IMG/VR virus record: IMGVR_UViG_3300035703_002708
DNA from: a virus
Lineage: Duplodnaviria > Caudoviricetes
Length of the DNA: 64,000 bases
Reading direction: 5' to 3' (one strand)
Made by a program: the position numbers and the translations under genes. Below the pieces are notes generated by a model. The model was given only the letters and a program-made list of their open reading frames with translations, made no database searches and was not told where the DNA came from. Every line of letters begins with the position of its first letter. Positions within the stretch are counted from its first letter, which is position 1. Of this stretch, positions 1-64,000 are shown one piece after another.

Positions 1-2
1 CT

Positions 3-299
3 TTTATAGGACAACCAAATCAGAATGTCATCATAAGTAATACATTTTTCAACCCAATCAATATTGAGGTTGAAATTGTTGAAAACGACATATCTACCTT
101 AGCAATTGCATTACTAGGTAATCAAACTAAATCTATGGAAGACGGTATTTACACTATGTATGACTCAGATAACAATATCTTCAGACAATATAATTTATAT
201 GAAGTTAGAGATGAGTTTAATAGTTTGTTATATGAAGTAAGACAAGATAGGGGGGATAATATCGATTACAGTAAAAACTTTACAAATATTACTGAGTAA
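3..299 (+). CDS. 3' end of a probable virion structural protein (5'-truncated by window)
   Basis: Open frame 3..299 (FIGQPNQNVIISNTFF...KNFTNITE*), stop overlaps next ATG (TAATG); not in ORF track. Confidence 0.7.
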   Translation, partial: FIGQPNQNVIISNTFFNPINIEVEIVENDISTLAIALLGNQTKSMEDGIYTMYDSDNNIFRQYNLYEVRDEFNSLLYEVRQDRGDNIDYSKNFTNITE

Positions 300-3277
300 T
301 GGCAAAAAAATATACTTGTCCACCACAACAGGCGACCGCAGATAATACCTTTTCAGACAATCTTGTAGGGTTTCAGATTGTTGGTGGAGGAGGATTGACT
401 CAGGGTAATTTCGACTTTACTGTATCAATAACGGAAAAGTCCAATAGAGATTTTGTTGTAGGTACTTTTTCTGAACCAATAACCTTAGATTCGATGGGTA
501 TGGAATCTATCGAAGAATCTAAGGCAATCATAGAAAAAAACTTCCAAGTTTACCCAAATTTGGATTTAAGTCAAGTAACCAATTTTTCACAGTACGGTTC
601 ATTGGTTAAAAGAATCTCGGTTTCGTTAACAAAAATCATAAATTTTTTTCCCGCATCAATAGACGTTCTATTCAGAAGAAAAAATTATGTAACAGGCTCA
701 ACCGCCACAAATATTTCTTATAACGAAAATAATAATCAAACAACCTTTTCAATTGATGTTACCACAATTTTGAATCCGTTTGGTATAGATTTTTCTTTGA
801 ACTCGACAAGAAATGTGTCTTTATATGAAACACCAGTTTCCCCCTTAAGAGACATGGTAAAAAATGCAAATAGTTATAGTTTATACCTGAGTGGTAATTC
901 ATATGATATTGTTTTTTTAACCCCGACACAAAATTTAACAAGCGGAATTCTCACTTTAGTTGTCAATGGAAACCCTTTTTCAGGTCAATCGATATCCTAC
1001 GATGACTTGAACATAAGACCAAACAATAGTACTTCAGAAAAAGTATTCAACCAAGATTTTGACGAGGTTGAAAAATTTTTATTGAACAGAAAAAGTTTAC
1101 CGTTGTATACCGCATATTTTACAATTGTAAAAGAAGCCAACGATGGTACAACGTTTTTAACTAGTGATTCTGTGACATGGCCTCTATATGGTCCTTGGAA
1201 TTTGGATATTGTTACACCTAGTTTTACAACATATATCGAGAATTTGAACTCTATTGCTGAAAATTTCGACACATTTAGAACTAAATTAATTGTCAGGTTT
1301 TTGACAACAGGAGCATTCAAGGATTTTGATACAAATGACCAAAAAATTACGAAAGTTTTGGAACTATATGGACGTAGTTTCGACCAAGTAAAAAAATTTA
1401 TAGATGCTTTGGCTTTCATGAATTCAGTGAATTATAATATTAAAAATGATATTCCTTCACAATTACTTAAAAATTTATCTCAAACTCTTGGTTGGTCATC
1501 CAATATTTCTCCAATTACAAATGAATCATTTTTAAGTTCCGTTTTCGGAACAAATACACCAAGCCAATTTGCAGGTCAACCAGTTGCACCAACACCTGAC
1601 GAACTCAATTATCAATTCTATAGAAATTTAATATTAAATTCCGCCTTTCTTTTCAAATCAAAAGGTACTAGACAATCTATTCAAAATCTTTTAAGGTTAA
1701 TCGGTGCTCCAGATGCATTAGTAGATTTTAATGAGTACATATATGTTGCCGACCAAAGAATTAACATGAAACAATTCAATCAACAATACGCTCAAATATC
1801 AGGAGGTACTTTTGCGATTGAATTACCAGTGTTAGAACCTGAAAATACATTTAGAGTATTAGGAAGAACCTTTACAGGATTTACATTACAAAGTACAATA
1901 TTGGATGTAGATTTGACAAGAGAAGAATTTCCCGTAGACGATAATGGTTTCCCAAAAGCACCTGAAGATACTGAAGATTTTTTCTTTCAGAAAGGAGCAG
2001 GATGGTTCGAACAAACTCCTCAACATAGGTCAAATGAGGTTTTTGACGCAACATCAAGCACCTTTACAGGACAAAACCCAAATTACCAAACTAAATTAGA
2101 GGATTTCACTTACGGTCAAAAATATTTTGATAGGTTCAGAGATTTTCCATATACTGATTTAGGGTTTTCTTTGACTAGAACAAAAGACAATAAGAAAAGT
2201 TGGGTGGACGTAGAAACAGGATTGAGAAGAAATGTTGACGGTAATAATTCATTTTATTTTGTTGATGATGAAAGACTTGTTTTGAATGCTAAAAATGTTG
2301 AAGTTTTTTTGAATCCAGGTCAAGCATTGACATATGATGTTTGGTATTTGTCTCAAAATTATGATTACCCAATTCCTGCAACAGGGTATACTATAAGTGG
2401 AAATTGTTACTGCCCAACATACTTAAATCCAACAATATTGGATAAAACATTAATCGACCCGAATCCTATTTCTAAGACATTTTTTGAATTTGCACAAACC
2501 TTTTGGCAGAATATGATTAATGTAAGAGACAGACAATATATAACCAACGGAAAAACAGGAGGATACCCTACATTAGAATCGGTTTATTGGAAGTATTTGA
2601 AATCTATAAATTTCGATGAAATACCTGATAGTTTATTCACATATCAAAAAATGATAAATTACGTAAAAGGTATTGGTGATTATTGGATTAGATTGGTCGA
2701 ACAAATGGTCCCCGCAACTACAATTTGGAACGCAGGTACTAGATTTGAAAATTCTGCATTCCACAGACAAAAGTTTGTTTGGAGAAGACAAAGGGGTTGT
2801 CAAATTGTGCCTGTTCCTTGTAATCCGTGTACTTTGGTTGGTCCAATTCTTACATATGATTGTCAACAAGCTTCGACGATTTGTGATATCTATCCTTGGA
2901 CATCTAATCCTAATATATCAAATAATTTTGGAGAAGTATTAAACTATGTAATATCTGAATATACAAATAATCCTCTTTGTGATGTAAATACCATAACAAG
3001 TAATTGGTATGTAAACATAAGTTTAGGTGGTGCTCAAATTATTAATTATAAATTTTTCGAAGGAGTGGGATTAGATTTATTCGAAGATAGTTATCCTACA
3101 CCAAACGAATGGTTAACTGCATTAGAATCACAATTAGATAATTTATTCAGTTACGGTTTAGGATACGAAATATCAGGGAATCAAGTAACAATATTTACTG
3201 TTACTTGTGATAGTCTAAATTTAAATTCAGAGTTCCAAATAAATGTCGGAATAGATTTTTCAATTAATTGTTTTTAA
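299..3277 (+). CDS. Large virion protein, probable baseplate wedge/tail component
   Basis: 992 aa; segment LFKSKGTRQSIQNLLRLIG resembles the KGT-x-x-(S/A)I motif of myovirus baseplate wedge proteins; sits in structural operon. Confidence 0.55.
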   Translation: MAKKYTCPPQQATADNTFSDNLVGFQIVGGGGLTQGNFDFTVSITEKSNRDFVVGTFSEPITLDSMGMESIEESKAIIEKNFQVYPNLDLSQVTNFSQYGSLVKRISVSLTKIINFFPASIDVLFRRKNYVTGSTATNISYNENNNQTTFSIDVTTILNPFGIDFSLNSTRNVSLYETPVSPLRDMVKNANSYSLYLSGNSYDIVFLTPTQNLTSGILTLVVNGNPFSGQSISYDDLNIRPNNSTSEKVFNQDFDEVEKFLLNRKSLPLYTAYFTIVKEANDGTTFLTSDSVTWPLYGPWNLDIVTPSFTTYIENLNSIAENFDTFRTKLIVRFLTTGAFKDFDTNDQKITKVLELYGRSFDQVKKFIDALAFMNSVNYNIKNDIPSQLLKNLSQTLGWSSNISPITNESFLSSVFGTNTPSQFAGQPVAPTPDELNYQFYRNLILNSAFLFKSKGTRQSIQNLLRLIGAPDALVDFNEYIYVADQRINMKQFNQQYAQISGGTFAIELPVLEPENTFRVLGRTFTGFTLQSTILDVDLTREEFPVDDNGFPKAPEDTEDFFFQKGAGWFEQTPQHRSNEVFDATSSTFTGQNPNYQTKLEDFTYGQKYFDRFRDFPYTDLGFSLTRTKDNKKSWVDVETGLRRNVDGNNSFYFVDDERLVLNAKNVEVFLNPGQALTYDVWYLSQNYDYPIPATGYTISGNCYCPTYLNPTILDKTLIDPNPISKTFFEFAQTFWQNMINVRDRQYITNGKTGGYPTLESVYWKYLKSINFDEIPDSLFTYQKMINYVKGIGDYWIRLVEQMVPATTIWNAGTRFENSAFHRQKFVWRRQRGCQIVPVPCNPCTLVGPILTYDCQQASTICDIYPWTSNPNISNNFGEVLNYVISEYTNNPLCDVNTITSNWYVNISLGGAQIINYKFFEGVGLDLFEDSYPTPNEWLTALESQLDNLFSYGLGYEISGNQVTIFTVTCDSLNLNSEFQINVGIDFSINCF

Positions 3278-3280
3278 TAA

Positions 3281-5581
3281 ATGTCTTGTCAATATAATTT
3301 TAGTCAATTTTCAGTAACAGGAGACTGTGAAAATAATAGTTCTGGAGGTTTTACGCTTTACTTATCCTCAACCTCGGAACCGATGAGTATTACTTGGTTG
3401 TTGCCAAATCCATGGCCACCCGGCATTGGAGGACCTCAAGTCGAGACCCCAATTTATAATGGAACTTACACTTATTTAGGAATTCCTGCAGGAACATATG
3501 TTTTTACTGTAAATGATAGTTGCGGAAGTCCTACCGCCACCACTGAAAATAATAGAGAAACTATAAGTATTACTATATCATCAGGTTCGTCATGCGTCAA
3601 TATAACAGATGTTGTAAATACCACTTGCGGTAATTCTGATGGTTCTTTATTGGCAACTGTTCAGAATACAAATGGTGCTGTTAATATCAAACTATATTTG
3701 GAGGATAATGATGGTAGAGTAGTCCCATTACCACAACCACCAGGTCAAGAAGATATTACGTTTATTAGGGAAGTTGAAATAGACAATGACAATTATTTAT
3801 TTGATAATCTTCCGTATGGAAAATATTATGTTATTGCTGATGATGGAGGAGGTTGTACAGGAAGAAGTGAAAGTGTCATAATATTACCATCGGTAGGTGT
3901 TAATTTCGGGACATATATTGTTAATGATGCGGACTGTGGTAATGTAGAAACAGGTGTTGGTAAGATTTTTATAACAGGTTTGACAGGCACTGGGCCCTAC
4001 ACTTATAGATGGGAAGGTGTTGGTACTACATTAGATTATTTGGTTAACACTGAACAACCACTTACAGGTACATCAATAACAGGATTAACCGCCGGTTTTT
4101 ATCAGGCTACAGTCACGGACTCGAATGGTTGTAGTTTTTCTGTGATATCACAAGTTATCGAAAAACTTCCTGTAAGTTTAGGCAGCGTTTCAACATCACC
4201 ACCCACATGTTTTGATAGTAACGGGAAAATAACAGTACAAGTACTTAATGGTACTCCACCATATAGATTTAGTATCCCATCTATTTCATTTACAGATATA
4301 AGTTATTCTCAAACATACGTTTTCAGTGGTTTACCCGGGGGTAACTACACTATAGTAATAACCGATGCGGCTCTCTGCAGTGTTTCAACAACGACACAAA
4401 TAAATCAATCCAATAGCTTTGCTTTGGGGCCGGTGACTATTATCCCACCAACTTGCGGAAATTCAAATGGTTCCATTTCGATAGGACTCGTTGGTAACAC
4501 AAATTCAAGTAGTTATTTATATTCTTTGAGTGGTGCTAATGGAGTAACTTTTTCGAGTGTAACATCAACTAACAACACATTTTCTAATTTATTACCTCAG
4601 AATTATTTTCTTACAATTACCGACAATATTTGTACCTATACTCAGTTAATAAACTTATCGTCCAATTCACTTTTTACCATATCAACACAAACTTCGGGTG
4701 CAACATGTGGTAATAATAACGGGAGTGTTACCATAACTAAATCAACAGGTGGTACAAGTACCTTTTCATATTGGATAGAGGATGTTGATGGGAATAACGA
4801 CCAAACATTGGACAACACACCACTGAGTTCTTGTACATTTTACAATTTGGCGCCTGGAAGTTATATTGCTTACGTAAGTGACAAAAATAGATGTCAAGAA
4901 CAAACCTTCTTTGAAATAAGTAACAGTGAACCTGTAAATTTTATTTTGATACCAACGGATTCCACAAATGGGTCAAACGGACAAATAATTGCAAATATCT
5001 ATCAAGGAACACCTCCTTTTACTTTGACATGGTCATCTAATGTCAATGGACAAACAGGTACAACTGTAACTAATTTATCTGCCGGTACCTATAGTCTCAT
5101 AGTGCAAGACAGTGCAGGTTGCGTTCAGTCCAATACGGTTACACTGTCAGGTACTTATAATGCAACAAATTTCTCATTGTTTAATGTATGTAATAGCGTG
5201 ATAAGTTCTACCGGACAATTTACAGAAAGAAGTTTATCAAAGATGTTAGTTGAGGGTTACATAGATTTGACTAGTGGATGTACAAATTGTCTTATGAATT
5301 CGGCAATATTTTCAGCGGTTACAACAGTTGCAGGAACTGGTTTTAGTCAGTCTTTCTATACCGCAACAACGTTAAACGATGTTCCTTCAGAATCAAATTG
5401 GGCGACAACTGTTCAGAATCTTCTTAGTGGTATAACAGGTGTAGGTACCGTTACAGTTAATACTACAGAAAACACAATTACATTAGACACTTCTTGTGAG
5501 GAAAGTACAAACGCATTGGCCAATCAAAATATTACCGTCGAACTTAAAATTGTTTATGACATAGATTGTGAAAGTTGTTAA
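3281..5581 (+). CDS. SprB-repeat, Cys/Thr-rich putative tail fibre/adhesin
   Basis: Several units of the form TC..xxG.I.v...gGTpPY.y.w....f.nL.aG.Y...vTD.ngC, matching SprB repeats by eye. Confidence 0.65.
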   Translation: MSCQYNFSQFSVTGDCENNSSGGFTLYLSSTSEPMSITWLLPNPWPPGIGGPQVETPIYNGTYTYLGIPAGTYVFTVNDSCGSPTATTENNRETISITISSGSSCVNITDVVNTTCGNSDGSLLATVQNTNGAVNIKLYLEDNDGRVVPLPQPPGQEDITFIREVEIDNDNYLFDNLPYGKYYVIADDGGGCTGRSESVIILPSVGVNFGTYIVNDADCGNVETGVGKIFITGLTGTGPYTYRWEGVGTTLDYLVNTEQPLTGTSITGLTAGFYQATVTDSNGCSFSVISQVIEKLPVSLGSVSTSPPTCFDSNGKITVQVLNGTPPYRFSIPSISFTDISYSQTYVFSGLPGGNYTIVITDAALCSVSTTTQINQSNSFALGPVTIIPPTCGNSNGSISIGLVGNTNSSSYLYSLSGANGVTFSSVTSTNNTFSNLLPQNYFLTITDNICTYTQLINLSSNSLFTISTQTSGATCGNNNGSVTITKSTGGTSTFSYWIEDVDGNNDQTLDNTPLSSCTFYNLAPGSYIAYVSDKNRCQEQTFFEISNSEPVNFILIPTDSTNGSNGQIIANIYQGTPPFTLTWSSNVNGQTGTTVTNLSAGTYSLIVQDSAGCVQSNTVTLSGTYNATNFSLFNVCNSVISSTGQFTERSLSKMLVEGYIDLTSGCTNCLMNSAIFSAVTTVAGTGFSQSFYTATTLNDVPSESNWATTVQNLLSGITGVGTVTVNTTENTITLDTSCEESTNALANQNITVELKIVYDIDCESC

Positions 5582-6325
5582 ATGATGCAAAATATTATAA
5601 TATCATCTATAACAGGTTTAACACCACCCTATGAAATTTATGTTTGTGATTTCTTAGGTAATAATTGTCAATTAGTAGAAATAATCACATATAGTGTCCC
5701 CCCAATTGAAGTAATATCTTTACCTGATTATTTTAGTGGTGCCCCTGCAGTCTCATTGAAAATTGTGGAAACAAACGTACCCTGTGAAAAAAATATACCA
5801 GTTGTTTGTTCCTATTTCGGTAATGTGTTATTCACATTTTGTAAATGTAGTGATTTATCACAATGTATTTACACCGAAACAAATCCATTTTTGGTTTTTG
5901 GACAAGTTGTATCTTTGAACGAATATCCTGAATGTTGGCAATTTTCAGGATACCAATTTACAAATCAAACAGGAGAAGTTTTAACAGTAAACGGACTACC
6001 TTTTAATTCATGTCAAGAATGTTATGATGTTGTTGCCCCCTCTTATTTTAGTGCCTGTTGCTCAAACTACACTTTTAATTTTGATGAAACATTTCAGTCA
6101 ACATTCGAACCTAATAAAAGTTGGTATGTAAATATCCCTCCATCTGTTAGTGGTACGGGGACAGGATATACAGGTTGTACAGTTGTTATAAGTAACTATA
6201 TAACTCCTGACCAAACTTATGTACAAGCAGATTGGAACAACATTACGAATACCAATAATTCACCTGTTTTTCCTAATCCACCGATGTTTGATTGCAATGA
6301 TTGTACTGAAGTAATATCTTGTTAA
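5582..6325 (+). CDS. Cys-rich virion-associated protein
   Basis: 247 aa, many Cys (CQEC, CNDC, CC); N-terminal domain similar to ORF 12416-12652. Confidence 0.55.
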   Translation: MMQNIIISSITGLTPPYEIYVCDFLGNNCQLVEIITYSVPPIEVISLPDYFSGAPAVSLKIVETNVPCEKNIPVVCSYFGNVLFTFCKCSDLSQCIYTETNPFLVFGQVVSLNEYPECWQFSGYQFTNQTGEVLTVNGLPFNSCQECYDVVAPSYFSACCSNYTFNFDETFQSTFEPNKSWYVNIPPSVSGTGTGYTGCTVVISNYITPDQTYVQADWNNITNTNNSPVFPNPPMFDCNDCTEVISC

Positions 6326-6393
6326 TTATAAATCATTAATCTTAGTATTTATAACTGAAAACTTGAATTTATTTTTTTACAATAATATTATAA

Positions 6394-8037
6394 ATGGCAA
6401 CTTCATATTTAAAATCCTGTTGTGACAATAGTGTTACATACACACTGACCGGTTTAGGGTCCGCTTTGTCAATCGGCAGCATCTATCATGTAGTAATACC
6501 TAATTATTTTTCGGGTTGTTCTACAGTAATCACATCCTCACAACTTCAACCAGGTTCACCATCCTATCCATCTTCTACTGCGGTTCTCACAGGTCCATAT
6601 GTAAATTGTTCAACTTGTACTTCAGCATATACATGCAATAGAATAACCGCAACAAGTGAATGTGATGTTATAACAATCGCTCCAATGTCTGTTCAATGTT
6701 CTCCTAATATAACTGCAGGCACAATAACAATGATTGTCACAGGAGGAACTCCTCCATACAAAATAAAATGGTCAACTGGACTTTTAGGGCCCACTCTATC
6801 AAATGCTGAGTACGGTGTTGCTTATGGTGTAACCGTAACTGATTATAGTTGGCCTGATGGAGGGCCGGATTATACTGCGGTTACAACTTGTTTCCTAGCA
6901 TTACCGACCTCAACACCAACACCAACACCAACTATAACGCCTTCACCTCCTCCTAATAATACAACAAATTTATGTCTTCAAGTAACTATAGGAAATAGAA
7001 CTTACACCTACAATTTCACCCCTTCCAATACAAGAATAAATAATAAATTTACATGGATTTACGGTCCATATGTTCTCTCATGGCAAACTTCACAAGGAAC
7101 ATCCTTTTGGCAAGTTCAAATGCCGATTGGAGATGGTGTAAATCCTATTATCTTAAGAAATTCATCAAATACCTCAGTTCCTTTAGGGTCATTTATTGCT
7201 TTTGGAAGTCCTGGTACTACAGCAGTCATGACAAATGGGGTTTGCGGTAACCCAATTATGACCTTACAAAATGCTACAATTACTCCACCAACTTGTCAAT
7301 CAACGCCATTAACAGGTTCTATTTATGTTAATATATTGAACGGTCAACCACCTGTCACATACTCCAAAGACGGTGGATTAACATCACAATCAAGTCCATT
7401 ATTTTCTAATTTACCGGCAGGAAGTTATACAATAACGGTACAAGATGGTAACTCAACTACATTACAACAACAGGTTACAATACCTCAACCTCCGGCAACC
7501 AACACATACACTTTAGATGTGGAAACTAACATAGTTCCTCAAAATCCTGGAAACAGTTTATTGAATTTTACTGTAAAAGTGAGGGACGTAAATGGAAACT
7601 TAGTCACAACACTTCCTACAAACACAATAATATCATTCAACATACAGGCTGAAAATATACTACAGACAACTGTGTTAGGGGGAGGTAACGTTATATCAAA
7701 TGTACAAATAAAAAAGAATAATATTACACAATCTATAAGTCCGATAACCAGCACGACAAACAGTGCAAATGCAGTATCTACGTGTCCACCTGCTCAAAGT
7801 ACTCTATACAGTACAGGTAATATAAAACAATATAATGGATTAACCATCTCAGGTAGTGATTCTATAACTGGAACTATTCAGGTCCAAGTAACCAAAACTG
7901 CGGTAGGTAATGTCTGTATCTTGAAATCCTTGGACACAGTCAGATTGATTAATAAACAAATTACAGGTTGTAGTTGTTGTAACATAAGTAATACATCATC
8001 AACATCTACACAGATGCAAACTAACGCGGTTAAATAA
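6394..8037 (+). CDS. Cys-rich SprB-repeat adhesin/fibre with Pro-Thr linker
   Basis: GGTPPYKIKW and FSNLPAGSYTITVQD SprB-like units; PTPTPTPT linker; TATTTAT motif at 6346. Confidence 0.55.
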   Translation: MATSYLKSCCDNSVTYTLTGLGSALSIGSIYHVVIPNYFSGCSTVITSSQLQPGSPSYPSSTAVLTGPYVNCSTCTSAYTCNRITATSECDVITIAPMSVQCSPNITAGTITMIVTGGTPPYKIKWSTGLLGPTLSNAEYGVAYGVTVTDYSWPDGGPDYTAVTTCFLALPTSTPTPTPTITPSPPPNNTTNLCLQVTIGNRTYTYNFTPSNTRINNKFTWIYGPYVLSWQTSQGTSFWQVQMPIGDGVNPIILRNSSNTSVPLGSFIAFGSPGTTAVMTNGVCGNPIMTLQNATITPPTCQSTPLTGSIYVNILNGQPPVTYSKDGGLTSQSSPLFSNLPAGSYTITVQDGNSTTLQQQVTIPQPPATNTYTLDVETNIVPQNPGNSLLNFTVKVRDVNGNLVTTLPTNTIISFNIQAENILQTTVLGGGNVISNVQIKKNNITQSISPITSTTNSANAVSTCPPAQSTLYSTGNIKQYNGLTISGSDSITGTIQVQVTKTAVGNVCILKSLDTVRLINKQITGCSCCNISNTSSTSTQMQTNAVK

Positions 8038-8061
8038 AATAAATTAAGATATTTATTATCG

Positions 8062-10317
8062 ATGGCATACATACTCAAAAATACTTCGGGCTTAATCAAT
8101 ACAAGAATTACTGACACAGGCAGAGAAAAAATGTCTCAAGGGAGTTTCAATATAAGTTATTTCCAAATAGGAGATAGTGAAATTTCTTACAATGTAATAT
8201 CAAATTTTGACCAAACTAATACTGTAATACTTGAACCCTCGTTTAACTCCGCAAACAGCGCACCAGTACCTTCGGCAAACGTTCAAAACATAAAGTACCC
8301 TTATTATGTTGACGGAAATGCCGGTTCTACTTATGGAATCCCATTTATGGATTCAGTGGTGTCAAATGTATATAATGTCGCACCAATGAGAGGTTTTTTC
8401 AGTGCCAATACATCAACACTACCAACTAATTGGTATGTTAGAACGGGTAGTGAATATGTTAAAACACCAAATTACGTTGCTGATTTAGGTTTTTTTGGAT
8501 TTAATCAGAATACTATAACACTTACAGAGGACACATGCAATACTGCAACAACATATACATTTTCAGCCGGAGATTTTATTACAATATATTATCAAACTGA
8601 CACCAATTGTAGTTGTACGTATACACCAGTTTCAGGAAATTGTGCCCCACCATATTACCCATATAATCCTTGTCCACCAACACCACCTACAGATAGAAAC
8701 TGTTTACTATCATTCCAAAGTTGTAATCCAATATTAACCTACAGAATTGTGGATGTTGCGGGTAATACATTAACATTGGATAGACCTGTTGTCGATTATA
8801 TACACATAGGTACAAGTGGTAATGTACGAGTAATGGTATATCCTTCAGGGATGACAAACTTCTATGATAGTTCAACACCTGAAGAACATTGGAATCAAGA
8901 TGTGTTAAATTTTCAATCTGCATGCGATATCGATTTATTTAATGTTAATGTTTGGAATATGAACATTCCTTGGAGTGAATCACCAGCCGGTTTAAACGGT
9001 TCGGTTTATAAGGATTACACAAACTTTGGTTCTGTTAACTATTTGGGAAGTAAGGAATATTTTGGTTATAGCAGTAGTACTGGTCAAACTGATAGTAGTT
9101 CTGTATATTATTATAATTCTTTAGGTGACCAAATAACTGTGACCGGAACTGAACAAAAGGCTATAGCGATAATTCATTATACAAATAACACAATAGATTT
9201 TGTTTATGGTGAAAAATTTGCCTTAGAACCATATGACCCTGAAAATACAACAAATACGGTTGGTATGGCTCGTAATTTTAGATTACATATACCCACTTTA
9301 CAATGGCATAAGTCTAGTGGGGAATGTTGTTCAGGACAAACATTTTATGTTGACCCTGCAGGTTTCGATGGACAAAATCTATTCGAAGAACATTACCTGA
9401 CCTCTAACCTCAATAACGATATGAATATACCTGGACACAGGTACTATCATTTGTGGGACACATATGCAAATCCTGACGGTAATCCAAGTAGAATAGGTAA
9501 GGTATTTCCTGATTTACATATAATAGTGATTGATGATGAAGAAATAATTGCCGCTTTATCATACAAATCAAATAGAAATTGGACATTACCGGCACCGAGA
9601 GTTGCGACTATAACACCAGATGGTGCCGAAACAGGTGTTCTAACAAATCAGAATGAATATATGTATATTACATATAGATTTTCAACCACTCTACCCTTCA
9701 CAAATTCATTACATTGTAATTACTATCAAAAGTTACAAGGTCCAAACCCAACATGTAATTCAGTTACTCAAAACGTTTCATTAACTTTTGGTAATGAGTT
9801 TGGTTGTTTACCTGACACTTCATATTATAGTGTATTCCAAATAATCTGTCAAAAAGTAAGCGGCGACACAAGACCTGACCCCAATGGTTGGAAAATAATA
9901 GATGTGACTTCACAGTTACCTTCCTCAACAATAAATCAAACGAATTTAACCGCAACAACTTTTGTGATAACTGATACTTTGTATAGTTCAGCACCGACTT
10001 ACAACTTGGGTAATTACATTAGTTTAACAACAGTTGGTACCACTGGAAATACTTTGAATTTCGGAGATGAATATTTCTTTTATGGTAACATAGAAACAGA
10101 AATTCAGGCGACCATATACGAAATGAGATATCTTTGTAACCTGAGTCAGAATGAGTTTACATATACTTCCAATCCAACATGGTCTGCCGGGACCACTTCA
10201 TACATAACTGAAATAGGTCTACTTGACTCAAACCGAAATTTGATGGCAATATCTAAATTACAATCACCAATTCAAAGACAAAGTATTCAACAATTCCTTG
10301 TCAAACTTGATTTCTAA
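8062..10317 (+). CDS. Virion structural (tail/baseplate-associated) protein
   Basis: 751 aa; N-term LTDTGREKM..G.FNISYFQIGDSE and C-term YITEIGLLD...LMAISKL.SPI patterns I associate with phage tail proteins; TATTTAT at 8050. Confidence 0.55.
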   Translation: MAYILKNTSGLINTRITDTGREKMSQGSFNISYFQIGDSEISYNVISNFDQTNTVILEPSFNSANSAPVPSANVQNIKYPYYVDGNAGSTYGIPFMDSVVSNVYNVAPMRGFFSANTSTLPTNWYVRTGSEYVKTPNYVADLGFFGFNQNTITLTEDTCNTATTYTFSAGDFITIYYQTDTNCSCTYTPVSGNCAPPYYPYNPCPPTPPTDRNCLLSFQSCNPILTYRIVDVAGNTLTLDRPVVDYIHIGTSGNVRVMVYPSGMTNFYDSSTPEEHWNQDVLNFQSACDIDLFNVNVWNMNIPWSESPAGLNGSVYKDYTNFGSVNYLGSKEYFGYSSSTGQTDSSSVYYYNSLGDQITVTGTEQKAIAIIHYTNNTIDFVYGEKFALEPYDPENTTNTVGMARNFRLHIPTLQWHKSSGECCSGQTFYVDPAGFDGQNLFEEHYLTSNLNNDMNIPGHRYYHLWDTYANPDGNPSRIGKVFPDLHIIVIDDEEIIAALSYKSNRNWTLPAPRVATITPDGAETGVLTNQNEYMYITYRFSTTLPFTNSLHCNYYQKLQGPNPTCNSVTQNVSLTFGNEFGCLPDTSYYSVFQIICQKVSGDTRPDPNGWKIIDVTSQLPSSTINQTNLTATTFVITDTLYSSAPTYNLGNYISLTTVGTTGNTLNFGDEYFFYGNIETEIQATIYEMRYLCNLSQNEFTYTSNPTWSAGTTSYITEIGLLDSNRNLMAISKLQSPIQRQSIQQFLVKLDF

Positions 10318-10362
10318 CCAAAATATTTACAATTAGATTGTTTATATTACCATAGTTAATAT

Positions 10363-10968
10363 ATGGCAAAACAACAAATTAAAAATAATCCAAAAGTATT
10401 AGGTTTGGATGTGAGTACCAAAACAATAGGTTGGGCTTTATTTGATATGATGACCGAAGAGTTATTAGAACTTACTCATATATCTCCTGTGGCAAAACTT
10501 AAAGAAGAAAATAAAATTAAGGAGCTTTTTTTGAAAGCTGAAATTTTTAAACAAAAATTAGTTCAGTACAAGAATTTAGGAATTACCAAAGTTATAATCG
10601 AAGAACCTTTATTGAACTCAAATAACGTATATACAATTCAAACCTTACTTAGGTTTAACACACTAATATCGAAAGAAATTTATGATGTTTTAGGTATAGT
10701 ACCTGAGTATATATCAACCTATAACTCAAGAAAGTTCGCTTTTCCTGAGTTGGTTAAAGAAAATGACAAGAAAAAATTTGTATTATTTGGTGGTCTACCT
10801 AAAGACATTGACAAAAAAATGATAATTTGGGATTTGGTTGCTAAAAGAGAGCCTCAAATTAAATGGCAATATACTAAAAACCAAACACTCAAAAAGGAAA
10901 ATTTTGATATGTCAGATGCATATACCTGTTGTTTAGGGTATATGAAACAAGAAGAACTTTGGAAATAA
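10363..10968 (+). CDS. RuvC-like Holliday junction resolvase
   Basis: LGLDVSTKTIGWA, IIEEP and DMSDAY acidic motifs typical of the RuvC fold. Confidence 0.75.
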   Translation: MAKQQIKNNPKVLGLDVSTKTIGWALFDMMTEELLELTHISPVAKLKEENKIKELFLKAEIFKQKLVQYKNLGITKVIIEEPLLNSNNVYTIQTLLRFNTLISKEIYDVLGIVPEYISTYNSRKFAFPELVKENDKKKFVLFGGLPKDIDKKMIIWDLVAKREPQIKWQYTKNQTLKKENFDMSDAYTCCLGYMKQEELWK

Positions 10969-12411
10969 TTACCTTATTTGTGCGGGTGGACAAACCACAC
11001 TATCATCAATAGTTGTAAATGTAACAACACCGCTTGCATCAGTATTTCTACCTGCGGCACTACTGGGTGTTATAGTTGGTGTTGGCGTCGGTGTCGGTGA
11101 AACATTCTGAACTCCAAAACAAAAATTAACATTCTGGCAAATGTTACCTGATGGGGTTATACTTGGTGTTGGTGTTGGAGTCGATGTTGGTGCGGTATAA
11201 CCTGATGTTGGTGTTACCGTCATTGTTGGAGTAATAGATGGTGTTGGCGGAGCAATGTCACAATCAAAATATGCCGCCAAATCCAAAACACTACAATCAT
11301 TAGTTGGTGATGGGGTTGGTGTTGGACAGATATTAGATGCAAAAAACTCATTTGCTAAGTTTGGAGTTGAACTAGAACATCTATTACCACCAAACAAAAT
11401 ACATGTACCACCAATTGATGTGGATAAACACCATCTTGTTTGACCTGTGTTATAGTAAATTACACCACCATTGTCTCCGACATACACAGTATAACCATCG
11501 TAAGTACCACCTGATGTATAATTACCATCGTATTGTGAGGTAGAATAATACCCTGTTGATAAACAGTAACTAGCCGCGGAAAAATTGAAAAAAGATGTTA
11601 TGGAACCTGGAGATTGACTGAATCCAGTGTAACTCGAGTTTCCGAAATCATAACCATTGGTGAAACCGGTATTGAATGTGTCAACTTCGACTTCTATAGT
11701 ATTCGGACCAGTGGTATCCAAACCCATAAAATAAGTTTTACCTGAATATTCTATAGTACTTAGAATTTCTAAATATGTAGTATTGTCAAAAGAAAAATCA
11801 TTTACTAATGTTCCACCAGTTGTGAACTCAGATATATAGTTAATAGTTTTATCAGCTTTCATACAAGCCACAACAAATGTGTTTTTAAGTGAATTGTATG
11901 ATATATCATTTATTGTTCTTGATTCAGGTAATGTAAATAATAATTCACTTGTAAAACCTGAACCTATGATAGTATGTAAGTAAATTGTTGAACCCGAACC
12001 ACCAACCAACATAGTGTTACTCAAGGCACCTAAACCCTCAAACGCCGTAACACCACTTGATGTTAAAAGTCTATTGAAAGTTGTCGCAGGAAAATCTGAA
12101 AAAAGTCCATTAAATAAAATAGGAGACAGTTCTAAATCAAATTCAACTAAATCAGTGCCACCTGTATAGACCCAAATTTTGTTCAGGGTATTTGCAACCT
12201 CGCTGACATCACCACCTAATATAGAACTAATATCAATTTGATAATCGGTATTAGGATTAAAGTATCCAATTTTTGCACCATTTACATAAAATACTGATGC
12301 TGAATTGAAACAGATAAATGTTGTTGATGCTGAGGTTCCTGTGTAATCACCTGAACCATCATTCATTAAGGACCAATTTGTTATTAAACTACTACAATGA
12401 CTACTACTCAT
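10969..12411 (-). CDS. Ser/Thr/Cys-rich protein with Pro-Thr linkers (putative adhesin/structural)
   Basis: Track ORF begins at GTG 12441; ATG 12411 directly after the upstream stop is the likelier start; three PTPTP linkers. Confidence 0.6.
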   Translation of the reverse strand: MSSSHCSSLITNWSLMNDGSGDYTGTSASTTFICFNSASVFYVNGAKIGYFNPNTDYQIDISSILGGDVSEVANTLNKIWVYTGGTDLVEFDLELSPILFNGLFSDFPATTFNRLLTSSGVTAFEGLGALSNTMLVGGSGSTIYLHTIIGSGFTSELLFTLPESRTINDISYNSLKNTFVVACMKADKTINYISEFTTGGTLVNDFSFDNTTYLEILSTIEYSGKTYFMGLDTTGPNTIEVEVDTFNTGFTNGYDFGNSSYTGFSQSPGSITSFFNFSAASYCLSTGYYSTSQYDGNYTSGGTYDGYTVYVGDNGGVIYYNTGQTRWCLSTSIGGTCILFGGNRCSSSTPNLANEFFASNICPTPTPSPTNDCSVLDLAAYFDCDIAPPTPSITPTMTVTPTSGYTAPTSTPTPTPSITPSGNICQNVNFCFGVQNVSPTPTPTPTITPSSAAGRNTDASGVVTFTTIDDSVVCPPAQIR

Positions 12412-12415
12412 ATTT

Positions 12416-12652
12416 TTAACATTCAAGATAAGTTGTGCCACTTAGTTTAGTTACTGAACACCCATTGGAGTCAATAATTTTGACCGCAAAATCCGATAAA
12501 TTCAAGTATATGAAAGGTAATTCAAAACTATATGGAATTTGTCCACTTGTGAATTGAGAAACCCAAGTACAATTTGTAACATTATCATCACACACATACA
12601 CATTGAAAGGGGATTGTCCCGTTACACCACTAATAACTATATTTGTTGGCAT
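12416..12652 (-). CDS. Small Cys-containing protein, paralog of N-terminal domain of 5582-6325
   Basis: NIVISGVTGQSPFNVYVCD vs NIIISSITGLTPPYEIYVCD; TATTTAT upstream on minus strand (12670-12676). Confidence 0.65.
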   Translation of the reverse strand: MPTNIVISGVTGQSPFNVYVCDDNVTNCTWVSQFTSGQIPYSFELPFIYLNLSDFAVKIIDSNGCSVTKLSGTTYLEC

Positions 12653-12702
12653 AGATTTAACTTATGATTATAAATATAACAGGTAGGAAAAACTTGTGAA
12701 TA

Positions 12703-13638
12703 TTGATTGGAGTTAATTTTTTTGGTATATTTGTGGTTGTGCAAGACGAACAAGAAATAGTTGTAGATATCGTTAGAGGGTTCTTGGGTAAAGAAAAACT
12801 TCATTACGAAAGTAAGGGTCAGTATTCCTTTAACTGCCCCTACTGTGACCAAGCCCAAAACAAAGGGAACTTGGAGGTCAACGTATTCAAACACGTTTAC
12901 AAATGTTGGGCCTGTGGCGATTCAAACGGAACTCACGGAGCACTTGGAAAATTAATTGACGAGTTCGGAACCAAAAAACAAAAGAAAATATACTCTTTAT
13001 TCAAACCCGAAGAAGAGAAAAAACAAGAACCAAAAAAACCGAAGTTCAGATTACCTGAAGGTTACACACAATTCAAGGACTCAAACCCAGTTTATCCTGT
13101 TTACAAACAAGCAATCAATTACCTCAAAGAACGAAACATCAGTCAAGAAATTATAGAAAAATATAAAATAGGATTCTGTGACCAAGGTGATTTTATGGGA
13201 AGAATTATTATACCCTCCTTTGATAAAGACGGAAATCCAAATTACTTTATCGCTCGTTCTTGGAATAAAACTACAAGGTCCAAATATAAGAACCCCCAAG
13301 CCGAGAAAGATAAAATCATATTCAACGAAAGTTTAATTGATTGGGATAAAGACATTTACTTGTGTGAAGGGGTATTTGATGCTGTGTTTTTGGAAAACTC
13401 GATACCGATGCTTGGAAAATCTATGTCAAAGTTGTTATTTGAAACACTTTATGAAAGGGCTAACCGAAACATAATCATCGCTTTAGATGGAGACGCTTGG
13501 AAAAATAGTGTGAAGTTATTTCACGAATTAAATGGGGGTAGATTATTTGGAAAAGTAAAAGTCCTAAAACTACCTGAAGACAAAGATATATGTGATTTAC
13601 AAGGTAAAATCGAAGAGTTCTATTTTGATATTAAATAA
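12703..13638 (+). CDS. DnaG-type DNA primase (Zn finger + TOPRIM)
   Basis: CPYC...YKCWAC zinc finger, GRIIIP, LCEGVFDA, IALDGDA; true start probably GTG 12739 downstream of TATATTTG. Confidence 0.85.
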   Translation: MIGVNFFGIFVVVQDEQEIVVDIVRGFLGKEKLHYESKGQYSFNCPYCDQAQNKGNLEVNVFKHVYKCWACGDSNGTHGALGKLIDEFGTKKQKKIYSLFKPEEEKKQEPKKPKFRLPEGYTQFKDSNPVYPVYKQAINYLKERNISQEIIEKYKIGFCDQGDFMGRIIIPSFDKDGNPNYFIARSWNKTTRSKYKNPQAEKDKIIFNESLIDWDKDIYLCEGVFDAVFLENSIPMLGKSMSKLLFETLYERANRNIIIALDGDAWKNSVKLFHELNGGRLFGKVKVLKLPEDKDICDLQGKIEEFYFDIK

Positions 13639-13665
13639 TTTTTCCTTACCTTTCAAAAAAATACT

Positions 13666-14433
13666 ATGGAAATACTTTTAGAATTAAATAAGTTCGCTCA
13701 CATAAAATATTATGACGAACCACACAAATATTTTGTCAATAATAAAGAATTAACAAGTGCTACCACATTTATCGGTAAATTCAAAGATAAGTTCGATACC
13801 GAAAATATCGCCGAAAGTTATGCTGCCAAAAGAGGTCTTGATGTTCAGGATGTAATTAATGAGTGGGATTTGAAAAGGGATGTATCAACTGTGAAAGGTT
13901 CTTTGGTTCATAACTTTGCCGAGAACTGGTGGTATAATAAGGTGTTTCCTTATGACCCTCTTCCTATTGTTAGAAAGTTTGGTCAAGATATTATCAAGGA
14001 GAAATTCGAGAAGTGTGTTGATATCTTTAAGAAGTTTTATAACGATGCAAAAGAAAACCTGATTCCTGTAAAGATGGAGTTTGTTGTCGGTGACCTTGAT
14101 TATGGAATCGCTGGTATGGTCGATTGTTTGTTTTACAATAAGAAGTCGGGAAAATTAGAGATTTATGACTATAAGACAAACAAAGAAATCAAAACCAAAA
14201 ACACTTATGGGCAATACTTCAAAACTCCCATATCACATCTTGATTATTGTGAATTAAATACTTACTCTTTACAACTGAACCTTTATAAACACATCATAGA
14301 GAAAAATACAGGTTTAGAGTTGGGTAACTTATATTTGATTTGGATAAATGAAGTTAATGACACCTACAAAGTAATTCCTTGTAAAGACCTACAAGCAGAA
14401 ATCAAATTAATGTTGGAAACAATAAAAAAATAA
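13666..14433 (+). CDS. PD-(D/E)xK exonuclease (Cas4/RecB-like superfamily)
   Basis: KGSLVH, IAGMVDCL, IYDYKT, QLNLY motifs. Confidence 0.75.
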   Translation: MEILLELNKFAHIKYYDEPHKYFVNNKELTSATTFIGKFKDKFDTENIAESYAAKRGLDVQDVINEWDLKRDVSTVKGSLVHNFAENWWYNKVFPYDPLPIVRKFGQDIIKEKFEKCVDIFKKFYNDAKENLIPVKMEFVVGDLDYGIAGMVDCLFYNKKSGKLEIYDYKTNKEIKTKNTYGQYFKTPISHLDYCELNTYSLQLNLYKHIIEKNTGLELGNLYLIWINEVNDTYKVIPCKDLQAEIKLMLETIKK

Positions 14434-14445
14434 AATATATAAATT

Positions 14446-14682
14446 ATGGATTTAGACATCGGAAAACCAAAGATTGATTTGAGAGACCAACCAACCGTGA
14501 CTTGTGATAGTTGTGGTAGTATGTTCTTCAAAGAAGTTGTAATCATCAAACGAGTTTCAAAACTATTAACCGCAACCCCGAAAGATACTGACGTTCCTTT
14601 TCCAACCTATATGTGTGAAAAGTGTGGTCATGTAAATAACGAATTTAACCCATTCGCAATCGAAGTCGAAGATGATAAATAA
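14446..14682 (+). CDS. Small zinc-ribbon protein
   Basis: CDSC...CEKC. Confidence 0.6.
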   Translation: MDLDIGKPKIDLRDQPTVTCDSCGSMFFKEVVIIKRVSKLLTATPKDTDVPFPTYMCEKCGHVNNEFNPFAIEVEDDK

Positions 14683-15451
14683 AATAGTCCATTTTTCTGA
14701 TTTACACATCCGTCTATTCAAAGACCACGACCTATATAAGAAAATTTTGGTCGATGCTTTCGAACAGTGGAAACAAATCGCACCTGATAGGATTGTCTTT
14801 ACCGGTGATTTGGTTCATAGTAAAAACCAAATGACTCCTGAATTAGTTGAATTCGTGGCGTGGGTTCTGACTGAATGTTCGAAAATCACAAAAACTATCC
14901 TTATTATCGGTAATCACGACTTTCTCGAAAACAATCAATCAAGGTTGGATGCTCTTACACCGATTATCGATTCCTTGAAAGATGAAAATGTTGTATATTA
15001 CAAACAACGAGGAGTTTACGAGGATTCGAACATAGATTGGGTTGTGTATTCATTAACTGACCATAATATACCTCCATCGATACCAGACTCAAATAGATTA
15101 AAGATTGGTTTGTTTCACGGACCGGTACAAGGATTATCAACGGATGTGGGATATAAGTTTGATTCAGGGTTTGAATCATCAAAGTTTGAAGGGTGTGATT
15201 TGGTATTATGTGGTGACATACACAAAAGACAGGTGTTTGACATACCAGGAGGAAAGAAGGCTTATATGATTGGGTCCACCATCCAACAAAACTACGGTGA
15301 AACAATCAACAAACACGGATATGGAATTTATCATGTTGACCAAAACAAATATGAATTTGTTGACCTAGTAAATCCAAAACCATTTTTATCATTCAAAATA
15401 AACTCAATAGACGATTTAGTAGATGGAACAGAACGACTTGTCAATGCTTAA
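14672..15451 (+). CDS. Metallophosphoesterase, SbcD/Mre11/gp47-like nuclease subunit
   Basis: SDLH, TGDL, GNHD, FHG, GDIH motifs; near an SbcC-like gene. Confidence 0.85.
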   Translation: MINKIVHFSDLHIRLFKDHDLYKKILVDAFEQWKQIAPDRIVFTGDLVHSKNQMTPELVEFVAWVLTECSKITKTILIIGNHDFLENNQSRLDALTPIIDSLKDENVVYYKQRGVYEDSNIDWVVYSLTDHNIPPSIPDSNRLKIGLFHGPVQGLSTDVGYKFDSGFESSKFEGCDLVLCGDIHKRQVFDIPGGKKAYMIGSTIQQNYGETINKHGYGIYHVDQNKYEFVDLVNPKPFLSFKINSIDDLVDGTERLVNA

Positions 15452-15821
15452 ACTATCGGACTCAGACTTACAAAATGTTCAAAAGTTTTGTGAATTAAAT
15501 AATATTGAAGATGTAGAGAAATATATTCAGTATTGTTTCAAAAAGGGTTATGCGATAGACAAATACGGACTCATTAACGGAAAGGAACCTGAAGTTATTG
15601 AAATTGAAGTAGAGAAAATTGTAGAGAAAATTGTAGACAAACCCTGCGATGATACCAAGATGAAATTATTGGAGGGAACTTTACAGACATTAAAAAAAGA
15701 ACTATCTTTAAAAAACGAAAAAATAAACCAACTTGAAGAGATGGTAACCCAATTCAAGGATGTGGTATTATCACGGGGAGCCATTTACCATTCAAGTTCA
15801 AATTTAAATTCAAGAGTATGA
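15423..15821 (+). CDS. Hypothetical coiled-coil protein
   Basis: ORF in co-oriented operon with overlapping neighbours. Confidence 0.55.
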   Translation: MEQNDLSMLKLSDSDLQNVQKFCELNNIEDVEKYIQYCFKKGYAIDKYGLINGKEPEVIEIEVEKIVEKIVDKPCDDTKMKLLEGTLQTLKKELSLKNEKINQLEEMVTQFKDVVLSRGAIYHSSSNLNSRV

Positions 15822-16177
15822 CAGCATTAATTTTATGGATGATTTTAGCCTACGGTACCGCAAATGTTGTGGTGTATGGTAAAATCTTCGCAGGATTCAG
15901 ACAAACCATTTATGACATCGGTAACACAAACTTACCATTCGCATCAGGATTCAAGTTTCTATCAGAAATGATACAATGTATTATGTGTTTCGGCGTTTGG
16001 TTGGGATTTTTCTTAGGAGTGGCAGTATATTCACCAGTACACGAAATACTCGGAGTAAACCCTTATGTATCATGGTTTTTTGATGGTTTATTATCATCAG
16101 GAGCCGCATGGGCAATCAACGCAGTAATCGAATGGTTCGAAGTAAATAGACCAAATAATAACAATCAAAATCATTAA
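15818..16177 (+). CDS. Small membrane protein with CxxC
   Basis: Three hydrophobic segments; CIMCFGVWLG. Confidence 0.6.
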   Translation: MTALILWMILAYGTANVVVYGKIFAGFRQTIYDIGNTNLPFASGFKFLSEMIQCIMCFGVWLGFFLGVAVYSPVHEILGVNPYVSWFFDGLLSSGAAWAINAVIEWFEVNRPNNNNQNH

Positions 16178-16181
16178 TATT

Positions 16182-16388
16182 ATGCCAAGAGCTAAACACA
16201 GAAAAGACCAAAAAAAGAAGTCTCGAGCAAGAACTCAAAGAATTCAAGGACAACAGAAAAACATGCAGGCTAAAATGCAAGAAATGTTTATGAAACAACT
16301 TGAGGAAATCAGAGCACAATCATCAGGTGAAACAGAAAATCAATCAATCCAAGACGCTGAACTTATTCAGCCCACCACAGAACTTTAA
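16182..16388 (+). CDS. Small protein with basic N-terminus
   Basis: MPRAKHRKDQKKKSRARTQR, then Gln/Glu-rich helix. Confidence 0.55.
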   Translation: MPRAKHRKDQKKKSRARTQRIQGQQKNMQAKMQEMFMKQLEEIRAQSSGETENQSIQDAELIQPTTEL

Positions 16389-16398
16389 TTATAAAACC

Positions 16399-18732
16399 AT
16401 GAAACATAAATTGGACATAGAAAATTTGGATAATCCTTACGTGCAAGTAGTTTGGGAGGACACTCCTGAAAACTTTACACAAGAGAAAATCAAAAGTGTT
16501 AAACAATACTTTCAAAAGAAGTATTTGTCCAACAATGTTAATGTTATCACAAAGGTAAAACCTGTTGAAGATACTGATGTCCAATCGGTCGACATATCAT
16601 TCAACATTTTAGACCAGAATTATCAAAGGGAACTTATCAAGTCGTATCTAAAAAGTAAATCAGCCGACGACCAGTACGACAATATTCTTAAGATTGATTC
16701 TCAGGTTGAAAACAAATTGGTGTTAAATGAAACAGAAGTCACACCTTTCAAAAAATGGTTTATCAAAAGAATTGAGTTTTCGAACTTTCTATCTTATGGT
16801 GATAACCAAGTTTTAGATTTCGATAAGTGTGATGGAATAACCGTAGTAGAATCAGACCCTCCGAATTTCGGTGGTAAGACGGTCCTTACTGTAGATTTAT
16901 TATTATTTTTATTTTTCAACACTACCACCAAAACACAAAAGGCGGAGGAAATCTTCAACAGGTTTACTGATAAAAACAAAGTTTCAGTCAGAGGTGATAT
17001 TCTAATTGATGGTGAGGAATATATCCTTGTACGAACGATTGAAAGAAAGTTATCAAAGGCGGGAGAATGGAATGTAAAAACCAATTTGGATTTCTTTAAG
17101 AAATTATCAGATGGTTCGTTACAAAACTTCACAGGAGAGCAAAGACGAGAAACAGAGAACTTCATTAAAAAATCTATCGGAGAGATGGATGACTTTTTGA
17201 TGACAATTCTAACAACAGCCTCAAACTTGGAGGACCTATTGGAATCCAAACCAACGGCAAGAGGACAAGTGTTATCAAGGTTCTTGGGATTGGAATCACT
17301 AAAGAAAAAAGAAGAAGCAGGTAAAGAACTCTATAGTGAATTTTCAAAATCTATGTTGTCAAACATTTACAATACGGAATCTTTGAAACAAGAAATAGAG
17401 GGGTCAGAAAGTAAAATCATAGAGAACGAAACAAAGATTGGTTCGAATGAAAACCTGTTAGAAGATGTTAAACAACGTATTCAAAAAGGACAAGAATACC
17501 GTGACTCTCTTATATCTCAAAAACATACAGATATTGATAATGCAATTGCGATATTGAGTCCTGATAAGTTAAACTCTGAAATTGAGACACTTAAGTTAGA
17601 CAATACAAGATTGGTGTCTTTAATCAATTCAATCAATGTCGTTGAGCCATCTTCATATTATAAAGAAGACGAGCACGACAAAGTCAAAGAATTGTATAAT
17701 GTTGAGTTAAGAAAAAAATTCGAAGTTGAGTCAAAGATTTCAAACTTGAATGAACTGGCGAAATCTGTGTCAGGAGGTATTAAGTGTGAACACTGTGGTA
17801 TCGAACTACTAAACGCCGAGATAACAAAATCAAAGTTATCAGAACTCGCAGGACTTACTACGCATAAAGACCAAATAGTTGAGTTAATGAATGATTTATC
17901 AGACAAAGAAAAGTCATTCACACAACTTAAAAAGGAGTTTGATGAGTACGAAAAAAACAAACTCATTAAAGAAAAACACGAAGTATCTGTTGAAAGTAAT
18001 AATTTGAAAATTGAATCTCTCAACGATAAACTTGCAAAGTACAATCAAATCCAAGTCAAAATTGAGGAGAACAAACAAATTGAAAGTAAGTTAATTAAGG
18101 CTAACTTACGTATGGATGAACTTAACGGAGAACAAAGTAGATATACAAATGAGATTGGTCAGTTAAGATTCCAAAACGAAACACTCAATAAGAAAATCAA
18201 AGATAATTTCTCTATGATACAGAAAATATCAGAGGAGTCATCAAAAGAAAAAATCTATAAGTTGTATTTGGAAATCTTCGGTAAGAATGGTATCACAAAG
18301 TCGATTATGAAAACTATGATGCCAATAATAAACTCAGAACTACAAAGGCTACTTCAAGATAGTTCATACTTCAAGTTGGAAATCAGAATCAATGACAAAA
18401 ACGAAGTTGAGTTTATAATGATTGATAACAATACACAAGTTGAGAAACTTATGACATCGGGCTCAGGTTATGAAAAGACAATCGCATCACTTGCCTTGAG
18501 GTCCGTATTAAGTAAGATATGTTCATTACCAAAACCAAACATTATTGTTATGGATGAGGTCTTCGGAAAGATATCAAACGAAAACTTGGATATGGTTTAC
18601 GAGTTTTTCAGTAAGATTAAAGACTATTTTGAGAAAATTTTCCTTATCACACACAACCCTTTAATTTCTAATTGGGGTGATAATGTGGTGAAAATAAAAA
18701 AAGAGGATAATATTAGTAGAGTTATTCAGTAA
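16399..18732 (+). CDS. SbcC/Rad50/gp46-like ATPase with N-terminal extension
   Basis: IEFSNFLSYG start of ABC domain, PNFGGKT Walker A variant, coiled coil with CEHC zinc hook, SGSGYE signature, IIVMDEVFG Walker B, LITH. Confidence 0.85.
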   Translation: MKHKLDIENLDNPYVQVVWEDTPENFTQEKIKSVKQYFQKKYLSNNVNVITKVKPVEDTDVQSVDISFNILDQNYQRELIKSYLKSKSADDQYDNILKIDSQVENKLVLNETEVTPFKKWFIKRIEFSNFLSYGDNQVLDFDKCDGITVVESDPPNFGGKTVLTVDLLLFLFFNTTTKTQKAEEIFNRFTDKNKVSVRGDILIDGEEYILVRTIERKLSKAGEWNVKTNLDFFKKLSDGSLQNFTGEQRRETENFIKKSIGEMDDFLMTILTTASNLEDLLESKPTARGQVLSRFLGLESLKKKEEAGKELYSEFSKSMLSNIYNTESLKQEIEGSESKIIENETKIGSNENLLEDVKQRIQKGQEYRDSLISQKHTDIDNAIAILSPDKLNSEIETLKLDNTRLVSLINSINVVEPSSYYKEDEHDKVKELYNVELRKKFEVESKISNLNELAKSVSGGIKCEHCGIELLNAEITKSKLSELAGLTTHKDQIVELMNDLSDKEKSFTQLKKEFDEYEKNKLIKEKHEVSVESNNLKIESLNDKLAKYNQIQVKIEENKQIESKLIKANLRMDELNGEQSRYTNEIGQLRFQNETLNKKIKDNFSMIQKISEESSKEKIYKLYLEIFGKNGITKSIMKTMMPIINSELQRLLQDSSYFKLEIRINDKNEVEFIMIDNNTQVEKLMTSGSGYEKTIASLALRSVLSKICSLPKPNIIVMDEVFGKISNENLDMVYEFFSKIKDYFEKIFLITHNPLISNWGDNVVKIKKEDNISRVIQ

Positions 18733-18754
18733 GAATATTTATATTTGCACCACT

Positions 18755-21178
18755 ATGATGACAAGCAGTATTACAAAATTATTCGAGATAGCACACAACG
18801 AAAAAGACGTTGAAAATGCTTACAGGTATGCGTTCCTTAATCAATATAAGGATTTTGAAATTACTTCACCTTTTGGTTGCGATGGATTCGGAGTGTCAAA
18901 GACAAACAAAATTAGAGTTCTATTAGAATTTAAGGATGATTTGGATTTAAGTAACAAAACAGAATTGGCAAAAGTTATTGCTCAATCAATCTACTACACC
19001 AAAAAATTCTATGACCAAGGAACAATACCGCCTTCTACTGTCTTTATCGGTGATAGAAATGAGTGTCTAACTTTTCATGTTAATGATATTTTACCGTATT
19101 TGGAGTTAGATTTAGATTGGAGCATTGCACCATCTTCGGCTCATAGGAATATCGATTTGATATCTAAAATATCAGATGATGACAATATTCGACCATTCGT
19201 GTTTGATTATAAAGATTTTCCCGACTGTATTAGAAAAGTCAAAGAACTTACCGATAATGTACAACGAAAAGTTTTGGTCACAGACAAAAACATCACAGAA
19301 GTTTTCAGGTATTTCTATCAAAAAGTAATTCCAAAAACACATCTGGACACAAATCAAAGAGCAAATCTGTTTGTACAGTTGTTAGTCAATAAAGACGACA
19401 ATTATCTGCATCCGTCAAAAAAAAGAAAAACTGTTGTTACCAAGTCTTTTGGTGAAATTCAAATCTCATCGAGAGAAGCATTCGATTCTTTTTTTTCTCA
19501 CTTTTCATCATCTTATACACCATCGCAAAAACATAAATTGTCTGCTGTTGTTGACCGTATTGTAGAAGACACAACTCGCAGGAAACAAGGTGAGTTCTTT
19601 ACTCCTGCTATTTGGGTTGATAAAGCACACGAATATATTGCTTCTGTATATGGCGAAGATTGGAAAGAAAAATATGTGGTTTGGGACCCAGCTTGGGGTA
19701 CAGGAAATCTTACCCGTGATTACAAGTTCAAAGAACTTTATTGTTCAACTCTAATTCAATCGGACATTGATACTGCAAATCAGATGGGATATAACCCTGA
19801 AGCCGTAAAGTTTCAATATGATTTTCTGAATGATGATTATAATCAATTACCAATTGGTTTGAGAAACGCTATTGAAACAGGTAAACAAATTATTGTTTTG
19901 ATGAATCCACCTTATGGAACCGCTGCAGGTAATAAAAGCGGAAACATAAAAAAAGATATTTCATCAAATAGGGTTTATGAGGAAATGATTTCTGAGAACA
20001 ATTGGGTCGATGCTCAAAAACAATTATTTACTCAATTTTTGTACAGATTACAAAAAATCAACTCAAATCGAAATATTTCAATTTCACTCTTTAGTTCTCC
20101 TATTTTTATCACAAGTAAGAATTATTCTAAATTTTATGAATTTTTTACTCAGTTTTATGGTTTTCAAAAAGGGTTCATGTTCGATTCAAAAAATTTTGCA
20201 GATGTTTCAGAAAATTGGGGAATCTCCTTCACAATTTTTTCTAATAACCTTAACCATATTCCTGTAAAAATTGATTTATTAAATCTAAATGAAAATTTCG
20301 AAATTTCGAAAATTTCAGAGAAAGAACTGCCATCCTTCAATTCAATTTCAACGGCTAATTCTTGGATAAGAGAGAATATCAAATATAAAAAAATAGATTT
20401 TCCACAATTATCATCCGCGTTGAATGTAAAACAAAAAGGTGGTGGGGCTTGGGAAGAAAATGCTATTGGTTTTTTCTATAATGCTGGAAATAGTGTTGAG
20501 ACAAACGCAACAAATCAGGCATTGTCTACCGCACCTCATCATGGCGCAGCACAAGGCTTTCCTTTCAAAAAAGAAGATATTGGAAAAGTCCTCTCCACTT
20601 TTACCGCAAGAAAACTTATTACTTCAAATTGGAGTAATAGTAAAGACGAATATTTGAAACCAAAATTGGACTCAGAAAAGTTTTTAATTTATAGTGGAGA
20701 CTCGATTGTATATTCATTATTTAATTCTTCGTCTAATCAATCCTCACTTCGTCAAGTTAATTACAAAGACCAACTATGGGATATCAAAAATGAATTCTTT
20801 TGGATGTCTGTCGATAAGATGAAAGAACTTGCGGACCAAAACGGATATGATGAACTTTACAACGACGCAAGGACATCTTCAGACCGTCATGTTTACAAAC
20901 TTCTTTTTGGTGAAGAAAGAATATACGACAAACTTTCTCCTGATGCTAAAGCAGTTTTAGATAAAGCAACAGAACTTGTTGAAAGGTCAATGGAAGTCCG
21001 TCAGGTTATGGCAAATGATGAGAACCACTTAAACTCTTGGGATGCTGGATATGCCCAACTCAAACTTGCATGGAAAGAATACTTCCAAGAAGAGTTCAAA
21101 GAGTTCCGTCAATTATACAAAGCATTGGAAGATAGAATCAGACCATTAGTATATGAATTAGGTTTTCTAAAGAAATAA
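18755..21178 (+). CDS. Restriction endonuclease-N6 adenine methyltransferase fusion (type IIG-like)
   Basis: N-term DG...LLEFK PD-(D/E)xK-like; GEFFTP, VWDPAWGTGN (motif I), MNPPY (motif IV), C-terminal probable TRD. Confidence 0.75.
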   Translation: MMTSSITKLFEIAHNEKDVENAYRYAFLNQYKDFEITSPFGCDGFGVSKTNKIRVLLEFKDDLDLSNKTELAKVIAQSIYYTKKFYDQGTIPPSTVFIGDRNECLTFHVNDILPYLELDLDWSIAPSSAHRNIDLISKISDDDNIRPFVFDYKDFPDCIRKVKELTDNVQRKVLVTDKNITEVFRYFYQKVIPKTHLDTNQRANLFVQLLVNKDDNYLHPSKKRKTVVTKSFGEIQISSREAFDSFFSHFSSSYTPSQKHKLSAVVDRIVEDTTRRKQGEFFTPAIWVDKAHEYIASVYGEDWKEKYVVWDPAWGTGNLTRDYKFKELYCSTLIQSDIDTANQMGYNPEAVKFQYDFLNDDYNQLPIGLRNAIETGKQIIVLMNPPYGTAAGNKSGNIKKDISSNRVYEEMISENNWVDAQKQLFTQFLYRLQKINSNRNISISLFSSPIFITSKNYSKFYEFFTQFYGFQKGFMFDSKNFADVSENWGISFTIFSNNLNHIPVKIDLLNLNENFEISKISEKELPSFNSISTANSWIRENIKYKKIDFPQLSSALNVKQKGGGAWEENAIGFFYNAGNSVETNATNQALSTAPHHGAAQGFPFKKEDIGKVLSTFTARKLITSNWSNSKDEYLKPKLDSEKFLIYSGDSIVYSLFNSSSNQSSLRQVNYKDQLWDIKNEFFWMSVDKMKELADQNGYDELYNDARTSSDRHVYKLLFGEERIYDKLSPDAKAVLDKATELVERSMEVRQVMANDENHLNSWDAGYAQLKLAWKEYFQEEFKEFRQLYKALEDRIRPLVYELGFLKK

Positions 21179-21182
21179 AAAC

Positions 21183-21217
21183 AAAAAACCCCATCCTTTT
21201 AGGTGGGGTTTCTTTTT
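21183..21217. terminator. Bidirectional intrinsic terminator
   Basis: AAACCCCAT-loop-GTGGGGTTT flanked by A and T runs, between convergent genes. Confidence 0.75.
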
Positions 21218-21863
21218 AAAAATCCTTATCAAAAGGATTCGTTATGTCTCGTCTTTTAAATCCAACACCACCAACATATTGATTGGCGTCAGTTTTCTTG
21301 GCAAAAAACTCCATTACTTTCATTGCCGCCTTTCTATCAAATTCTTTATCTTCAGTTTCAGGAACAACACCATCGATGTATATTGAACCTCTGAATTGTC
21401 TAATGTCACCATCATAACTGAAAATATCGTCTATGTCGGATTCATCAAATTCTCCGTCACCATCGACAACCTCTTTGATTTTTTCCATAACATAATCGGT
21501 ATCTTCTTCGTCATCACCAAAATCTTCAAACTCATTTTCGTCTTGTTCCATCATTGGTTCCTCCATCGAAGATGAACCACCACGTTTGTCTTTAGCCTTT
21601 TCCAAATATGTAAACGCTTCCTCACCATATATGTCAAAAAGTCTTTGAAAAATCGCGGCAGGGTTTTTTCTCATATAACGAATAACATCATTAGGAATAT
21701 ATCTCGAATATGTTGGACCAAAAATATCCTTCACTTGAAACTCTCTTGGTTGTGTTGCTCTCTCAAGGTCTGCGGAGTAATCCTGCTCATATAGATTTTT
21801 TGTAATAGATTTTCTAATCTGTTCAACAAGTTCATCTCTTGTTAGTTTGATAATTTTTCTCAT
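21216..21863 (-). CDS. Acidic protein with N-terminal leader, putative head-internal protein
   Basis: MRKIIKLTRDELVEQIRKSITKNLYEQD; TATTTAT upstream (21882-21888, minus). Confidence 0.6.
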   Translation of the reverse strand: MRKIIKLTRDELVEQIRKSITKNLYEQDYSADLERATQPREFQVKDIFGPTYSRYIPNDVIRYMRKNPAAIFQRLFDIYGEEAFTYLEKAKDKRGGSSSMEEPMMEQDENEFEDFGDDEEDTDYVMEKIKEVVDGDGEFDESDIDDIFSYDGDIRQFRGSIYIDGVVPETEDKEFDRKAAMKVMEFFAKKTDANQYVGGVGFKRRDITNPFDKDF

Positions 21864-21867
21864 AAAA

Positions 21868-21900
21868 TTTGTCTTTACCAAATAAATATCCCTATATTTG
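21868..21900 (+). promoter_or_regulatory. Bacteroidota-type housekeeping promoter
   Basis: TTTG(21868)-N21-TATATTTG(21893) upstream of the sigma-factor operon. Confidence 0.6.
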
Positions 21901-21916
21901 TAAAATAATCTACGAC

Positions 21917-22420
21917 ATGAAATATCTTTTAGTTGTCTTCGGAGACTTTTCGAAAAAAACAAAGTTGGTCAAAACAATTGCTGAATCCGTTTCCATCATA
22001 TCTGATGAGGAGTCAGTTAAATATAGTTACGGTGATAATGTTGCGGTCATGAATTTCAACTCACTCGATGACCAAGAAGAGGTTGCCATATATATAGATG
22101 AGTTGTTAAAAGGTATCGTGACCCTATTTTTATTGACTCCATACACTAATAATGTATACACTTCGTTACCTATGGATGTTCACAAATATCTGTTTGGAAC
22201 GTCAGAAATCATAGATGAGGATAATTATAATTTGGAGGACGAAATCGACATTGACCGATTAGTACCACCACTTAATTCAAAATCTTCAACGAAAGTTGCC
22301 AAACTTAAGATAAAAGAACTATCTTTGGATGAAATTTTGGATAAGATAAACACAGAAGGAATTCACTCTTTAACAGAACAAGAAAGACTAACTTTAGAAA
22401 AACACTCAAACAGAATATGA
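21917..22420 (+). CDS. Hypothetical protein with DUF6576-like C-terminal helical hairpin
   Basis: LDEILDKINTEGIHSLTEQERLTL resembles the tail of Bacteroidota rhomboid-associated proteins. Confidence 0.55.
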   Translation: MKYLLVVFGDFSKKTKLVKTIAESVSIISDEESVKYSYGDNVAVMNFNSLDDQEEVAIYIDELLKGIVTLFLLTPYTNNVYTSLPMDVHKYLFGTSEIIDEDNYNLEDEIDIDRLVPPLNSKSSTKVAKLKIKELSLDEILDKINTEGIHSLTEQERLTLEKHSNRI

Positions 22421-23217
22421 AAGAGAAAAACACCTCCCTACCAATTAACCAAGAAGAAATTCAATCATACCTCAAAGATTTGAGGAAGATTAAGGTTATG
22501 ACCCCCGAGCGGGAAAAAGAACTTGCAAAACTTATTTCTTCAGGAAACCTGACAGAAGACCAACGTAAAAAAATTAACAAAGAACTCGTTGAGGGTAATT
22601 TGAGGTTTGTTATTACGGTCGCCAAACAATATCAAAATCAAGGGCTTGATTTTCCCGATTTGATTGCCGAAGGTAATATGGGTCTTATCAAAGCAATCGA
22701 GAATTTTGATTGGAGTAAGAACCTACGTTTTATATCATATGCAGTGTGGTGGGTTCGTCAGTGTATTTTACAATCTTTAAACGAGAACGCCCGTACTATT
22801 CGTCTTCCAGTTAATGTGGTTCAGGACTTACATAGGGCAAAAAAAGAAATCGAAAACAACGGTAAACAACTTCCCGAGAAGTTTACATCACTACCATCTA
22901 TGGTAAACCTCAACGATGAAATCAACGAGGATGGTGATACACTTATCGATGTTATCGTAAATGAAAACGTGACCATGCCTGACGAAGTGTTCAACACCAA
23001 AGATAAGTTGAAACAAAAACTTATGGAAGTATTGAATGTTTTGGATGAAAGAGAACGTGTAATTATTGAAGATTATTTTGGACTCGCAGGAACGCCCCGT
23101 ACATTGGAGGACATAGGAGAGGATTTTGACCTCACAAAAGAACGAGTTCGTCAAATCAAAGAAAAAGCGTTACGTAAGTTACGCAACGAAAGTTCAGAAC
23201 TCTTTGACTACATTTAA
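22417..23217 (+). CDS. RNA polymerase sigma70-family factor (Bacteroidota RpoD-like)
   Basis: NLRFVITVAKQYQNQG, DLIAEGNMGL, RFISYAVWWVRQ (region 2), TLEDIGEDFDLTKERVRQIKEKALRKLR (region 4.2). Confidence 0.92.
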   Translation: MKEKNTSLPINQEEIQSYLKDLRKIKVMTPEREKELAKLISSGNLTEDQRKKINKELVEGNLRFVITVAKQYQNQGLDFPDLIAEGNMGLIKAIENFDWSKNLRFISYAVWWVRQCILQSLNENARTIRLPVNVVQDLHRAKKEIENNGKQLPEKFTSLPSMVNLNDEINEDGDTLIDVIVNENVTMPDEVFNTKDKLKQKLMEVLNVLDERERVIIEDYFGLAGTPRTLEDIGEDFDLTKERVRQIKEKALRKLRNESSELFDYI

Positions 23218-23246
23218 CAAAAATTAAAATATTTATAAGAAAAACT

Positions 23247-23522
23247 ATGGAAAAGTATCAAAAGTATTTCACCCTTGCTACGCTCATTCTGTGTCTATTC
23301 ACATTCTTAAAGACTTGTGGAACGTCTTCAGAACTAAAAAGAATGGAAAAAAACATCGAAGGACTAAACAAAAAGGTTCATCAAATTGATTCAACATCTA
23401 TCAAACAAGAACAGATGGTGAAAATCATTAAAGAAACGCCTAATTGGAGAACACTTGAAATTGAGGAGTTATCGGACAAAAACAAAGTTCCTGTTAACTA
23501 CTATAAAAATATGGATAAGTAA
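23247..23522 (+). CDS. Membrane-anchored/lipoprotein-like small protein (possible lysis accessory)
   Basis: N-terminal hydrophobic stretch ending LKTCG, then coiled coil; TATTTAT at 23230. Confidence 0.5.
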   Translation: MEKYQKYFTLATLILCLFTFLKTCGTSSELKRMEKNIEGLNKKVHQIDSTSIKQEQMVKIIKETPNWRTLEIEELSDKNKVPVNYYKNMDK

Positions 23523-24370
23523 TGAAGAACTGGATTCAAAGAAATCTTAAAAGTATAATTGTAACAGCGTTTGTTATTCCGATACTATTAGTTGCTTTTG
23601 TATCAATATCACACGTAACATCCTTTTATGGAATATCGAACCCATTTGCTTGGGCGGTTTATCTCTCCGTTGCGGTTGAGATAGCCGCCCTTTCGGCACT
23701 TGCTGGTGTTTCAGTAAAACTAGGAAAGTTCATATATTTTCCTTTCATATTGGTAACATTTATTCAGTTTGTTGGTAATTTATTTTTCTCTTTTTCATTC
23801 ATCGAAGAACAATCAGAGTTATTTAAACAGTGGATGGAAATGGCAGGACCACTTTTTGAACCTATGGGTATTGAAACAACTGACATACCAACACACAAGT
23901 TAATATTGGCGCTTTTCAGTGGTGGATTATTACCAATCATATCTTTGACATTTGCTCATATGTTGGTGGTATATTCTAACAGAGAAGAACAATCAATTGA
24001 AACTCCAACACCAGTAATAGATTTAGAAGAAGTTTCTCGTCAAGCAGGTCTTATCGAAAAACAAAATCAACAAGAAGAAACAATCAACATCACCCAAGAA
24101 AAAATAGAATTACTCGAAAAACATCTTAATGAATTACAGAATCAGAAGTTCGGAAAAGCCGAACAACTCGTTTCTGAACCAGAACCAATAGAAACACCAC
24201 AAAAGACAGAAGAAATTATTGAAGAACCAACAGAGATTGAAATCGAGGAGGTTATTGAAGAACCTCAAGAAGAGATAGTAGTAGAAAATCAAACAGTAGA
24301 AGAACTTAAAGATAAGTTGGCTGAAGATTCTGGCATAAAGAGACTGACTTACACTAAAAGAAATGCCTGA
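23522..24370 (+). CDS. Multi-pass membrane protein with acidic tail (holin candidate)
   Basis: About four TM segments, adjacent to amidase-like gene. Confidence 0.45.
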   Translation: MKNWIQRNLKSIIVTAFVIPILLVAFVSISHVTSFYGISNPFAWAVYLSVAVEIAALSALAGVSVKLGKFIYFPFILVTFIQFVGNLFFSFSFIEEQSELFKQWMEMAGPLFEPMGIETTDIPTHKLILALFSGGLLPIISLTFAHMLVVYSNREEQSIETPTPVIDLEEVSRQAGLIEKQNQQEETINITQEKIELLEKHLNELQNQKFGKAEQLVSEPEPIETPQKTEEIIEEPTEIEIEEVIEEPQEEIVVENQTVEELKDKLAEDSGIKRLTYTKRNA

Positions 24371-24965
24371 GATTATTGAGTATGGGGATTTTAAAACAAC
24401 AGGGAAACAAAAAAAGAAAAAACAAATAATCCTGTGTCACACCTCAAGAGAGGTTGGAGAGTATTTATCATCGCTTAAAAATAGGTTAAACGGTAAGTTC
24501 GACAGAATACCAAATTATGTTCTTACAAGAGAAGGTACGATATTGAAATTGCTACCTGACATAGGACACACCAATTTCTTTAAAAACGATAATGTAAACA
24601 GAAATGGTATTATAATATCTTTAGAAAATTTGGGTTGGGTCGACAAGGAACCACTTAAAGACCACTATCGTAATTGGATTGGTAATATTTACAAGGGACC
24701 AATTATCGATAAGAAGTGGAGAGACTATTTCTTTTGGCAACCTTATACTGATGTTCAGTATGAAAGGTTACATTTTTTATGTGATAAACTTTGTGATGAG
24801 TTTAAAATCGACAAAAAAACTATAGGACACAACACCAAATTTACTGGAATCGAAAAATTCGATGGTATTGTCACAAAAAGTAACTACGACGTGATATTTA
24901 CTGATGTAAGCCCTGCTTTCGATTTTGACAAATTTAACAAACTATTTGATTATGGACAAACATGA
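24363..24965 (+). CDS. N-acetylmuramoyl-L-alanine amidase-like protein (endolysin candidate)
   Basis: IILCHT, YVLTREGTILKLLP, ISLEN, IGH, DVSPAFD follow Amidase_2 motif order, partly degenerate. Confidence 0.6.
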   Translation: MPEIIEYGDFKTTGKQKKKKQIILCHTSREVGEYLSSLKNRLNGKFDRIPNYVLTREGTILKLLPDIGHTNFFKNDNVNRNGIIISLENLGWVDKEPLKDHYRNWIGNIYKGPIIDKKWRDYFFWQPYTDVQYERLHFLCDKLCDEFKIDKKTIGHNTKFTGIEKFDGIVTKSNYDVIFTDVSPAFDFDKFNKLFDYGQT

Positions 24966-25575
24966 CGAAATAAAAAACCTATTAGAAGCATCGAGAAAAA
25001 TGCTTTCAGGAAATAATAAAATCTTGAAAGAAGATATCAAAAGTATCAAAAAAAAATATGGTATTTTCGAACAAGAAAAAATGAAAGATATTGATACGGG
25101 TGCAGAAATCGCCAAAAGAGTGAATGTACCTTCATCGGTGGAAACAGAAATTGAGTTCGAAACTGAAAATAAAAAAGACAAACAACAAGCCTACAGAATT
25201 TCAGGTGGAGTACTCACTATGCACGGTAAAGACCAACAAGACCTACAAATAACATCACTTGAAAAACAATCTTTTCAAGAAACTATGGATGAGTTTGTTG
25301 CTGAGGTTTCAGATATGGTTGATTTCAACTCACTGAATGTTTACGAAGATAGTGTTGAATGGTCGGGAAGACTAATTGAGTTCGATATGGATTTTATGTA
25401 CAGAATCGGTGAAACAAATGGTGTGTATGTAGATAGTGAGATGGTTAAAGTGGACCAAGATTTTGATATGATGATAGATAAATTGAGAAAATTCTATGAA
25501 AAATTCAAATCAAAGTGGGCAAAGATTATTGCTCAGAGAAAAAGAACTGAACCAGACCAGGAGGAAGAACAATGA
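24952..25575 (+). CDS. Hypothetical protein, putative head-associated
   Basis: Acidic, with LLE/ILKE/IFE sites near N-terminus. Confidence 0.55.
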   Translation: MDKHDEIKNLLEASRKMLSGNNKILKEDIKSIKKKYGIFEQEKMKDIDTGAEIAKRVNVPSSVETEIEFETENKKDKQQAYRISGGVLTMHGKDQQDLQITSLEKQSFQETMDEFVAEVSDMVDFNSLNVYEDSVEWSGRLIEFDMDFMYRIGETNGVYVDSEMVKVDQDFDMMIDKLRKFYEKFKSKWAKIIAQRKRTEPDQEEEQ

Positions 25576-26204
25576 TAGAACTTCTAAAAAAATTGGACTT
25601 TAAAACTTTGATGATTTTATGTTTAATCATCATCATACTTCTTTTAAGAATGTGTGATGGAGAAAGTAATGAAGTTAAAAAAGGTGACACAATCAAAGTT
25701 AATGGTAAAAAATATGAAGTTGTTGACCATAGAAGAGATACGACATATATAACAAGAGACTCAATTGTATATAAAAAAGGTAAAGATATCAAAGTTGAGG
25801 TTAAAGTACCGGTTTATGTCCCCGCAAATGTAGATACCCAAGAAATACTCAAAGATTATTTCTCAAGAAGATTCTATATTGATACATTAGATTTGGGTCA
25901 AAAATCATTTGTTATAGTAAAAGATACAATTACCGAAAACAAAATTCTTTCTAGAGTTTTCGAATCATCTATCACCGAAAGAATTATTAATGACACTCTA
26001 TTTCTTGTAGAACCTCCTAAAAGACAAATGTTTATCGGATTTCAAATGGGATTCGATAAGAAAGACATAATCAATTATGGTGGATTAAGTCTTTTGTATA
26101 AAGACAAAAAAGACAAAATCTTTGGATTAGGGTTAGGTATAAACTCCAATAGTCAACCTACAATTATGGGAAGTATGAATTGGAAAATTAAATTAAAAAA
26201 ATAG
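25572..26204 (+). CDS. Membrane-anchored protein, spanin-like candidate
   Basis: N-terminal TM (ILCLIIIILLLRMC), DT-rich extended region, C-terminal beta-rich segment; in lysis neighbourhood. Confidence 0.45.
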   Translation: MIELLKKLDFKTLMILCLIIIILLLRMCDGESNEVKKGDTIKVNGKKYEVVDHRRDTTYITRDSIVYKKGKDIKVEVKVPVYVPANVDTQEILKDYFSRRFYIDTLDLGQKSFVIVKDTITENKILSRVFESSITERIINDTLFLVEPPKRQMFIGFQMGFDKKDIINYGGLSLLYKDKKDKIFGLGLGINSNSQPTIMGSMNWKIKLKK

Positions 26205-26205
26205 A

Positions 26206-26451
26206 ATGGCACTTTCTTCATCAGAAAAAAAGGAAATAGAGACATTAGTCAGAAAAGAGATAAAGGATTTCTTGGGTTCTCAAACCGTAAGACAATTTGA
26301 GAATAAACTAATGGACGAAGTCGCTAAAGAGGTCAAAAGAGGAAAACTCGAAAGTGAAATAAAGGATTTAATAGTTAGAAGTATGTCAGAGTTTTATCAA
26401 TTTTTATGGACACAAAGAGGTACTTGGGAAGGGAGAATAAGGAGGTCATAA
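26206..26451 (+). CDS. Hypothetical protein
   Basis: 81 aa ORF in operon. Confidence 0.6.
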   Translation: MALSSSEKKEIETLVRKEIKDFLGSQTVRQFENKLMDEVAKEVKRGKLESEIKDLIVRSMSEFYQFLWTQRGTWEGRIRRS

Positions 26452-26453
26452 TC

Positions 26454-27353
26454 ATGGAAAAAAAAATTTATAAAAAAAAAGAAAATATTGAGGCCACAGG
26501 TGCGGCATCTGCTGGAGGTTATTCGGCACCACTTTTCGGTGACATGAAAGAAGATGAGGAAACAAAAAACACAGAAACACCTAATTTTTATAAGTCAATT
26601 TATAACCCTGATGACAAATCATATATTGCTGCTTATAAGATAATTGATGATTCTTCAGACAAATTTATAGAAGTTCTCAATATTCATGAAAATGAAGTTG
26701 GTCGAATTTATATGGATGGTAAAGAAACCTATGAAATATCAATTTTCAGATTCAGATTACCAAAATCTCAAATCCAAATTTTAGACGATGATACCGGTTT
26801 TGAGGGATTCAAATTTATCAAAATACCTTATTGGTTAGTAAAGAAAGACCCAACACAATATAAAATCAAAAGAATAAATAAGAAAAAAAGGTTATCGAGA
26901 AAGTATAGTTACCCTTTTCCTTCATTATCTAAAGATGTTGACAACAATGTAATCGATTATATAACTATTACTGATGGTGACAAAGAATCTATAAAAAAAA
27001 TTAAGACACAACAAGAAGGAAATGTAACTAAGACTGAAACAAAAGAGGCTACAGGTTCATCTTCAGCGGGTGCTTATGTAGGTCCCGCAGTTTGGGCAAA
27101 ATCATCAACCAAAAAAAATTGGAGAGGAGCTAAAAAAACTCAAATACCTGGCGGTAAGTTTGTTGAAGTTAAGAAAAAATGTCAAAAATTCCCATATTGT
27201 AATCAAGGGGATATTAAAGCCTTGAACATTTTCGAAAATGATAGAATAAACCAAGTTATCAAGAATATATCAAAAAAACATAATATAAGTGAGAATGTAA
27301 TCAAAAACATTTTGAGATATGAACTTGATGTATTTAGAAAATACAAAAAATAA
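26454..27353 (+). CDS. Hypothetical protein with internal repeat (putative head-internal)
   Basis: EATGAASAGGYSAP and EATGSSSAGAYVGP repeats. Confidence 0.6.
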   Translation: MEKKIYKKKENIEATGAASAGGYSAPLFGDMKEDEETKNTETPNFYKSIYNPDDKSYIAAYKIIDDSSDKFIEVLNIHENEVGRIYMDGKETYEISIFRFRLPKSQIQILDDDTGFEGFKFIKIPYWLVKKDPTQYKIKRINKKKRLSRKYSYPFPSLSKDVDNNVIDYITITDGDKESIKKIKTQQEGNVTKTETKEATGSSSAGAYVGPAVWAKSSTKKNWRGAKKTQIPGGKFVEVKKKCQKFPYCNQGDIKALNIFENDRINQVIKNISKKHNISENVIKNILRYELDVFRKYKK

Positions 27354-27379
27354 AGATATTTATTATAAAATAAAAAAAT

Positions 27380-28636
27380 ATGAAAACACTTAAAAATTAT
27401 ATCGATTCAGTTGTTAACAAAGTTTTACGTGAATCTTTAGAGGAAAAAGCCGATGAAATAATCGACAAAATAAAATCGAATGTAACCGAGGAAGATGATA
27501 TGGATGGATTTGAAGAACTCGAATTTAATGAGGACTATATGACTGAAGGTGAAACTTGTGAACAGTGTGGTGGTATGATGACTGAAGGAGAGTGTTCTGA
27601 GTGTGGATATAAAATGGAAGGTATCTACGAGGCAGACTTCGACCCTATGGAAAAATTGGAAAGAGTTTGTAATGAAGAAAGTGAAGAATTTGATGAGGAA
27701 GCATGTAAATCACACAAAAAATATGCAAAATCAGAAATGACCGAAAAATTACACGGAAAACAAAATAGATTGGACAAAAATAAAAATAACCGAATAGATT
27801 CTGAAGATTTCAAATTATTGAGAAAATCAAAAAAACATCAAACTGACGAAGAAATGGAAGAAGGTAACGCTTTCACAGGGGCTTTAGCGAAGGCTAAAAA
27901 AAGTGGTGAAGATGAATTTGAAGTTGGAGGTAAAAAATTTAATGTTAAAGAGTCAATTCGTTTGACAGAGGAGGAAATGATTGATTTGATAGAGAAAATA
28001 GTAAATGAGGAAAAAAGTAACATAAAAAAACAATCTAGTCATCATGGTACTTCTACAACTAAAAGGAATATAGAAAAATCCAAAAAAGAAAATGATGATT
28101 ATATCAAATCTGTCACTAAAAAAATGAAAGAATATCTAAAGGATGGTTCTAAAGGTGATTTTGATTTTGAACCGAAAATGTTCCCAAAAGGAAATGGAGA
28201 GTTGGCAAAAATGGATAAAAAAACTTATAAACCAACATCTGAAGTTCAAGAATACATTGAAAATTTTTCATCCGCAGGACTCGAAAACTTAGTATTTGAT
28301 GAAATTCATCCAAACGAAGAAAAGATGGATGAATACATGGAAGGTTCTTCAAAAGCAGGAAACAATCCAAAATGGGCAAATGCTGTAGAAACCGACGTTA
28401 ACAAAAAAAGAAACAAAGTCAGAAAGAGAAATTTACTTGGTATTCTGAAGAAAAAAGAAGGTTATAATAGACAAGCACAACCAGTTTACGACTATAAAAA
28501 CGATAGTGAAGAAGAAAAAGACGTTGCTAGAATATTTCAAGCGTTAGAGTCAACAGAAGATAAGAAAGAAAAACTAATTAAAGAGGATATAGAAAAAATG
28601 AATCATTTATTAGGATACGACAAAAAAACTCAATAA
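27380..28636 (+). CDS. Modular acidic protein, putative scaffold/head-internal polyprotein
   Basis: Short modules separated by [ILVM]xE sites; CEQC/CSEC; EF-hand-like DKNKNNRIDSEDF; TATTTAT at 27357. Confidence 0.55.
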   Translation: MKTLKNYIDSVVNKVLRESLEEKADEIIDKIKSNVTEEDDMDGFEELEFNEDYMTEGETCEQCGGMMTEGECSECGYKMEGIYEADFDPMEKLERVCNEESEEFDEEACKSHKKYAKSEMTEKLHGKQNRLDKNKNNRIDSEDFKLLRKSKKHQTDEEMEEGNAFTGALAKAKKSGEDEFEVGGKKFNVKESIRLTEEEMIDLIEKIVNEEKSNIKKQSSHHGTSTTKRNIEKSKKENDDYIKSVTKKMKEYLKDGSKGDFDFEPKMFPKGNGELAKMDKKTYKPTSEVQEYIENFSSAGLENLVFDEIHPNEEKMDEYMEGSSKAGNNPKWANAVETDVNKKRNKVRKRNLLGILKKKEGYNRQAQPVYDYKNDSEEEKDVARIFQALESTEDKKEKLIKEDIEKMNHLLGYDKKTQ

Positions 28637-28685
28637 TCTTCACATATTAATAACAACTACTATATTCTCCATAGGACAAAAACCT

Positions 28686-29153
28686 ATGGAGAATTTTTTT
28701 AACTATATATCAAAACCAGTTCACCCCGACGATGTTCAAGTTTGGTTGGATATGAATAATATCATACCTGAAAAAGTTGAACTTTACGCTGATTTTGCAA
28801 ATGGTCTTCATCAACTGATTTTAGATACCTATTTAGGTTTAGAAAATGAAAACCACGAAAACGAAATTGAAATGTCGGAGGAAGATAATAACAAACATTT
28901 CGAATGGTGTTGGAAAAAAACAATTGATAGTTTTGGAAAAGAAAATCTTAAGTTTTTCTATAAAGGAGAACATTTCGACCATTTTAAATCGTTTTTCGAT
29001 GAAGTCTTCTACAAACAAAAAGAAGATAAGATAAGAAAACAAATAAAAAGTTTTTTTGAAGACCTTTTTGACTTAAAAAAACCATTCACTAAATCCGATT
29101 TGGATATGTTAACTGACCTCTATAAATCATTAGATAAAAATTTAAAGAAATAA
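28686..29153 (+). CDS. Hypothetical protein
   Basis: 155 aa ORF with plausible composition. Confidence 0.6.
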   Translation: MENFFNYISKPVHPDDVQVWLDMNNIIPEKVELYADFANGLHQLILDTYLGLENENHENEIEMSEEDNNKHFEWCWKKTIDSFGKENLKFFYKGEHFDHFKSFFDEVFYKQKEDKIRKQIKSFFEDLFDLKKPFTKSDLDMLTDLYKSLDKNLKK

Positions 29154-29224
29154 AAACCTTTACTAAACAATCAGAAACACTATTTTTGTGATACAAATAA
29201 ACTATTTGAATTTAATTTTTAAAA

Positions 29225-29407
29225 ATGGAAACTATCGAAAAAATTAAAGAATTGACAGAATCTCTATCAATCGACGCAGGAAAATTCTACAAAGGAAATA
29301 AAAGCGCTGGTACTCGTGCTCGTGGAACTGCACAAGAATTGAAAGAACTTCTTCAAAACTTTAGAAAAGAAATCCTTGACGAAAGAAAAAAATCTGAAAA
29401 TGCTTAA
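29225..29407 (+). CDS. Histone H1-like (Hc1-family) small DNA-binding protein
   Basis: KFYKGNKSAGTRARGTAQELKELLQNFRKEI matches the KGNKxAxxRxR core of Hc1 proteins. Confidence 0.7.
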   Translation: METIEKIKELTESLSIDAGKFYKGNKSAGTRARGTAQELKELLQNFRKEILDERKKSENA

Positions 29408-29591
29408 TATAGATACATTATTTTTATTTATATTCATTTTTTCAACTTTGACTTTATTGAAAACTATTGTTAAAGTTATAAGTGCGGTGTCACAGAATAA
29501 CCCCCAACCGGCGTTTAAAAGTGACACCTCACTTTTATTTAATGGATTAGCCCTAACCTACATAATAACATACTTAATACAAAACATATAA
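29400..29591 (+). CDS. Small two-TM membrane protein
   Basis: Two hydrophobic segments; ATG 29400. Confidence 0.55.
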   Translation: MLNIDTLFLFIFIFSTLTLLKTIVKVISAVSQNNPQPAFKSDTSLLFNGLALTYIITYLIQNI

Positions 29592-29998
29592 TGACCTTTT
29601 ATCAAGAACTAGCAGTCATACATCCATATCTACAAAGTGTCAGAAAGTTGAAGAACTATTTGTCCATCGATGTTAACTTCCCAACTACTTGGAAACTACC
29701 CAAAAAATACGTGCCGGACAACTCAGTTGTTGAGAATGAATCAACACTGAAAGACCATAGATGTTTTTCTTTTGTATCGGCTTTCGAGGAAAAACTTGTT
29801 GAGGATATGTTAATTAATCTCAACGGAGTTATTAAATACAACAAAGAAAGAGAAGAAAAAGAGAGATTGTTCGAAACAAAAGTCACAGAATTAAAACAAA
29901 TCTTTGATAAACAAAATTTAGAGAACCTAAAAAATCTAAGTTTTGAATTAACCGAAAAAAAGTTAAGTTTGGACGATGAGCTCACAGAATCAGAATAA
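29591..29998 (+). CDS. Hypothetical protein
   Basis: 135 aa; TAATG junction with upstream gene. Confidence 0.6.
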   Translation: MTFYQELAVIHPYLQSVRKLKNYLSIDVNFPTTWKLPKKYVPDNSVVENESTLKDHRCFSFVSAFEEKLVEDMLINLNGVIKYNKEREEKERLFETKVTELKQIFDKQNLENLKNLSFELTEKKLSLDDELTESE

Positions 29999-30173
29999 TG
30001 CCAAGGTATTAGATTGGTTAGAAAAAGAAAAACAAAAAGACAGTGCTGAATTAATTGCAGATAAGAGAAAGTTTATCGAAGAGATTAGGAAGTTCAGAAA
30101 ATCAGATTTAACAAATTCAGACGAAATCAAGTTGACATTATGGCAGAAAATCAAGAAGACATTGGGATTTTAG
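29976..30173 (+). CDS. Hypothetical protein
   Basis: 65 aa, overlaps neighbours in operon. Confidence 0.5.
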   Translation: MSSQNQNNAKVLDWLEKEKQKDSAELIADKRKFIEEIRKFRKSDLTNSDEIKLTLWQKIKKTLGF

Positions 30174-30397
30174 AAAAGTTAGCATTAATTGCTGACGCTT
30201 CACAAAATCTTTTTACTGGTAGGGCTACAGTTATTTTTGAACTTCCGATAGGTGAGTTCAGAAAAACACAAAGTCAATTAAAAAAGGAACTTACAGGTGA
30301 AAAATTCAAAGTAGATATCTCAGGTACTGAGTTCATATTCCTTATGGATGGTGTTTTACAGGAAATGTCGTCGAATGACGGTAAAGAACCTTCTTAG
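30140..30397 (+). CDS. Hypothetical protein
   Basis: 85 aa ORF. Confidence 0.5.
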   Translation: MAENQEDIGILEKLALIADASQNLFTGRATVIFELPIGEFRKTQSQLKKELTGEKFKVDISGTEFIFLMDGVLQEMSSNDGKEPS

Positions 30398-30995
30398 GAA
30401 TACCATTTTCCTCCAAAAAATCATATAGATACTTTCTTTGTTCAAAGGTCCAATCCTGAACGAATATACAATCCATTTTACCTTTGGAAACAAAATTGTT
30501 TCCAAGATTATTAACAAACCGTTCAGCGTCATCATCAGTTTTAAGTGAAAATAATGTAAATTTTTCTTCAAATTGGACAATTATCTTGTTATTGATTTTA
30601 GAAATCATTTTTAAACCAGGTTTCGTGAGATAGTTTTTAATAAACTTATCAACTGAAATTCTGTTTTTGGTTTGAATATCATAAATTAACTCTTCAACCC
30701 TATACTCAATCATTCTAACAAGTTCGAACTCAGGGTCCTCAAAATCAACCTTGACATTTCTCCCAAGATAATCCTGCATATAAACAGAACTTTTACCACC
30801 TTTTCCGTATTTCAATAACCCTAACTGATAATCACACCTATATCCGTTTTCATATTGTTTCTCAAACACAACTTCATTTGATTTTTTTTCTAACTTCTTA
30901 AAGTATTGATTAACTCTATCTAAAGTTTTAAATTTCTTTAAGATTTTTTGTTTAGTTCTATTTTTGAAAAGGACTACGATAAAATTAAATTCCAT
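30342..30995 (-). CDS. Hypothetical protein
   Basis: 217 aa ORF, divergent from dnaJ. Confidence 0.6.
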   Translation of the reverse strand: MEFNFIVVLFKNRTKQKILKKFKTLDRVNQYFKKLEKKSNEVVFEKQYENGYRCDYQLGLLKYGKGGKSSVYMQDYLGRNVKVDFEDPEFELVRMIEYRVEELIYDIQTKNRISVDKFIKNYLTKPGLKMISKINNKIIVQFEEKFTLFSLKTDDDAERFVNNLGNNFVSKGKMDCIFVQDWTFEQRKYLYDFLEENGIPKKVLYRHSTTFPVKHHP

Positions 30996-31033
30996 AGAAA
31001 TAAAATATTATTTAAACATTTGAAGTAAACCAT

Positions 31034-31990
31034 ATGTCAAATCCTAATTATTACGATGTACTAGGTGTTCAAGAACAAGCAACACAAGAAGAAATAAAAA
31101 AGGCGTATCGTAAATTAGCGGTAGAACATCACCCTGACAAAGGTGGGGATGAAAACAGATTCAAAGAAATTGCAAACGCTTACGGTGTATTGGGGGACGA
31201 AAATAAAAGAAAACAATACGACCAACAAAAAAACAATCCATTTGCAGGATTTAATGGTGGTGGAGGTGGACCATCTATGGATGATTTATTTGCTCAGTTC
31301 TTTGGTGGAATGGGTAATATGGGAGGACAACAAAGAAGACAAAGACAAACTCCTGAAAAACTGATAGATGTTAACGTCACAGTTTTAGACTCATATAAGT
31401 CAGAATCAAAAAATATTGTATACAACAGAAAACACCAGTGTGGAGATTGTTCAGGACAAGGTGGGGAAAGACAACATTGTGGACATTGTGGGGGACAAGG
31501 TTTCGTACAACAAAGGGTAGGTACCGCTATGTTTATGCAAATGATGACAGTTGAATGTCCTTCCTGTAGAGGTAAAGGACATACTTTCAAAACTACTTGC
31601 CATTCTTGTCACGGTGAAGGTACAAAATCATCTATGGAACAAATAAATATCAAAGTTCCACATGGTATAGATAACGGTCAATTTATCAAGATACAAGGTA
31701 AAGGAGATTTTTCAGAGAATATGTATGGTAATCTTGTTATAAGGTTCAATGTGTCTTCTGTTGATAATTTTGAAAAACATGGACAAGATATGATATACAA
31801 TAAATTTTTCAATTTAGAGGAACTACAAAAAGATTCTTTTGAGGTTCCACATCCAGATGGTTCAATTGCAATTAGAATACCTCAAGAGTTTGATACAACA
31901 AAACCCCTTCGAGTTAAGTCAAAGGGGTTTAGAGGGTCTCAACAAGGAGACTTATACGTAAAACTCAATGTAAAGTTTGTTAGAAAATAA
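31034..31990 (+). CDS. dnaJ: DnaJ/Hsp40 co-chaperone (type I)
   Basis: J domain with HPD, G/F-rich region, four CxxCxGxG repeats, C-terminal domain. Confidence 0.93.
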
Positions 31991-32165
31991 AATTAAAAAT
32001 TTGTTTGAAAAGTATAAAATTACCATAAAAAGCCATTATCATCATCCAAATAGCAATCCAAAACATACCACTTCTTTGTAATTTTGGTTTATTTTTACAG
32101 GTTTTACAATTTGGGTCTTTTTGACCCACTTCTTTTGCGTATAGTGTTTCTAGTAATTCGTCCAT
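31980..32165 (-). CDS. Small membrane protein with CxxC
   Basis: CKTCKN followed by one TM segment. Confidence 0.5.
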
Positions 32166-32210
32166 AATATTTTTTTCAAAAAAATAAACTCAATTTTTTT
32201 TTGGTAAAGA

Positions 32211-32241
32211 TTTGGACGGAATGATATTTTTAGTATCTTTG
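32211..32241 (+). promoter_or_regulatory. Bacteroidota-type housekeeping (early) promoter
   Basis: TTTG(32211)-N19-TATCTTTG(32234). Confidence 0.7.
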
Positions 32242-32272
32242 TATCACAATAAACAAATAAACACATACAGTC

Positions 32273-32398
32273 ATGAAAACTTTCGAAGGTCTCTCAGAAC
32301 GTCACGTAGCACAAATCATTCGTCGTAAGATGATTCAGAAGGTTAAACCTTCAGGTAAGGTCTATGACCGTAACAAAACTAAGAAGTCAGTGTTTTAG
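32273..32398 (+). CDS. 41-aa basic microprotein
   Basis: MKTFEGLSERHVAQIIRRKMIQKVKPSGKVYDRNKTKKSVF*; own promoter; not in ORF track. Confidence 0.6.
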   Translation: MKTFEGLSERHVAQIIRRKMIQKVKPSGKVYDRNKTKKSVF

Positions 32399-32409
32399 TC
32401 AGGTTGGTG

Positions 32410-32438
32410 TTGATATATCACCCACAAAATGCTATACT
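32410..32438 (+). promoter_or_regulatory. -35/-10 type promoter
   Basis: TTGATA-N17-TATACT upstream of Dam-family gene. Confidence 0.55.
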
Positions 32439-32454
32439 TCTCTAAAAAACAATT

Positions 32455-33300
32455 ATGCCAGTTAGTTATATCGGGGGTAAATCCAAAATCGGTAAGTGGA
32501 TTACCCCCCACTATCCAAAAGATATCAAAACATACTCTGAATGTTTCGGGGGAATGTTTTGGTGTTTTTTTAATATGGACCTGAAAGAGTTTTCAGAGTT
32601 ATCTACCGTAATTTATAACGACTTCAATCCACTTAACTCGAACTTCTTTCGGTGTTTGAAAAACCCTGAACAATTATTGATTGAGGTGGAGAAAATACCT
32701 TGTCAACAAAAGGGTGTTTCATCAACGCCACCCGAATATAAGGAACTATTCAATAACTACCAAAAGAAATTATTTGATAGTGAATTTAAAGTAGGAGATG
32801 AACCCGATTACGAAGTTGCGGCTCAATACGCTTACATACTAACACAAGTATTTTCAGGAAGTAAACCTGAAAAGAGTTCATACATAGACCTCAAAGGAAA
32901 TTACAAGTCAAAGTATTTGACATTCAGAGATAAGTTGAAAAATCCAAAATGGGTCGAGAAGTTTAAGAAAATACAAGTTGTTGAGAATATGGATTTTGAA
33001 GAGTTCATTAAGAAATACGACAACGAAGATTTTTATGTGTATGTAGACGCCCCTTACTACAAAACAGAAGATTACTACTCCAATCACGACTTCGGTTTGA
33101 AAGACCACGAAAGACTGGCAAATACCTTAAAAAATATGAAAGGAAAGTTCTCTATGTCATATTATTATTTTTCACAATTGGAAGAATGGTTTCCAAAAGA
33201 CCAGTACAGATGGGAATCCAAGTCATTCGCAAAGGCTGCGGGTGCTAAAAAGGGTGGGAAACAATCTATTGGTGAGGAACTTTTGATTATGAATTATTAA
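32455..33300 (+). CDS. Dam/D12-family DNA adenine methyltransferase
   Basis: SYIGGK, ECFGG, YNDFN, ENMDF, YVDAPYY (DPPY variant), EELLIMNY. Confidence 0.85.
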   Translation: MPVSYIGGKSKIGKWITPHYPKDIKTYSECFGGMFWCFFNMDLKEFSELSTVIYNDFNPLNSNFFRCLKNPEQLLIEVEKIPCQQKGVSSTPPEYKELFNNYQKKLFDSEFKVGDEPDYEVAAQYAYILTQVFSGSKPEKSSYIDLKGNYKSKYLTFRDKLKNPKWVEKFKKIQVVENMDFEEFIKKYDNEDFYVYVDAPYYKTEDYYSNHDFGLKDHERLANTLKNMKGKFSMSYYYFSQLEEWFPKDQYRWESKSFAKAAGAKKGGKQSIGEELLIMNY

Positions 33301-33348
33301 TTTTTTTCCGTTTCATAGGTATTTATTTAAGAATAAAACAAAATACAA

Positions 33349-35175
33349 ATGAGATTAGTAAAACTATTGTCTTCAGTCGTAACTGAAAGGTCAACACCTA
33401 AGTCCGTGTTGTTAGAAATTTCAGCAAAATTAAAAGCCTCTTTGGTAGCCAAATTTAAAGAACAAACATCTGATTCACCTGATACAATCGGAGAATACAT
33501 CGATGAGTTTGAAAAGTATAAAAATGGTCTTCCGGCAGATAAAAGGGATTTAAGTAAATTCAACTACCCCGAACTTAAAAAAATTATCGATACCAAAAAG
33601 TTCCAAAAAAACGAAAAGGAACTCTTCACTAAATTTAAGAAAAAAGAAGAGAAACTTGAAAGAGTTGAGTTGGCAAGAACCGTAAGAAAGTTCTTGGAAA
33701 TCCAATCTAAATTTGGTAAGGTAAAAGACCCAACCAATTATAAGTTTTTAGATTTTTCTAAATTGGTAACTCAAGTTTATCCTAAATACATCAAAGAGAT
33801 TTTGATGGATAAATTCAAAAAGGAAAACACACAACTTACAGAAGACATATTAGATTATTATATCTCTGCATACATCGATAACTTTGATGAGTTGTATCCA
33901 CAAATGCCGCCACCAACACAATTAACATTCTCAGATTTCGAACACTACATTGATGGAATGAACAAAGGTTTGGCAAACGCAGGAGGTAAAGAATCAACTG
34001 AAGATATTGAGATTGTTTATGACGACAATAACTTGATGATTTTCCAACCAAAAACAAGAGACCAATGTATCAGATTGAAAAATGGTCGTAGTTGGTGTAC
34101 ATCCCGTGAAGGAAGCTCAAACTTGTTTTATAACTATAGATTAGACAACAGAAGAACACTTTATTATGTAATTGACCAAGATAAAGAATACTCTGATGTG
34201 AATTTTGCGGTTGTTGTTTTGGTTGACCCTGATGGAGATATGTCTCTTGCTGATGGCACAAACTCAGGTAGATATTCAGGACATCAAAACATTCCTTGGA
34301 ATGAGATTGCTACAAAAATTCCAAAACTTAAAAACCTTAGAGAGGTTTTCAAACCAAAACCACTAACTCAAGAAGAACTCGAGGTGATTAGTCAAATAAG
34401 AAATACTAGAGTTGGAGATAATCCAATTGAAGATTTAGGTTCTGAAGATAGAGCAGAAATGTGGTTGGAAATTAAATCACCAAGATTAAGTGACAAACAA
34501 TTTGAAAACCTTACAGTTCCATTAAGAAAAAAATACATCGCACTTGGACACGATTTGACTGCGGGTATGATTAATGTGGCGGACCCTGATACAAAAAAAT
34601 ATTACGTAAGTAAACAAATTGAATTAATTAAAACAAAGAGTTTAAATCAACTTTCTGAGTCAGATATTGCTATCCTTAACTTACCTGGTATGACCAAGTT
34701 AAAAGAGGAGATGAAAAAGAAATTTGCAACCGACTTCCAATCAGGAGACAACATATCAATCAGAATACCAGCACAAAAAGAAGGTAAATATATTGCTCTT
34801 TACGGTTTTGATGAACTTATTAGAAATCTTTCTTCAAATGTTAAATTCTTTGAGATTGTTTGTACGGAGAAAAATTATCCACAGTATGATTTACCGTCAG
34901 AATTTTGTGAGAGATTTACACAATTAGAAACTTTGGTGTTGGAAAACATCGTATCTAGTATCCCTGATAATATTAGTAACTTGAGAAATCTTACAGTACT
35001 AAATCTGAAAGGCAATCAACAACTTAAAACACTACCTAGTTCAGTATTGAAGATGGGTAATTTGGATATGGTTATTTTAAGAAATGCTCCTGATGACTTT
35101 ACACCTCCGCAAGGGTTTGATGAATATTTCGAAGACATGGGAGATAATTTTTATTACAGAACGAAGTTCGATTAA
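33349..35175 (+). CDS. Leucine-rich-repeat protein (paralog A)
   Basis: C-terminal LxxLxL/IPxxIxxL repeats; SWCTS domain; TATTTAT at 33320. Confidence 0.7.
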   Translation: MRLVKLLSSVVTERSTPKSVLLEISAKLKASLVAKFKEQTSDSPDTIGEYIDEFEKYKNGLPADKRDLSKFNYPELKKIIDTKKFQKNEKELFTKFKKKEEKLERVELARTVRKFLEIQSKFGKVKDPTNYKFLDFSKLVTQVYPKYIKEILMDKFKKENTQLTEDILDYYISAYIDNFDELYPQMPPPTQLTFSDFEHYIDGMNKGLANAGGKESTEDIEIVYDDNNLMIFQPKTRDQCIRLKNGRSWCTSREGSSNLFYNYRLDNRRTLYYVIDQDKEYSDVNFAVVVLVDPDGDMSLADGTNSGRYSGHQNIPWNEIATKIPKLKNLREVFKPKPLTQEELEVISQIRNTRVGDNPIEDLGSEDRAEMWLEIKSPRLSDKQFENLTVPLRKKYIALGHDLTAGMINVADPDTKKYYVSKQIELIKTKSLNQLSESDIAILNLPGMTKLKEEMKKKFATDFQSGDNISIRIPAQKEGKYIALYGFDELIRNLSSNVKFFEIVCTEKNYPQYDLPSEFCERFTQLETLVLENIVSSIPDNISNLRNLTVLNLKGNQQLKTLPSSVLKMGNLDMVILRNAPDDFTPPQGFDEYFEDMGDNFYYRTKFD

Positions 35176-35196
35176 TTTATTTTTTAATTTTGTGAA

Positions 35197-36567
35197 ATGA
35201 GAAACATAAAACTAAATAACGTCCTTCGTAGAATATTAAGAGAGGATTCTCGTTTGGATGTCTTGATTGACAAATATACTAAACCAAAAAAAGACGCTGA
35301 AAGAGGTACATCTAAAGCCTTAATGGGATTGGATATTTTGGGACAGATTATATTCGCTGACCCAACTACAAAAAAACCACAAGGAGATTTTGATACAACT
35401 GATTATAGTTTGGAAAACCTTAAAAAGGTACAACCTGGTCAGTATGTAAATTGGATGTTAAAAAACTTTGAAAGACCTGAATTAGACGATACTGGTGATT
35501 TGGCAAGGGCAAGGTCTTTATTTATGGAGGACCTATTCAAAGTAACGGACGATTTAGTTAAATTCACAAAGTACAAGCAATATTTCCCCGTTGATAAAAG
35601 AGATATCAACAAGTTTACACCACAATCATTATTTACGTTTTTGAATAACTTTGAACTACCTGAACGAGTAAGAGAAAAACTTAAAAAGTCAGAAGTTAAA
35701 AAAGAAATCAGAAAAGAACGAGAAGGATTCAAACATCCTGGTGCAAAAGTTGAGATGGTAGGTGATAATTACACGGTAGTGAAAATAGAAGGAACTGATG
35801 AGAAGGCACAAGAAGCCGCATCTTGGTATGGTGGATATTATGACCACGCAAACGGTGAGTCAAGATGGTGTACTTCACCACCTAATTCGAATTACTTCAG
35901 AGGATATGCAAAAGATGGTCCTCTTTATGTTATATTAGCAAATAACGATAATGGTAAAGTTGGAGGAAGAACTGGACTACCACAAGAAAGGTACCAATTC
36001 CATTTCCCATCCAATCAATTTATGGATAGATTAGATAATCAAATCAATTTAATTGAGTTTCTTAATAACAAGGCACCTGATTTGAAAGAATATTTTAAAC
36101 CTGAGTTTGCTGAGGGTATTGCTCAAAAAGGTACCAAAGTTGATATTAGTTATCCAAATAGTGCCGCAGGAAAATATATCGCCCTTTACGGATTTGAAGA
36201 ACTAATCGAAAATCTACCAGCGACCTTAACAGAGTTCGGATTTGTCAATAAGTCAAGTGATAAATTGGCTTGGGATATACCACCAAGTATTGGTAAATTC
36301 AAAGACCTAACGATGTTACAATTAGATGGAATTGTTAATACATTACCTGACGAGATTGGTAATTTATCAAACTTGTTTATGTTGGTATTATCTAATAATA
36401 AGAACCTCAAATCCTTACCACCTTCGATTGGTAAGTTGGATAGTTTGGTTGTATTGAACCTTATGGGTTGTGATAAAGACCTGTTTGGAACATTACCTCA
36501 AGACGTTCAAAAACAATTTAGTACAGAGTCACACGCAGAACAATTTTATGTTCATAACACTAATTAA
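35197..36567 (+). CDS. Leucine-rich-repeat protein (paralog B)
   Basis: IPPSIGKF, LPDEIGNL, LPPSIGKL repeats; RWCTS; shares GKYIALYGF with paralog A. Confidence 0.72.
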   Translation: MRNIKLNNVLRRILREDSRLDVLIDKYTKPKKDAERGTSKALMGLDILGQIIFADPTTKKPQGDFDTTDYSLENLKKVQPGQYVNWMLKNFERPELDDTGDLARARSLFMEDLFKVTDDLVKFTKYKQYFPVDKRDINKFTPQSLFTFLNNFELPERVREKLKKSEVKKEIRKEREGFKHPGAKVEMVGDNYTVVKIEGTDEKAQEAASWYGGYYDHANGESRWCTSPPNSNYFRGYAKDGPLYVILANNDNGKVGGRTGLPQERYQFHFPSNQFMDRLDNQINLIEFLNNKAPDLKEYFKPEFAEGIAQKGTKVDISYPNSAAGKYIALYGFEELIENLPATLTEFGFVNKSSDKLAWDIPPSIGKFKDLTMLQLDGIVNTLPDEIGNLSNLFMLVLSNNKNLKSLPPSIGKLDSLVVLNLMGCDKDLFGTLPQDVQKQFSTESHAEQFYVHNTN

Positions 36568-36569
36568 AA

Positions 36570-36863
36570 ATGAATAACTTAGATGTCGAATTGTATATGA
36601 GTCAGTTTGTGACTTTCTTCGAGAATAACCCAAATGATTTATTAGATTTAATTGGGGACTCGGACAAGGAATTATTTTATGATTTGGTAAAAGAGCAGTG
36701 TGAAAAAAATATAGAATCTGGTGATGAGGTGTCATTAACACAACATCAGATTATTGAGATTGTTGTAAAACTCAAAAAAGTTAATTTGGAAAATCACCAA
36801 ATGGTTGTAATAGTAGATAAGGTATTTCAATCAACATCTTTCGGAATGATTGGACTTAATTAA
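36570..36863 (+). CDS. Hypothetical protein
   Basis: 97 aa ORF. Confidence 0.55.
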   Translation: MNNLDVELYMSQFVTFFENNPNDLLDLIGDSDKELFYDLVKEQCEKNIESGDEVSLTQHQIIEIVVKLKKVNLENHQMVVIVDKVFQSTSFGMIGLN

Positions 36864-36895
36864 TTTGTTTTTATTGTAGATTGTTTTTATATTTG
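36864..36895 (+). promoter_or_regulatory. Bacteroidota-type housekeeping promoter
   Basis: TTTG(36864)-N20-TATATTTG(36888). Confidence 0.65.
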
Positions 36896-36920
36896 TGTTT
36901 GATTCAAAGTAATATTTTCT

Positions 36921-38594
36921 ATGATGAAAACAGATGTTGAAATCCTATATAAGCCTGAACGCGATGTTGAAATCCTATATAAGCATGAACGCAAAGTCTA
37001 CGGTACCAATTTTTTCAAAAACTCTTGTAGTTTAGAGGAAAGAACAAATACTAATCCTTTACCTCATATTACAGATGGTTTTGAATTTGATTCTTTATCA
37101 TCTGACAAGGAAGAAGATTTTGAAACAAACTTCGGTAATCCATTTTGTAGCGTCTCAAGAAGAAATAGAACTTTAGTTGTAGAAAAAACAGAAGATAAAG
37201 TTTCAATAAAAATATTTATCACAAGCACCGCAAGAAGAGTTGGTAGAGTTTATTTTGAAAAAACTAAGAACCTTTACTTCTTCACTTACAACATTAAGAC
37301 ACACGACTTTTATGATGGTGAGATAATTAATTACCACAAAAAAAGGAATTTCAGAAAAAAATTGAGGAGAAATCAGTTTTGGAGACAACCTATGATTCGT
37401 CTTATGGAATTTTTTGGGGGATTTTTCGCACAATCTGGTGAGAAACCAAGTAAAACTTTAGCCGTCACAGAATACGAAAAAGTAGTTAACCTTTTCACTT
37501 CCCAAATTCCCAACTACGACAAAAACTTTTTATTAACAAATGACGAGGCTTTGTTCAAAACACGGTGTGATAATTTAGGATATAAATTACCTGACAATTG
37601 GGCTTTATTTAGTAAAGTTTATCCAACCCCAACTAAAAAACTTTTAAAGAAACATAACTTCAAGTTTATAGATGCTTTACAATCAATCTATGGATTAAAT
37701 GGTGATAAGTTCAAAAAGATATTCCACGAAATAACTGATATAAATTCAAGGGCTTTAGAGTTCTCGGTAGATTTCTTCGGTGCCGAATTTTTTAAACAAC
37801 AAAAGGTAGAGTCCATTTTGAAAATCTTAACACACCACGACAGTTGGAGTTTTAAGTATTTGTTAGATAACCTACAAAAAATTGAATTCACTAAGCAAGA
37901 AAAGACAAACTTTTGGAATCTGTTTATATTAACAAGTGATAGTACGATTGATTTTTTTACACTATCTGAACACATAGATTTTATTGCAAGATTAAAAGGT
38001 TTTGGTGAGCAAGTTAAATTGAAGGCTAAAAACCGTAATCAGTTTATAGATGAACATACCGAGTTTTCGTCATTACTTCAGATGTATAAAAAAGGGGTTG
38101 TTTATAGACACTATAACGATGACTTTGTAAATAGAGTTGAGACACCTATTTTTGATAACGAATATTACTATCCTGTGTTACTCACAACAACGGAAGAGTA
38201 TAATCAGGAGTCGGCGGTTCAAAGTAATTGTGTTAGGGGATATTCAGATAAACCTTCGTCATTAATCATATCTTTACGTAAAGGAAGTAAAACATCCAAT
38301 GAACGGGCAACAATCGAATATAACTATCGGATGATGTCAGGTAAGATTTATATGACTAACATTCAGTGTTTGGGTAGGTTCAATAACAAACTGCCCGATG
38401 ACTGGAATTATGTTGTAAGAAAACTAAATGAGAGAATTCAATTACTAGGTTCTTCCAACGTATTTACCTTACCTGAACTAATAACTAAATTTAAACACAA
38501 AGAAATTTACCAAAAGGCGACATTCGATAAAAACGGATACCCCCATTGGGATAATGGATTAGAAAACGAAGAAGCGGATTTATTAGTATGGTAA
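36921..38594 (+). CDS. PcfJ-domain protein
   Basis: C-terminal EEYNQESAVQSNCVRGY...IISLR...ATIE...QCLGRFN resembles PcfJ (E..m.HCV..Y). Confidence 0.65.
   Translation: MMKTDVEILYKPERDVEILYKHERKVYGTNFFKNSCSLEERTNTNPLPHITDGFEFDSLSSDKEEDFETNFGNPFCSVSRRNRTLVVEKTEDKVSIKIFITSTARRVGRVYFEKTKNLYFFTYNIKTHDFYDGEIINYHKKRNFRKKLRRNQFWRQPMIRLMEFFGGFFAQSGEKPSKTLAVTEYEKVVNLFTSQIPNYDKNFLLTNDEALFKTRCDNLGYKLPDNWALFSKVYPTPTKKLLKKHNFKFIDALQSIYGLNGDKFKKIFHEITDINSRALEFSVDFFGAEFFKQQKVESILKILTHHDSWSFKYLLDNLQKIEFTKQEKTNFWNLFILTSDSTIDFFTLSEHIDFIARLKGFGEQVKLKAKNRNQFIDEHTEFSSLLQMYKKGVVYRHYNDDFVNRVETPIFDNEYYYPVLLTTTEEYNQESAVQSNCVRGYSDKPSSLIISLRKGSKTSNERATIEYNYRMMSGKIYMTNIQCLGRFNNKLPDDWNYVVRKLNERIQLLGSSNVFTLPELITKFKHKEIYQKATFDKNGYPHWDNGLENEEADLLVW
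36933..36992 (+). repeat. 30-bp in-frame tandem duplication
   Basis: GATGTTGAAATCCTATATAAGCCTGAACGC / GATGTTGAAATCCTATATAAGCATGAACGC (1 mismatch). Confidence 0.95.
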
Positions 38595-38932
38595 ATGAAC
38601 CTCAATTATTCAAAATCGAGAAAGATTTTCTAAATCGACAGGACACCCTGTTGAGTGTTATTACTTTTCACGATTTGGAATTGAGTCCGATATTTTTCGT
38701 AGAAAACGAAAAATTAGTTGATGAGTATGTATATATAGATATGACCACCCACAATAGAGGAGATGGTCAGGATATTAGAGAATATATAGTAAAACTAAAA
38801 GAGGGGTATTTTCTTTATTTCTCAAGAAGACCGAATGATTCAAGATTTAATCTGAAGGTTTTTTTCGGTAGTGATAAGAAATACTCTGACATTATTTTTC
38901 AAATAAACAGATATAATAATATAAAAAAATGA
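38588..38932 (+). CDS. Hypothetical protein
   Basis: 114 aa ORF in operon. Confidence 0.55.
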   Translation: MVNEPQLFKIEKDFLNRQDTLLSVITFHDLELSPIFFVENEKLVDEYVYIDMTTHNRGDGQDIREYIVKLKEGYFLYFSRRPNDSRFNLKVFFGSDKKYSDIIFQINRYNNIKK

Positions 38933-39243
38933 TTGAATTAACAGCACAACAAGTACAAGAAAAAATATCAGCAAATGAAAATTTCATTTTGGATTGCTAT
39001 GCACCGTGGTGTGGTCCGTGCAAAGTAATGATGCCGATGTTAGAAAACGCCTCATCTCAAATCTCAGAACTAAACATCTACAAATATAATGTGGATTCGG
39101 ATATGACACTGACATCTCAACTTGGAGTAAGAGGAGTTCCAACTATTAAAGGATTCAAAGAAGGTAAGGAAGTATTCAATAAAGTTGGTATCATGCAAAC
39201 AAACGAAATCATAAATTTATCTAAACAACTTATTAATGGATAA
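38929..39243 (+). CDS. trxA: Thioredoxin
   Basis: YAPWCGPCK, VRGVPT. Confidence 0.9.
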   Translation: MIELTAQQVQEKISANENFILDCYAPWCGPCKVMMPMLENASSQISELNIYKYNVDSDMTLTSQLGVRGVPTIKGFKEGKEVFNKVGIMQTNEIINLSKQLING

Positions 39244-39520
39244 GTTATTGATTTTATTCACGATGGAGGGGTGCCCTTTCTGTCAAATTATGAAAGACAG
39301 ATTGAACGAAGAGGAGATAGAATATTATGAAAGGGATATCAACATTTATCAAGAAGAATACGATATGTTCAAGGAAATCACCGAGAATGATTTTGTGCCA
39401 GCATTTATGATTGTCGAATCACCCGATGAGGAACCTTTCACACATTTATTTGCACCTGAAAGAGATTACAACGAAATAGAAGAAGGTATTGGTATTATCA
39501 AAGAACATTTCAGTCGTTAA
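39236..39520 (+). CDS. Glutaredoxin/NrdH-like redoxin
   Basis: GCPFC, FVPA. Confidence 0.8.
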   Translation: MDKLLILFTMEGCPFCQIMKDRLNEEEIEYYERDINIYQEEYDMFKEITENDFVPAFMIVESPDEEPFTHLFAPERDYNEIEEGIGIIKEHFSR

Positions 39521-39534
39521 GGTATTTATGTCAT

Positions 39535-39879
39535 ATGGACATAATAGTAGATAAACCACAGTTAGTAAGAGTAGTTTTACTGTATCTTAATAAGAATTTT
39601 GGAAATTTAACTCCTAAGACTAGTTCAAAATTTCCTGACTCAGTATTTTACGTAAACTCAGATAACGAGATTCTTATGGAATACAATAAGGAAACTGAAC
39701 GTGTTTATATTCATTACGACCAAATTTGGTCAAAATTCGAATCGTTATTTCACCTTAATCCTGTGGATATTCTATCAATTATGAAAGTTTGGTTGGAAGA
39801 GGATTACAAATTGGGGAATTCAAAACTTCGTATCCTCCCAAAGCACTCTGTTAACCATTGGAAGAGACTTACAAATTGA
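39535..39879 (+). CDS. Hypothetical protein with N-terminal leader
   Basis: MDIIVDKPQLVRVVLLYLNK; TATTTAT at 39523. Confidence 0.6.
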   Translation: MDIIVDKPQLVRVVLLYLNKNFGNLTPKTSSKFPDSVFYVNSDNEILMEYNKETERVYIHYDQIWSKFESLFHLNPVDILSIMKVWLEEDYKLGNSKLRILPKHSVNHWKRLTN

Positions 39880-39909
39880 AGTAAGAAAAATAACATTTTA
39901 GTATATTAT

Positions 39910-39938
39910 AAACCCACCCCCATTAAGGTGGGTTTTTT
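39910..39938 (+). terminator. Intrinsic terminator
   Basis: AAACCCACC-loop-GGTGGGTTT followed by T run. Confidence 0.75.
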
Positions 39939-40000
39939 GTTTTCAGATATTTATAGGTAAGTCCTAAAAATGAAAACTAAACCTAAAAATATACTAACAG

Positions 40001-40690
40001 ATGAAATCCTTTATCTTACTATTGTTATTTTTACTTCCTTCATTAATCCAAGGTCAAAGTTATACCATAAGTGGTAATTATACTTATGGAATTTCAGTTT
40101 TTGATTTGGATAAAACATCCTTTTATGATTTAAGAAACGAAAGAAGATTTACACCAGGGTATTCCTATGGTCTGTCAATTGGAAAGTTTTACAGGTCAGG
40201 ATATTATCAAAAAAAGTTTTGGGGTGTGAAACTCGAATTCAACAAGTTTCAGTATGCGCAGAACATCAGGCTAGTTCCCGAATCAATTCCACTGACCTCA
40301 CTCAAATTTATTGAGAAACGAATACAAGTAGATGGTTATTCAATTACACCAACCGCTTGTTATTACCCATCTGTAGGACAAAGTTTATTTGTTGAGTTCG
40401 GACCATCTTTTAATCACATATCTCAACAAACACAATCAACAGTATCAAATACAGTAGGTTTTGACTCACCATTAGTGCCCTATGAGTTTAAAAAAAATTT
40501 TCTTAGTTTATATTTGAGGTCTGGAGTATATTTTAATTTGACTGATTGGTTAGGTTTTAATATCGCTCTATTTTCAAAAACTAATATCACACCTGTTGTA
40601 GAAGATAACACATTTAGAAGTTATTTTTTTGGTGTTGATGGTGGTTTGACCTTTAGAATTGGAAAATGGAAAAGTTCTCGTACTCGTTAA
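40001..40690 (+). CDS. Outer-membrane beta-barrel protein (PorT/OmpA-barrel-like)
   Basis: Signal peptide, alternating amphipathic strands, terminal FFGVDGGLTFRIG. Confidence 0.6.
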   Translation: MKSFILLLLFLLPSLIQGQSYTISGNYTYGISVFDLDKTSFYDLRNERRFTPGYSYGLSIGKFYRSGYYQKKFWGVKLEFNKFQYAQNIRLVPESIPLTSLKFIEKRIQVDGYSITPTACYYPSVGQSLFVEFGPSFNHISQQTQSTVSNTVGFDSPLVPYEFKKNFLSLYLRSGVYFNLTDWLGFNIALFSKTNITPVVEDNTFRSYFFGVDGGLTFRIGKWKSSRTR

Positions 40691-42060
40691 TACTAATTTT
40701 ATTGTCAGTATTTTGTTTTGGACAAATACCTGGTCCATCAACTAATTGGTATTTCGGAGCTTTTGCAGGAATTACATTTAATTCAGGAAGTCCTGTTGCG
40801 CTTACCAACGGAGTTTTAAACACTACAGAAGGGGTTGCGACAATATCTGATAACTCAGGTAATTTACTATTTTATACAGATGGTGTAACTGTTTATAACA
40901 GGTTTCATGCGGTTATGACAAATGGATTGGGTTTGTTTGGAGATGCTTCATCCACACAATCGGCAATCATAGTTCAGAAACCTAATGAACCAAACATATA
41001 TTATATTTTTACATCAGATAATGATGTCGGACCAAATGGTATTTGTTATTCTACCGTTGATATGAATGCTGGATTTGGATTAGGTGCCGTAATAACAAAA
41101 AACATACAACTAAAAACACCCTCATGTGAAAAACTATGTGCTGTCAGAAATTGTAACAATCAAGACATATGGGTTATTTCAAAGGATTGGGGAAACAATA
41201 CATTTACCGCTTGGTCAGTAAATTCTTCGGGTGTTGGAGTTATCACATCTTGGTCAAATGCCGGTAGTGTTATAAATGGTGTTTCACAATCATCTTATGG
41301 ACAATTGAAAGCATCGCCTAATGGTAGAAAATTAGCCGCCTGTCATTATGGAACCACCACAGGAGGAATCAATAAAGTAGAATTATACGACTTTGACCCA
41401 GCGACAGGATATGTTTCAAATGGAGTTACTTTACATACTCAATTAGGTGTGTATGGTGTTGAATTCTCACCTGATGGTAAAGTATTATACGCTGGCACCA
41501 ATCAAGGATTACTTATGCAGTGGAACTTATGTGCGGGAACAATACCTCAAATACAATCATCAAGAACAACCATATCAAACGCAGGACCATTTATCGGTTC
41601 AATTCAAAGAGGACCTGATGGGAAGATATATGTTGCAAGAAATAATGATTCGTTATCTGTTATCAATAATCCAAATGTCGTAGGGTTGGGATGTAATTAT
41701 ACCAATTTGTCATTACCTCTTGCAAATAGGTCAAGTAGAATGGGACTACCAAATTTTGCCTCTTTTTATATTCAACAACAATTCGTTTTACCTGACCCCA
41801 CCATTAATTGCACTACCGCCAGTTTCTCAATTCCAATCTCTCAAAACACAGATTGTTTGTCTCAAAATGTTCAATATACTTACCTGTGGGACTTTGGAGA
41901 TGGGACAACATCACCTCAACAAAACCCAAATCACACATATTTATTATCAGGGGTGTATAATGTTTCAGTTACCATTACAGGACCTTGTACATCTACCACA
42001 ATAAACAAAGTTGTTAACATTCCACCTGGAGGTATAACAGTATCAGTATATACAAATTAA
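40666..42060 (+). CDS. Secreted beta-propeller-like + PKD domain protein
   Basis: Signal peptide; NWYFG..AGITF, EGVATISD..GNLLFYTDG, SSTQSAIIV typical of Bacteroidota T9SS cargo; WDFGDG PKD. Confidence 0.75.
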   Translation: MEKFSYSLILILLSVFCFGQIPGPSTNWYFGAFAGITFNSGSPVALTNGVLNTTEGVATISDNSGNLLFYTDGVTVYNRFHAVMTNGLGLFGDASSTQSAIIVQKPNEPNIYYIFTSDNDVGPNGICYSTVDMNAGFGLGAVITKNIQLKTPSCEKLCAVRNCNNQDIWVISKDWGNNTFTAWSVNSSGVGVITSWSNAGSVINGVSQSSYGQLKASPNGRKLAACHYGTTTGGINKVELYDFDPATGYVSNGVTLHTQLGVYGVEFSPDGKVLYAGTNQGLLMQWNLCAGTIPQIQSSRTTISNAGPFIGSIQRGPDGKIYVARNNDSLSVINNPNVVGLGCNYTNLSLPLANRSSRMGLPNFASFYIQQQFVLPDPTINCTTASFSIPISQNTDCLSQNVQYTYLWDFGDGTTSPQQNPNHTYLLSGVYNVSVTITGPCTSTTINKVVNIPPGGITVSVYTN

Positions 42061-42062
42061 TT

Positions 42063-42629
42063 ATGAAAAAAATAATCTTTACACTTATTCTTACAATCTT
42101 ATCTGTTGTAGGATATTCGCAAGTACCAACCCCCAATCCTGCAAATGGTGATTTTTATTGTCCTAATGATGTTCAAGTATATGGTGACCAAGTTATCGAC
42201 CCAAACGCCACTTATTCATTTTCAATCACACCAGCATTTCCTTTTAACGTAATTTCAGGTGGAGACCAAATTGAGGTTACTTGGACAACACCAGGTGTTT
42301 ATACAATTGAAATTACAAAAACAATCGGTGAGTGTTCTTCTGTTGCGACCGCACAAATTACGGTTTATCCTCCGACAATTCCTATTGTAATTAACGATGC
42401 GTTATGTCAAGGAAACGGAACAATAAACTTGACAGCAAATCCTTTGGGAACAAATCCTGTTTTTGGTGGTATAGGTGTAACAGGAAGTGTGTTTAACGCA
42501 GCAGGGTTAGCACCTGGCAACTATCCAATCACTTTTACATCCATTGATGCAAATGGTTGTCCTATGTCAGGAAATGGTTTAATTGTGATAACTCCTCCTC
42601 CTACCACACCTATAATCTATACTGACTAA
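42063..42629 (+). CDS. Secreted Ig-like/PKD-like protein
   Basis: Signal peptide; VTWTTPGVYTI, GNYPITF Ig-like strands. Confidence 0.65.
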   Translation: MKKIIFTLILTILSVVGYSQVPTPNPANGDFYCPNDVQVYGDQVIDPNATYSFSITPAFPFNVISGGDQIEVTWTTPGVYTIEITKTIGECSSVATAQITVYPPTIPIVINDALCQGNGTINLTANPLGTNPVFGGIGVTGSVFNAAGLAPGNYPITFTSIDANGCPMSGNGLIVITPPPTTPIIYTD

Positions 42630-43243
42630 TGAAAATACTGGGGGTATTAAATTCATTTACAGCGAAGGTATTACTGATATTTACAGTAATATTTATACTT
42701 TCTTCTGCTGTTCCTGTAGGTGAGGACCCACAAGTAATTAACCTTTGTGATACAACTTTCGTATTAAAAAAATACACGGTATATCCTCCATCAGGATATT
42801 TTAGTTCTTGGTTTGTAAATCCCGAAGCAACTATTATTGGCTCGTCAACTGAAAACACATTAACAATCAAATGGACTGAACCAGGAAACTATACAATTAT
42901 CGCTCAGTTCTCAAATGGTAGATGTGTAAGTAATAGTAAATTGGATGTTATTGTTGAAGGTTGCCCTGATTTTACGTTGTATATACCAAACACATTTACT
43001 CCTGATGGTGATAACATAAACGATGTATTTGGTGCATACGGAACCGAAATTGAAGAGTTCAGTATGGAAATATATAACAGGTGGGGAGAACTCATATTTG
43101 TATCTAACGCACTTGAATATAGATGGGATGGATACTATAAAGGTAACCTTTGCCAACAAGATGTCTATGTATTCAAAATAAGATATAAAGCAAGAAACTT
43201 CGTATCCAAAGCAATCTACGGTAGAGTTCTTCTACTTAATTAG
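42629..43243 (+). CDS. Protein with T9SS type B C-terminal sorting domain (gliding-motility-associated CTD)
   Basis: YIPNTFTPDGDNINDVF...IYNRWGELIF...WDG...DVYVFKI matches the CHU_C/TIGR04131 pattern. Confidence 0.85.
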   Translation: MKILGVLNSFTAKVLLIFTVIFILSSAVPVGEDPQVINLCDTTFVLKKYTVYPPSGYFSSWFVNPEATIIGSSTENTLTIKWTEPGNYTIIAQFSNGRCVSNSKLDVIVEGCPDFTLYIPNTFTPDGDNINDVFGAYGTEIEEFSMEIYNRWGELIFVSNALEYRWDGYYKGNLCQQDVYVFKIRYKARNFVSKAIYGRVLLLN

Positions 43244-43950
43244 AAAACTACAATATCTTCAATCCTATTTTTTATTAACCAAGGCTTTGATTCAAATGGA
43301 TTAAGTAAGTCCTCCAAGATATCATAAGTGTTGATTATTTCTCTTAACTCTTTGATAATATTTTCTGTGTAAAATACATCCAATAGTAAATCAAAGATAT
43401 AATCTTCAGATAAAAAAGATTTATCCAAACTTAACATCAATTTGAAGTCCTCGATAAATTGTTCTTTATTATGTTTTATCTCTATGGAGTTGGCATTAGT
43501 GATATTAAAAATATGATTTGATACATACTCACCAAAATAAAACTCAAATCTACCCATATCCAATCCATAACCGTGAGGAAATTCTGATGTGATGATGGTT
43601 TGCTCATAACCAAATGTTCTATCTTGACCATCGATATTATTTTGTGAGTATATCGGTCTTTCAGTGTCGTAATATTTAAACCAAGTTGGGTCCAACTTAG
43701 GTTTTGTGTTATAAGTTATTAAATCAATAACGTTAAATGTTTTGATATATGCGTTTGGGTAATCTTTCAAAAATTGTTCTTTGATTGGTCCCAAATCTAC
43801 AACCTCTGTAAGTGGTGTTTCTCCTTTAACAACAAAGAATGGTCCGCAATCTGAAACTTCTATAATTGTTTCAGAGTCAAACTTTTTAAGGATATAATCC
43901 GCAAATAAATTAACACAACCTCTTTTTGATTTTGAATCTATGTATCTCAT
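43240..43950 (-). CDS. Hypothetical protein, weak resemblance to MetK (SAM synthetase) fold
   Basis: ADYIL...E...VVKGE....VD resembles the MetK N-domain; C-terminal PW; catalytic GHPD/GAGDQG absent. Confidence 0.4.
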   Translation of the reverse strand: MRYIDSKSKRGCVNLFADYILKKFDSETIIEVSDCGPFFVVKGETPLTEVVDLGPIKEQFLKDYPNAYIKTFNVIDLITYNTKPKLDPTWFKYYDTERPIYSQNNIDGQDRTFGYEQTIITSEFPHGYGLDMGRFEFYFGEYVSNHIFNITNANSIEIKHNKEQFIEDFKLMLSLDKSFLSEDYIFDLLLDVFYTENIIKELREIINTYDILEDLLNPFESKPWLIKNRIEDIVVF

Positions 43951-43999
43951 AACTTTTTTTAGAATTGATAAAGAAAATAAATGATACTCTAAACACTAT

Positions 44000-44028
44000 T
44001 TGACATTTATCACATCATTTTTTATATT
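44000..44028 (+). promoter_or_regulatory. -35/-10 type promoter
   Basis: TTGACA-N17-TATATT. Confidence 0.6.
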
Positions 44029-44046
44029 TTCTCAAAACTTATTTAT

Positions 44047-44322
44047 ATGACAATAGCAGTCGAGGTAGAAGATGTTCTTTGGAGTATGACATCTTACGAG
44101 AAAAAAGAAATGTTTGAAGAACTATTATCTGAGTTAGATATCAATTGGGTTATGCAATGTCTGAACGACGCAAATATCACAGCAAAACTTTCTAAATCTG
44201 TTGATAAAAATCGTGATGATGAATACAATAACAAAGTTTTATCTTTACTTAACAATAAGTTCAAATTAACAAACGAGGAAGAGGAAATGATTTATAAAAT
44301 CTCAGATAGGATTAATCCTTAA
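44047..44322 (+). CDS. Hypothetical protein
   Basis: 91 aa ORF after promoter. Confidence 0.55.
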   Translation: MTIAVEVEDVLWSMTSYEKKEMFEELLSELDINWVMQCLNDANITAKLSKSVDKNRDDEYNNKVLSLLNNKFKLTNEEEEMIYKISDRINP

Positions 44323-45383
44323 AGTTCCAAGTAGTCAAAGAATGAATCGTTGATATACTCTATTACTTTTCTATAGTCAGGATAATCAGAAACTCTCAAT
44401 CTCAAACATTCATATTCGTCGCTATAATCTCTTGTCTCTTCTACTAAACTAAAATAGTTGGTGAAGTCACTTAAATTAGTACCATAACCAATATGCGATT
44501 CAATAAAAGCATGAATTAAGTCCACGAAATTTTCTGTAATGTCTATTCTATAAATATTTTTTTTATTTTCATCAGAACCCCAAACACCTTTTCCGATACC
44601 AACTGATTCCAATTCTTTTCTTACAGATTTATAGTATTCATCTGACAAAGCACCGTTATAAGCATTAGAATGGCAACTCTTTAAAGAAATTCTGAAATCA
44701 TCAGAGAAAACTTCATCTTTCAAAAACTTAAATGTGTTGGAATCTTTCAACATCTCGGCAACATTTTTCTCTGAAAATCGTAAAGTATTTTCATCTCCAT
44801 CCAAACTTGCCAAATTAGGTATAAGAGTATTATGAATTTTATAAGAAAAATTATTAATATTCAAAGTGTCAAAATTTTGTGAAATTATATTACAAAGTTT
44901 TTTGAAATTTTCTTTTGTTAGAACTTTTATAACATCTTCATGTACATCCTGTGTTGTATCGTAATAAGGTTCAAAACTATCTTCTCTTAATATATTATAG
45001 GCTAAATCATAAGATGATGGACCACTTCTTGTCTCGTCGCCAAAACAAAATAACTGAGCCAAGTCTTCCATATCTTTTAAAACCAAAAATATTCTACCAT
45101 TTTCATATGAAATATTTTTCCACAAACCTCTTGCAACATACTCTATGAATTTATTTCTTGTTTCGGGATTATTAAACAAATATTTATCAAACATATTTTG
45201 AATATAGTTGTATTCAAAACTCCTCTCTCCAGGAGAAATCAATTCTATCAAACCCTTTTTCTCAACTAAGTTCAAAAATCTTCTTATAGTGTCCCACTCC
45301 TCTTCATCTTTATTACCAACAAAAACGGTAAGAAACTCTAAATCATTATTATTGAATCTATCTATTAAGTTTTTTAATGCCAT
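44319..45383 (-). CDS. Hypothetical acidic protein
   Basis: 354 aa; TATTTAT upstream (45390-45396, minus). Confidence 0.6.
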   Translation of the reverse strand: MALKNLIDRFNNNDLEFLTVFVGNKDEEEWDTIRRFLNLVEKKGLIELISPGERSFEYNYIQNMFDKYLFNNPETRNKFIEYVARGLWKNISYENGRIFLVLKDMEDLAQLFCFGDETRSGPSSYDLAYNILREDSFEPYYDTTQDVHEDVIKVLTKENFKKLCNIISQNFDTLNINNFSYKIHNTLIPNLASLDGDENTLRFSEKNVAEMLKDSNTFKFLKDEVFSDDFRISLKSCHSNAYNGALSDEYYKSVRKELESVGIGKGVWGSDENKKNIYRIDITENFVDLIHAFIESHIGYGTNLSDFTNYFSLVEETRDYSDEYECLRLRVSDYPDYRKVIEYINDSFFDYLEL

Positions 45384-45401
45384 AATAACATAAATATAAT
45401 A

Positions 45402-45430
45402 AAAAAGGGGATTTTTGGTCCCCTCTGTTT
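45402..45430 (-). terminator. Intrinsic terminator
   Basis: GGGGA...TCCCC hairpin with A run giving U tract on minus strand. Confidence 0.55.
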
Positions 45431-45456
45431 AATTCTTAACCCCACTCAATATTTAA

Positions 45457-45603
45457 TTACTTCTTGTAATACTTCTCAACAGTTTTCCTAACCGCCTCTT
45501 GAATTGCACTGTTTTGTGGTCCAGTTGGTTGAGGTTGTGGCTGGGGTTGAGGTTGTTGAGGTTGTGGTTGAGGTTGATTGTTTTTACATCCGCATCCGCC
45601 CAT
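45457..45603 (-). CDS. 48-aa microprotein MGGCGCK-(PQ)n
   Basis: MGGCGCKNNQPQPQPQQPQPQPQPQPTGPQNSAIQEAVRKTVEKYYKK*; not in ORF track. Confidence 0.65.
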   Translation of the reverse strand: MGGCGCKNNQPQPQPQQPQPQPQPQPTGPQNSAIQEAVRKTVEKYYKK

Positions 45604-45607
45604 AACT

Positions 45608-46201
45608 TTAATTTATTATTTCAAATTTATGTCCATAGCAAGTTTTTCTTATTGACTTACCATTTCCGTTATTTACTGGTATTCCTCTCAAACAATTTGA
45701 GATTTTCATTCTTACGTGTTTAGGATTCCCTTTAGAAAAACCATTAGATATAAGATAATTAGCACCATCTACTAAATTATCAAAAATAACAGTTTCTTTT
45801 GAAATTATATTAGTTAATGAATACTTTGTAAAGTTATTATTTTTAGATAGATTATGTTTGGAAAGTTTAACTTTGACTTCAGTATTAAGAATATTTTTTC
45901 TAGAATCACTTACTTTCGCTAAATTGTATCCAAAAGACGAATCATTACTGTTATATTTTTCAATATAAAAATTTTCTCTCTCAATAAGTGTTTCTTTATC
46001 ACAATTTTCTAAAATCTCAAAAACAAAATTTGGTTCGCCATTTTTATTGAAAGAATTTTGTAAATAGTCGTTATCGTGAATACCTTTTCTCAACATCCAA
46101 AAATGTTTTGCTTTCCTGTAATCTAAATTTACGGAACTCCCGATATAAACCTTATGGTCAATCTTGTTTTGTATTTTATATATTCCTATTGTTTCGGACA
46201 T
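45608..46201 (-). CDS. Free-standing GIY-YIG homing endonuclease
   Basis: GIYKIQNKIDHKVYIGSS, R...H, FEILE, E...I...YNL; start ATG 46201 after TATTTAT (46218-46224, minus). Confidence 0.85.
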   Translation of the reverse strand: MSETIGIYKIQNKIDHKVYIGSSVNLDYRKAKHFWMLRKGIHDNDYLQNSFNKNGEPNFVFEILENCDKETLIERENFYIEKYNSNDSSFGYNLAKVSDSRKNILNTEVKVKLSKHNLSKNNNFTKYSLTNIISKETVIFDNLVDGANYLISNGFSKGNPKHVRMKISNCLRGIPVNNGNGKSIRKTCYGHKFEIIN

Positions 46202-46274
46202 AGAATAATCTATATTCATAAATATTTAGAATTGTAGTTTATAAGTTAATTAAAAGATATTTATCGATAACATT

Positions 46275-47663
46275 ATGGAGAAAATTACATTAAAAAAACA
46301 AGATATAACAAAGTTAATACAAATCCTTAAAGAACAGGATGAAGTAGAAGAACCAAATGACGAAATTTATATTGATTCAGAAGAACTCAATAGATTACTT
46401 CCAGCAATTGATTATAACTTGAATGCATTGTCCAAATTAAGAAAATTCAAGGACAAGAAAATTGTTATTAATGGTGATTTGAAATTAAGAGGAAAACCTG
46501 TAAAATCTTTGGGTCCTATTATTAGGGTTAATGGTAATTTAGATATAGTTGATACTGGTATAGCATCAATTGAAGGTGTGCAAATAGCGGGTAGAGTCCA
46601 AGATTGGGGAAGTGAAAGGGCAAAAATCAGAGAAAGAAAAAGAGTTGCTGGTTTAATGTCGGAAGCGCAGTCAAGAAGAGAAGATGACGATTGGAATATA
46701 GAAAATGGAGACCCTGAAGGATTAGCGGCGCACGCAGTCATCAAAGTAATGGAATATAATGACGAGAATGTTAGAACAGAAGAAGAAACAGAAGAACTCA
46801 GAGGATTAAAAGAAAGATTGGGTAATTTATATTACGACCAAGAACAAGGAAATGAAAGTGATGAATTATCTGATGAAATTTCTGAAATAGAAGGAAGAAT
46901 TGAAGAAATAGAAGAAAAGTATGATGTGTATGATTTGGTCCCATCAAGACATAAATATTATGGTAATTTATATAGATTTGATTTGGAGTGGGGTGCTGCC
47001 AAAGGTAATGAATATGCCGCAGGAAAAGAAGAGGATGCCGAAGCCGCAGCCTTGGAATATGCCGAGCAGTGGATAGATGAAAATGGAGTTCGTGGGTTTA
47101 ATGAAAATTTTTGGATGGACCACTTGGATGAAGAAGGAATATTGGATTATTTCAGAGATTTCTATGAAGATGACATAAGAAATAATACTGAGGTGTATTT
47201 TGATGACGATGATTTTGAACTAACAACAGAACAAGAGGCTCGCAAAGAACAATTGGAGAGTTATATTGAAGAAATGGAAGATTTACTATCAGAAACAGAA
47301 GAAGAGCAAAGAAATCTTGAGGATTCAGATAGTGAAGAATATTATGATTTGGATGAGAAAATAAAAGAAATTGAATCAAATATTGAAACCGCCCAAGAAG
47401 AACTAGATGGAATTGAACCTGACAAAGAACCAACAGAGGACATGATTGAAAGAAAAGTTGATGATATGTTGGATGATGTCAAATACGATTACGCAGCGAA
47501 ATTAGATGAATTTGGACTTGATATTGAAGATTGGGTTGATAAATCTTCACTTGCACAAGCCTACGTTGATTCAGATGGATATGGTATAATGAGTGGATAC
47601 GATGGAAGTTATGAAACCGAATATATCAACGAAGTTGCATATATCGTAATGAGAATAAATTAA
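46275..47663 (+). CDS. Highly acidic protein with short LRR-like segment and N-terminal leader
   Basis: INGDLKLRGKPVKSLG..RVNGNLDIVDTGIASIE; D/E-rich coiled coil; TATTTAT at 46258. Confidence 0.6.
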   Translation: MEKITLKKQDITKLIQILKEQDEVEEPNDEIYIDSEELNRLLPAIDYNLNALSKLRKFKDKKIVINGDLKLRGKPVKSLGPIIRVNGNLDIVDTGIASIEGVQIAGRVQDWGSERAKIRERKRVAGLMSEAQSRREDDDWNIENGDPEGLAAHAVIKVMEYNDENVRTEEETEELRGLKERLGNLYYDQEQGNESDELSDEISEIEGRIEEIEEKYDVYDLVPSRHKYYGNLYRFDLEWGAAKGNEYAAGKEEDAEAAALEYAEQWIDENGVRGFNENFWMDHLDEEGILDYFRDFYEDDIRNNTEVYFDDDDFELTTEQEARKEQLESYIEEMEDLLSETEEEQRNLEDSDSEEYYDLDEKIKEIESNIETAQEELDGIEPDKEPTEDMIERKVDDMLDDVKYDYAAKLDEFGLDIEDWVDKSSLAQAYVDSDGYGIMSGYDGSYETEYINEVAYIVMRIN

Positions 47664-47712
47664 CCTTTAATAAATCCCAACGTTTTATTATAATTTAGAA
47701 AAAGAAAAAATT

Positions 47713-48483
47713 ATGTCGGGAAGAAAATTAAAAAAAGGTTTTGAGTTTCTGTTAAATACAGATTGGGTATTTCAAACTCCAATTGATTTAGAACACAAAC
47801 AATATGTCTTATTAAGTTATTTTCAAAAACTTAACGAAAGGTTTGATAAATTCGAGGTATATCCATCATTTATAGAATTGTCATTACATTTCGCCAACGT
47901 AAGAACGATGATTGGTGAGAATAAAATGTTATCAACAGACAAGAAGTTTGAATACTTTGATGATGAACTCTTGGTTTCAGATTTGAAATATAATCAAATA
48001 CCCCAACTTAATTCTGATGAGGAGCAGCAATACCAAGAAATATTAAAATACACAGCCCCAAAGATTTATGATTACTTTAATATTGCAAAATCAATATGGG
48101 GTTTGGTAAATGAAAGCATTACAGTTCAGTTAAGAAGAAATAAAAACGAATTATCAAAAAAATCAGGATACTTTTACTATCACAACAAAAAAGAAAAAAC
48201 TCTTTATGTGTGGGAGTATAAGTTAAAGAAAACAAAAGGGTCGGTTGAATATAGAAATTTCTCAAACCAAATTTACTCCGGTCCAAAAGATGATTTGACT
48301 TTGACAGAAATAATTAATAATTTCAGCAAATGGAATAAACCAGACGTTAATAACAAATACCCAATATTTGAAGTAACGGGAGGAGATGACTACCCACTAG
48401 AACAAACATTATTACCAATATTCAAAAGAAGAGTATTAAGTTATATAAATCAATCTTTGTCATTAAAATACGATAGAGTATGA
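47713..48483 (+). CDS. Hypothetical protein
   Basis: 256 aa ORF. Confidence 0.6.
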   Translation: MSGRKLKKGFEFLLNTDWVFQTPIDLEHKQYVLLSYFQKLNERFDKFEVYPSFIELSLHFANVRTMIGENKMLSTDKKFEYFDDELLVSDLKYNQIPQLNSDEEQQYQEILKYTAPKIYDYFNIAKSIWGLVNESITVQLRRNKNELSKKSGYFYYHNKKEKTLYVWEYKLKKTKGSVEYRNFSNQIYSGPKDDLTLTEIINNFSKWNKPDVNNKYPIFEVTGGDDYPLEQTLLPIFKRRVLSYINQSLSLKYDRV

Positions 48484-48638
48484 AAACAGAAATCACATAC
48501 GAGTTAATCGAAAAACTTGTTTATCAAAATCCAAATGATTATACTTTGGGAAAGAAAGTAAGAGAACTAATCAATTCAATAAAATATCCCGATGACAAAG
48601 AGATTTCTGACGATTCAACAGATAAAGACAAGCCTTGA
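48480..48638 (+). CDS. Small hypothetical protein (52 aa)
   Basis: MKTEITYELIEKLVYQNPNDYTLGKKVRELI...; overlaps previous stop; not in track. Confidence 0.5.
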   Translation: MKTEITYELIEKLVYQNPNDYTLGKKVRELINSIKYPDDKEISDDSTDKDKP

Positions 48639-48780
48639 AAGAGGACAAACTTTACGTGAGTTATTCAAAGCAGATGCGATAATCTTTATAGATAAGTTCG
48701 CAACTGATGTGTATAAGTTATTTCAAAACGGACAAAACGAAAAACAAATCTTACAACAAATAAAAGACTGGAATATATGA
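48592..48780 (+). CDS. Small hypothetical protein
   Basis: 62 aa in chain of overlapping small ORFs. Confidence 0.5.
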   Translation: MTKRFLTIQQIKTSLERGQTLRELFKADAIIFIDKFATDVYKLFQNGQNEKQILQQIKDWNI

Positions 48781-48965
48781 AAACCCTAAGAAACAAAACA
48801 ACAGGTAAAATCGAACGAGTAAAAGACAAAGAAGCCGAACCAAAAGTAAAATATGGTTTTGAGTATGTATCAAAATCAGAGTGGAAAAAACAATTCAGAA
48901 CCCCAACTACAGAAACAAATGACAACACCACTTCCAAAAAACAAAGAAAAACTTCTTCTAAATAA
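48777..48965 (+). CDS. Small basic hypothetical protein
   Basis: 62 aa; ATGA overlap with previous. Confidence 0.5.
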   Translation: MKTLRNKTTGKIERVKDKEAEPKVKYGFEYVSKSEWKKQFRTPTTETNDNTTSKKQRKTSSK

Positions 48966-49122
48966 ATTAAGGGGTCCTTTACATATCTCTTTCATAGCAG
49001 AAAGTATTTTGAATTGTAGTGAGTATATGGCAATTGAAATATTGAAAGAATATATTGAGGAGGGTATTATAGAAGAGTCAAACGATTATAAGAATTTTTA
49101 TAAATTGAAACAAAATGGTTAA
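48853..49122 (+). CDS. Small hypothetical protein, possibly winged-helix (start uncertain)
   Basis: HISFIAESIL...MAIEILKEYIEEGIIEE. Confidence 0.4.
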   Translation: MVLSMYQNQSGKNNSEPQLQKQMTTPLPKNKEKLLLNKLRGPLHISFIAESILNCSEYMAIEILKEYIEEGIIEESNDYKNFYKLKQNG

Positions 49123-49498
49123 AATATCAGAACTACCAAAGGCTGTCGAACCCTTAATGTCAAATAGGTTCATAATTAAATTTAACGAAGAAGTAACAAT
49201 TCCTGAATATCTATTTAGAAATTTCAAAATATATAATGAAGGGGAATCATTAATTTTCAGAACTGAAATGTATCAGACTGTAAATTACTCATTCAACCCC
49301 TCTGATTTATTTAAGATGACGAGTGTAACAATACATTATTTAGACCCTGTTGGTGAAGTCGTTAATGGCATCAATTTCAACTTAAAAGGTTCCAATCTTG
49401 TCTATAAAAACGATTACAGAGATGATGGACTCTCAATACTTAAATTTCAGTTTGTGATTGATGTTGAATCCATGAAATTGATTTACCAAAATAGTTGA
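49115..49498 (+). CDS. Short divergent tail-tube (T4 gp19-like) paralog
   Basis: EPLMSNRFIIKF ... YLDPVGEVV ... DYRDD ... ID...LIY resembles myovirus tail-tube termini; middle shortened. Confidence 0.45.
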   Translation: MVKISELPKAVEPLMSNRFIIKFNEEVTIPEYLFRNFKIYNEGESLIFRTEMYQTVNYSFNPSDLFKMTSVTIHYLDPVGEVVNGINFNLKGSNLVYKNDYRDDGLSILKFQFVIDVESMKLIYQNS

Positions 49499-49501
49499 AT
49501 T

Positions 49502-49723
49502 ATGGAAAAAGAAATGGTGAATCATCCTAAACATTACGGAGGTGAGTCAAATCCATATGAGGCGATAAAGGTGATTGATGCTTGGGACTTGGATTTTTGT
49601 TTGGGTAACACAGTAAAATATATATCGAGGGCTGGAAAGAAAAGTCCTGAAAAAGAATTGGAGGATTTGAAAAAGGCTCTTTGGTACTTACAACATAAAA
49701 TAAATAAGTTAGAAAACAAATGA
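49502..49723 (+). CDS. DUF3310 (SaV-like) protein
   Basis: VNHPKHY, FCLGNTVKYISRAGKK, EDLKKALWYL. Confidence 0.85.
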   Translation: MEKEMVNHPKHYGGESNPYEAIKVIDAWDLDFCLGNTVKYISRAGKKSPEKELEDLKKALWYLQHKINKLENK

Positions 49724-50568
49724 TTGAAACAGGAAAGATTATAAACGGAGATTGTATTGAGGTTCTAAAAACTTTTCCTGAATCATTTATTGATTTAATT
49801 GTGACATCTCCACCCTATGGAGTAGGAATTGCATATGATGTTCACGACGATGATGTTTATTTTGAAGAATATTTAAAGTTCTCGGAGGATTGGTTAACCC
49901 AAGCATTTAGAGTGTTAAAAGATGACGGTAGAGTGGCCATTAACATTCCTTATGAAATCAATCGCCAAGATAAAGGTGGTCGGATTTTCTTTGTGTCGGA
50001 GATATACCAGATAATGAAACAAATTGGGTTTAAGTTTTTTGGTATTGTCGATTTAGAAGAAGATTCACCCCACCGAAGTAAGACCACTGCTTGGGGTAGT
50101 TGGATGAGCCCATCTTCCCCCTATATCTATAATCCTAAGGAGTGTGTGATACTTGCATATAAAAACAAACATATTAAGAAAGTAAAAGGGGAACCACAAT
50201 GGAAGGGTGAACCAACCCAAGTGGAACAAGAAGATGGAACTTATAAAACCAAGGTGGTTTATAAGGAGGAGGATAAACGTGAATTTATTGAATTAGTTTA
50301 TGGACAATGGAAATACCTTAACGATTCAAGACCGCTCACTAAGGCAACGTTCTCGATGGACATACCTACAAAGGCTATCAAGATACTATCTTACAAAAAC
50401 GATATTGTACTTGACCCATTTGCAGGAAGCGGAACAAGTCTGGTTGCGGCACAGATACTAGACCGAAGATGGATTGGTATCGAACTTTCGCCTAATTATT
50501 GTCAAGTCGCTGAAACAAGAGTAAATTACTTCAAAACACTTGAAGAGATAAAAGAAGACCAACTTTAA
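49720..50568 (+). CDS. N4-cytosine/N6-adenine DNA methyltransferase (beta class)
   Basis: GDCIEVL, VTSPPY (motif IV) precedes VLDPFAGSGTS (motif I), GIELS. Confidence 0.9.
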   Translation: MIETGKIINGDCIEVLKTFPESFIDLIVTSPPYGVGIAYDVHDDDVYFEEYLKFSEDWLTQAFRVLKDDGRVAINIPYEINRQDKGGRIFFVSEIYQIMKQIGFKFFGIVDLEEDSPHRSKTTAWGSWMSPSSPYIYNPKECVILAYKNKHIKKVKGEPQWKGEPTQVEQEDGTYKTKVVYKEEDKREFIELVYGQWKYLNDSRPLTKATFSMDIPTKAIKILSYKNDIVLDPFAGSGTSLVAAQILDRRWIGIELSPNYCQVAETRVNYFKTLEEIKEDQL

Positions 50569-50580
50569 GTTGGTTTTTTT
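50558..50580 (+). terminator. Intrinsic terminator
   Basis: ACCAAC-loop-GTTGGT followed by T run. Confidence 0.65.
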
Positions 50581-50603
50581 GTTTTGTATCATATTTATTG
50601 GAT

Positions 50604-52001
50604 ATGAAAAAAATACTCAAGGAATCAGGTATCAGAGATATTAATAAGTTAGCCGACAGATACAAAAAAGCAAAAATTTATTTTCACCAAGATTTGGACG
50701 GAGTAACTACCGCCCTAGCCATGAAAAACTACTTAGAAAACCAAGGGATTAAAGTAGTTGATACAGAAATAATACAATACGGAGATAGAGAGTTTGCGGT
50801 CAAAAAAACTGACGCAGAAGGAGATGTAATGCCGGTTTTGGTTGATTTTGCACACGGAAAACCCATGTTTGTCATTCATACAGACCACCACGACACTCAA
50901 GCAGGAGCAGAAGATACCAAATCAACAAGTTTCAGACCATCAAGGTCAAATGTTAAAACAATATCACAAACGGTATCACCCAAAGAAATATTCACATCTG
51001 AAGACATTGAATTAATCTCTATGGTTGATTCCGCCGACTATGCCTCTAAAGACATAACACCAAAAGAAGTTATCACTTATCTATTTCAATTAGATAAGGA
51101 TAAATCACTCCAAAGAAATAAAACCTTATTAGGTTTGGTTACGAACAAACTTTTATTGGCATTCAAAAACAAACCTGAGTTTTTGGAAAATATCGTAATG
51201 AATGCGCAGCCATCAATAATCTCCATTCTAAACAACATCAAAAGACAAATCAAAGAAAGAGGTTTTGCTGATGTTGATACATTAGAAAAAAACAAAGAGG
51301 GTTACATAGAACAAATGAAAAAAAGCCCAAATGTCCAAGATTTAGGTAATATTATAGTTCAATACGGTGGTGGTTATATGGTAAAACCAGGTTCTTATGA
51401 TAGATACACACCATTTGAGAATAACCCCGATGCTGACTTTTTGGTAATCGCATGGCCTTTAGGGTTGGTTCAAGCATCTTGTAATCCATTCAAAAAAGAA
51501 AGACAACTCAAAGGAGTTAATTTAGGTGAAGTTAAAGATGAAGTACTATCGAAGTGGGAAGGTCAGTTGAAACAAAAACAAGTTCCACTCTCAACAATTA
51601 AGTGGGTATCAGAAACATCAGTAGGTGAAGGTTCAGTAGGTTTTACATTCAAAGATTTTGTTGCAATTTACGGAAAAGAATTTACTAAGATGGATAATGG
51701 TAGAGATATCTTAACAGAAATTGGTTATTCTATGAACAAACACTTTGATGAATTATCTGAGGATGAGAAAGAGTTATTAGATAACGTTACAGTAAATGCT
51801 TGGGACATAATACAAGCAAACTCCGGTGGGCACAAATGTATAACAAACATCTCGGGACTTAATTATTTGGGAAGAGGAAAAAGACCACCTTCAGGAAAAC
51901 CAAAATTTGGTGACGAAGAAAAGGAATCATACGTTAAATTTGTAAAGATGGTTCAAAAAGAGTTTGTGGATGTGTTGAAAAAGAAAATCGATACTAAATA
52001 A
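50604..52001 (+). CDS. DHH-family phosphoesterase
   Basis: HQDLDGV, LVDFA, HTDHHD, VDSAD, C-terminal SGGH (DHHA1-like GGH); TATTTAT at 50592. Confidence 0.7.
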   Translation: MKKILKESGIRDINKLADRYKKAKIYFHQDLDGVTTALAMKNYLENQGIKVVDTEIIQYGDREFAVKKTDAEGDVMPVLVDFAHGKPMFVIHTDHHDTQAGAEDTKSTSFRPSRSNVKTISQTVSPKEIFTSEDIELISMVDSADYASKDITPKEVITYLFQLDKDKSLQRNKTLLGLVTNKLLLAFKNKPEFLENIVMNAQPSIISILNNIKRQIKERGFADVDTLEKNKEGYIEQMKKSPNVQDLGNIIVQYGGGYMVKPGSYDRYTPFENNPDADFLVIAWPLGLVQASCNPFKKERQLKGVNLGEVKDEVLSKWEGQLKQKQVPLSTIKWVSETSVGEGSVGFTFKDFVAIYGKEFTKMDNGRDILTEIGYSMNKHFDELSEDEKELLDNVTVNAWDIIQANSGGHKCITNISGLNYLGRGKRPPSGKPKFGDEEKESYVKFVKMVQKEFVDVLKKKIDTK

Positions 52002-52020
52002 TATTTATATAAAAAAAACT

Positions 52021-53091
52021 ATGAAAAAATCAGAATATATCGAATTGAACAACAAATGGGAATCATTTTCAAGCGAAGAAAGACAGTTTGTTATAAATTT
52101 ATTGGAAAATTTCCAAATAGATAAAAAAATAAACTTATCAGAGGCCAGATGGTGGAATACTGTTGGAGATATTTTAGGGATTTTTGACCCTACAGGTGTT
52201 ATAGATTTAATTAACGGAGTGGATTATATCAGACAAGGTGACTATTTTTATGGTTTTTTATCTATGATTGCTGTTTTACCATTCGTAGGCGATGCTATTG
52301 CAAAACCTATTATGGGAGTTAGTAAAAGTAGTAAACTTATGAGGGGTATGAACGAAGCTTTACGGTTATCAAAAATGGGTAAGACGGCTGAAGCCTCGAG
52401 AATACTAGCAAGTGCTTCCTCAACTCCAGGACTTATACAAAAATTGATAAAATCCTCAATAAAGTGGGGTGAAAAATTAAAAGATGCAGTTTGGGCTTTA
52501 CCTGGTGGTAAACTAACTACTGGTCTTAGAAAGACGATTATAGATTGGATTGATTTATTTATAAATGCTGCCGGGAAATCCTCACGAGCGAAAAAACTTG
52601 GGGCTATGGCGGCATCAAAAATAAAATCTCTTCCTCCTAATGAGGCGGCAAAACTATTAAATAATCTACAAAAAACAATTTCCAAAAATAGTAGAGTTTT
52701 TAGAAATTTCAAACCAAAAGACCCTGGTTTCATGGCTAAATATTTTTGGCCAGGTGCGACAGTAGGTGTTCTTTGGAGAAGTCGACCTTTAGCAGGTTTG
52801 GCTCGAAGAACAAAATGGTATGTTGGGTTTCTTTCTTCATTAGGTTTACCTTTTATGGAACCGGAAGAATTACCGAAACAAATGTCTGAGGAAGAATTGG
52901 ACCAAAAATTTCAAGAGTATGTTTCTTCTGAGAAGGGAAAGAAAAATTGGCAAGAAGAGTTTGGTGATGTTGATTTGGAAACTCAATCCGATGCTAGTCC
53001 TACAGAACCTGAAACTTTCAGTAAACCTAAACCTCAAAAGACTTCAGGTGACCCACTTTTTGATACGTTCACTGAATTTTTTGGAGTTTAA
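52021..53091 (+). CDS. Hypothetical protein with hydrophobic helical-hairpin segment
   Basis: DILGIFDPTGVIDLING...GDY...LSMIAVLPFVGDAIAK; TATTTAT at 52002. Confidence 0.55.
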   Translation: MKKSEYIELNNKWESFSSEERQFVINLLENFQIDKKINLSEARWWNTVGDILGIFDPTGVIDLINGVDYIRQGDYFYGFLSMIAVLPFVGDAIAKPIMGVSKSSKLMRGMNEALRLSKMGKTAEASRILASASSTPGLIQKLIKSSIKWGEKLKDAVWALPGGKLTTGLRKTIIDWIDLFINAAGKSSRAKKLGAMAASKIKSLPPNEAAKLLNNLQKTISKNSRVFRNFKPKDPGFMAKYFWPGATVGVLWRSRPLAGLARRTKWYVGFLSSLGLPFMEPEELPKQMSEEELDQKFQEYVSSEKGKKNWQEEFGDVDLETQSDASPTEPETFSKPKPQKTSGDPLFDTFTEFFGV

Positions 53092-53435
53092 TCAACCATC
53101 TTTATAATATCACCCTCCTCAATACCTAACCTTTCACAGGTTCCACCTTCTAATTCAAGGACCATATCTCCAAATCCTTCATAGTGAGGACAATTTTTTT
53201 CGTGACAAGGTTCGCAGTTTGAATGAATTTTTGTAATTTCGTTCCCGTCAATAAAAATTATGTCAAGAGGAACAATGCAATTTCTCATCCAAAATGAATG
53301 GTCGCCAGAACCCATCAGAAATAACATACCATCAAAGTCCTTGTTGAACCTTTTTCTCATCATGCCATTTTGAATGGCTTCTCTTGTAGCGGCAATCTTA
53401 ACTTTGAACTTTGAACTATTTATAGTTATAATCAT
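53088..53435 (-). CDS. DUF192-family protein
   Basis: GMLF, SFWMRNCIVPLDIIFID, VLELEGG. Confidence 0.85.
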   Translation of the reverse strand: MIITINSSKFKVKIAATREAIQNGMMRKRFNKDFDGMLFLMGSGDHSFWMRNCIVPLDIIFIDGNEITKIHSNCEPCHEKNCPHYEGFGDMVLELEGGTCERLGIEEGDIIKMVD

Positions 53436-53456
53436 ACAGATAAATATAACAAGAAA

Positions 53457-53900
53457 ATGGAATTGAAAAGATACTCAGGTGTTTTAATCAGATGTAAAGA
53501 TAAAGTTTTACTTTGCCAAAGAAGTTTCGATGAGGATTCAAGACCAGGTGAGTGGTCAATTCCTTGTGGTCATCAAGAAAAAAACGAAGATAAGGTGTCT
53601 TGTGCCATAAGAGAATTATATGAAGAAACAAACATTCAAGTAAGTCCGAGAGATTTGGCTTACGTGGGTGGAATTAAAACTAACGATGAATCAAATAATT
53701 ATGTGAGAGGAATATTGAGTGTGTTTGTTATGGATTCAGATGAAGAAATTTATCCTGATTTAACAGGTGCGAAAGATGGACAAGAACACCAAGAATGTGG
53801 ATATTTTACCATAGATAATTTACCTTCACCATTAGGTTCAGGACTAAAAGAGATTATCAACAAGTTATTATCAAAAAAACTTTCAACAATTAAGTTATAA
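53457..53900 (+). CDS. NUDIX hydrolase
   Basis: WSIPCGHQEKNEDKVSCAIRELYEETNI Nudix box. Confidence 0.88.
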   Translation: MELKRYSGVLIRCKDKVLLCQRSFDEDSRPGEWSIPCGHQEKNEDKVSCAIRELYEETNIQVSPRDLAYVGGIKTNDESNNYVRGILSVFVMDSDEEIYPDLTGAKDGQEHQECGYFTIDNLPSPLGSGLKEIINKLLSKKLSTIKL

Positions 53901-54009
53901 TATTGAATTTTTTTTTACATACTATTGATTTTCAGAAATTATGTGATATTTATGTTATCATAATATCAGCCAACAAAACCCCCTATATTTAGTTGGTTTA
54001 TACTTTAAG

Positions 54010-54052
54010 CCCCACTTTCGAATTAGTTTTTGATAAGTGGGGTTTTGTTTTT
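54010..54052 (+). terminator. Intrinsic terminator
   Basis: CCCCACTT...AAGTGGGG followed by TTTTGTTTTT. Confidence 0.65.
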
Positions 54053-54074
54053 CAGAAAACTTTTTTTACCTTTG
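54044..54074 (+). promoter_or_regulatory. Bacteroidota-type housekeeping (early) promoter
   Basis: TTTG-N19-TACCTTTG, followed by TAGAACCAAAA, which recurs after the 55076-55107 promoter. Confidence 0.65.
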
Positions 54075-54094
54075 TAGAACCAAAAACAAAAACT

Positions 54095-54297
54095 ATGAAA
54101 GAAGGAATTGATGATATCTTTTTTGTTGTCGGAGCGGTTTTTTGTCTGACAGTGATTATTCTAAAAGTAGTTGTAACAGTTGCTAACGCCTTTTTACTAT
54201 GACAGTAGGACAAGTAATTTATTTTGTTGGTATGACAGCACTTTGTCTGTACTTAATTTATTGTATGATTTTTAAAGACGGTAAACTCGGAAAATAA
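54095..54297 (+). CDS. Two tiny single-TM ORFs (54095-54202, 54199-54297)
   Basis: MKEGIDDIFFVVGAVF... and MTVGQVIYFVGMTALCLYLIYCMIF...; ATGA overlaps. Confidence 0.45.
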
Positions 54298-54575
54298 TGA
54301 AAACATTCTCAATCAAAATCCAACACGAAACTTTCGGAACTCTCATAAACGAGACAATCGTAGATGCAATACAGTTCAAACTATTTCTCAAAGCAATCAA
54401 CGCTTCATTGGAACTGAAAGACGACTTGTCATTTTTCAACGGAGAGGATTTTCTCTTTCACATACCCTTTAAATTTTTGAAGGAATCACTTATACTTACA
54501 TCCGTTAATGAGGTAGAACTCGCCCAACGTATGAAAAGTAAAGTTGAGGCATTAGTGACAAAAGAAACACGATGA
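54297..54575 (+). CDS. Hypothetical protein
   Basis: 92 aa in early operon. Confidence 0.6.
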   Translation: MKTFSIKIQHETFGTLINETIVDAIQFKLFLKAINASLELKDDLSFFNGEDFLFHIPFKFLKESLILTSVNEVELAQRMKSKVEALVTKETR

Positions 54576-55093
54576 ACAAAAAAGTATCTTTGGTAGTAAT
54601 TCCAAAACCAAACGAAGAGATTACACAGTGCAAAACAATTATGAGTAAAGAAGGTCGTATGACCATCGCTACTTATGACCACACAGTGAAACAAGAACTC
54701 AAATCTGGATTCACTCCTGTTGAGTATTATTTTGTGGATGACCAGCCCATATTACCCAATAATTATTATATCTCATATGAGAATGGTCCTACATTAAAAC
54801 TTCATACTGAGATTGACCACGTTATGAACAAAGGTCAATTCAAAAAAGGTGAGAGAAGAGTTTATCTTACTGAGAAAGATGTGTATTGGTTTTATAAGTC
54901 AGATACCAAAGAATATTTTGACTTCGCACCTTGGCATTTGAATGAAATAGTTGAAAAAGGATTTACTTGTTTTGTAAAAGAAAAAGATAACGAATGTAAT
55001 GGTGAGACCTGTCTAAATTGTAATTGCCACGAATTCAAAGAAGAAAATTTTGTGGCAGATAAATATAGAGATAAGTTTGTGGTTGTCGTTTAA
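54572..55093 (+). CDS. Hypothetical protein with C-terminal Cys cluster
   Basis: CNGETCLNCNC. Confidence 0.55.
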   Translation: MNKKVSLVVIPKPNEEITQCKTIMSKEGRMTIATYDHTVKQELKSGFTPVEYYFVDDQPILPNNYYISYENGPTLKLHTEIDHVMNKGQFKKGERRVYLTEKDVYWFYKSDTKEYFDFAPWHLNEIVEKGFTCFVKEKDNECNGETCLNCNCHEFKEENFVADKYRDKFVVVV

Positions 55094-55107
55094 TGTTCTT
55101 ATATTTG
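55076..55107 (+). promoter_or_regulatory. Bacteroidota-type housekeeping promoter
   Basis: TTTG-N20-TATATTTG. Confidence 0.65.
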
Positions 55108-55127
55108 TAGAACCAAAACGATAAACT

Positions 55128-55349
55128 ATGATTACTGTTGAAAAAGACACCCAAATCACGATTGTTTGCACTTTCGAAGGGCAAAATGAAAATGAGTTTT
55201 TTGATTTTGATGTTTGTAAAAAAGGAGATGTGTTAAGGTCAGAGAACTTGTATAACGAACTTTCGTTCGAACCCGAAGTATTACAGGTAAATTATTTTAT
55301 CGGTGACACATTCATTAAAGGATATTCTAAAATTGTAAATTGTAATTAA
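55128..55349 (+). CDS. Hypothetical protein
   Basis: 73 aa after promoter. Confidence 0.5.
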   Translation: MITVEKDTQITIVCTFEGQNENEFFDFDVCKKGDVLRSENLYNELSFEPEVLQVNYFIGDTFIKGYSKIVNCN

Positions 55350-55350
55350 T

Positions 55351-55557
55351 ATGGAAACCCCAATCCAAAAAGCAATAAAAATGTGTGATGACCTCTTGGC
55401 AGAACTCGAGGTAATGTCACGAACCGATTATGACGGGGCTCAACCCCGCATCGAAATGGTAGAACTTGTATCAACTAAAATCCGGTCGTTGGTAACAGAC
55501 GAGAAGGAAATGATTAATCAGATTTATTCAAACTGCGAAAAAATTAAGTTACAGTAA
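55351..55557 (+). CDS. Hypothetical protein
   Basis: 68 aa. Confidence 0.5.
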   Translation: METPIQKAIKMCDDLLAELEVMSRTDYDGAQPRIEMVELVSTKIRSLVTDEKEMINQIYSNCEKIKLQ

Positions 55558-55559
55558 TT

Positions 55560-56000
55560 GTGAAAAGGTTTATTGTCATTTTGTCAGTTATTTTGGGTTT
55601 TATGACATCTTGTCAGAAAGAGGACCCTATTGACCCTCCGACATATAATCAAATCAATCAACCACCAACTACTGATATTCCTAAATTTGCTGGCTCCACT
55701 TGGGTAATATATAAGTTTCAACCCTTATATTTCGTGACCGACCCAGAGTTAGTCACCGATACTTTGATATTCATCAATAACACCGAACTAAAATATAATG
55801 GTGTTTCTTGTGAATACTCTTTTTACCCAAGTGGATATCTGTGGTATTTCGAACTAAAACAAACTCCGAGATTTATTGGAAGTATAAATGCGTTTTTAAG
55901 TGAAGGACCAATCAATTATGGTGAGATTTTGGCACAAGAATATACAAATGTTTACAACCGAAACCAAAAATGGTTGGTTTGGATGAAAAAAGTAAATTGA
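55560..56000 (+). CDS. Lipoprotein with Bacteroidota surface-export-like signal
   Basis: Signal peptide II ending FMTS-C followed by QKEDP; GTG start. Confidence 0.7.
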   Translation: MKRFIVILSVILGFMTSCQKEDPIDPPTYNQINQPPTTDIPKFAGSTWVIYKFQPLYFVTDPELVTDTLIFINNTELKYNGVSCEYSFYPSGYLWYFELKQTPRFIGSINAFLSEGPINYGEILAQEYTNVYNRNQKWLVWMKKVN

Positions 56001-56005
56001 CCCTC

Positions 56006-56034
56006 TTGACCTTTTAAATCACAATTCTTATACT
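56006..56034 (+). promoter_or_regulatory. -35/-10 type promoter of the TROVE gene
   Basis: TTGACC-N17-TATACT. Confidence 0.7.
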
Positions 56035-56070
56035 TTCTAAACAAATTCGTCAAAAAAAAATTGTACTAAT

Positions 56071-57696
56071 ATGGCAAAGTTCCGAAATTCCGCAGTTGTA
56101 GAAAAATTAGATAACACCCCACCCAAAGAAAACTTGGTTGCATCAAACGCAGTTCCGAAACCCGATACGACAAATCTTCAAGGGTTCGAGGCTTATTCAA
56201 TTGAAAATTGGCTCCGTCTGATTTCTATTTTGAATACTTCTAAATTGGAGAACCAGTATTATCGTTCAGAAACAGAAACTATGAAAGAGTTGAAATCTCT
56301 TGTGGATATCTGTGGTAAAGAGGACCCATACTTTGTGGCTCAGTGTATCGTGTATTCTCGTTGTATTGGTGAGGGTATGAGAAGTATTAATCACTTGGCG
56401 GCAGTTTATCTTGCTCCATTTATGAGTGGTAAAGACTGGTCAAAACGTTTCTTCTCAGGTTGGGATAAGAAATCTCAAAAAGGAGGTACCGTGTTTCGTC
56501 CTGATGATATGAGTGAGATGGTTAGTTGTTTTACCGCCCTTAATGGTAAGTCAATCACCAACTCAATGAAAAAAGGTTTTGCCTCTACGTTAGAGAAACT
56601 TGACACATACTCACTTTTGAAGTATAAGAGTTCGATTTTGGATTTGTTCAATTTGGTTCATCCAAAACAAGAAAACTCAAACGCCACCGTTGAATTCGAA
56701 GGTAGGGTTGTTCCAACATTTGAAGCCATCGTTAAAGGTTATAATGTGTCTGCTGACACTTGGGAGGTTGCTCAGTCAGATGCTGGACAAATTGTGGCTC
56801 AGGCGGTTCGTGAAGGTAAAATCTCAACAGAAGAAGCAAAACAAGTTCTTACTGAGGCAAAGTCTGAGAATTGGAAAGGATTACTTACCGAAAACAAACT
56901 TGGTATCTTGGCAGCAGTTCGTAACATTCGTAACATTCTGTTGAACAAACCTGATGGTGACACTATTAATAAGTTGTGTTCTCTTTTGAGTGATGAAGCC
57001 GCAATTCGTAACGGAAAGGTAATGCCATACCAATTAGATATGGCTAACGAAGTTCTAATATCAGAATTTAACGATTCTAACTCTCGTAAGGTATCAAAGG
57101 CGTTACTTGATGGTTATGAAAAATCCATTCCGAACCTTGCTGAGTTACTTACAGGTAACAACCTTGTAATGATTGATATGTCAGGTTCTATGAACACAGG
57201 AATCAATGACCCTAAAGGCAAGTCACGTTACAAATCTACGTGTTTGGACAAGGCATCACTAATCGGTATGACAATCGCCAAGGCAGTAAACGCCGATGTA
57301 ATTCGTTTCGGTTCACACGCTGAGTATGTTTCTTACAATACAAACTCTGATGTGTTCAGTTTGTCTAAATCTATCATTCAAGGAATGGGAGGAACCTCAC
57401 TGGCACAAGCGTGGAGTACGGCAGAAGCATCAGGTCGTAAGTATGATAGAGTATTTATTCTGTCAGATAATGAGTGTAATGAAGGTTCAACTTACTCTCG
57501 ATACAAGAGTTATGTTGAAAAAGTTGGGGACCCGTATGTCTATTCAATAGACCTAGCCGCTTACGGAACAATGGCTATCGCGGGACCAAAAGTAAGATAC
57601 TACTACGGATATGGTTTTTCAATGTTCGAAGATATTGCAAAATCAGAGTTCAACCCGATGCACCACATCGAAAAAATCCGCAAAGTAGAAATCTAA
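56071..57696 (+). CDS. TROVE-domain Ro60/Rsr-like RNA-binding protein with vWA domain
   Basis: NLQGFEAY, DPYFVAQCIVYSR..GMRS (TROVE); MIDMSGSM MIDAS, GGTS, ILSDNE, IDLAAYG (vWA); 541 aa. Confidence 0.9.
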   Translation: MAKFRNSAVVEKLDNTPPKENLVASNAVPKPDTTNLQGFEAYSIENWLRLISILNTSKLENQYYRSETETMKELKSLVDICGKEDPYFVAQCIVYSRCIGEGMRSINHLAAVYLAPFMSGKDWSKRFFSGWDKKSQKGGTVFRPDDMSEMVSCFTALNGKSITNSMKKGFASTLEKLDTYSLLKYKSSILDLFNLVHPKQENSNATVEFEGRVVPTFEAIVKGYNVSADTWEVAQSDAGQIVAQAVREGKISTEEAKQVLTEAKSENWKGLLTENKLGILAAVRNIRNILLNKPDGDTINKLCSLLSDEAAIRNGKVMPYQLDMANEVLISEFNDSNSRKVSKALLDGYEKSIPNLAELLTGNNLVMIDMSGSMNTGINDPKGKSRYKSTCLDKASLIGMTIAKAVNADVIRFGSHAEYVSYNTNSDVFSLSKSIIQGMGGTSLAQAWSTAEASGRKYDRVFILSDNECNEGSTYSRYKSYVEKVGDPYVYSIDLAAYGTMAIAGPKVRYYYGYGFSMFEDIAKSEFNPMHHIEKIRKVEI

Positions 57697-57708
57697 TGGG
57701 GATTAGTT

Positions 57709-57739
57709 ATGGGGTGAATGGTTGATTCACCCCATTTTT
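57709..57739 (+). terminator. Intrinsic terminator after the TROVE gene
   Basis: ATGGGGTGAAT-loop-ATTCACCCCAT followed by TTTT. Confidence 0.8.
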
Positions 57740-57759
57740 CAAAAAAACAATCAACCCAC

Positions 57760-57788
57760 TTGACTGGTGTCAAAAGTTTGATTAATAT
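57760..57788 (+). promoter_or_regulatory. -35/-10 promoter of the ncRNA unit
   Basis: TTGACT-N17-TAATAT; boxA-like GTTCTTT at 57798. Confidence 0.6.
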
Positions 57789-57812
57789 TGTCACATAGTT
57801 CTTTAAAAAATA

Positions 57813-57939
57813 GACGTAGTAAGATTAGGGTTACTTCAATACATCGGTTCGAATCCGATACCTGTGAAAACAGGTTAGACAAGTGGATAAGTCGGAATTC
57901 TCATAAATTCAAAACAACACCCTGTTCATCATTCTCGTC
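57813..57939 (+). ncRNA. Y-RNA-like RNA 1 (YrlA-like) with permuted tRNA-like insert
   Basis: GACG/CGTC closing stem, TAGTAA..GTTACTTC and AACAC..ATTCT motifs; internal T-arm ATCGG-TTCGAAT-CCGAT; next to Ro60 gene. Confidence 0.75.
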
Positions 57940-57951
57940 ACCTTATACTTT

Positions 57952-58024
57952 AAGGTAGTAAGTTAAGTGTTACTTCGAAATAATCTGGAAATGTTCAAAA
58001 AAAAACACTTACGATATTCTCCTT
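57952..58024 (+). ncRNA. Y-RNA-like RNA 2 (short form)
   Basis: AAGG/CCTT closing stem, same motifs, 8-bp inner stem TAAGTGTT/AACACTTA. Confidence 0.65.
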
Positions 58025-58037
58025 AAATCGTTCTTTT

Positions 58038-58166
58038 CAGATAGTAATTCAAGAGTTACTTCTACAATTTAAATTAAATCGCGCCCTATATGGGCATCTA
58101 TCTATGAACGAAATCTAACCTTCGGGTTATTTTTCACCTAAAAACACTCTTGGAAAAATTCTTCTG
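58038..58166 (+). ncRNA. Y-RNA-like RNA 3
   Basis: CAGA/TCTG closing stem, same motifs, CAAGAGT/ACTCTTG inner stem, hairpins GCCC-TATAT-GGGC and TAACC-TTCG-GGTTA. Confidence 0.65.
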
Positions 58167-58175
58167 AATTCATTT

Positions 58176-58205
58176 AAAAAGGGGACCATCGGGTCTCCTT
58201 TTTTT
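58176..58205 (+). terminator. Intrinsic terminator ending the ncRNA unit
   Basis: AAAAAGGGGACC-ATCG-GGTCTCC followed by T run. Confidence 0.8.
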
Positions 58206-58239
58206 GTTTTATACACTATTTATAAAAAAAGGACATACT

Positions 58240-58545
58240 ATGGTTAATATAATGATTTCTGAAGAACAACTTGCCAGATTGGTTAATAAAATGAAACCAG
58301 TTAATGAAAGCAAAGATGGTAGTTATATGGCAAAACAACAACTATTTACCATCGCTACAATGGCTCACGAAATGTGGCAAGCGTTGGATGAGGGAGAACA
58401 ATTGGACGATTGGATGGAATCAAAAATCGCACAAGCAGACCAAAGTATTACTTCCGTTGTTAAGGCTTATTTCTATGATGAGATAACCGATGACCAAAAA
58501 GGAATGGGAATGTTGAATTACGATGATTTAGTAATAGGAAAATAA
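58240..58545 (+). CDS. Small protein with N-terminal leader, putative head-internal protein
   Basis: MVNIMISEEQLARLVNKMKPVNE; TATTTAT at 58217. Confidence 0.6.
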   Translation: MVNIMISEEQLARLVNKMKPVNESKDGSYMAKQQLFTIATMAHEMWQALDEGEQLDDWMESKIAQADQSITSVVKAYFYDEITDDQKGMGMLNYDDLVIGK

Positions 58546-58558
58546 AAAACGATATATT

Positions 58559-59014
58559 ATGAAACCCCTCCGAAAATATTTCAGTTTGTTGGGGACACTT
58601 CTTGGACTTTTTCTACCATTATTTTTAGGATTAATTGCAGGGTTCGACAAACCTTCATTTTCAAGTTATTATTTTACAGATGCCAAACTATTTTTTATTG
58701 TTAGTTTGACAATCATATCTTTAAGTTTTGTTACATTATCCAAAACTTGGTTCATACCCTGTTTATCACTTATCGTACTAACATACTTCAATTGTCACGA
58801 TTTTAGTGAGATACATCAATTCGCGGCTCATTTATTTTTTGCTAGTTCAACTTATCTAATACTCAAAGACAAAAGGTTCAGGGGATTTGGATTTTTGATA
58901 TTACTTGCGACTCCGATTGTATTTTTCTCTATTTACTATTTTGAACTAATCTCGGTTTTACTTATTTCAATTTTTCACTTATTTTATATGCGAAGAATTC
59001 TAAAAACAAAATGA
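58559..59014 (+). CDS. Multi-pass membrane protein
   Basis: About five hydrophobic segments; contains IHQFAAHLFF. Confidence 0.65.
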   Translation: MKPLRKYFSLLGTLLGLFLPLFLGLIAGFDKPSFSSYYFTDAKLFFIVSLTIISLSFVTLSKTWFIPCLSLIVLTYFNCHDFSEIHQFAAHLFFASSTYLILKDKRFRGFGFLILLATPIVFFSIYYFELISVLLISIFHLFYMRRILKTK

Positions 59015-60027
59015 CTATGAGATTAATACTTCTATTTTTATTATTTCCAATATTTTTAAAATCTCAACTAATACCTGAGGTCGGATACAAACTACAACTT
59101 ACTAATCAATTAGGTGTAATAAGACAATTAATTATCGCATTTGATAGTACAACATCAGATGGATTTGATTTGTGTTGTGATGCGGGAACTTTTGGAGGAC
59201 CAAACTCATTTTTAGGTATATATACACTTCTGAATGGAAACACATATTCGATTATGGCTTATGATAAACTGATTTCTGACAGAAGTATTAGTTTATATAC
59301 AACAGCAAACCCTGACCTTATTGAATTTACAATAAATGTAGTTGATACAATAGGTTATGAAAAAACAATAGTATCCTTATCTGATTCAGTATTTCCTGAC
59401 CAAAAGTTCAACTTTCCTTATACCTGTCAAGGTCCGATAACAGGAAATAGATTTACATTTCATACATCAGCACCTGTCAAATTAAATGTGATTAATGGTT
59501 GTGAGAGCGATAGCGGTGGTAGGGTAATCATCAATAATCCTAATGACAAATGGTCAGAAGAACTACGTTTGTATGGTGAATTATTTCAAAATGTAGATGA
59601 TACAATCATAACAAATCTTCAAAGCGGTTCTTACCAATATAAATGGTATAATCAAACAGGAGAACAAACTATTGATTTTGAAGTTAATAACAATCCATTT
59701 GATTTTGATTTGTTATTACCCAATAATTATGTATGGATAGACGACCCTGGTATCATACCACAATTATTCATAACGGGAAATTATGACCAAATAATGTGGA
59801 ACTTTGGAGATGGAAGTGAACCGAGATATGACGATTTGAACCCTGTTTATTATTATTCAGAGGTTGGACAATATACATTGGCTGTGACTGTAACGTCAGG
59901 CAATTGCACAAAAACCATTCAAGAAGTCATCACCGTAGATGATATTTTTGGATTTCCTAACATAAAATCAAAAAAAAATGATTATCCATTCTATTATGGA
60001 TTGGATGGTCGATTACACAAAAAATGA
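59011..60027 (+). CDS. Secreted PKD-domain protein
   Basis: Signal peptide; WNFGDG and PVYYYSEVGQYTL PKD; ends YYGLDGRLHKK. Confidence 0.7.
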   Translation: MTMRLILLFLLFPIFLKSQLIPEVGYKLQLTNQLGVIRQLIIAFDSTTSDGFDLCCDAGTFGGPNSFLGIYTLLNGNTYSIMAYDKLISDRSISLYTTANPDLIEFTINVVDTIGYEKTIVSLSDSVFPDQKFNFPYTCQGPITGNRFTFHTSAPVKLNVINGCESDSGGRVIINNPNDKWSEELRLYGELFQNVDDTIITNLQSGSYQYKWYNQTGEQTIDFEVNNNPFDFDLLLPNNYVWIDDPGIIPQLFITGNYDQIMWNFGDGSEPRYDDLNPVYYYSEVGQYTLAVTVTSGNCTKTIQEVITVDDIFGFPNIKSKKNDYPFYYGLDGRLHKK

Positions 60028-60170
60028 AACCAACAGGATTATTTGTGATTTGGATGTTATTAACAATTTTACTAACTTTCAGCATTATTGGTGTGATACT
60101 TTTCATACCTAACGGCACCAACCCTTCTACATGGATGCAAATAGGATTGAAATTGTTAGATAAAATTTAA
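60024..60170 (+). CDS. Small TM protein (48 aa)
   Basis: MKPTGLFVIWMLLTILLTFSIIGVILF...; ATGA overlap; not in track. Confidence 0.45.
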   Translation: MKPTGLFVIWMLLTILLTFSIIGVILFIPNGTNPSTWMQIGLKLLDKI

Positions 60171-60174
60171 ATTT

Positions 60175-60534
60175 ATGACACAAGAAGATTTTGAAAATCA
60201 TTTGAAACCCGCATATGAAGTTTATCTGAAAGAACATAAGTCAGAACCTTTTGTTTTATTGGATGAGTGCGATTTGACATATCAAGAATTTTTGAATAAA
60301 ATTAGAAGTCGGTATTCATTTGCCCATATGTGGGGCGTAGACCTCAAGGTAGAGTTGTTATCAGACGAAGAAAGATACAAAATTTGGTATGGAAATAATT
60401 TTGAGACAGGATTTGAATATAATCCAAAAATTTTACCTAACTTTGATGACGAATATTGGGAACCAACACCAATAAAGAAATTTGTTTTAACTTACAATAA
60501 CAAAACATTTGAATTTTACGAACCTTCAAAATAA
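60175..60534 (+). CDS. Hypothetical protein
   Basis: 119 aa. Confidence 0.55.
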   Translation: MTQEDFENHLKPAYEVYLKEHKSEPFVLLDECDLTYQEFLNKIRSRYSFAHMWGVDLKVELLSDEERYKIWYGNNFETGFEYNPKILPNFDDEYWEPTPIKKFVLTYNNKTFEFYEPSK

Positions 60535-60541
60535 ATAAGAC

Positions 60542-60790
60542 ATGGGAAAAGTAATTTTAGAATTTGATTCAGTTGAAGAGTCACAAGATGCAAGAGTTGC
60601 ATTGGACGCCATGAAATGGAAGATGTCGATGTGGGACTTGGACCAAAAACTTCGCACGGTCACAAAACACGGTATTAAATTTTCAAGTAACAACCAAGAA
60701 GCAACATCAGAAGAAATCGATTTTGCCGATAAAGTTCGTGAAGAAATCCGAGACATACTTAATGGTTATGGTTTAAATTTAGAAGATTAA
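60542..60790 (+). CDS. Hypothetical protein
   Basis: 82 aa. Confidence 0.6.
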   Translation: MGKVILEFDSVEESQDARVALDAMKWKMSMWDLDQKLRTVTKHGIKFSSNNQEATSEEIDFADKVREEIRDILNGYGLNLED

Positions 60791-60793
60791 GTT

Positions 60794-61117
60794 ATGAACA
60801 GAGAAATTAAAAAAGGAAATCTTAACTATGACCAATCAGGTAGAGCATATCCTGATAATCCTGAAATTAAGGAAAATTGGGATTGTATTTGGGAAAATAA
60901 TGGTAAATATTATGAGTTGGTTGGTGACAATGAACATAAGGAGTGGGAAGAAGTCAGTAATAGAATGAAAATCAACAGAGAAGAACTATACAAACTCTAT
61001 ATGGAGTGGGTGGAACAAGTTACGGAGGAATGTGATTGGAAGACTTCATTTGGTCCTGAAGAAATAGTTGGAGCAATTGCTACCATTTTAGAAAATAATC
61101 CACATTTGTATGAGTAA
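60794..61117 (+). CDS. Hypothetical acidic protein
   Basis: 107 aa. Confidence 0.55.
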   Translation: MNREIKKGNLNYDQSGRAYPDNPEIKENWDCIWENNGKYYELVGDNEHKEWEEVSNRMKINREELYKLYMEWVEQVTEECDWKTSFGPEEIVGAIATILENNPHLYE

Positions 61118-61286
61118 AGAATTAATCTCTAAACTTTTAAAGGCATCTCAAGAAATTGATAGAACACCCAAAGCCAATTACATCCATTTAACTACACACT
61201 TTATTCAAAGTGAGGCTGATAAAAATGGGGTTACATTTGATGAAATGGTTGAAATTATTGAGAATGTCTTGAATCCAAAACAATAG
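61110..61286 (+). CDS. Small hypothetical protein (58 aa)
   Basis: MSKELISKLLKASQEIDR...; fills gap in operon; not in track. Confidence 0.5.
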   Translation: MSKELISKLLKASQEIDRTPKANYIHLTTHFIQSEADKNGVTFDEMVEIIENVLNPKQ

Positions 61287-61292
61287 AAAGTT

Positions 61293-61508
61293 ATGAATGA
61301 TATAAATAAACTAATAGAACAAGGTAAAGAATTGGCTCGTAAACACGAAGAAATTCGTGATGAAATTCTAAACAATCCTGATATGGCTCAGGAATTAAAA
61401 GATATTATCATTAAAAATAGAATACCCGATGATAATGTTATCGATTTATCTGGGGGTAAAAGAATAAAAAGAATAGACCCTGACACATTTGAAATTGAAT
61501 ATGAATAA
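61293..61508 (+). CDS. Hypothetical protein
   Basis: 71 aa. Confidence 0.5.
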   Translation: MNDINKLIEQGKELARKHEEIRDEILNNPDMAQELKDIIIKNRIPDDNVIDLSGGKRIKRIDPDTFEIEYE

Positions 61509-62631
61509 CATCGATAAGCAATACCAAGCACTCCTACAAGACATACTTGACAATGGAGTTGAGAAGAAAGACCGCACAGGAACTGGTACCATTTCAGTGT
61601 TTGGTAGACAAATCCGTCATAAAATGTCTGATGGGTTTCCACTACTCACAACAAAGAAAATGGCTTGGAAAACTATGGTAACAGAATTACTGTGGTTTTT
61701 AAAAGGTGATACTAATATCAAATACCTTGTTGATAATGATTGTCATATTTGGGATGGTGATGCGTATAAGAACTTCAAGAGTAGATTTAGTCAAATGCCT
61801 GGCATTCAATCTTCGCTTCCTACAAAAGAAGAGTTTATCGATAAAATAAAAAATCAAGATGGATATGCTGAATTGTGGGGTGAATTAGGACCAATTTATG
61901 GTAAACAGTGGAGAAAATGGGAAGTAAATGAACCCAAAGAAATTTTAAGAACTGAAAATGTTACTTGGCCTTATGAACCAAACCCACACACATACCAACA
62001 AAGGGTAGGTACGTTCAAGATAAAACAAATAGACCAAATCCAAAATTTAATCAACAACCTTAAAACAAACCCAGACTCAAGACGATTAATGGTTAATGCT
62101 TGGAATGTAGGTGAATTGGACCAAATGGTTCTTCCACCCTGTCATTATGGATTTCAAGTTTATACAAGAGAGTTGAGTAGAGATGAACGATTTAGATTAT
62201 ATGTCAAAAGAGATAACCCATTATACCCTTTAAATGTTAAAGATGTTAACGAGTATTTAACATTGATAGGAATACCTAAACGAGCAATCTCTTTAATGTG
62301 GAATCAACGTTCAGTAGATACATTCTTAGGTTTACCATTCAATATTGCTAGTTATGGTTTGCTGCTTGAAATTATTGCTAAGGAAATAAATATGGTACCT
62401 GATGAATTGATTGGAAACTTAGGTGATGTACATCTTTATAGTAACCATGTTGAACAGGCTAAGGAACAAATTAGTAGAAAACCATTTGAGTTGCCTAAAT
62501 TAAATATTTTTGAACCAGCAATCGGTAAAGAAATATCTATACTGGATAATTTACATATATGGTCACCTAATTGTTTTATTATAGAAAACTATCAATCACA
62601 CCCCACCATTAAAGCACCTTTATCCAATTAA
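61501..62631 (+). CDS. thyA: Thymidylate synthase
   Basis: DRTGTGT, FPLLTTKK, ELLWFL, LGPIYG, DSRR, LPPCH, QRSVD.FLGLPFNIASY, H.YSNH. Confidence 0.95.
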   Translation: MNNIDKQYQALLQDILDNGVEKKDRTGTGTISVFGRQIRHKMSDGFPLLTTKKMAWKTMVTELLWFLKGDTNIKYLVDNDCHIWDGDAYKNFKSRFSQMPGIQSSLPTKEEFIDKIKNQDGYAELWGELGPIYGKQWRKWEVNEPKEILRTENVTWPYEPNPHTYQQRVGTFKIKQIDQIQNLINNLKTNPDSRRLMVNAWNVGELDQMVLPPCHYGFQVYTRELSRDERFRLYVKRDNPLYPLNVKDVNEYLTLIGIPKRAISLMWNQRSVDTFLGLPFNIASYGLLLEIIAKEINMVPDELIGNLGDVHLYSNHVEQAKEQISRKPFELPKLNIFEPAIGKEISILDNLHIWSPNCFIIENYQSHPTIKAPLSN

Positions 62632-62633
62632 TC

Positions 62634-63218
62634 ATGGAACAACAAACAGATTTTCAAGAAATCTTAAAACTTATGACCCTCAAGTTAAATAATGTCTCAT
62701 ACAACAACGGTGATATATCAGACATAGGTAATGAAGTTGGGTTAGCAATTGGGTCAATTTTGGAAAATATGACCGATGAAGAAATAGATGACTTTGTAAG
62801 TGGATTTAGACACGGAGTAAGTTTAACAAATGGAACACATTAAATTATGAAAACAGAATTAGAAATCAAACAAAAGTATGACGAAATGTTAAAACATACT
62901 GAATACTTGATGGGTCTTATAGAAAATTCGCCAGACTTAACTAATGACCAAATTAAAGAAATAATTTGTGAGCAAAACGCTCAACATCAGATGAATGCCT
63001 TGATGAGGTGGGTATTGAACATTAAACAATAAATTAATATATTTTGTATTATGGCAAAACTTGAAACGCAATACGAAAACTATTTGAAGGAGGTACCAAC
63101 CTCAACTTACTCATTTGATGAATGGTTAACCGAAGTTTGGGAACCTGAGATTGATGAACTAAAGGAGTGGGATGTCACTTTATCAGATGGATTGGACGAT
63201 ACTGAAAAATGGAACTAA
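62634..63218 (+). CDS. Three small hypothetical ORFs (62634-62843, 62847-63032, 63051-63218)
   Basis: Co-oriented, closely spaced ATG-start ORFs of 69, 61 and 55 aa. Confidence 0.5.
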
Positions 63219-63333
63219 CAAAAATAAACTTAAATAAACAAAACCGAATGTTACGGATTGGTTTTGGGAAACACTATGGAACTTGGTTTTTCAGAATTGA
63301 TTTGTGGTTCTTCGGTATAAGATTAAATTAATT

Positions 63334-64000
63334 ATGAAATTACAAGAATTATTAACAGAAATTCTCACATCAGGAGAATTTACCAAACCAAAGGACAAAT
63401 TTGGAATTACTAATGAAACAATTTACGGAGAAGAATTAGAACAATTCAAAGACCGAATTTTACAAACAGAAGAGTTTGCCGACTGTGAAGAATTGATTAT
63501 AATGAAACATCCAGTCAATCAAAACGAACTCGGAGAAGTAATCCACCCAAAGATGTATAAAGTAAGTAGCGAGGATAAACACACATTCAAAGGGAAGTGT
63601 TATTTGTTATCGTTAGCACTTACACCTGAAATGTATGACCCCAAGAAATTACACGAACCTGTATTGGAAGGTGCTTGTATTACACCAACTATTTATGACC
63701 AACAAACTTTTGAACCAAAAAAGAAAATTGTTTTAGAATTTTCTCCTGAATTGGCACAAGACCAACATATATATGATTTGGGTAATCCATCTATGATTGA
63801 GGATGCCGAAAAAAACGGAGAAACAATTTTAAGAAAACAATTACACGAAAAACTTGATAAGATTTTAGACAATCCTGAAAATTATAAAGTTAAAGGTGAA
63901 AAAGGTATGTTGGTGAGAGGTCTTTTTGAAGAAGTTAATAACAAAAATACAAATTCCAAAACCGACCTTTTAGGACTTCAAACAGAAAAACAAACTCACA
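63334..64000 (+). CDS. Hypothetical protein, 3'-truncated by window
   Basis: Open frame from ATG 63334 (MKLQELLTEIL...) to window end. Confidence 0.6.
   Translation, partial: MKLQELLTEILTSGEFTKPKDKFGITNETIYGEELEQFKDRILQTEEFADCEELIIMKHPVNQNELGEVIHPKMYKVSSEDKHTFKGKCYLLSLALTPEMYDPKKLHEPVLEGACITPTIYDQQTFEPKKKIVLEFSPELAQDQHIYDLGNPSMIEDAEKNGETILRKQLHEKLDKILDNPENYKVKGEKGMLVRGLFEEVNNKNTNSKTDLLGLQTEKQTH

Follow-up and report, generated by a model that had tools for sequence, protein, structure and literature searches.

A phage-encoded, split type-B T9SS cargo cassette that may mount a binding protein on the infected cell

Why would a bacteriophage carry a block of genes whose products all begin with a Sec signal peptide and the last of which ends in a sorting domain of the Bacteroidota T9SS? 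The question is raised by four genes, g1 to g4, in a 64,000-nucleotide stretch of viral DNA (IMG/VR record IMGVR_UViG_3300035703_002708), which was analysed as a whole and is called the window here. Judging from sequence and structure models, we propose, with a probability of roughly 0.6, that the phage mounts a binding protein of its own on the infected cell by way of the host T9SS, and that these genes make up a self-contained, moron-like transcription unit in the genome of a giant phage that infects freshwater Bacteroidota. The unit would encode a miniature surface adhesin in three pieces, each exported on its own, together with an accessory outer-membrane barrel.

The four open reading frames lie on the plus strand between 40001 and 43243, and neighbours either overlap or are 2 nt apart. 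Just before the cassette, the thioredoxin/glutaredoxin genes end at a strong terminator of the intrinsic type, a G+C-rich plus-strand hairpin with a T-run (39910-39945): 9 pairs, 5 of them G-C, form the stem around a loop of 8, and TTTGTTTT comes next. A TATTTAT motif follows at 39948-39954, 47 nt upstream of g1. Twelve of the 28 plus-strand copies of this motif are located at most 70 nt upstream of plus-strand gene starts, where 1.5 are expected by area, the highest count among heptamers of the same composition; TATTTAT is a candidate phage promoter element. This layout, as well as the signal peptides on all four products, which we recognise by inspection, is as the original prediction described it. 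The cassette sits in a phage genome and not in a host region: many ORFans share one strand of the window with genes for SbcC-like and GIY-YIG proteins, methylases and a sigma factor, and homologous cassettes are present in IMG/VR contigs of up to 261 kb.

The link to the T9SS is made by g4 (204 aa; 42629-43243, plus strand), which we regard as the anchor or carrier. In its signal peptide an extended n-region precedes the hydrophobic core (cleavage between ILSSA and VPV), and the core is kept in 26 relatives. Homologues of g4 number 114. An Ig-like domain (residues 28-112; 42710-42964) is followed at the extreme C-terminus by the sorting domain (CTD, residues 119-204 of 204; 42983-43240), which matches positions 3-75 of the 85 positions of TIGR04131 with 52.2 bits against a cut-off of 35, and PF13585 with an E-value of 6e-15 and 55.6 bits against 27. 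Secretion of SprB requires five CTD motifs, A to E (PMC12618676). The alignment of g4 relatives (A5) shows conservation of PNxFTPxGD..N, (I/V)(Y/F)NRWGE, W(D/N)G, DVY.(Y/F) and G.(V/I).L(I/L), with IYNRWGE, WDG, DVYVF and GRVxLL as forms of the last four. By its profile matches g4 carries a genuine type-B T9SS CTD, and its secretion would depend on the T9SS and on a PorP/SprF-like shuttle.

The second gene, g2 (464 aa; 40666-42060, plus strand), encodes the putative adhesin tip: a signal peptide (FCFG before QIP), a 7-bladed beta-propeller at about residues 20-370 and a PKD domain at about 375-455. Both elements of a propeller-PKD module are present, the PKD_4 match lying above its cut-off (E 3.6e-11; 43.4 bits against 27) and the AF2 model (pLDDT 87) having the 7-bladed fold, with 1L0Q as its best PDB match (E 1.8e-16). 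More than 2345 homologues of g2 are found, and one AlphaFold DB cluster with the same propeller carries the name of a tail-tip J domain. Between tip and anchor lies g3 (188 aa; 42063-42629, plus strand), a likely stalk consisting of a signal peptide (VGYS before QVP) and two SprB-repeat or PKD-like domains. Its PKD matches in Pfam are all below threshold; we call it Ig-like because it is homologous to the g4 N-domain, which it cross-matches, and to the SprB-type repeats of bacterial relatives, to which it is 30-36% identical. Thus the propeller-PKD, Ig-like and type-B CTD assignments of the original prediction are borne out, and its call for profile searches is answered with TIGR04131 for g4 and with nothing resembling PorP/SprF for g1.

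How might these parts reach the surface? We suggest that after Sec export the three proteins would assemble in the periplasm as tip, stalk and anchor, and that the single CTD of g4 would carry the folded complex through the host SprA translocon. T9SS is known to transport folded proteins (PMC9251779). Type-B CTDs bind PorP/SprF-like shuttles, and orphan cargo is served by an unlinked shuttle (PMC9143113, PMC12618676). A host shuttle of this type would then retain the complex on the cell surface; we invoke the host because the phage supplies none: a search of the window and of 27 phage loci turned up no PorP/SprF gene. The likely purpose would be to alter the adhesion of the infected cell to particles or neighbour cells, or to mask or displace T9SS-dependent phage receptors.

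The same facts could be read in terms of obstruction. The complex, or g4 alone, would occupy or block part of the host apparatus, be it the gliding track, the SprA translocon or the PorP/SprF shuttles, so that host type-B adhesins and T9SS-dependent phage receptors vanish, resulting in superinfection exclusion and gliding arrest, with display of the propeller being secondary. Type-B cargo need specific shuttles, and several orphan cargo can depend on the same one (PMC12618676), for which a phage CTD might thus be a competitor; a phage that brings no shuttle fits this picture. In Flavobacterium, moreover, mutations in gliding and T9SS genes are reported to confer phage resistance (PMC9804748). 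However, jamming requires neither a stalk nor matched tags, and the propeller tip is the most conserved part of the cassette (60-96% identity across phages, with branches shorter than those of the bacterial copies), which fits binding better than ballast. We therefore consider obstruction unlikely as the main role.

Display of a three-part complex presupposes that its parts bind one another, and here the C-termini are informative. g2 ends in ...GGITVSVYTN (42034-42057, plus strand), a tag that is disordered in the monomer model (pLDDT below 50 at residues 457-464), and g3 ends in TPPPTTPIIYTD (residues 177-188; 42591-42626, plus strand); the conserved end tags are VYTN and IYTD, respectively. 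Among 120 homologues of g2 the tag classes IYKQ, VYTN, IYTN, INHN and others are kept, and other phages have P-I-x-H-N or IYKQ, the tags agreeing within a cassette and differing between phage lineages. When g3 and g4 are modelled together, the complex scores 0.72 (runs 0.72, 0.72 and 0.75), whereas the best of three controls scores 0.00; this score is the model's own confidence and not a measurement, and 58 of 80 solved complexes attain the mark of 0.72, as do 2 of 110 mismatched pairs, a rough calibration since own alignments were used. At least 93% of contacts are common to the runs and partner pLDDT is at least 83. In all three runs the interface is formed by residues 177-188 of g3 with residues 47-54 and 90-105 of the g4 Ig-like domain, the predicted acceptor. 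The tag of g3 is thus predicted to insert as a donor beta-strand into the N-domain of g4, and the tag of g2 may dock likewise into the homologous first Ig domain of g3. Of the complex modelling put forward in the original prediction, the analysis covered the g3-g4 pair, for which an interface is predicted.

It could be objected that nothing is assembled at all: the proteins would be independent secreted or periplasmic products of a gene split, and the interface an in silico artefact of homologous Ig domains packing together. One pair alone was modelled, structure predictors readily add edge strands to Ig folds, and some phages have g2 by itself. In these (L019, L023-L025) there is no CTD partner within about 5 kb of g2, and its tag may bind something else. 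Against independence speak the three controls, all three of which are at 0.00, the tags, which agree within each cassette and stand out by their conservation from C-termini that vary in all other respects, the tight coupling of gene order with overlapping stops and starts, and purifying selection on all parts. On balance we find it quite improbable that the proteins act separately.

The remaining gene, g1 (229 aa; 40001-40690, plus strand), bears on how the proposed complex would be held. Its product has a signal peptide (LIQG before QSY) and 8 long antiparallel strands in an AF2 model of moderate confidence (pTM 0.63, pLDDT 62), the combination that marks small outer-membrane beta-barrels; the top Foldseek matches are Ail, OmpA-TM, OmpW, NspA and OprG (probability 1.00, E 1e-5 to 5e-4). 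The barrel of the original prediction is therefore supported. Its kinship is distant: g1 alone does not match PF13568, and the g1-family profile finds only 7 matches among 1.8 billion representatives, the weaker ones being members of PF13568 (E-values from 2.6e-10 to 5.8e-4). Likewise, the language-model neighbours of g1 belong to OMP_b-brl and OMP_b-brl_2 clusters. We thus describe g1 as a secreted, distantly OMP_b-brl_2-like barrel, which would enter the outer membrane via the host BAM machinery.

The original prediction implies that this barrel is the cognate PorP/SprF-type partner of the CTD. On that view g4 would be anchored by the phage itself, with the small g1 barrel in place of the host shuttle. 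The position of g1 immediately upstream of g2, to which it is translationally coupled, and the co-travel of the four genes in this lineage favour such a role. The details do not. Neither PorP_SprF (PF11751) nor TIGR03519 matches g1 in Pfam or NCBIfam at E up to 1, and when the g1 family is aligned by hhalign with L086, a verified PorP_SprF protein (PF11751 E 7e-59), the probability is 0.2%. g1 and its distant relatives match no NCBIfam model, a result that bears on the PorT/SprT family only as far as that library includes a PorT-specific model. Verified PorP_SprF neighbours of the bacterial homologues are 339-366 aa long, and the fold of g1 is 8-stranded like Ail, OmpA or OmpW. Furthermore, most versions of the cassette in phages have g4 but lack g1, namely g2-g3-g4 cassettes (L009, L015-L017, L020), reordered cassettes (L018, L021) and crAss-like pairs (L010, L011), and the CTDs of these g1-less cassettes retain the same motifs. 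Its nearest relative beyond the lineage, P0128, stands alone in another phage. We rejected g1 as a PorP/SprF shuttle because it has no profile match, is too small for a family of about 300-370 aa, has 8 strands instead of a large FadL-like barrel and is inconstantly linked; that it should anchor g4 in its own fashion seems improbable too. Rather, g1 appears to be a lineage-specific accessory of the cassette. Adjacency to type-B cargo is not enough to call a phage barrel a PorP/SprF shuttle; that takes a test.

A further question is whether the products belong to the virion, as fibres or receptor-binding proteins, and not to the infected cell. In the crAss-like contig L010 a g3/g4-like pair adjoins ring, muzzle and lysis genes, and the J-domain name given to the AlphaFold DB propeller cluster points the same way, as do the SprB repeats in other window proteins without signal peptides. 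Virion assembly takes place in the cytoplasm, whereas a Sec signal peptide is present on each of the four products and selection acts on the T9SS sorting domain of g4. The cassette's neighbours in the window are thioredoxin, glutaredoxin, a GIY-YIG nuclease and methylases, with no structural genes among them. We regard a virion role as very unlikely and return to display on the infected cell.

Bacterial relatives of the cassette are numerous (at least 565 matches in Bacteroidota genomes, 38-53% identity), and in these the propeller is N-terminal in long ORFs (median 892 aa), with the CTD in the same ORF in 60 of 85 closed ORFs; as the original prediction held, bacteria keep these domains in one polypeptide. 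The order of g2, g3 and g4 is collinear with such single-chain adhesins, from N-terminal propeller-PKD through SprB-like repeats to the C-terminus, which supports the view that an adhesin made as a single chain in bacteria has been split in the phage. In the tree all 17 split phage copies group in a single clade (SH-aLRT 99), with three giants from freshwater MAGs as its sister group; the clade is diverse, with members in many viral contigs of 21-261 kb. Related phages (L002, L003, L005, L013, L014 and two loci listed without DNA) keep the genes in synteny at equal lengths, with four intact ORFs at 69-87% amino-acid identity, pN far below pS and dN/dS of 0.08-0.16, a rough value as dS is 1.2-2.3 and near saturation in several pairs. 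These patterns place the cassette under purifying selection and not in decay. On host capture, which the original prediction wished to see checked by GC and phylogeny, the GC of the cassette (0.33-0.35) equals that of the window and the split copies group together. A host fragment in decay or newly captured, functionless in the phage and absent from its relatives, is an idea for which the closest cellular relatives, Bacteroidota adhesins, might be cited, but it is already contradicted by the intact and selected genes, their spread as one phage clade, their phage-like composition and the near-identical DNA in 16 runs from about a dozen studies of freshwater samples. Taken together, the phage setting, the CTD and the split adhesin of the original interpretation are upheld, the decaying fragment that it named as its refutation is contradicted, and the role it implied for the barrel is not supported.

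What would display imply for T9SS? Every T9SS cargo is thought to require its own sorting domain. In the literature searched we found no description of CTD-less partners exported by T9SS on a CTD carrier. We tentatively suggest, at somewhat less than even odds, that T9SS exports proteins without a sorting domain if their C-terminal beta-strand tag plugs into the Ig domain of a small CTD carrier, and that Bacteroidota phages exploit this modular plug-in, with tags particular to each lineage (YTN, x-H-N and YKQ) and between one and three tagged subunits on a carrier, so as to equip infected cells with exchangeable binding heads. If true, tagged subunits on a separate carrier would constitute a new rule of T9SS cargo selection, and the four-residue tag a simple, testable handle on it. 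As an accessory module the cassette is widespread, with more than 2,000 tip homologues, many viral contigs and near-identical DNA in freshwater samples from about a dozen studies; its likely effect, re-surfacing of the infected cell, would bear on superinfection exclusion, particle attachment and the fate of infected lake Bacteroidota.

The closest known systems are type-B adhesins of the SprB/SprF type in F. johnsoniae and PG1035/PorP of P. gingivalis, which likewise combine a Sec signal peptide with a C-terminal TIGR04131 domain (PMC9143113, PMC12618676). They share the SprB-like or Ig repeats and the expected shuttle anchoring on a PorP/SprF-like protein, and the tip domain of the cassette is common to hundreds of Bacteroidota adhesins. 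Unlike them, the cassette is phage-encoded and made of three polypeptides, with a CTD on the last only and matched C-terminal tags. It also has no PorP/SprF gene nearby, as is the case for F. johnsoniae 'orphan' cargo and most bacterial loci examined. Bacteroidota phage genes with host T9SS sorting domains, of type A, have already been published for Cryophage, whose authors proposed host-secretion hijack, competition or superinfection exclusion (Bellas et al. 2020, PMC7468147). Those genes, which differ greatly from one phage variant to another, code for a PA14 protein and for enzymes with a type-A CTD on a single chain (PMC7468147), whereas the cassette is type-B and highly conserved, has no enzymatic part and is divided into tagged subunits.

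Type V pili (FimA/Mfa1; PMC4789730) resemble what is predicted for the cassette, in which the C-terminal strand of one subunit would complete or prolong the Ig-like fold of its neighbour and a surface fibre would arise from separately exported parts. Their pilins are lipoprotein precursors that polymerise once an N-terminal strand has been proteolysed for activation (PMC4789730), whereas the cassette has SPI-type signal peptides and, as proposed, a fixed tip-stalk-anchor stoichiometry and T9SS export; the likeness may be one of mode alone. Membership of g2 to g4 in the type V pili was rejected, as cleavage is before Gln or Val, with no Cys at +1 and no lipobox. Lambda Lom and other Ail/OmpX-type 8-stranded barrels are phage-carried accessory outer-membrane proteins. 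The g1 model matches the Ail, OmpX, OmpA-TM and OmpW folds; in contrast to Lom, g1 has no Pfam match to the Ail/Lom family, its distant relatives are Bacteroidota OMP_b-brl_2 proteins (PF13568) and it is co-transcribed with T9SS cargo. The Methanosarcina surface-layer protein 1L0Q, a cell-surface protein, has the same order of YVTN beta-propeller and PKD as g2, but it is archaeal and 15% identical, and no function can be transferred from it. Finally, among solved structures the g4 profile finds one chain alone, the grappling hook GhpA of Aureispira (PDB 9FLP; E 1e-11, over the last ~100 residues), a single chain of 5898 residues that aligns with g4 only in the CTD and the region before it.

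Aligned with their bacterial relatives, the genes of the cassette at 40001-43243 read as a split version of a bacterial surface adhesin. The products of g2 (the tip; 40666-42060, plus strand, 464 aa), g3 (the stalk; 42063-42629, plus strand, 188 aa) and g4 (the carrier; 42629-43243, plus strand, 204 aa) match in order the N-terminal, SprB-like middle and C-terminal parts of bacterial proteins, as in a 1,173-aa protein of locus L032. g2 contains a PKD domain above threshold, and the AF2 model, a confident one (pLDDT 87), shows a propeller of seven blades and, after it, PKD, which bears out the propeller-like plus PKD architecture of the original prediction. Its best solved structural match is 1L0Q, a surface-layer fragment made of a YVTN propeller plus PKD, and a fold search of BFVD returned generic propellers alone, at identities of 16% or less. 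PKD matches of g3 are sub-threshold only; its first domain is homologous to the N-terminal domain of g4 and SprB-type repeats of the bacterial relatives align with its second half. The type-B C-terminal sorting domain (CTD) of the T9SS (type IX secretion system) proposed for the last gene is genuine: the C-terminus of g4 scores 52.2 bits with TIGR04131 (cut-off 35) and matches PF13585 with an E value of 6e-15. Its motifs are kept across 26 relatives, and a profile of g4 relatives matches the last ~100 residues of GhpA, the solved grappling-hook protein. PHROGs and PADLOC searches yielded no family for g1, g2, g3 or g4.

g2 has more than 2,345 homologues, and almost all of the best 120 are about 460 aa long (or about 375 aa without PKD) and 51-96% identical. 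A scan of species-representative genomes detected at least 565 Bacteroidota relatives, 38-53% identical, in which the propeller forms the N-terminus of long open reading frames (median 892 aa, some above 2,100 aa); in 60 of 85 complete bacterial frames a type-B CTD lies on the same polypeptide, in agreement with the earlier claim that bacteria keep these domains in a single long chain. A maximum-likelihood propeller tree unites the 17 split, phage-type copies in a single clade (SH-aLRT 99), whose sister group (SH-aLRT 100) consists of three giant proteins from freshwater Bacteroidia and Flavobacteriales MAGs. Under midpoint rooting the phage-type clade is nested among bacterial sequences, and a bacteria-to-phage direction would depend on that rooting. 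Stand-alone propeller proteins of about 375-410 aa, without PKD or CTD, are found in Pontibacter (L052, L064, L077, L082, L087, L088 and L093), several of them ending in ...RSANV(K/R); these may be an independent, bacterial split form.

The pieces that have no CTD end in a short conserved tag, a candidate donor strand. The best 120 g2 homologues end in IYKQ (25), VYTN (21), IYTN (17), INHN (9), IYKE (8), LNSN (7) or related forms. Tags are alike within a cassette and differ between cassettes: VYTN and IYTD in the window, IYTN and IFTN in L009, INLN and IQIN in L017, ISHN, IQHN and IIHN in L018, IEHN and INHN in L021. Such matching suggests that the tags have a common partner, encoded within their own cassette. 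In the single-chain relatives of bacteria, the strand leading into the next repeat domain takes the place of the tag, and in the monomer model of g2 the tag is disordered. Complex prediction for mature g3 with g4 gave a score of 0.72 (runs 0.72, 0.72 and 0.75), and the highest-scoring of three controls gave 0.00. In calibration, 58 out of 80 solved complexes attained this score, as did 2 out of 110 mismatched pairs; these figures are rough here, custom alignments having been used. The runs have at least 93% of contacts in common, with a partner pLDDT of at least 83, and the predicted interface sets g3 residues 177-188, the tag, against g4 residues 47-54 and 90-105. The model supports binding of g3 to g4 in which the tag would be added as a strand to the Ig-like domain of g4, and the tag of g2 may dock likewise into the homologous first domain of g3. 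Given that the T9SS moves folded proteins (PMC9251779), export of a pre-assembled complex is possible; tip, stalk and anchor would be assembled in the periplasm and exported on the single CTD of g4.

Other viral contigs carry the cassette in several forms, which an alignment query recovered and g2 as a single query did not. The four-gene form is present in L013 and L014 (261 kb), g2-g3-g4 without the barrel in L009, L015, L016, L017 and L020, g2 alone in L019 and L023-L025, and pairs of g3-like and g4-like genes in the crAss-like phages L010 and L011. In two reordered cassettes, two (L018, 2479-6410) or one (L021, 2683-6356) extra tagged secreted subunits, ending in P/L-I-x-H-N, precede the CTD carrier and g2 comes last, so that carriers go with differing numbers of tagged subunits. 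The core of the cassette is g4 with one or more CTD-less partners. On the 3' side of barrel-less cassettes lies a conserved secreted protein of about 258 aa (L009 8683-9465, L015 8998-9771, L016 8975-9751), whose end, ...YDL(S/A)GR(L/V)(I/L)..., has a putative resemblance to a piece of the type-A CTD motif. In L010 (83 kb) the pair, at 7462-9660, has the tag ...AINSN and a type-B CTD and lies directly 5' of a small membrane/coiled-coil protein and a Peptidase_M15 endolysin, with ring and muzzle genes close by; upstream, a secreted protein of 232 aa has the end ...LLLNKN.

Because several of these viral forms have no barrel, g1 (40001-40690, plus strand, 229 aa) is a lineage-specific addition. 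It has no Pfam, NCBIfam or PHROG family. Its AF2 model, of moderate confidence (pLDDT 62), is an 8-stranded barrel, which upholds the predicted outer-membrane beta-barrel, and Foldseek matches the model to Ail, OmpA-TM, OmpW, NspA and OprG. A profile search of 1.8 billion representatives returned seven proteins only, the more distant of which belong to PF13568 (OMP_b-brl_2), and the language-model neighbours of g1 are consistent with this placement. The proposal that g1 is a cognate barrel of the PorP/SprF type, the host shuttle for type-B cargo, is not supported: there is no profile match, hhalign assigns 0.2% probability against a PorP_SprF protein verified beside a bacterial homologue, size and strand number are wrong, and linkage to the cargo gene is inconstant. 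NCBIfam profiles lent no support to a PorT-like identity. The nearest g1 relative outside the lineage, P0128 (L012 2322-2966, E 1e-24), stands alone beside a gp32-like gene in another phage, a context suggesting that phages carry small outer-membrane barrels as independent accessory genes. To be secreted and anchored at the surface, type-B CTD proteins bind PorP/SprF-like barrels, and cargo without an adjacent shuttle relies on an unlinked, shared one (PMC9143113, PMC12618676). Neither phmmer, whose reach is limited, across 850 ORFs drawn from the window and from 27 related phage loci, nor the family matches of 52 window ORFs revealed a PorP/SprF; since g1 is not a shuttle either, g4 is expected to rely on that of the host.

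The arrangement of the cassette was re-found as described, namely four signal-peptide genes after a terminator-like hairpin and a TATTTAT motif. The genes are co-directional, neighbours overlapping or lying 2 nt apart. On the 5' side of g1 lie a 9-pair hairpin with a T-run after it (39910-39945) and TATTTAT (39948), and an opposite-strand gene converges on the g4 stop codon, which makes g1-g4 a self-contained unit. By inspection all four products begin with Sec-type signal peptides, with predicted cleavage before Gln in g1, g2 and g3; the n-region of g4 is longer, and is kept in relatives. TATTTAT is not over-represented in the window (44 copies, 36 expected), yet 12 of its 28 plus-strand copies lie within 70 nt upstream of plus-strand starts, against 1.5 expected by area, a count that tops all other heptamers of the same composition. 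These sites (6346, 8050, 18736, 27357, 33320, 39523, 39948, 44040, 46258, 50592, 52002 and 53417) sit 6-53 nt upstream of gene starts, and the motif is a plausible candidate phage promoter element. In two runs, contigs link 39529 with 39912/39933, so that some relatives are without the 114-aa gene at 39535-39879, and in L014 three tandem paralogues of this gene follow the cassette; the cassette thus lies in a flexible region. A contig joint skipping 39478-45455 was set aside, being single and having just 31 letters on its shorter side.

The window is phage-like: it has long one-strand ORFan arrays, and its genes encode a sigma factor, methylases, thioredoxin and glutaredoxin as well as an SbcC-like nuclease and a GIY-YIG endonuclease. 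In the databases g1 has twelve relatives, 69-98% identical, and those with readable context all lie within this cassette, the lengths of its genes unchanged, and always 3' of the same thioredoxin-glutaredoxin block. Comparison of the window with L002 and L005 revealed no frame disruption in g1-g4 and, in all four genes, pN far below pS, with dN/dS of 0.08-0.16, values that are rough since dS is near saturation. Purifying selection and conserved, intact relatives exclude the scenario, raised with the original prediction, of a decaying host fragment absent from relatives. Recent capture from the host is likewise rejected, because the phage clade is single and old enough for its internal diversity and the composition matches, GC content being the same as elsewhere in the window. 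DNA that is near-identical turned up in 16 sequencing runs, which belong to about a dozen studies, most of them freshwater. The metatranscriptome X19 and two probably-DNA runs contain contigs of 200-400 nt, 90-99% alike, that cover parts of g1-g4 and of neighbouring genes; as these libraries may contain DNA, the contigs are no guide to transcription, strand or level. When 50,697 deposited phage genomes were searched by blastn and tblastn, the cassette, g2 and g3 had no match; the CTD region of g4 alone had counterparts, in one fragment and in two huge phages that are uncultured.

What might such a structure do? We favor the reading that the cassette would display a binding head on the infected cell, because the tip is its most conserved part and belongs to a family that hundreds of Bacteroidota surface adhesins have at their N-terminus. 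A serious alternative, compatible with display, is that the exported proteins compete for shuttles or gliding tracks and hence mask T9SS-dependent receptors. A role in the virion is unlikely given that the products carry export signals, although the crAss-like g3/g4-like pair adjoins tail and lysis genes, which lends it low-level support.

Elsewhere in the window, two large cysteine-rich proteins without signal peptides (3281-5581 and 6394-8037) have SprB-repeat matches (E 8.5e-7 and 5e-6), the former also a Y_Y_Y domain; these are probably virion fibres with a repeat type common to host gliding adhesins. At 58559-60027 a 151-aa small multi-pass membrane protein is immediately followed by a 338-aa protein with signal peptide and PKD and no recognisable CTD, and the pair may be a second secreted module. 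A 146-aa ORF with a lipoprotein-like N-terminus (MKRFIVILSVILGFMTSCQ) lies at 55560-56000, just 5' of a Ro60-like gene.

New here are the test of selection, the phylogeny of the phage clade, the observation that tags match within a cassette, a barrel that is neither PorP/SprF nor part of the core, and a controlled complex prediction putting the g3 tag in the g4 Ig domain. Carrier-mediated T9SS export is possibly the more novel mechanism behind the cassette; in the literature on T9SS donor-strand, piggyback and hitchhiking export, of which our coverage is incomplete, we did not find it described. Phage-encoded T9SS cargo itself has a precedent in 'Cryophage' (PMC7468147), where it consists of type-A CTD enzymes, whereas the cargo of the present cassette is of type B.

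What the first reader, a model, noticed from the sequence alone, without database searches (positions are those of the whole stretch)
56006..58205. Phage Ro60 (TROVE) gene with its own three-member Y-RNA-like array
Seen: a TROVE-vWA gene with promoter and terminator is followed by a separate ~410-nt non-coding unit (TTGACT-N17-TAATAT promoter, boxA-like GTTCTTT, GC-rich terminator). The unit holds three repeats of one scaffold, N4-TAGTAA-N3-4-stem-GTTACTTC...AACAC-stem-ATTCT-N4'. The closing stems differ in sequence but stay complementary (GACG/CGTC, AAGG/CCTT, CAGA/TCTG), and the inner stems also vary while pairing (TAGGGT/ACCCTG, TAAGTGT/ACACTTA, CAAGAGT/ACTCTTG). The central inserts are unrelated. 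Known: bacterial Ro60/Rsr binds adjacent-encoded Y RNAs through a terminal stem, and in Deinococcus Y RNA tethers Rsr to PNPase. Inference: the phage encodes a modular RNP in which one Ro60 loads three interchangeable RNA adaptors, perhaps to redirect host RNA decay or repair, or to counter tRNA-targeting defences. No rtcB is present in this window.
Basis: partly seen in the sequence, partly recalled or inferred. Interest (0 to 1): 0.92.

Follow-up and report, generated by a model that had tools for sequence, protein, structure and literature searches.

The report
Phage Ro60 gene with three partner RNAs
A large freshwater phage carries a Ro60-type RNA-binding ring protein followed by three small structured RNAs built on one shared stem. 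One RNA is a back-to-front tRNA look-alike, and the stem belongs to a widespread RNA family, absent from Rfam, that sits beside this protein in many phages, including the cultured gut phage crAss001.

Summary
Window 56071-57696 encodes a Ro60/TROVE-vWA protein: the predicted fold matches only Ro60 structures at the top, and the MIDAS motif is intact. Downstream, 57813-58166 holds three modules on one scaffold: closing stem P1, a conserved bulged helix UAGUAA/UUCU, covarying stem P2, and the junction box GUUACUUC.

A covariance model built from relatives finds exactly these three modules in the 64-kb window. It also finds 53 modules in 20 related loci and none in 907 kb of control phage DNA. 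P1 and P2 covary strongly. Every module that lies in a locus with a TROVE gene is on that gene's strand and within 4 kb.

Module 1 is a circularly permuted tRNA mimic: T arm, closed acceptor hairpin, D arm and an anticodon-like arm. In relatives the same handle carries ordinary cloverleafs.

Phage Ro60 with Y-like RNAs is already published (Chen 2014; Thermus phage phiLo 2025). This is therefore a new variant of a known kind, not a new system. The handle lacks the published GNCGAA/CGAA motif, and no Rfam family, including YrlA RF02553, matches.

Binding by the protein and the function remain inferred. This scan has noted analogous phage Ro60-RNA pairs on other DNA before.

The parts
56006..56034 (+). 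Sigma-70-like promoter match upstream of the Ro60 gene (TTGACC-N17-TATACT)
   Evidence: a consensus match only.
56071..57696 (+). Ro60/TROVE-vWA protein gene, 541 aa
   Evidence: PHROG 850 'RNA-binding protein', E 1.4e-32, full length. Thermus phage Ro60 (PDB 9KOP/9L5Y), E 2e-10 over residues 32-508. AF2 model with pLDDT 80; the top 13 Foldseek PDB matches are all Ro60. MIDAS residues D369, S371, S373, T442 and D466 are invariant in 13 relatives.
57711..57739 (+). Hairpin (9-bp stem, 5-nt loop) followed by T5: a likely terminator of the Ro60 gene
   Evidence: Read from the sequence; conserved in L001-L004. The scan did not list it.
57760..57788 (+). Sigma-70-like promoter match for the RNA unit (TTGACT-N17-TAATAT)
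   Evidence: The same hexamers and spacing are kept in L001-L004.
57797..57809 (+). Leader motif AGTTCTTTAAAAA just upstream of module 1
   Evidence: The motif RGTTCTTTRAAAA lies 12-22 nt upstream of the first module in arrays of L002, L006, L008 (two arrays), L009 and L105 (two arrays). The heptamer is not enriched in the window. Function unknown.
57813..57939 (+). Module 1: the handle (P1 GACG/CGTC; UAGUAA...UUCU; P2 UAGGGU/ACCCUG; UACUUC) carrying a circularly permuted tRNA mimic. T arm 57843-57859, acceptor-like hairpin with GAAA loop 57860-57875, UA, D arm 57878-57893, anticodon-like hairpin 57895-57910.
   Evidence: R2 41.0 bits, E 2.5e-6. The fold has these arms. All four arms show compensatory changes in 9 orthologous modules.
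57949..58027 (+). Module 2: a minimal handle (7-bp P1 UUUAAGG/CCUUAAA, P2 UAAGUGU/ACACUUA) with a short A-rich loop
   Evidence: R2 67.9 bits, E 1.4e-12; alignment A3.
58036..58168 (+). Module 3: the handle (P1 UUCAGA/UCUGAA, 9-bp P2) carrying two hairpins (GCCC/GGGC, and a UUCG-capped stem). No T or D arm.
   Evidence: R2 43.5 bits, E 6.6e-7. Fold z -2.9. The insert is shared only with L001 and L002.
58176..58209 (+). Terminator-like hairpin (12 pairs) plus T-run that closes the RNA unit
   Evidence: conserved in L001 and L002.

Best explanation
The stretch is a phage Ro60-Y RNA system. The 541-aa protein is a Ro60-type ring (TROVE HEAT repeats plus a vWA domain with MIDAS).

The roughly 410-nt unit downstream most likely yields three non-coding RNAs. 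They may arise as one transcript that is then cut, or as read-through products. Each RNA closes on the same handle: stem P1, a conserved bulged helix (bulged U; AG paired with CU; U-U mismatch; A-U) made by UAGUAA and UUCU, covarying stem P2, and the single-stranded junction box (G)UUACUUC facing an A-rich strand.

Inferred step: the handle is what the phage Ro60 recognises, as Ro60 recognises the conserved 5' strand of the terminal stem of Y RNAs.

The variable head is the effector end. Module 1 presents an L-shaped tRNA mimic with a sealed acceptor end and an anticodon-like arm. Modules 2 and 3 present a short A-rich loop and two hairpins.

By analogy with Rsr-Y RNA-PNPase and with Thermus phage phiLo Ro60-Yrl-PNPase, the particles probably tether or gate the Ro60 ring towards host RNA enzymes or tRNA-binding factors early in infection.

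Shown here: the protein fold, RNA structure conservation, and linkage. Inferred: binding, processing and partners.
For: Protein:
- Full-length matches to the phage RNA-binding family PHROG 850 and to the solved Thermus phage Ro60.
- The predicted fold matches Xenopus and human Ro60, Deinococcus Rsr and phiLo Ro60 at E about 1e-14, TM 0.52-0.64.
- Relatives are named SS-A/Ro and pass Pfam TROVE and vWA_Ro60.

RNA:
- Strong covariation in P1 and P2 over 53 modules.
- Model R2 is specific: 0 hits in 907 kb of controls.

Linkage:
- 44 of 44 modules in loci with a TROVE gene are on its strand, 6-3817 nt away.
- In complete contigs of 100-294 kb, the hits found lie only near TROVE.
- Hits lie next to TROVE genes of only 24-33% identity in crAss001, a 634-kb megaphage and csAssE-Sib.
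- Hits occur in 9 of 12 MAG contigs with relatives, and all 15 are on the TROVE strand.

YrlA-like traits:
- YUAY (UUAC) immediately after the stem's 5' strand.
- T arm, closed acceptor hairpin, UA, then D arm, in that order (PMC4201824; 10.1101/312249).

Precedent: phage Ro60 binds adjacent Y-like RNAs and recruits PNPase (PMC12135203).

Weak support: contigs from four metatranscriptome runs in three studies cover 57744-58023, and three of the four also hold parts of the gene.
Against: - There are no binding data and no RNA ends. The metatranscriptome contigs could be DNA carry-over, and none covers module 3.
- The published Ro60-contact motif (GNCGAAN0-1G, or CGAA) is absent from the handle.
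- No Rfam Y RNA or YrlA match was found.
- In relatives the modules are scattered through tRNA gene arrays and some enclose full cloverleafs. The handle could therefore serve tRNA biology without Ro60.
- Three module-bearing contigs show no TROVE gene. All three loci lie at contig ends, and the records are 8-62% complete.
- The window protein itself is below the Pfam TROVE cut-off.
Confidence: 0.75

Rival explanations
1. The modules belong to phage tRNA biology and do not need Ro60. The handle would be a processing, stability or packaging cassette for tRNA-like RNAs: precursors cut by RNase P/Z, or decoys for host anticodon nucleases. It would sit near TROVE only because both belong to the same RNA-metabolism neighbourhood.
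For: In relatives the modules lie inside tRNA arrays. Some enclose cloverleafs that ARAGORN and Rfam call tRNA, with 7-bp acceptor stems. Three module-bearing contigs show no TROVE gene.
Against: The window has no tRNA gene at all, yet it keeps three modules 114-339 nt after TROVE. L001, L002, L009, L105 and crAss001 have the same layout. Strand and distance linkage holds in every case scored: 44 of 44 and 15 of 15. The TROVE-less loci all lie at ends of incomplete contigs. Many heads have no tRNA features.
Confidence: 0.12
2. The RNAs are bound by a different protein, for example a small conserved protein encoded next to the array (58240-58545), and Ro60 is a bystander or acts on other substrates.
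For: The 101-aa ORF directly follows the array in the window, L001 and L002 and matches no Pfam family.
Against: That ORF does not follow the arrays of L006, L008 or L009. TROVE is the only neighbour shared across proteins of 24-98% identity.
Confidence: 0.05
3. The structures are cis-acting parts of the TROVE message (3' UTR stabilisers or attenuators), not stand-alone RNAs.
For: In L009 and L105 the first module starts 6 and 85 nt after the stop codon, with no obvious promoter between.
Against: In the window a terminator-like hairpin and a conserved promoter-like site separate the gene from the array. In L017, L041, L107, L054 and L097 modules lie upstream of the gene, or kilobases away between tRNA genes.
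Confidence: 0.05

Closest known systems
Bacterial and phage YrlA-type Y RNAs with Rsr/Ro60 (Chen et al. 2014, PMC4201824; Wang et al. 2018, 10.1101/312249; Rfam RF02553)
   Same: They are encoded next to a Ro60 gene and on its strand, often several per locus. The 5' and 3' ends pair into a long stem, and the head is modular. YUAY comes directly after the stem's 5' strand. The tRNA mimic runs T arm, closed acceptor hairpin, UA, D arm. YrlA was reported in 22 phages.
   Different: The handle motif is UAGUAA...UUCU plus UACUUC, not GNCGAAN0-1G. Module 1 keeps a closed anticodon-like arm, and the handle enters at the variable-loop position, whereas in YrlA the Ro stem continues the anticodon stem and there is no anticodon loop. 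RF02553 does not match the window and gives only sub-threshold hits in relatives. Modules 2 and 3 have no tRNA-like part, which resembles YrlB.
Thermus phage phiLo Ro60 with Yrl1/Yrl2 (PMC12135203; PDB 9KOP, 9L5Y)
   Same: A phage-encoded Ro60 with more than one adjacent Y-like RNA. It is the best sequence match among solved structures and has the same fold. Binding and PNPase recruitment are shown there.
   Different: About 20% protein identity. The phiLo Yrl RNAs were picked by a CGAA motif in a large bulge and lie upstream of the gene. No tRNA mimic is reported for them.
Deinococcus radiodurans Rsr-Yrn1-PNPase (RYPER)
   Same: A Ro60 ring plus a Y RNA whose head tethers an effector. Yrn1 has the D-to-T (normal) arm order that is also seen in the relatives' cloverleaf-bearing modules.
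   Different: No sequence match. The partner is unknown here, and no PNPase gene was seen in the window.
Metazoan Y RNAs (Rfam RF00019)
   Same: A terminal stem with a conserved bulged helix and a variable loop. From my memory of the hY1 and hY4 sequences, they contain GUAGUGR followed by GUUAUC, which looks like UAGURA...GUUACUUC.
   Different: No Rfam hit. In hY RNAs that tract is base-paired in the upper stem, and there is no GGUCCGA here. The resemblance may be chance.

Membership tests
Ro60 / Rsr (TROVE-vWA) proteins | Ring of HEAT-like repeats (TROVE) followed by a vWA domain, over the full length | tested here: met
   AF2 model with pLDDT 80. The top 13 Foldseek PDB matches are all Ro60/Rsr/phiLo Ro60, E 2.5e-14 to 1.4e-10. 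phmmer to 9L5Y/9KOP gives E 2e-10 over residues 32-508.
Ro60 / Rsr (TROVE-vWA) proteins | Passes the curated Pfam TROVE (PF05731) and vWA_Ro60 (PF25045) thresholds | tested here: inconclusive
   The window protein is below both cut-offs: 15.6 bits against 23, and 19.8 against 27.7. Relatives of 63-77% identity carry both precomputed domains.
Ro60 / Rsr (TROVE-vWA) proteins | MIDAS motif DxSxS...T...D in the vWA domain | tested here: met
   D369, S371, S373, T442 and D466 are invariant in 13 relatives.
Ro60 / Rsr (TROVE-vWA) proteins | Binds Y RNA or misfolded RNA | not testable with these tools
   No protein-RNA tool is available. Needs EMSA or RIP.
Y RNA (general definition) | Encoded adjacent to the Ro60 gene and on the same strand | tested here: met
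   The window modules lie 114, 253 and 339 nt after the stop codon. 44 of 44 and 15 of 15 modules in relatives are on the TROVE strand.
Y RNA (general definition) | The 5' and 3' ends pair into a stem that holds a conserved, bulged protein-binding helix | tested here: met
   P1 and P2 covary. The invariant pairs A-U and G-C follow a bulged U. That this helix is the binding site is inference.
YrlA (Rfam RF02553) | Match to the family covariance model | tested here: not met
   No RF02553 hit at E up to 10 in 57600-58300 and none at gathering score in the window. Relatives score at most 42 bits against a cut-off of 69, and control genomes also give sub-threshold hits.
YrlA (Rfam RF02553) | GNCGAAN0-1G motif near the 5' end | tested here: not met
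   The conserved 5' box is UAGUAA (or UAGUGA/UAGUUA) in all 53 modules. Only module 1 reads GACGUAG, which is one mismatch away.
YrlA (Rfam RF02553) | tRNA-like head in the order T arm, closed acceptor stem-loop, UA, D arm; YUAY after the stem | tested here: met
   Met by module 1 only. UUAC is nearly invariant. Modules 2 and 3 lack T and D arms.
YrlA (Rfam RF02553) | No anticodon loop; the Ro-binding stem continues the anticodon stem | tested here: not met
   Module 1 and its 8 orthologues have a closed, covarying 4-5-bp hairpin after the D arm, with a CU-NNN-AA type loop. The handle joins at the variable-loop position.
Metazoan Y RNA (RF00019) | Match to the family model / GGUCCGA helix | tested here: not met
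   No hit at E up to 10.

The most novel reading that the evidence does not exclude
The UAGUAA/UACUUC/UUCU handle is a universal loading cassette. With it, Ro60 proteins of Bacteroidota-type phages (crAss-like phages, freshwater jumbo phages) display a changeable set of tRNA-shaped heads: permuted mimics with real anticodon-type loops and, in relatives, whole cloverleafs with many anticodons. These particles would act on the host's tRNA world, for instance as decoys or sensors for anticodon nucleases, or as devices that route damaged tRNAs to decay or repair. They would not simply copy the Rsr-PNPase rRNA-decay role.
Probability: 0.15. Interest if true: 0.85.

Novelty: new variant of a known kind. 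Interest (0 to 1): 0.55.

Why it matters
Ro60-Y RNA particles are conserved from bacteria to humans, yet their effector logic is poorly understood. What phages use them for is essentially unknown beyond one Thermus phage study.

This locus defines a compact RNA handle that can be searched for. It marks Ro60 partner RNAs across very distant phages, including crAss001, which can be grown in the laboratory and whose TROVE gene is an early gene (PMC8375218). That makes the partner RNAs and their targets directly testable.

The family also shows, on one scaffold, several ways of mounting a tRNA shape: permuted with an anticodon arm, normal order, or none. That is useful material for asking what the tRNA-like head recruits.

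Tried and rejected
- Rfam at gathering score on the whole window found nothing, and at E up to 10 on 57600-58300 only noise.
- ARAGORN found no tRNA in the window.
- blastn of 55000-59000 against GenBank phages found no match.
It was useful only after filtering by structure and by the model.
- My first model, R1, had the P2 register off by one column and was discarded.
- An alternative local hairpin between UAGUAA and UUACU, predicted by RNAalifold, was considered. Both boxes are nearly invariant, and the variants UAGUUA and GAUACUUC break it without compensation, so it has no covariation support. It also excludes P2, which does covary.
- Whole-genome model searches of MAGs scored only 150 of thousands of candidates and missed known hits, so I did not run a phylum-wide survey.
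- Metatranscriptome contigs: no contig covers module 3 or shows RNA ends, and the contig starts and stops do not coincide between studies.
- The immediate downstream region of L005-L007, which carries a tRNA-like 3' end with CCA, gave no Rfam hit at gathering score.
- No whole genome is held for the window.
- The supplementary tables of Chen 2014 are not held, so I could not check which phages they list.
Full report
**What is there**

The sequence at 55800-58500 shows the following elements.

| Coordinates | Element | Source |
|---|---|---|
| 56006-56034 | Sigma-70-like site | |
| 56071-57696 | 541-codon ORF | |
| 57711-57733 | Hairpin followed by T5 | |
| 57760-57788 | Second sigma-70-like site, TTGACT-N17-TAATAT | |
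| 57813-57939, 57952-58024, 58038-58166 | Three repeats of one scaffold | |
| 58176-58203 | 12-pair terminator-like hairpin with a T-run | |

The three copies share N4-TAGTAA-N-stem-GTTACTTC...stem-N-TTCT-N4'. Their inserts are unrelated to each other.

**The protein is a Ro60 orthologue**

- Pfam TROVE and vWA_Ro60 fall just below their cut-offs.
- The protein matches PHROG 850 ('RNA-binding protein') over its full length, E 1.4e-32.
- It matches the solved Ro60 of Thermus phage phiLo over residues 32-508, E 2e-10.
- An AlphaFold2 model from 13 relatives has mean pLDDT 80.
- Its 13 best Foldseek matches in the PDB are all Ro60: Xenopus and human Ro60, Deinococcus Rsr and phiLo Ro60, with E 2.5e-14 to 1.4e-10 and TM 0.42-0.64.
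- The MIDAS residues D369, S371, S373, T442 and D466 are invariant.
- More than 2000 database relatives exist. Some are named 60 kDa SS-A/Ro, and many carry both Pfam domains.

**The repeats are a real structured-RNA family**

Relatives of the protein in IMG/VR (63-98% identity) carry the same scaffold downstream. I aligned 14 short modules and fixed the register of the inner stem. I then built covariance model R2, which has P1, a bulged U, AG paired with CU, an A-U pair, and P2.

- R2 finds the three window modules at 67.9, 43.5 and 41.0 bits and nothing else in the 64-kb window.
- It finds 53 full-length modules in 20 loci.
- It finds none in 907 kb of 100 unrelated phage loci that hold chance matches to the sequence boxes.
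- On the 53 modules, 91.8% of cells pair, against 66% after shuffling and 43-56% when partners are slid. 14 of 16 pairs change on both sides.

The alignment was fitted to the model, which favours the structure. However, the MAFFT alignment made before any model shows the same pattern: 85% paired against 68%, and 0 of 500 shuffles reach the observed value.

The invariant parts are:

- UAGUAA, with the variants UAGUGA and UAGUUA;
- UUCU, which can pair with it as a helix carrying a bulged U and a U-U mismatch;
- (G)UUACUUC at the top of P2;
- an A-rich strand facing that box.

**Linkage to the Ro60 gene**

- In every locus that holds a TROVE gene, all 44 modules lie on its strand, 6-3817 nt from it.
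- Whole-contig searches of complete 100-294-kb phage records returned hits only in the TROVE/tRNA region. That search is not exhaustive.
- Three module-bearing loci lack a TROVE gene, but each lies at the end of an incomplete contig (8, 11 and 62% complete). A fourth has the gene 3.8 kb away.
- R2 also hits next to TROVE genes that share only 24-33% identity with the window protein:

| Phage | Position of the hit | E-value |
|---|---|---|
| Bacteroides phage crAss001 | Just after gp96, in a 900-nt unannotated gap with several modules | 1.4e-7 |
| 634-kb uncultured megaphage | About 390 nt upstream of TROVE | 2e-7 |
| csAssE-Sib | About 370 nt upstream of the Ro60 gene, before two tRNA genes | 0.0016 |

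- R2 hits in 9 of 12 MAG contigs that encode relatives, and all 15 hits are on the TROVE strand.

**The heads**

Module 1 contains, in order:

- a T arm with a UUCGAAU loop (57843-57859);
- a 6-bp hairpin closed by GAAA (57860-57875);
- UA;
- a D arm with GG (57878-57893);
- a 5-bp hairpin with the loop CUCAUA (57895-57910).

These arms appear in the fold. In nine orthologous modules all four arms keep pairing through compensatory changes. The last loop has the anticodon-loop form CU-NNN-AA, with CAU, GCA, UGA or UUA in the middle.

This is the YrlA order (T, closed acceptor, UA, D) with YUAY after the stem (PMC4201824; 10.1101/312249). Unlike YrlA, the mimic keeps a closed anticodon-type arm, and the handle leaves from the variable-loop position.

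Module 2 is the bare handle with an A-rich loop. Module 3 carries two hairpins that only its closest relatives share.

In relatives the same handle encloses normal-order cloverleafs, which ARAGORN and Rfam call tRNA. Their anticodons include Lys, Ile, Pro, Leu, Cys, Gly, Gln and UCA. Some have only 4-5-bp acceptor stems followed by an extra GNRA-type hairpin. Others have 7-bp stems. The conserved CUUC(G) forms the 5' acceptor strand in these.

Three-module arrays with one permuted mimic, one cloverleaf and one short module recur, for example in L009 and L105.

**Context**

The window is phage DNA. It carries:

- an SbcC-like nuclease and a phosphoesterase;
- a primase and a PD-(D/E)XK nuclease;
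- its own sigma-70-family factor;
- DnaJ, two DNA methylases and thymidylate synthase;
- an amidase and a GIY-YIG endonuclease;
- SprB repeats and a CHU_C type IX secretion domain, which point to a Bacteroidota host.

I saw no RtcB, RNA ligase or PNPase domain among about 40 ORFs of 150 aa or more.

Near-identical DNA occurs in freshwater, riverine and sediment metagenomes from many studies. Four metatranscriptome runs from three studies hold contigs over 57744-58023, and three of them also hold parts of the gene. This is only a weak hint of expression.

**What is known**

Chen et al. 2014 reported YrlA-type RNAs beside Ro60 in 254 bacteria and 22 phages, and stated that more variants remain to be found. 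A 2025 study showed that Thermus phage phiLo Ro60 binds two adjacent Y-like RNAs and assembles with host PNPase. A jumbo-phage survey noted TROVE proteins with a tRNA-like partner. In crAss001 the TROVE gene is an early gene described as a 'possible ribonucleoprotein component', and no RNA partner is mentioned. I found no paper describing this handle. Rfam has no matching family. RF02553 (YrlA) does not reach its threshold.

This scan's earlier notes describe analogous phage Ro60-like protein and RNA pairs on other genomes. One first-reader note records a recurring TACTTC loop motif elsewhere. Those are leads, not evidence.

**Verdict**

The reading 'phage Ro60 with its own Y-like RNAs on a shared handle' is well supported by comparative evidence. 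Binding, processing, partners and any anti-defence role remain inferred.

It is a new variant of a known kind. The system type is published. The handle motif, the permutation that retains an anticodon arm, and the wide spread of the family into crAss-like and freshwater jumbo phages appear undescribed.

Noticed in passing
window 57817-57822 with 57831-57835 (and the same boxes in modules 2 and 3): Box UAGUAA is complementary to the UUACU part of box GUUACUUC. RNAalifold prefers this local hairpin, which excludes P2. Natural variants break it without compensation, so it may be chance or an alternative state.
   Followed up: partly
L130 (crAss001, MH675552) 5900-6700: The unannotated 900-nt gap after the TROVE gene gp96 holds several handle-like modules (box variant UAGUGU). 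It also holds a tRNA-like unit whose D and T halves are separated by an insert that contains GAGUUACUUC.
   Followed up: partly
L005-L007 4640-4890: Directly after the TROVE gene of the 185-294-kb relatives lies a structured stretch ending in a T arm plus an ...ACCA acceptor-like 3' end (tmRNA-like or tRNA-like). It has no Rfam match at gathering score.
   Followed up: no
window 22417-23217: The phage encodes its own sigma-70-family factor (regions 1.2, 2 and 4). This may explain the TTGAC-N17-TAnnnT type promoters in a phage whose other genes point to a Bacteroidota host.
   Followed up: no
window 42629-43243; 3281-5581; 6394-8037: A CHU_C type IX secretion C-terminal domain and SprB repeats occur in phage proteins, which suggests a Bacteroidota host.
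   Followed up: no
L105 592-720 (- strand): One handle-embedded cloverleaf in a relative carries a UCA anticodon. ARAGORN calls it tRNA-SeC, so it is possibly a suppressor-like head.
   Followed up: no
window 50598-52001: A 467-aa protein 4 kb upstream of the Ro60 gene has a weak DHH phosphoesterase match (E 9e-4, below the cut-off). It could be a RecJ- or NrnA-like nuclease.
   Followed up: no
G007 (contig of L088) 71234-71354: This is the best sub-threshold RF02553 (YrlA) match in a relative: 42 bits, E 1.9e-9. It lies about 3 kb beyond the handle modules and may be a more canonical YrlA in the same phage.
   Followed up: no

What the first reader, a model, noticed from the sequence alone, without database searches (positions are those of the whole stretch)
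57843..57910. Circularly permuted four-arm tRNA-like module inside Y-like RNA 1
Seen, in order: T-arm ATCGG-TTCGAAT-CCGAT (57843-57859); acceptor-like stem closed by a GNRA loop, ACCTGT-GAAA-ACAGGT (57860-57875); TA (U8/A9 positions); D-arm GAC-AAGTGGATAA-GTC with GG; G26; anticodon-like arm GAATT-CTCATA-AATTC carrying U-CAU-A in a 6-nt loop. This is a tRNA opened at the variable loop with no free CCA end. Known: YrlA RNAs mimic tRNA with T, closed acceptor and D stems. As I recall, they join the Ro-binding stem at the anticodon-stem position. Inference: this variant keeps an anticodon-like arm with CAU (Met/Ile2-like) and could be a decoy for anticodon nucleases or tRNA-modifying enzymes, or a relic of tRNA capture.
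Basis: partly seen in the sequence, partly recalled or inferred. Interest (0 to 1): 0.8.

Follow-up and report, generated by a model that had tools for sequence, protein, structure and literature searches.

The report
Rearranged tRNA look-alike in phage Y-RNA
Just downstream of a phage's Ro60-type RNA-binding gene lies a small RNA whose core is a complete four-arm tRNA shape with its strand order rotated and its amino-acid end sealed by a hairpin; about fifty relatives in other uncultured phages keep the same design, which differs from the layouts described for the bacterial Y RNAs YrlA and Yrn1.

Summary
Window 57843-57910 holds, in order, a T arm, a closed acceptor-like hairpin, UA, a D arm with GG, G26 and an anticodon-like arm. 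All of it sits inside a closing stem (57813-57940), 117 nt after a Ro60/TROVE gene.

A pattern search and a covariance model recovered 53 distinct full-length homologs from viral and metagenome contigs. In these, 97% of the predicted pairs form and 23 of 32 pairs covary, including all five pairs of the anticodon-like stem. The tertiary 15:48 Levitt pair also covaries.

Put back into canonical order, 47 of 49 modules are called tRNA by ARAGORN. The Y stem leaves at the variable-loop position, not at the anticodon stem as in YrlA. No Rfam family matches.

CAU is kept in all 8 distinct modules whose neighbouring Ro60 is at least 70% identical. Further out it is replaced by GCA, UGA, GAU, UAU and others, while U33 and A37 stay. 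The window's clade has a 6-nt loop.

Function is untested. The most likely reading is a Ro60-bound, non-chargeable tRNA mimic that recruits or titrates a tRNA-binding protein.

Earlier notes of this scan report related phage Ro60-linked tRNA-mimic RNAs on other DNA (Felix O1-type and crAss-like phages). I class this as a new variant of a known kind.

The parts
56071..57696 (+). Ro60/TROVE-vWA homolog (541 aa), the presumed protein partner
   Evidence: phrog_850 'RNA-binding protein', E 1.4e-32. PDB 9KOP/9L5Y (Thermus phage phiLo Ro60), E 2e-10 over residues 31-508. tblastn hits to phage 'Ro sixty-related'/TROVE proteins. Weak Pfam vWA_Ro60 and TROVE hits below cut-off.
57813..57842 (+). 5' strand of the Y-like handle: lower stem GACG (57813-16), bulged U, AG, conserved UAAG, upper stem UAGGGU (57826-31). 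Then the conserved single-stranded UACUUC...C linker; its last base C57842 takes tRNA position 48.
   Evidence: Helices 1 and 2 covary. GTTACTTC and TAG..AA are invariant or nearly so in A1. C/T at 57842 covaries with D-loop position 15.
57843..57859 (+). T arm: ATCGG-TTCGAAT-CCGAT
   Evidence: The helix pairs in 100% of cells and its middle pair covaries AU/UA/CG. The T loop is TTCGAAT or TTCGATT in 47 of 47 modules, but the search pattern itself fixed these bases.
57860..57875 (+). Closed acceptor-like hairpin: ACCTGT-GAAA-ACAGGT (6 bp, GNRA loop)
   Evidence: 6 of 7 model pairs covary. Relatives mostly have 7-8 bp closed by 3-4-nt loops.
57876..57894 (+). U8-A9, then D arm GAC-AAGTGGATAA-GTC (A14, G15, G18 G19, A21), then G26
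   Evidence: GG is invariant in the 47 modules parsed. Position 15 against position 48: G:C 26, A:T 19, A:C 2.
57895..57910 (+). Anticodon-like arm GAATT-CTCATA-AATTC (5 bp, 6-nt loop with U33-CAU-A37)
   Evidence: All 5 pairs covary and 98.8% of cells pair. U33 in 43 of 44 and A37 in 42 of 44 seven-nt loops. The 6-nt loop is shared by the 3 distinct sequences of the window's clade.
57911..57940 (+). 3' linker AAAACAAC, then the 3' strand of the handle: ACCCUG (57919-24), conserved UUC..AUUCU, CGUC (57936-39)
57952..58025 (+). Y-like RNA 2: same handle, no tRNA module
   Evidence: R1 hit through the handle, 42.9 bits, E 2e-6. Motifs read.
58038..58166 (+). Y-like RNA 3: same handle motifs, with two small hairpins as cargo
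   Evidence: Read. The same element is present in L001 and L002. Not modelled.
58176..58203 (+). Terminator-like hairpin with a T run, ending the three-RNA unit
   Evidence: a pattern match only.

Best explanation
Window 57813-57940 encodes a phage Y RNA. Its paired 5' and 3' ends form a conserved bulged 'handle' that most likely binds the Ro60 homolog encoded 117 nt upstream. Its cargo (57843-57910) folds as an L-shaped tRNA mimic.

The mimic has all four tRNA arms in rotated order (T, acceptor, D, anticodon). The acceptor end is sealed by a tetraloop, so it cannot be charged. The handle leaves the core at the variable-loop position, which leaves the elbow and the whole anticodon arm exposed.

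The proposed mechanism is that the RNA presents a non-chargeable tRNA(CAU)-like body to a tRNA-binding protein of host or phage. It thereby tethers that protein to the Ro60 ring as an adaptor, as Y RNAs tether PNPase in Deinococcus and Salmonella.

Shown here: the secondary structure, the Levitt-pair covariation and the linkage to Ro60. Inferred: Ro60 binding, the L-shaped fold and the tethering.

The layout is what a tandem duplication of one tRNA gene, cut at both variable loops, would give.
For: Structure:
- Unguided RNAalifold gives the six helices.
- 96-97% of cells pair, against 29-45% for slid controls; 21-23 of 32 pairs are compensatory.

tRNA identity:
- After re-permutation ARAGORN of 49 modules tRNA. 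The window's is called 'tRNA-???' because of its 6-nt loop.
- U8-A9, A14, G18G19 and the T loop TTCGAAT are all present, though the search pattern fixed several of them.
- The tertiary 15:48 pair covaries G:C (26) and A:T (19).

Ro60 link:
- The 541-aa neighbour is a Ro60 homolog.
- Loci retrieved by the RNA pattern alone carry a Ro60 homolog on the same strand in 62 of 76 cases.
- The handle recurs on RNAs with other cargos and beside a 33%-identical Ro60 in LR745206.1.

Sealed end: the acceptor hairpins are mostly 7-8 bp closed by 3-4-nt loops such as GAAA, GCAA and TTCG.

Selection on the anticodon arm:
- All 5 pairs covary.
- U33 and A37 are near-invariant.
- CUCAUAA is retained on at least 8 different stem sequences.

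Precedent:
- YrlA is a tRNA-shaped effector module of a Ro60-bound RNA.
- A phage Ro60 binds phage Y-like RNAs and host PNPase in vitro (PMC12135203).
Against: - No binding, transcript-end or probing data exist. Metatranscriptome contigs cover the RNA but cannot prove transcription.
- No Rfam Y RNA or YrlA model matches, even at E up to 10.
- The YrlA 5' motif GNCGAAN0-1G is not conserved here.
- The partner of the tRNA-like domain is unknown even for YrlA.
- The window's own copy has a 6-nt anticodon-like loop and a 6-bp acceptor stem, so its mimicry is imperfect.
- The triplet differs among relatives, so if a specific protein reads it, that protein must differ too.
Confidence: 0.5

Rival explanations
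1. Anticodon-specific decoy or sponge. The exposed CUCAUA(A) loop on a sealed tRNA body titrates a host factor that reads tRNA(CAU) anticodon loops. Candidates are an anticodon nuclease of a defence or toxin-antitoxin system, or a CAU-specific enzyme such as MetRS, TilS or TmcA. Ro60 would stabilise the decoy or dispose of cleaved copies.
For: - The loop sequence is the most conserved part of the arm. CAU is present in 8 of 8 distinct modules whose Ro60 is at least 70% identical and in 13 of 24 at 55-70%, while the stems turned over.
- Several replacement loops copy authentic anticodon loops: CUGCAAA, CUUGAAA, CUGAUAA (that these match real tRNA loops is my own knowledge).
- Identical stems carry different triplets, as expected if the triplet is the selected variable.
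- Related phages carry several tRNA-mimic Y RNAs with different triplets.
Against: - No nuclease or target is identified.
- Some triplets (AAA, AAU, AAC, with A34) are, to my knowledge, not normal bacterial anticodons.
- The window's clade has a non-canonical 6-nt loop.
- No RNA-repair or nuclease gene was found in the ORFs scanned around the locus.
Confidence: 0.22
2. The anticodon-like arm is only structural. It keeps the full length and stacking of the tRNA-like L, or is inherited from the tandem-tRNA ancestor, and nothing reads its loop sequence.
For: - The triplet varies widely (entropy 1.1-1.8 bits at positions 34-36, against 0.2-0.3 at positions 33 and 37).
- Non-natural A34 triplets occur.
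- The 6-nt loop is tolerated in the window's clade.
- YrlA works without an anticodon loop.
Against: - CAU persists across many stem turnovers in the closer relatives.
- Loop size, U33 and A37 are kept, which is more than a spacer hairpin needs.
Confidence: 0.22
3. It is the precursor of a working tRNA (a permuted or split tRNA gene). RNase P and 3' trimming would open the acceptor hairpin, CCA would be added, and the two-piece molecule would be charged and used in translation.
For: - M. smegmatis YrlA, with a 7-bp acceptor-like stem, is cleaved by RNase P and receives CCA in vivo (PMC4201824).
- Most relatives have 7-8-bp stems.
- Re-permuted modules pass ARAGORN.
Against: - The window's stem has 6 bp closed by GAAA. 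Salmonella YrlA, also with 6 bp, is not cleaved.
- The hairpin holds no discriminator or CCA.
- Tight tetraloops are common in the family.
- The loop here has 6 nt.
- Position 34 is A in several relatives.
- A handle of about 20 bp at the variable-arm position, probably bound to Ro60, would hardly fit a ribosome (inference).
Confidence: 0.04
4. Chance hairpins in an intergenic region, or part of the 56-aa ORF 57788-57958.
For: The single-sequence fold z-score is only -2.1. An ORF overlaps the region.
Against: There are compensatory changes in 21-23 of 32 pairs across 21-53 sequences, and linkage to Ro60.
Confidence: 0.01

Closest known systems
YrlA (Y RNA-like A) of Salmonella, Mycobacterium and mycobacteriophages (Chen et al. 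2014, PMC4201824; structure PDB 6CU1, Wang et al. 2018, bioRxiv 312249)
   Same: - Encoded beside Ro60 on the same strand.
- The 5' and 3' ends form the protein-binding stem.
- The cargo has the order T arm, closed acceptor-like hairpin, UA, D arm.
- The tRNA elbow nucleotides are kept.
- The Levitt 15:48 pair covaries.
- There is no free CCA end.
   Different: - YrlA has no anticodon loop, and its Ro-binding stem continues the anticodon stem. Here a complete 5-bp anticodon-like arm follows the D arm, and the handle leaves at the variable-loop position.
- YrlA often has a 'V' hairpin upstream of the T arm. Here there is none.
- The YrlA motif GNCGAAN0-1G is not conserved. The conserved handle here is UAG(Y)AA...GUUACUUC with a 3' ...UUCUC.
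- No Rfam model matches.
Deinococcus radiodurans Yrn1 (Chen et al. 2014)
   Same: A Ro60-bound Y RNA whose tRNA-like domain was modelled with an 'anticodon arm' of 5 bp and a 6-nt loop. The window's arm has exactly that size.
   Different: Yrn1 has the order D, anticodon arm, T, with the Y stem at the acceptor position, and its D arm is doubtful. Here the order is T, acceptor, D, anticodon, with a clear D arm.
Yrl1/Yrl2 of Thermus phage phiLo with phage Ro60 (PMC12135203; PDB 9KOP, 9L5Y)
   Same: Phage-encoded Ro60 with several phage-encoded Y-like RNAs next to the gene. The protein is the only PDB sequence match of the window's Ro60.
   Different: The passages I read describe the phiLo RNAs as stem-bulge-stem with a CGAA motif and mention no tRNA-like domain.
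Circularly permuted tRNA genes of Cyanidioschyzon merolae, and permuted two-piece tmRNA genes (my own knowledge; also alluded to)
   Same: The gene order of the tRNA halves is rotated relative to the mature fold.
   Different: Those precursors are processed to give free acceptor ends and working molecules. Here the acceptor end is sealed by a tetraloop, and the free ends lie in the long handle.

Membership tests
Y RNA (Ro60-associated ncRNA) | Encoded close to, and on the same strand as, a Ro60/TROVE ortholog | tested here: met
   The gene at 56071-57696 is a Ro60 homolog. 62 of 76 loci retrieved by the RNA pattern carry a Ro60 homolog on the same strand.
Y RNA (Ro60-associated ncRNA) | 5' and 3' ends pair into a long, bulged stem with conserved nucleotides | tested here: met
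   Helices 1 and 2 covary (9-10 of 12 pairs compensatory). UAG..AA, GUUACUUC and UUCUC are conserved.
Y RNA (Ro60-associated ncRNA) | Physically bound by Ro60 | not testable with these tools
   Needs immunoprecipitation or gel-shift.
YrlA | tRNA-like cargo in the order T arm, closed acceptor-like stem, D arm, with elbow nucleotides and a covarying Levitt pair | tested here: met
YrlA | Ro-binding stem continues the anticodon stem; no anticodon loop | tested here: not met
   A covarying anticodon-like arm is present (57895-57910), and the handle leaves between it and the T arm. Definition.
YrlA | GNCGAAN0-1G motif near the 5' end | tested here: not met
   The window has GACGUAG. The GACG part covaries as a helix (AACG, AGCG, GAUG, GUAG, UCAG...), and only UAG..AA is conserved.
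YrlA | Match to the curated covariance models of Rfam | tested here: not met
   No family reached gathering score in the window. No Y RNA or YrlA model appeared even at E up to 10 in 57600-58300. Only the tRNA model hit related loci.
tRNA | Cloverleaf in canonical order, recognised by tRNA finders | tested here: not met
   ARAGORN found 0 genes in the window. Rfam tRNA gave no hit.
tRNA | All four arms and the conserved core, once the order is restored | tested here: met
   47 of 49 re-permuted modules are called tRNA. The window's is called with a 2-nt 'anticodon' because its loop has 6 nt.
tRNA | Free 5' and 3' acceptor ends with a discriminator base and CCA (encoded or added) | tested here: not met
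   The acceptor is closed by GAAA and no CCA is encoded. Whether it is ever cleaved cannot be tested here.
Permuted tRNA genes (C. merolae type) | Precursor ends are joined and the acceptor ends released by processing to give a working tRNA | not testable with these tools
   The sequence features argue against it: a tight tetraloop, a 6-bp stem and a 6-nt loop.

The most novel reading that the evidence does not exclude
Phages of this group arm their Ro60 particle with sealed, complete tRNA look-alikes whose exposed anticodon loops are the selected, fast-switching part (CAU in most; GCA, UGA, GAU and others elsewhere). The RNP would be a counter-defence device that baits or senses host anticodon-directed nucleases or anticodon-reading enzymes, and the family would be a living intermediate showing that Y RNAs arose from tandem tRNA duplicates.
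Probability: 0.15. Interest if true: 0.85.

Novelty: new variant of a known kind. Interest (0 to 1): 0.62.

Why it matters
What the tRNA-like domain of bacterial Y RNAs binds has been open since 2014. This family gives a sharper handle on that question.
- The mimic is complete, anticodon arm included.
- The arm is clearly under selection.
- The loop sequence is conserved in close relatives yet switched in others.
- The same handle carries at least three different tRNA layouts in related phages.

This makes testable predictions: which tRNA-binding protein co-purifies, and whether the triplet matters.

The layout T-acceptor-D-anticodon is what a tandem duplicate of one tRNA gene cut at the variable loops would give. 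This supports the published idea that Y RNAs derive from dimeric tRNA transcripts (quoted in bioRxiv 312249).

The family has no Rfam model. No record matched it in the GenBank phage collection.

Tried and rejected
Searches that found nothing:
- Rfam at gathering score over the whole window, and at E up to 10 over 57600-58300: nothing relevant.
- ARAGORN on the native window: no gene.
- blastn of the three-RNA region, and of a consensus-like relative, against GenBank phages: no match.
- No whole genome is held for the window.
- The T-to-D pattern in 185,579 representative bacterial and archaeal genomes gave 5 hits; none is this RNA by the covariance model. So no host or prophage copy was found.

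Literature not available:
- The reviews by Sim & Wolin (PMC6047535, PMC10870794) are not held.
- The supplement of Chen et al. 2014 is not held. I therefore could not check whether any of their 22 phage YrlA candidates already has this layout.
- A literature search for a decoy idea for Y RNAs found nothing relevant.

RNA evidence:
- Contigs of four metatranscriptomic runs from three studies cover 57744-58023 at 97-100% identity. Contigs cannot show ends, strand or level, and DNA may be present in such libraries, so this is not counted as proof of expression.
- Nothing was laid over 58033-58246; no conclusion is drawn from that.

Origin from a particular tRNA:
- The best global identities of re-permuted modules to about 990 distinct tRNA sequences called by ARAGORN in the fetched loci are 0.68-0.74. 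tRNA-Met(CAU) and Cys(GCA) are among the top hits but barely above other isoacceptors, so this is not decisive.
- One relative (L008 842-985) shares its 19-nt anticodon arm exactly with a phage tRNA-Met(CAU).

Gene context: Pfam and PHROGs on 27 neighbouring ORFs show a DNA methylase, NUDIX, a weak DHH hit, GIY-YIG, PKD/T9SS cargo and ThyA. There is no RtcB, RNA ligase or nuclease that would point to a mechanism.

Full report
**What is there.** The window is a phage-like contig. No cellular genome is held for it, and its genes are small and mostly on the + strand. The ORFs scanned include a DNA methylase, NUDIX, ThyA, and PKD and T9SS-CTD proteins that hint at a Bacteroidota host.

ORF 56071-57696 encodes a 541-aa Ro60/TROVE-vWA homolog:
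- phrog_850 'RNA-binding protein', E 1.4e-32.
- The only PDB sequence matches are the Ro60 of Thermus phage phiLo (9KOP, 9L5Y), E 2e-10 over residues 31-508.
- tblastn finds 81 phage records annotated as Ro-related or TROVE, the best at 33% identity (LR745206.1).
- Pfam hits to vWA_Ro60 and TROVE are below cut-off.

After a hairpin following the stop codon come three tandem elements: 57813-57940, 57952-58025 and about 58038-58166. They share the 5' motif TAGTAA..N..GTTACTTC and the 3' motif ACAC..TTCT. They are followed by a terminator-like hairpin at 58176-58203.

**The observation.** The MFE fold of 57800-57970 gives these four hairpins enclosed by a stem formed by 57813-31 and 57919-39. Its z-score of -2.1 is modest, so the case rests on comparative data.

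**Homologs.** The Ro60 protein retrieved 9 viral loci at 63-98% identity. Their downstream regions showed the same module with changed, still complementary stems. A pattern spanning the T loop to the start of the D arm retrieved 26 viral and 77 metagenome loci.

On a MAFFT alignment of 21 full-length RNAs (A1), RNAalifold, given no structure, predicts the two handle helices plus the T, acceptor, D and anticodon arms. 22 of its 32 pairs show compensatory change. Counting my six-helix structure on the same alignment gives:
- 96.1% of cells paired, against 28.6-44.8% when partners are slid by 1-3 columns.
- 21 of 32 pairs with changes on both sides.
- 0 of 500 shuffles reaching any measure.

A covariance model (R1) found 53 distinct full-length members at 79-144 bits. 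The window scores 121.8 bits, but it was in the seed. On that alignment 97.4% of cells pair and 23 of 32 pairs covary. In the anticodon-like stem all five pairs covary and 98.8% of cells pair. This alignment is fitted to the model, so the MAFFT-based counts are the cleaner evidence.

**Is it a tRNA shape?** In native order neither ARAGORN nor the Rfam tRNA model sees it. I cut the acceptor hairpin at its loop and joined the two linker ends with a 5-nt variable loop made of native flanking bases. ARAGORN then of 49 distinct modules tRNA: Met 22, then Ile, Cys, Val, Ser, Phe and others. The window's copy is called 'tRNA-???' with a 2-nt anticodon because its loop has 6 nt. The two failures were due to my hairpin splitter stopping at a mismatch.

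The core nucleotides are those of tRNA: U8-A9, A14, G18-G19, A21, purine 26, and the T loop UUCGAAU. Some of these were fixed by the search pattern.

Position 15 of the D loop and the last base before the T stem were not fixed by the pattern. This is the Levitt pair, and it covaries: G:C 26, A:U 19, A:C 2. It is a tertiary contact, and Chen et al. used the same evidence for YrlA. It supports an L-shaped fold, though no 3D test was possible.

**Topology.** Going round the junction, the order is handle, T, acceptor, D, anticodon arm. In a tRNA the order is variable region, T, acceptor, D, anticodon arm.

In YrlA the order is handle, V, T, AS, D. The handle continues the anticodon stem and there is no anticodon loop. 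In Deinococcus Yrn1 the order is D, 'anticodon arm' (5 bp, 6-nt loop), T. The window's layout is therefore a third arrangement.

It is what one obtains from two tandem copies of one tRNA gene read from variable loop to variable loop. This fits the published suggestion that YrlA-type RNAs arose from dimeric tRNA transcripts. It would also explain why the two strands of the acceptor hairpin are complementary.

**The anticodon-like loop.** I parsed 47 distinct modules that have a handle and at least 4 stem pairs. Of these, 44 have a 7-nt loop:
- Pyrimidine at position 32 in 43 of 44 loops.
- U33 in 43 of 44.
- A37 in 42 of 44.
- Positions 34-36 vary, with entropy 1.8, 1.1 and 1.2 bits.

CAU occurs in 22 modules, on at least 8 different stem sequences. 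It is present in 8 of 8 distinct modules whose neighbouring Ro60 is at least 70% identical to the window's. It is present in 13 of 24 at 55-70% identity and in 0 of 4 below 55%.

Other triplets are GCA, UGA, GAU, UAU, AAU, AAA, AAC, CAC, CAA, GUU and UCA. Identical stems carry different triplets. For example, GCAAT/ATTGC carries CAU or GCA, TCTAA/TTAGA carries GCA, CAU or AAA, and TCTGA/TCAGA carries five different loops.

So the arm's shape is under purifying selection. CAU is preferred in the window's wider clade. The triplet can switch in place, which argues against repeated capture of different tRNAs.

The three distinct sequences of the window's own clade (window/L001, L002, L202) share the 6-nt loop CUCAUA. 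This is apparently a one-base loss in the A run.

**Sealed end.** The acceptor hairpins mostly have 7 bp with a 4-nt loop (12 modules) or 8 bp with a 3-nt loop (10 modules). Loops include GAAA, GCAA, GTAA and TTCG. No discriminator base or CCA is encoded. The window's stem has 6 bp, like Salmonella YrlA, which RNase P does not cleave. M. smegmatis YrlA, with 7 bp, is cleaved and receives CCA. Cleavage of some relatives therefore cannot be excluded, but charging of the window's RNA is unlikely.

**Link to Ro60.** Of 76 locus instances found through the RNA pattern alone, 62 carry a homolog of the window's Ro60, always on the same strand. The module usually lies 130-1800 nt downstream of it and sometimes 1.8-4.3 kb upstream. 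The 14 without a homolog are mostly short contigs or have the RNA near an edge.

The handle alone recurs on RNAs with other cargos:
- RNA 2 of the window.
- An element beside the 33%-identical Ro60 of LR745206.1.
- RNAs in L006, L008, L009 and L087 that carry non-permuted (acceptor-D-anticodon-T) or differently permuted (anticodon-V-T-acceptor-D) tRNA mimics.

Ro60 binding itself is inferred from this synteny and from the YrlA, Yrn1 and phiLo precedents.

**Expression.** Short contigs from four metatranscriptomic runs of three studies cover 57744-58023, three of them with no mismatch. This is compatible with an abundant RNA. It proves neither transcription nor the ends.

**Mechanism.** The reading I favour (about 0.5) is a Ro60-bound Y RNA whose cargo is a non-chargeable but otherwise complete tRNA mimic. 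It recruits a tRNA-binding protein to the Ro60 ring. Because the handle leaves at the variable-arm position, both the elbow and the anticodon loop are free, unlike in YrlA.
- An anticodon-specific decoy is the most interesting rival (about 0.2). In its favour are CAU conservation over stem turnover and replacement loops that look authentic. Against it are A34 triplets, the 6-nt loop here, and no identified target.
- A purely structural arm is about equally likely.
- A tRNA precursor is unlikely.
- Chance is excluded.

**Novelty.** Neither the Y RNA papers I could read nor Rfam describe a Y RNA with the order T-acceptor-D-anticodon and the handle at the variable loop. I could not read two reviews or the 2014 supplement.

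Earlier AI notes of this scan report phage Ro60-linked permuted or non-permuted tRNA-mimic RNAs in Felix O1-type and crAss-like phages. They also contain first-reader notes on this same locus. I did not test those other loci.

I class this as a new variant of a known kind.

Noticed in passing
window 57952-58025 and 58038-58166: Two further Y-like RNAs share the handle (TAGTAA..GTTACTTC / ACAC..TTCT) but carry no tRNA module. RNA 2 has only an A-rich loop. RNA 3 has two small hairpins (GCCC-TATA-TGGGC and AACC-TTCG-GGTT). So one Ro60 gene comes with three different cargos.
   Followed up: partly
L008 4215-4350 and 4355-4490; L009 3596-3730; L006 6024-6160; L087 1607-1740 and 3705-3840: The same handle encloses non-permuted tRNA mimics in the order acceptor-D-anticodon-T. 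ARAGORN or the Rfam tRNA model (50-54 bits) calls several of them as tRNA-Lys(UUU), Ile(GAU), Pro(UGG) or Leu(CAG). The acceptor stem has only about 5 bp and uses the conserved CUUC of the handle.
   Followed up: partly
L008 ~4491-4640; L006 ~6163-6290; L087 ~3841-3990: A third layout on the same handle: anticodon-like arm (loops CUGUUAA, CUGGAAC), short variable stretch, T arm, closed acceptor, D arm. This is a tRNA opened at position 26. Read by eye only.
   Followed up: no
L005-L007, about 60-250 nt after the Ro60 stop (L006 ~4155-4345): A ~190-nt element begins ACTCAGG and ends with a T arm followed by CCTGAGT-A-CCA. It looks like a tRNA or tmRNA acceptor/T domain with a large insert. Neither ARAGORN nor Rfam calls it. 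Unexplained.
   Followed up: no
L233 2543-2611 (LR745206.1, 634-kb uncultured phage): A handle-only Y-like RNA (28.7 bits with R1) lies about 400 nt upstream of a Ro60 homolog that is only 33% identical. The handle therefore goes with this Ro60 branch well beyond the window's relatives.
   Followed up: partly
L008 842-985: The 19-nt anticodon arm of this permuted module (A-TCTGA-CTCATAA-TCAGA-C) is identical to that of a tRNA-Met(CAU) called by ARAGORN in the fetched loci. Its T arm differs from that tRNA's by one base. This hints at exchange between tRNA genes and Y RNA cargos.
   Followed up: partly
window 61489-62631: The thymidylate synthase is 380 aa against a 266-position Pfam profile that is matched end to end. 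This suggests an insertion of about 100 aa.
   Followed up: no
window 40666-43243: PKD-domain proteins and a CHU_C (type IX secretion C-terminal) domain protein are encoded by the phage. This suggests a Bacteroidota host.
   Followed up: no
window 50598-52001 and 53457-53900: A weak DHH phosphoesterase hit and a NUDIX hydrolase lie a few kb upstream of the Ro60 gene. I saw no link to the RNA system.
   Followed up: no
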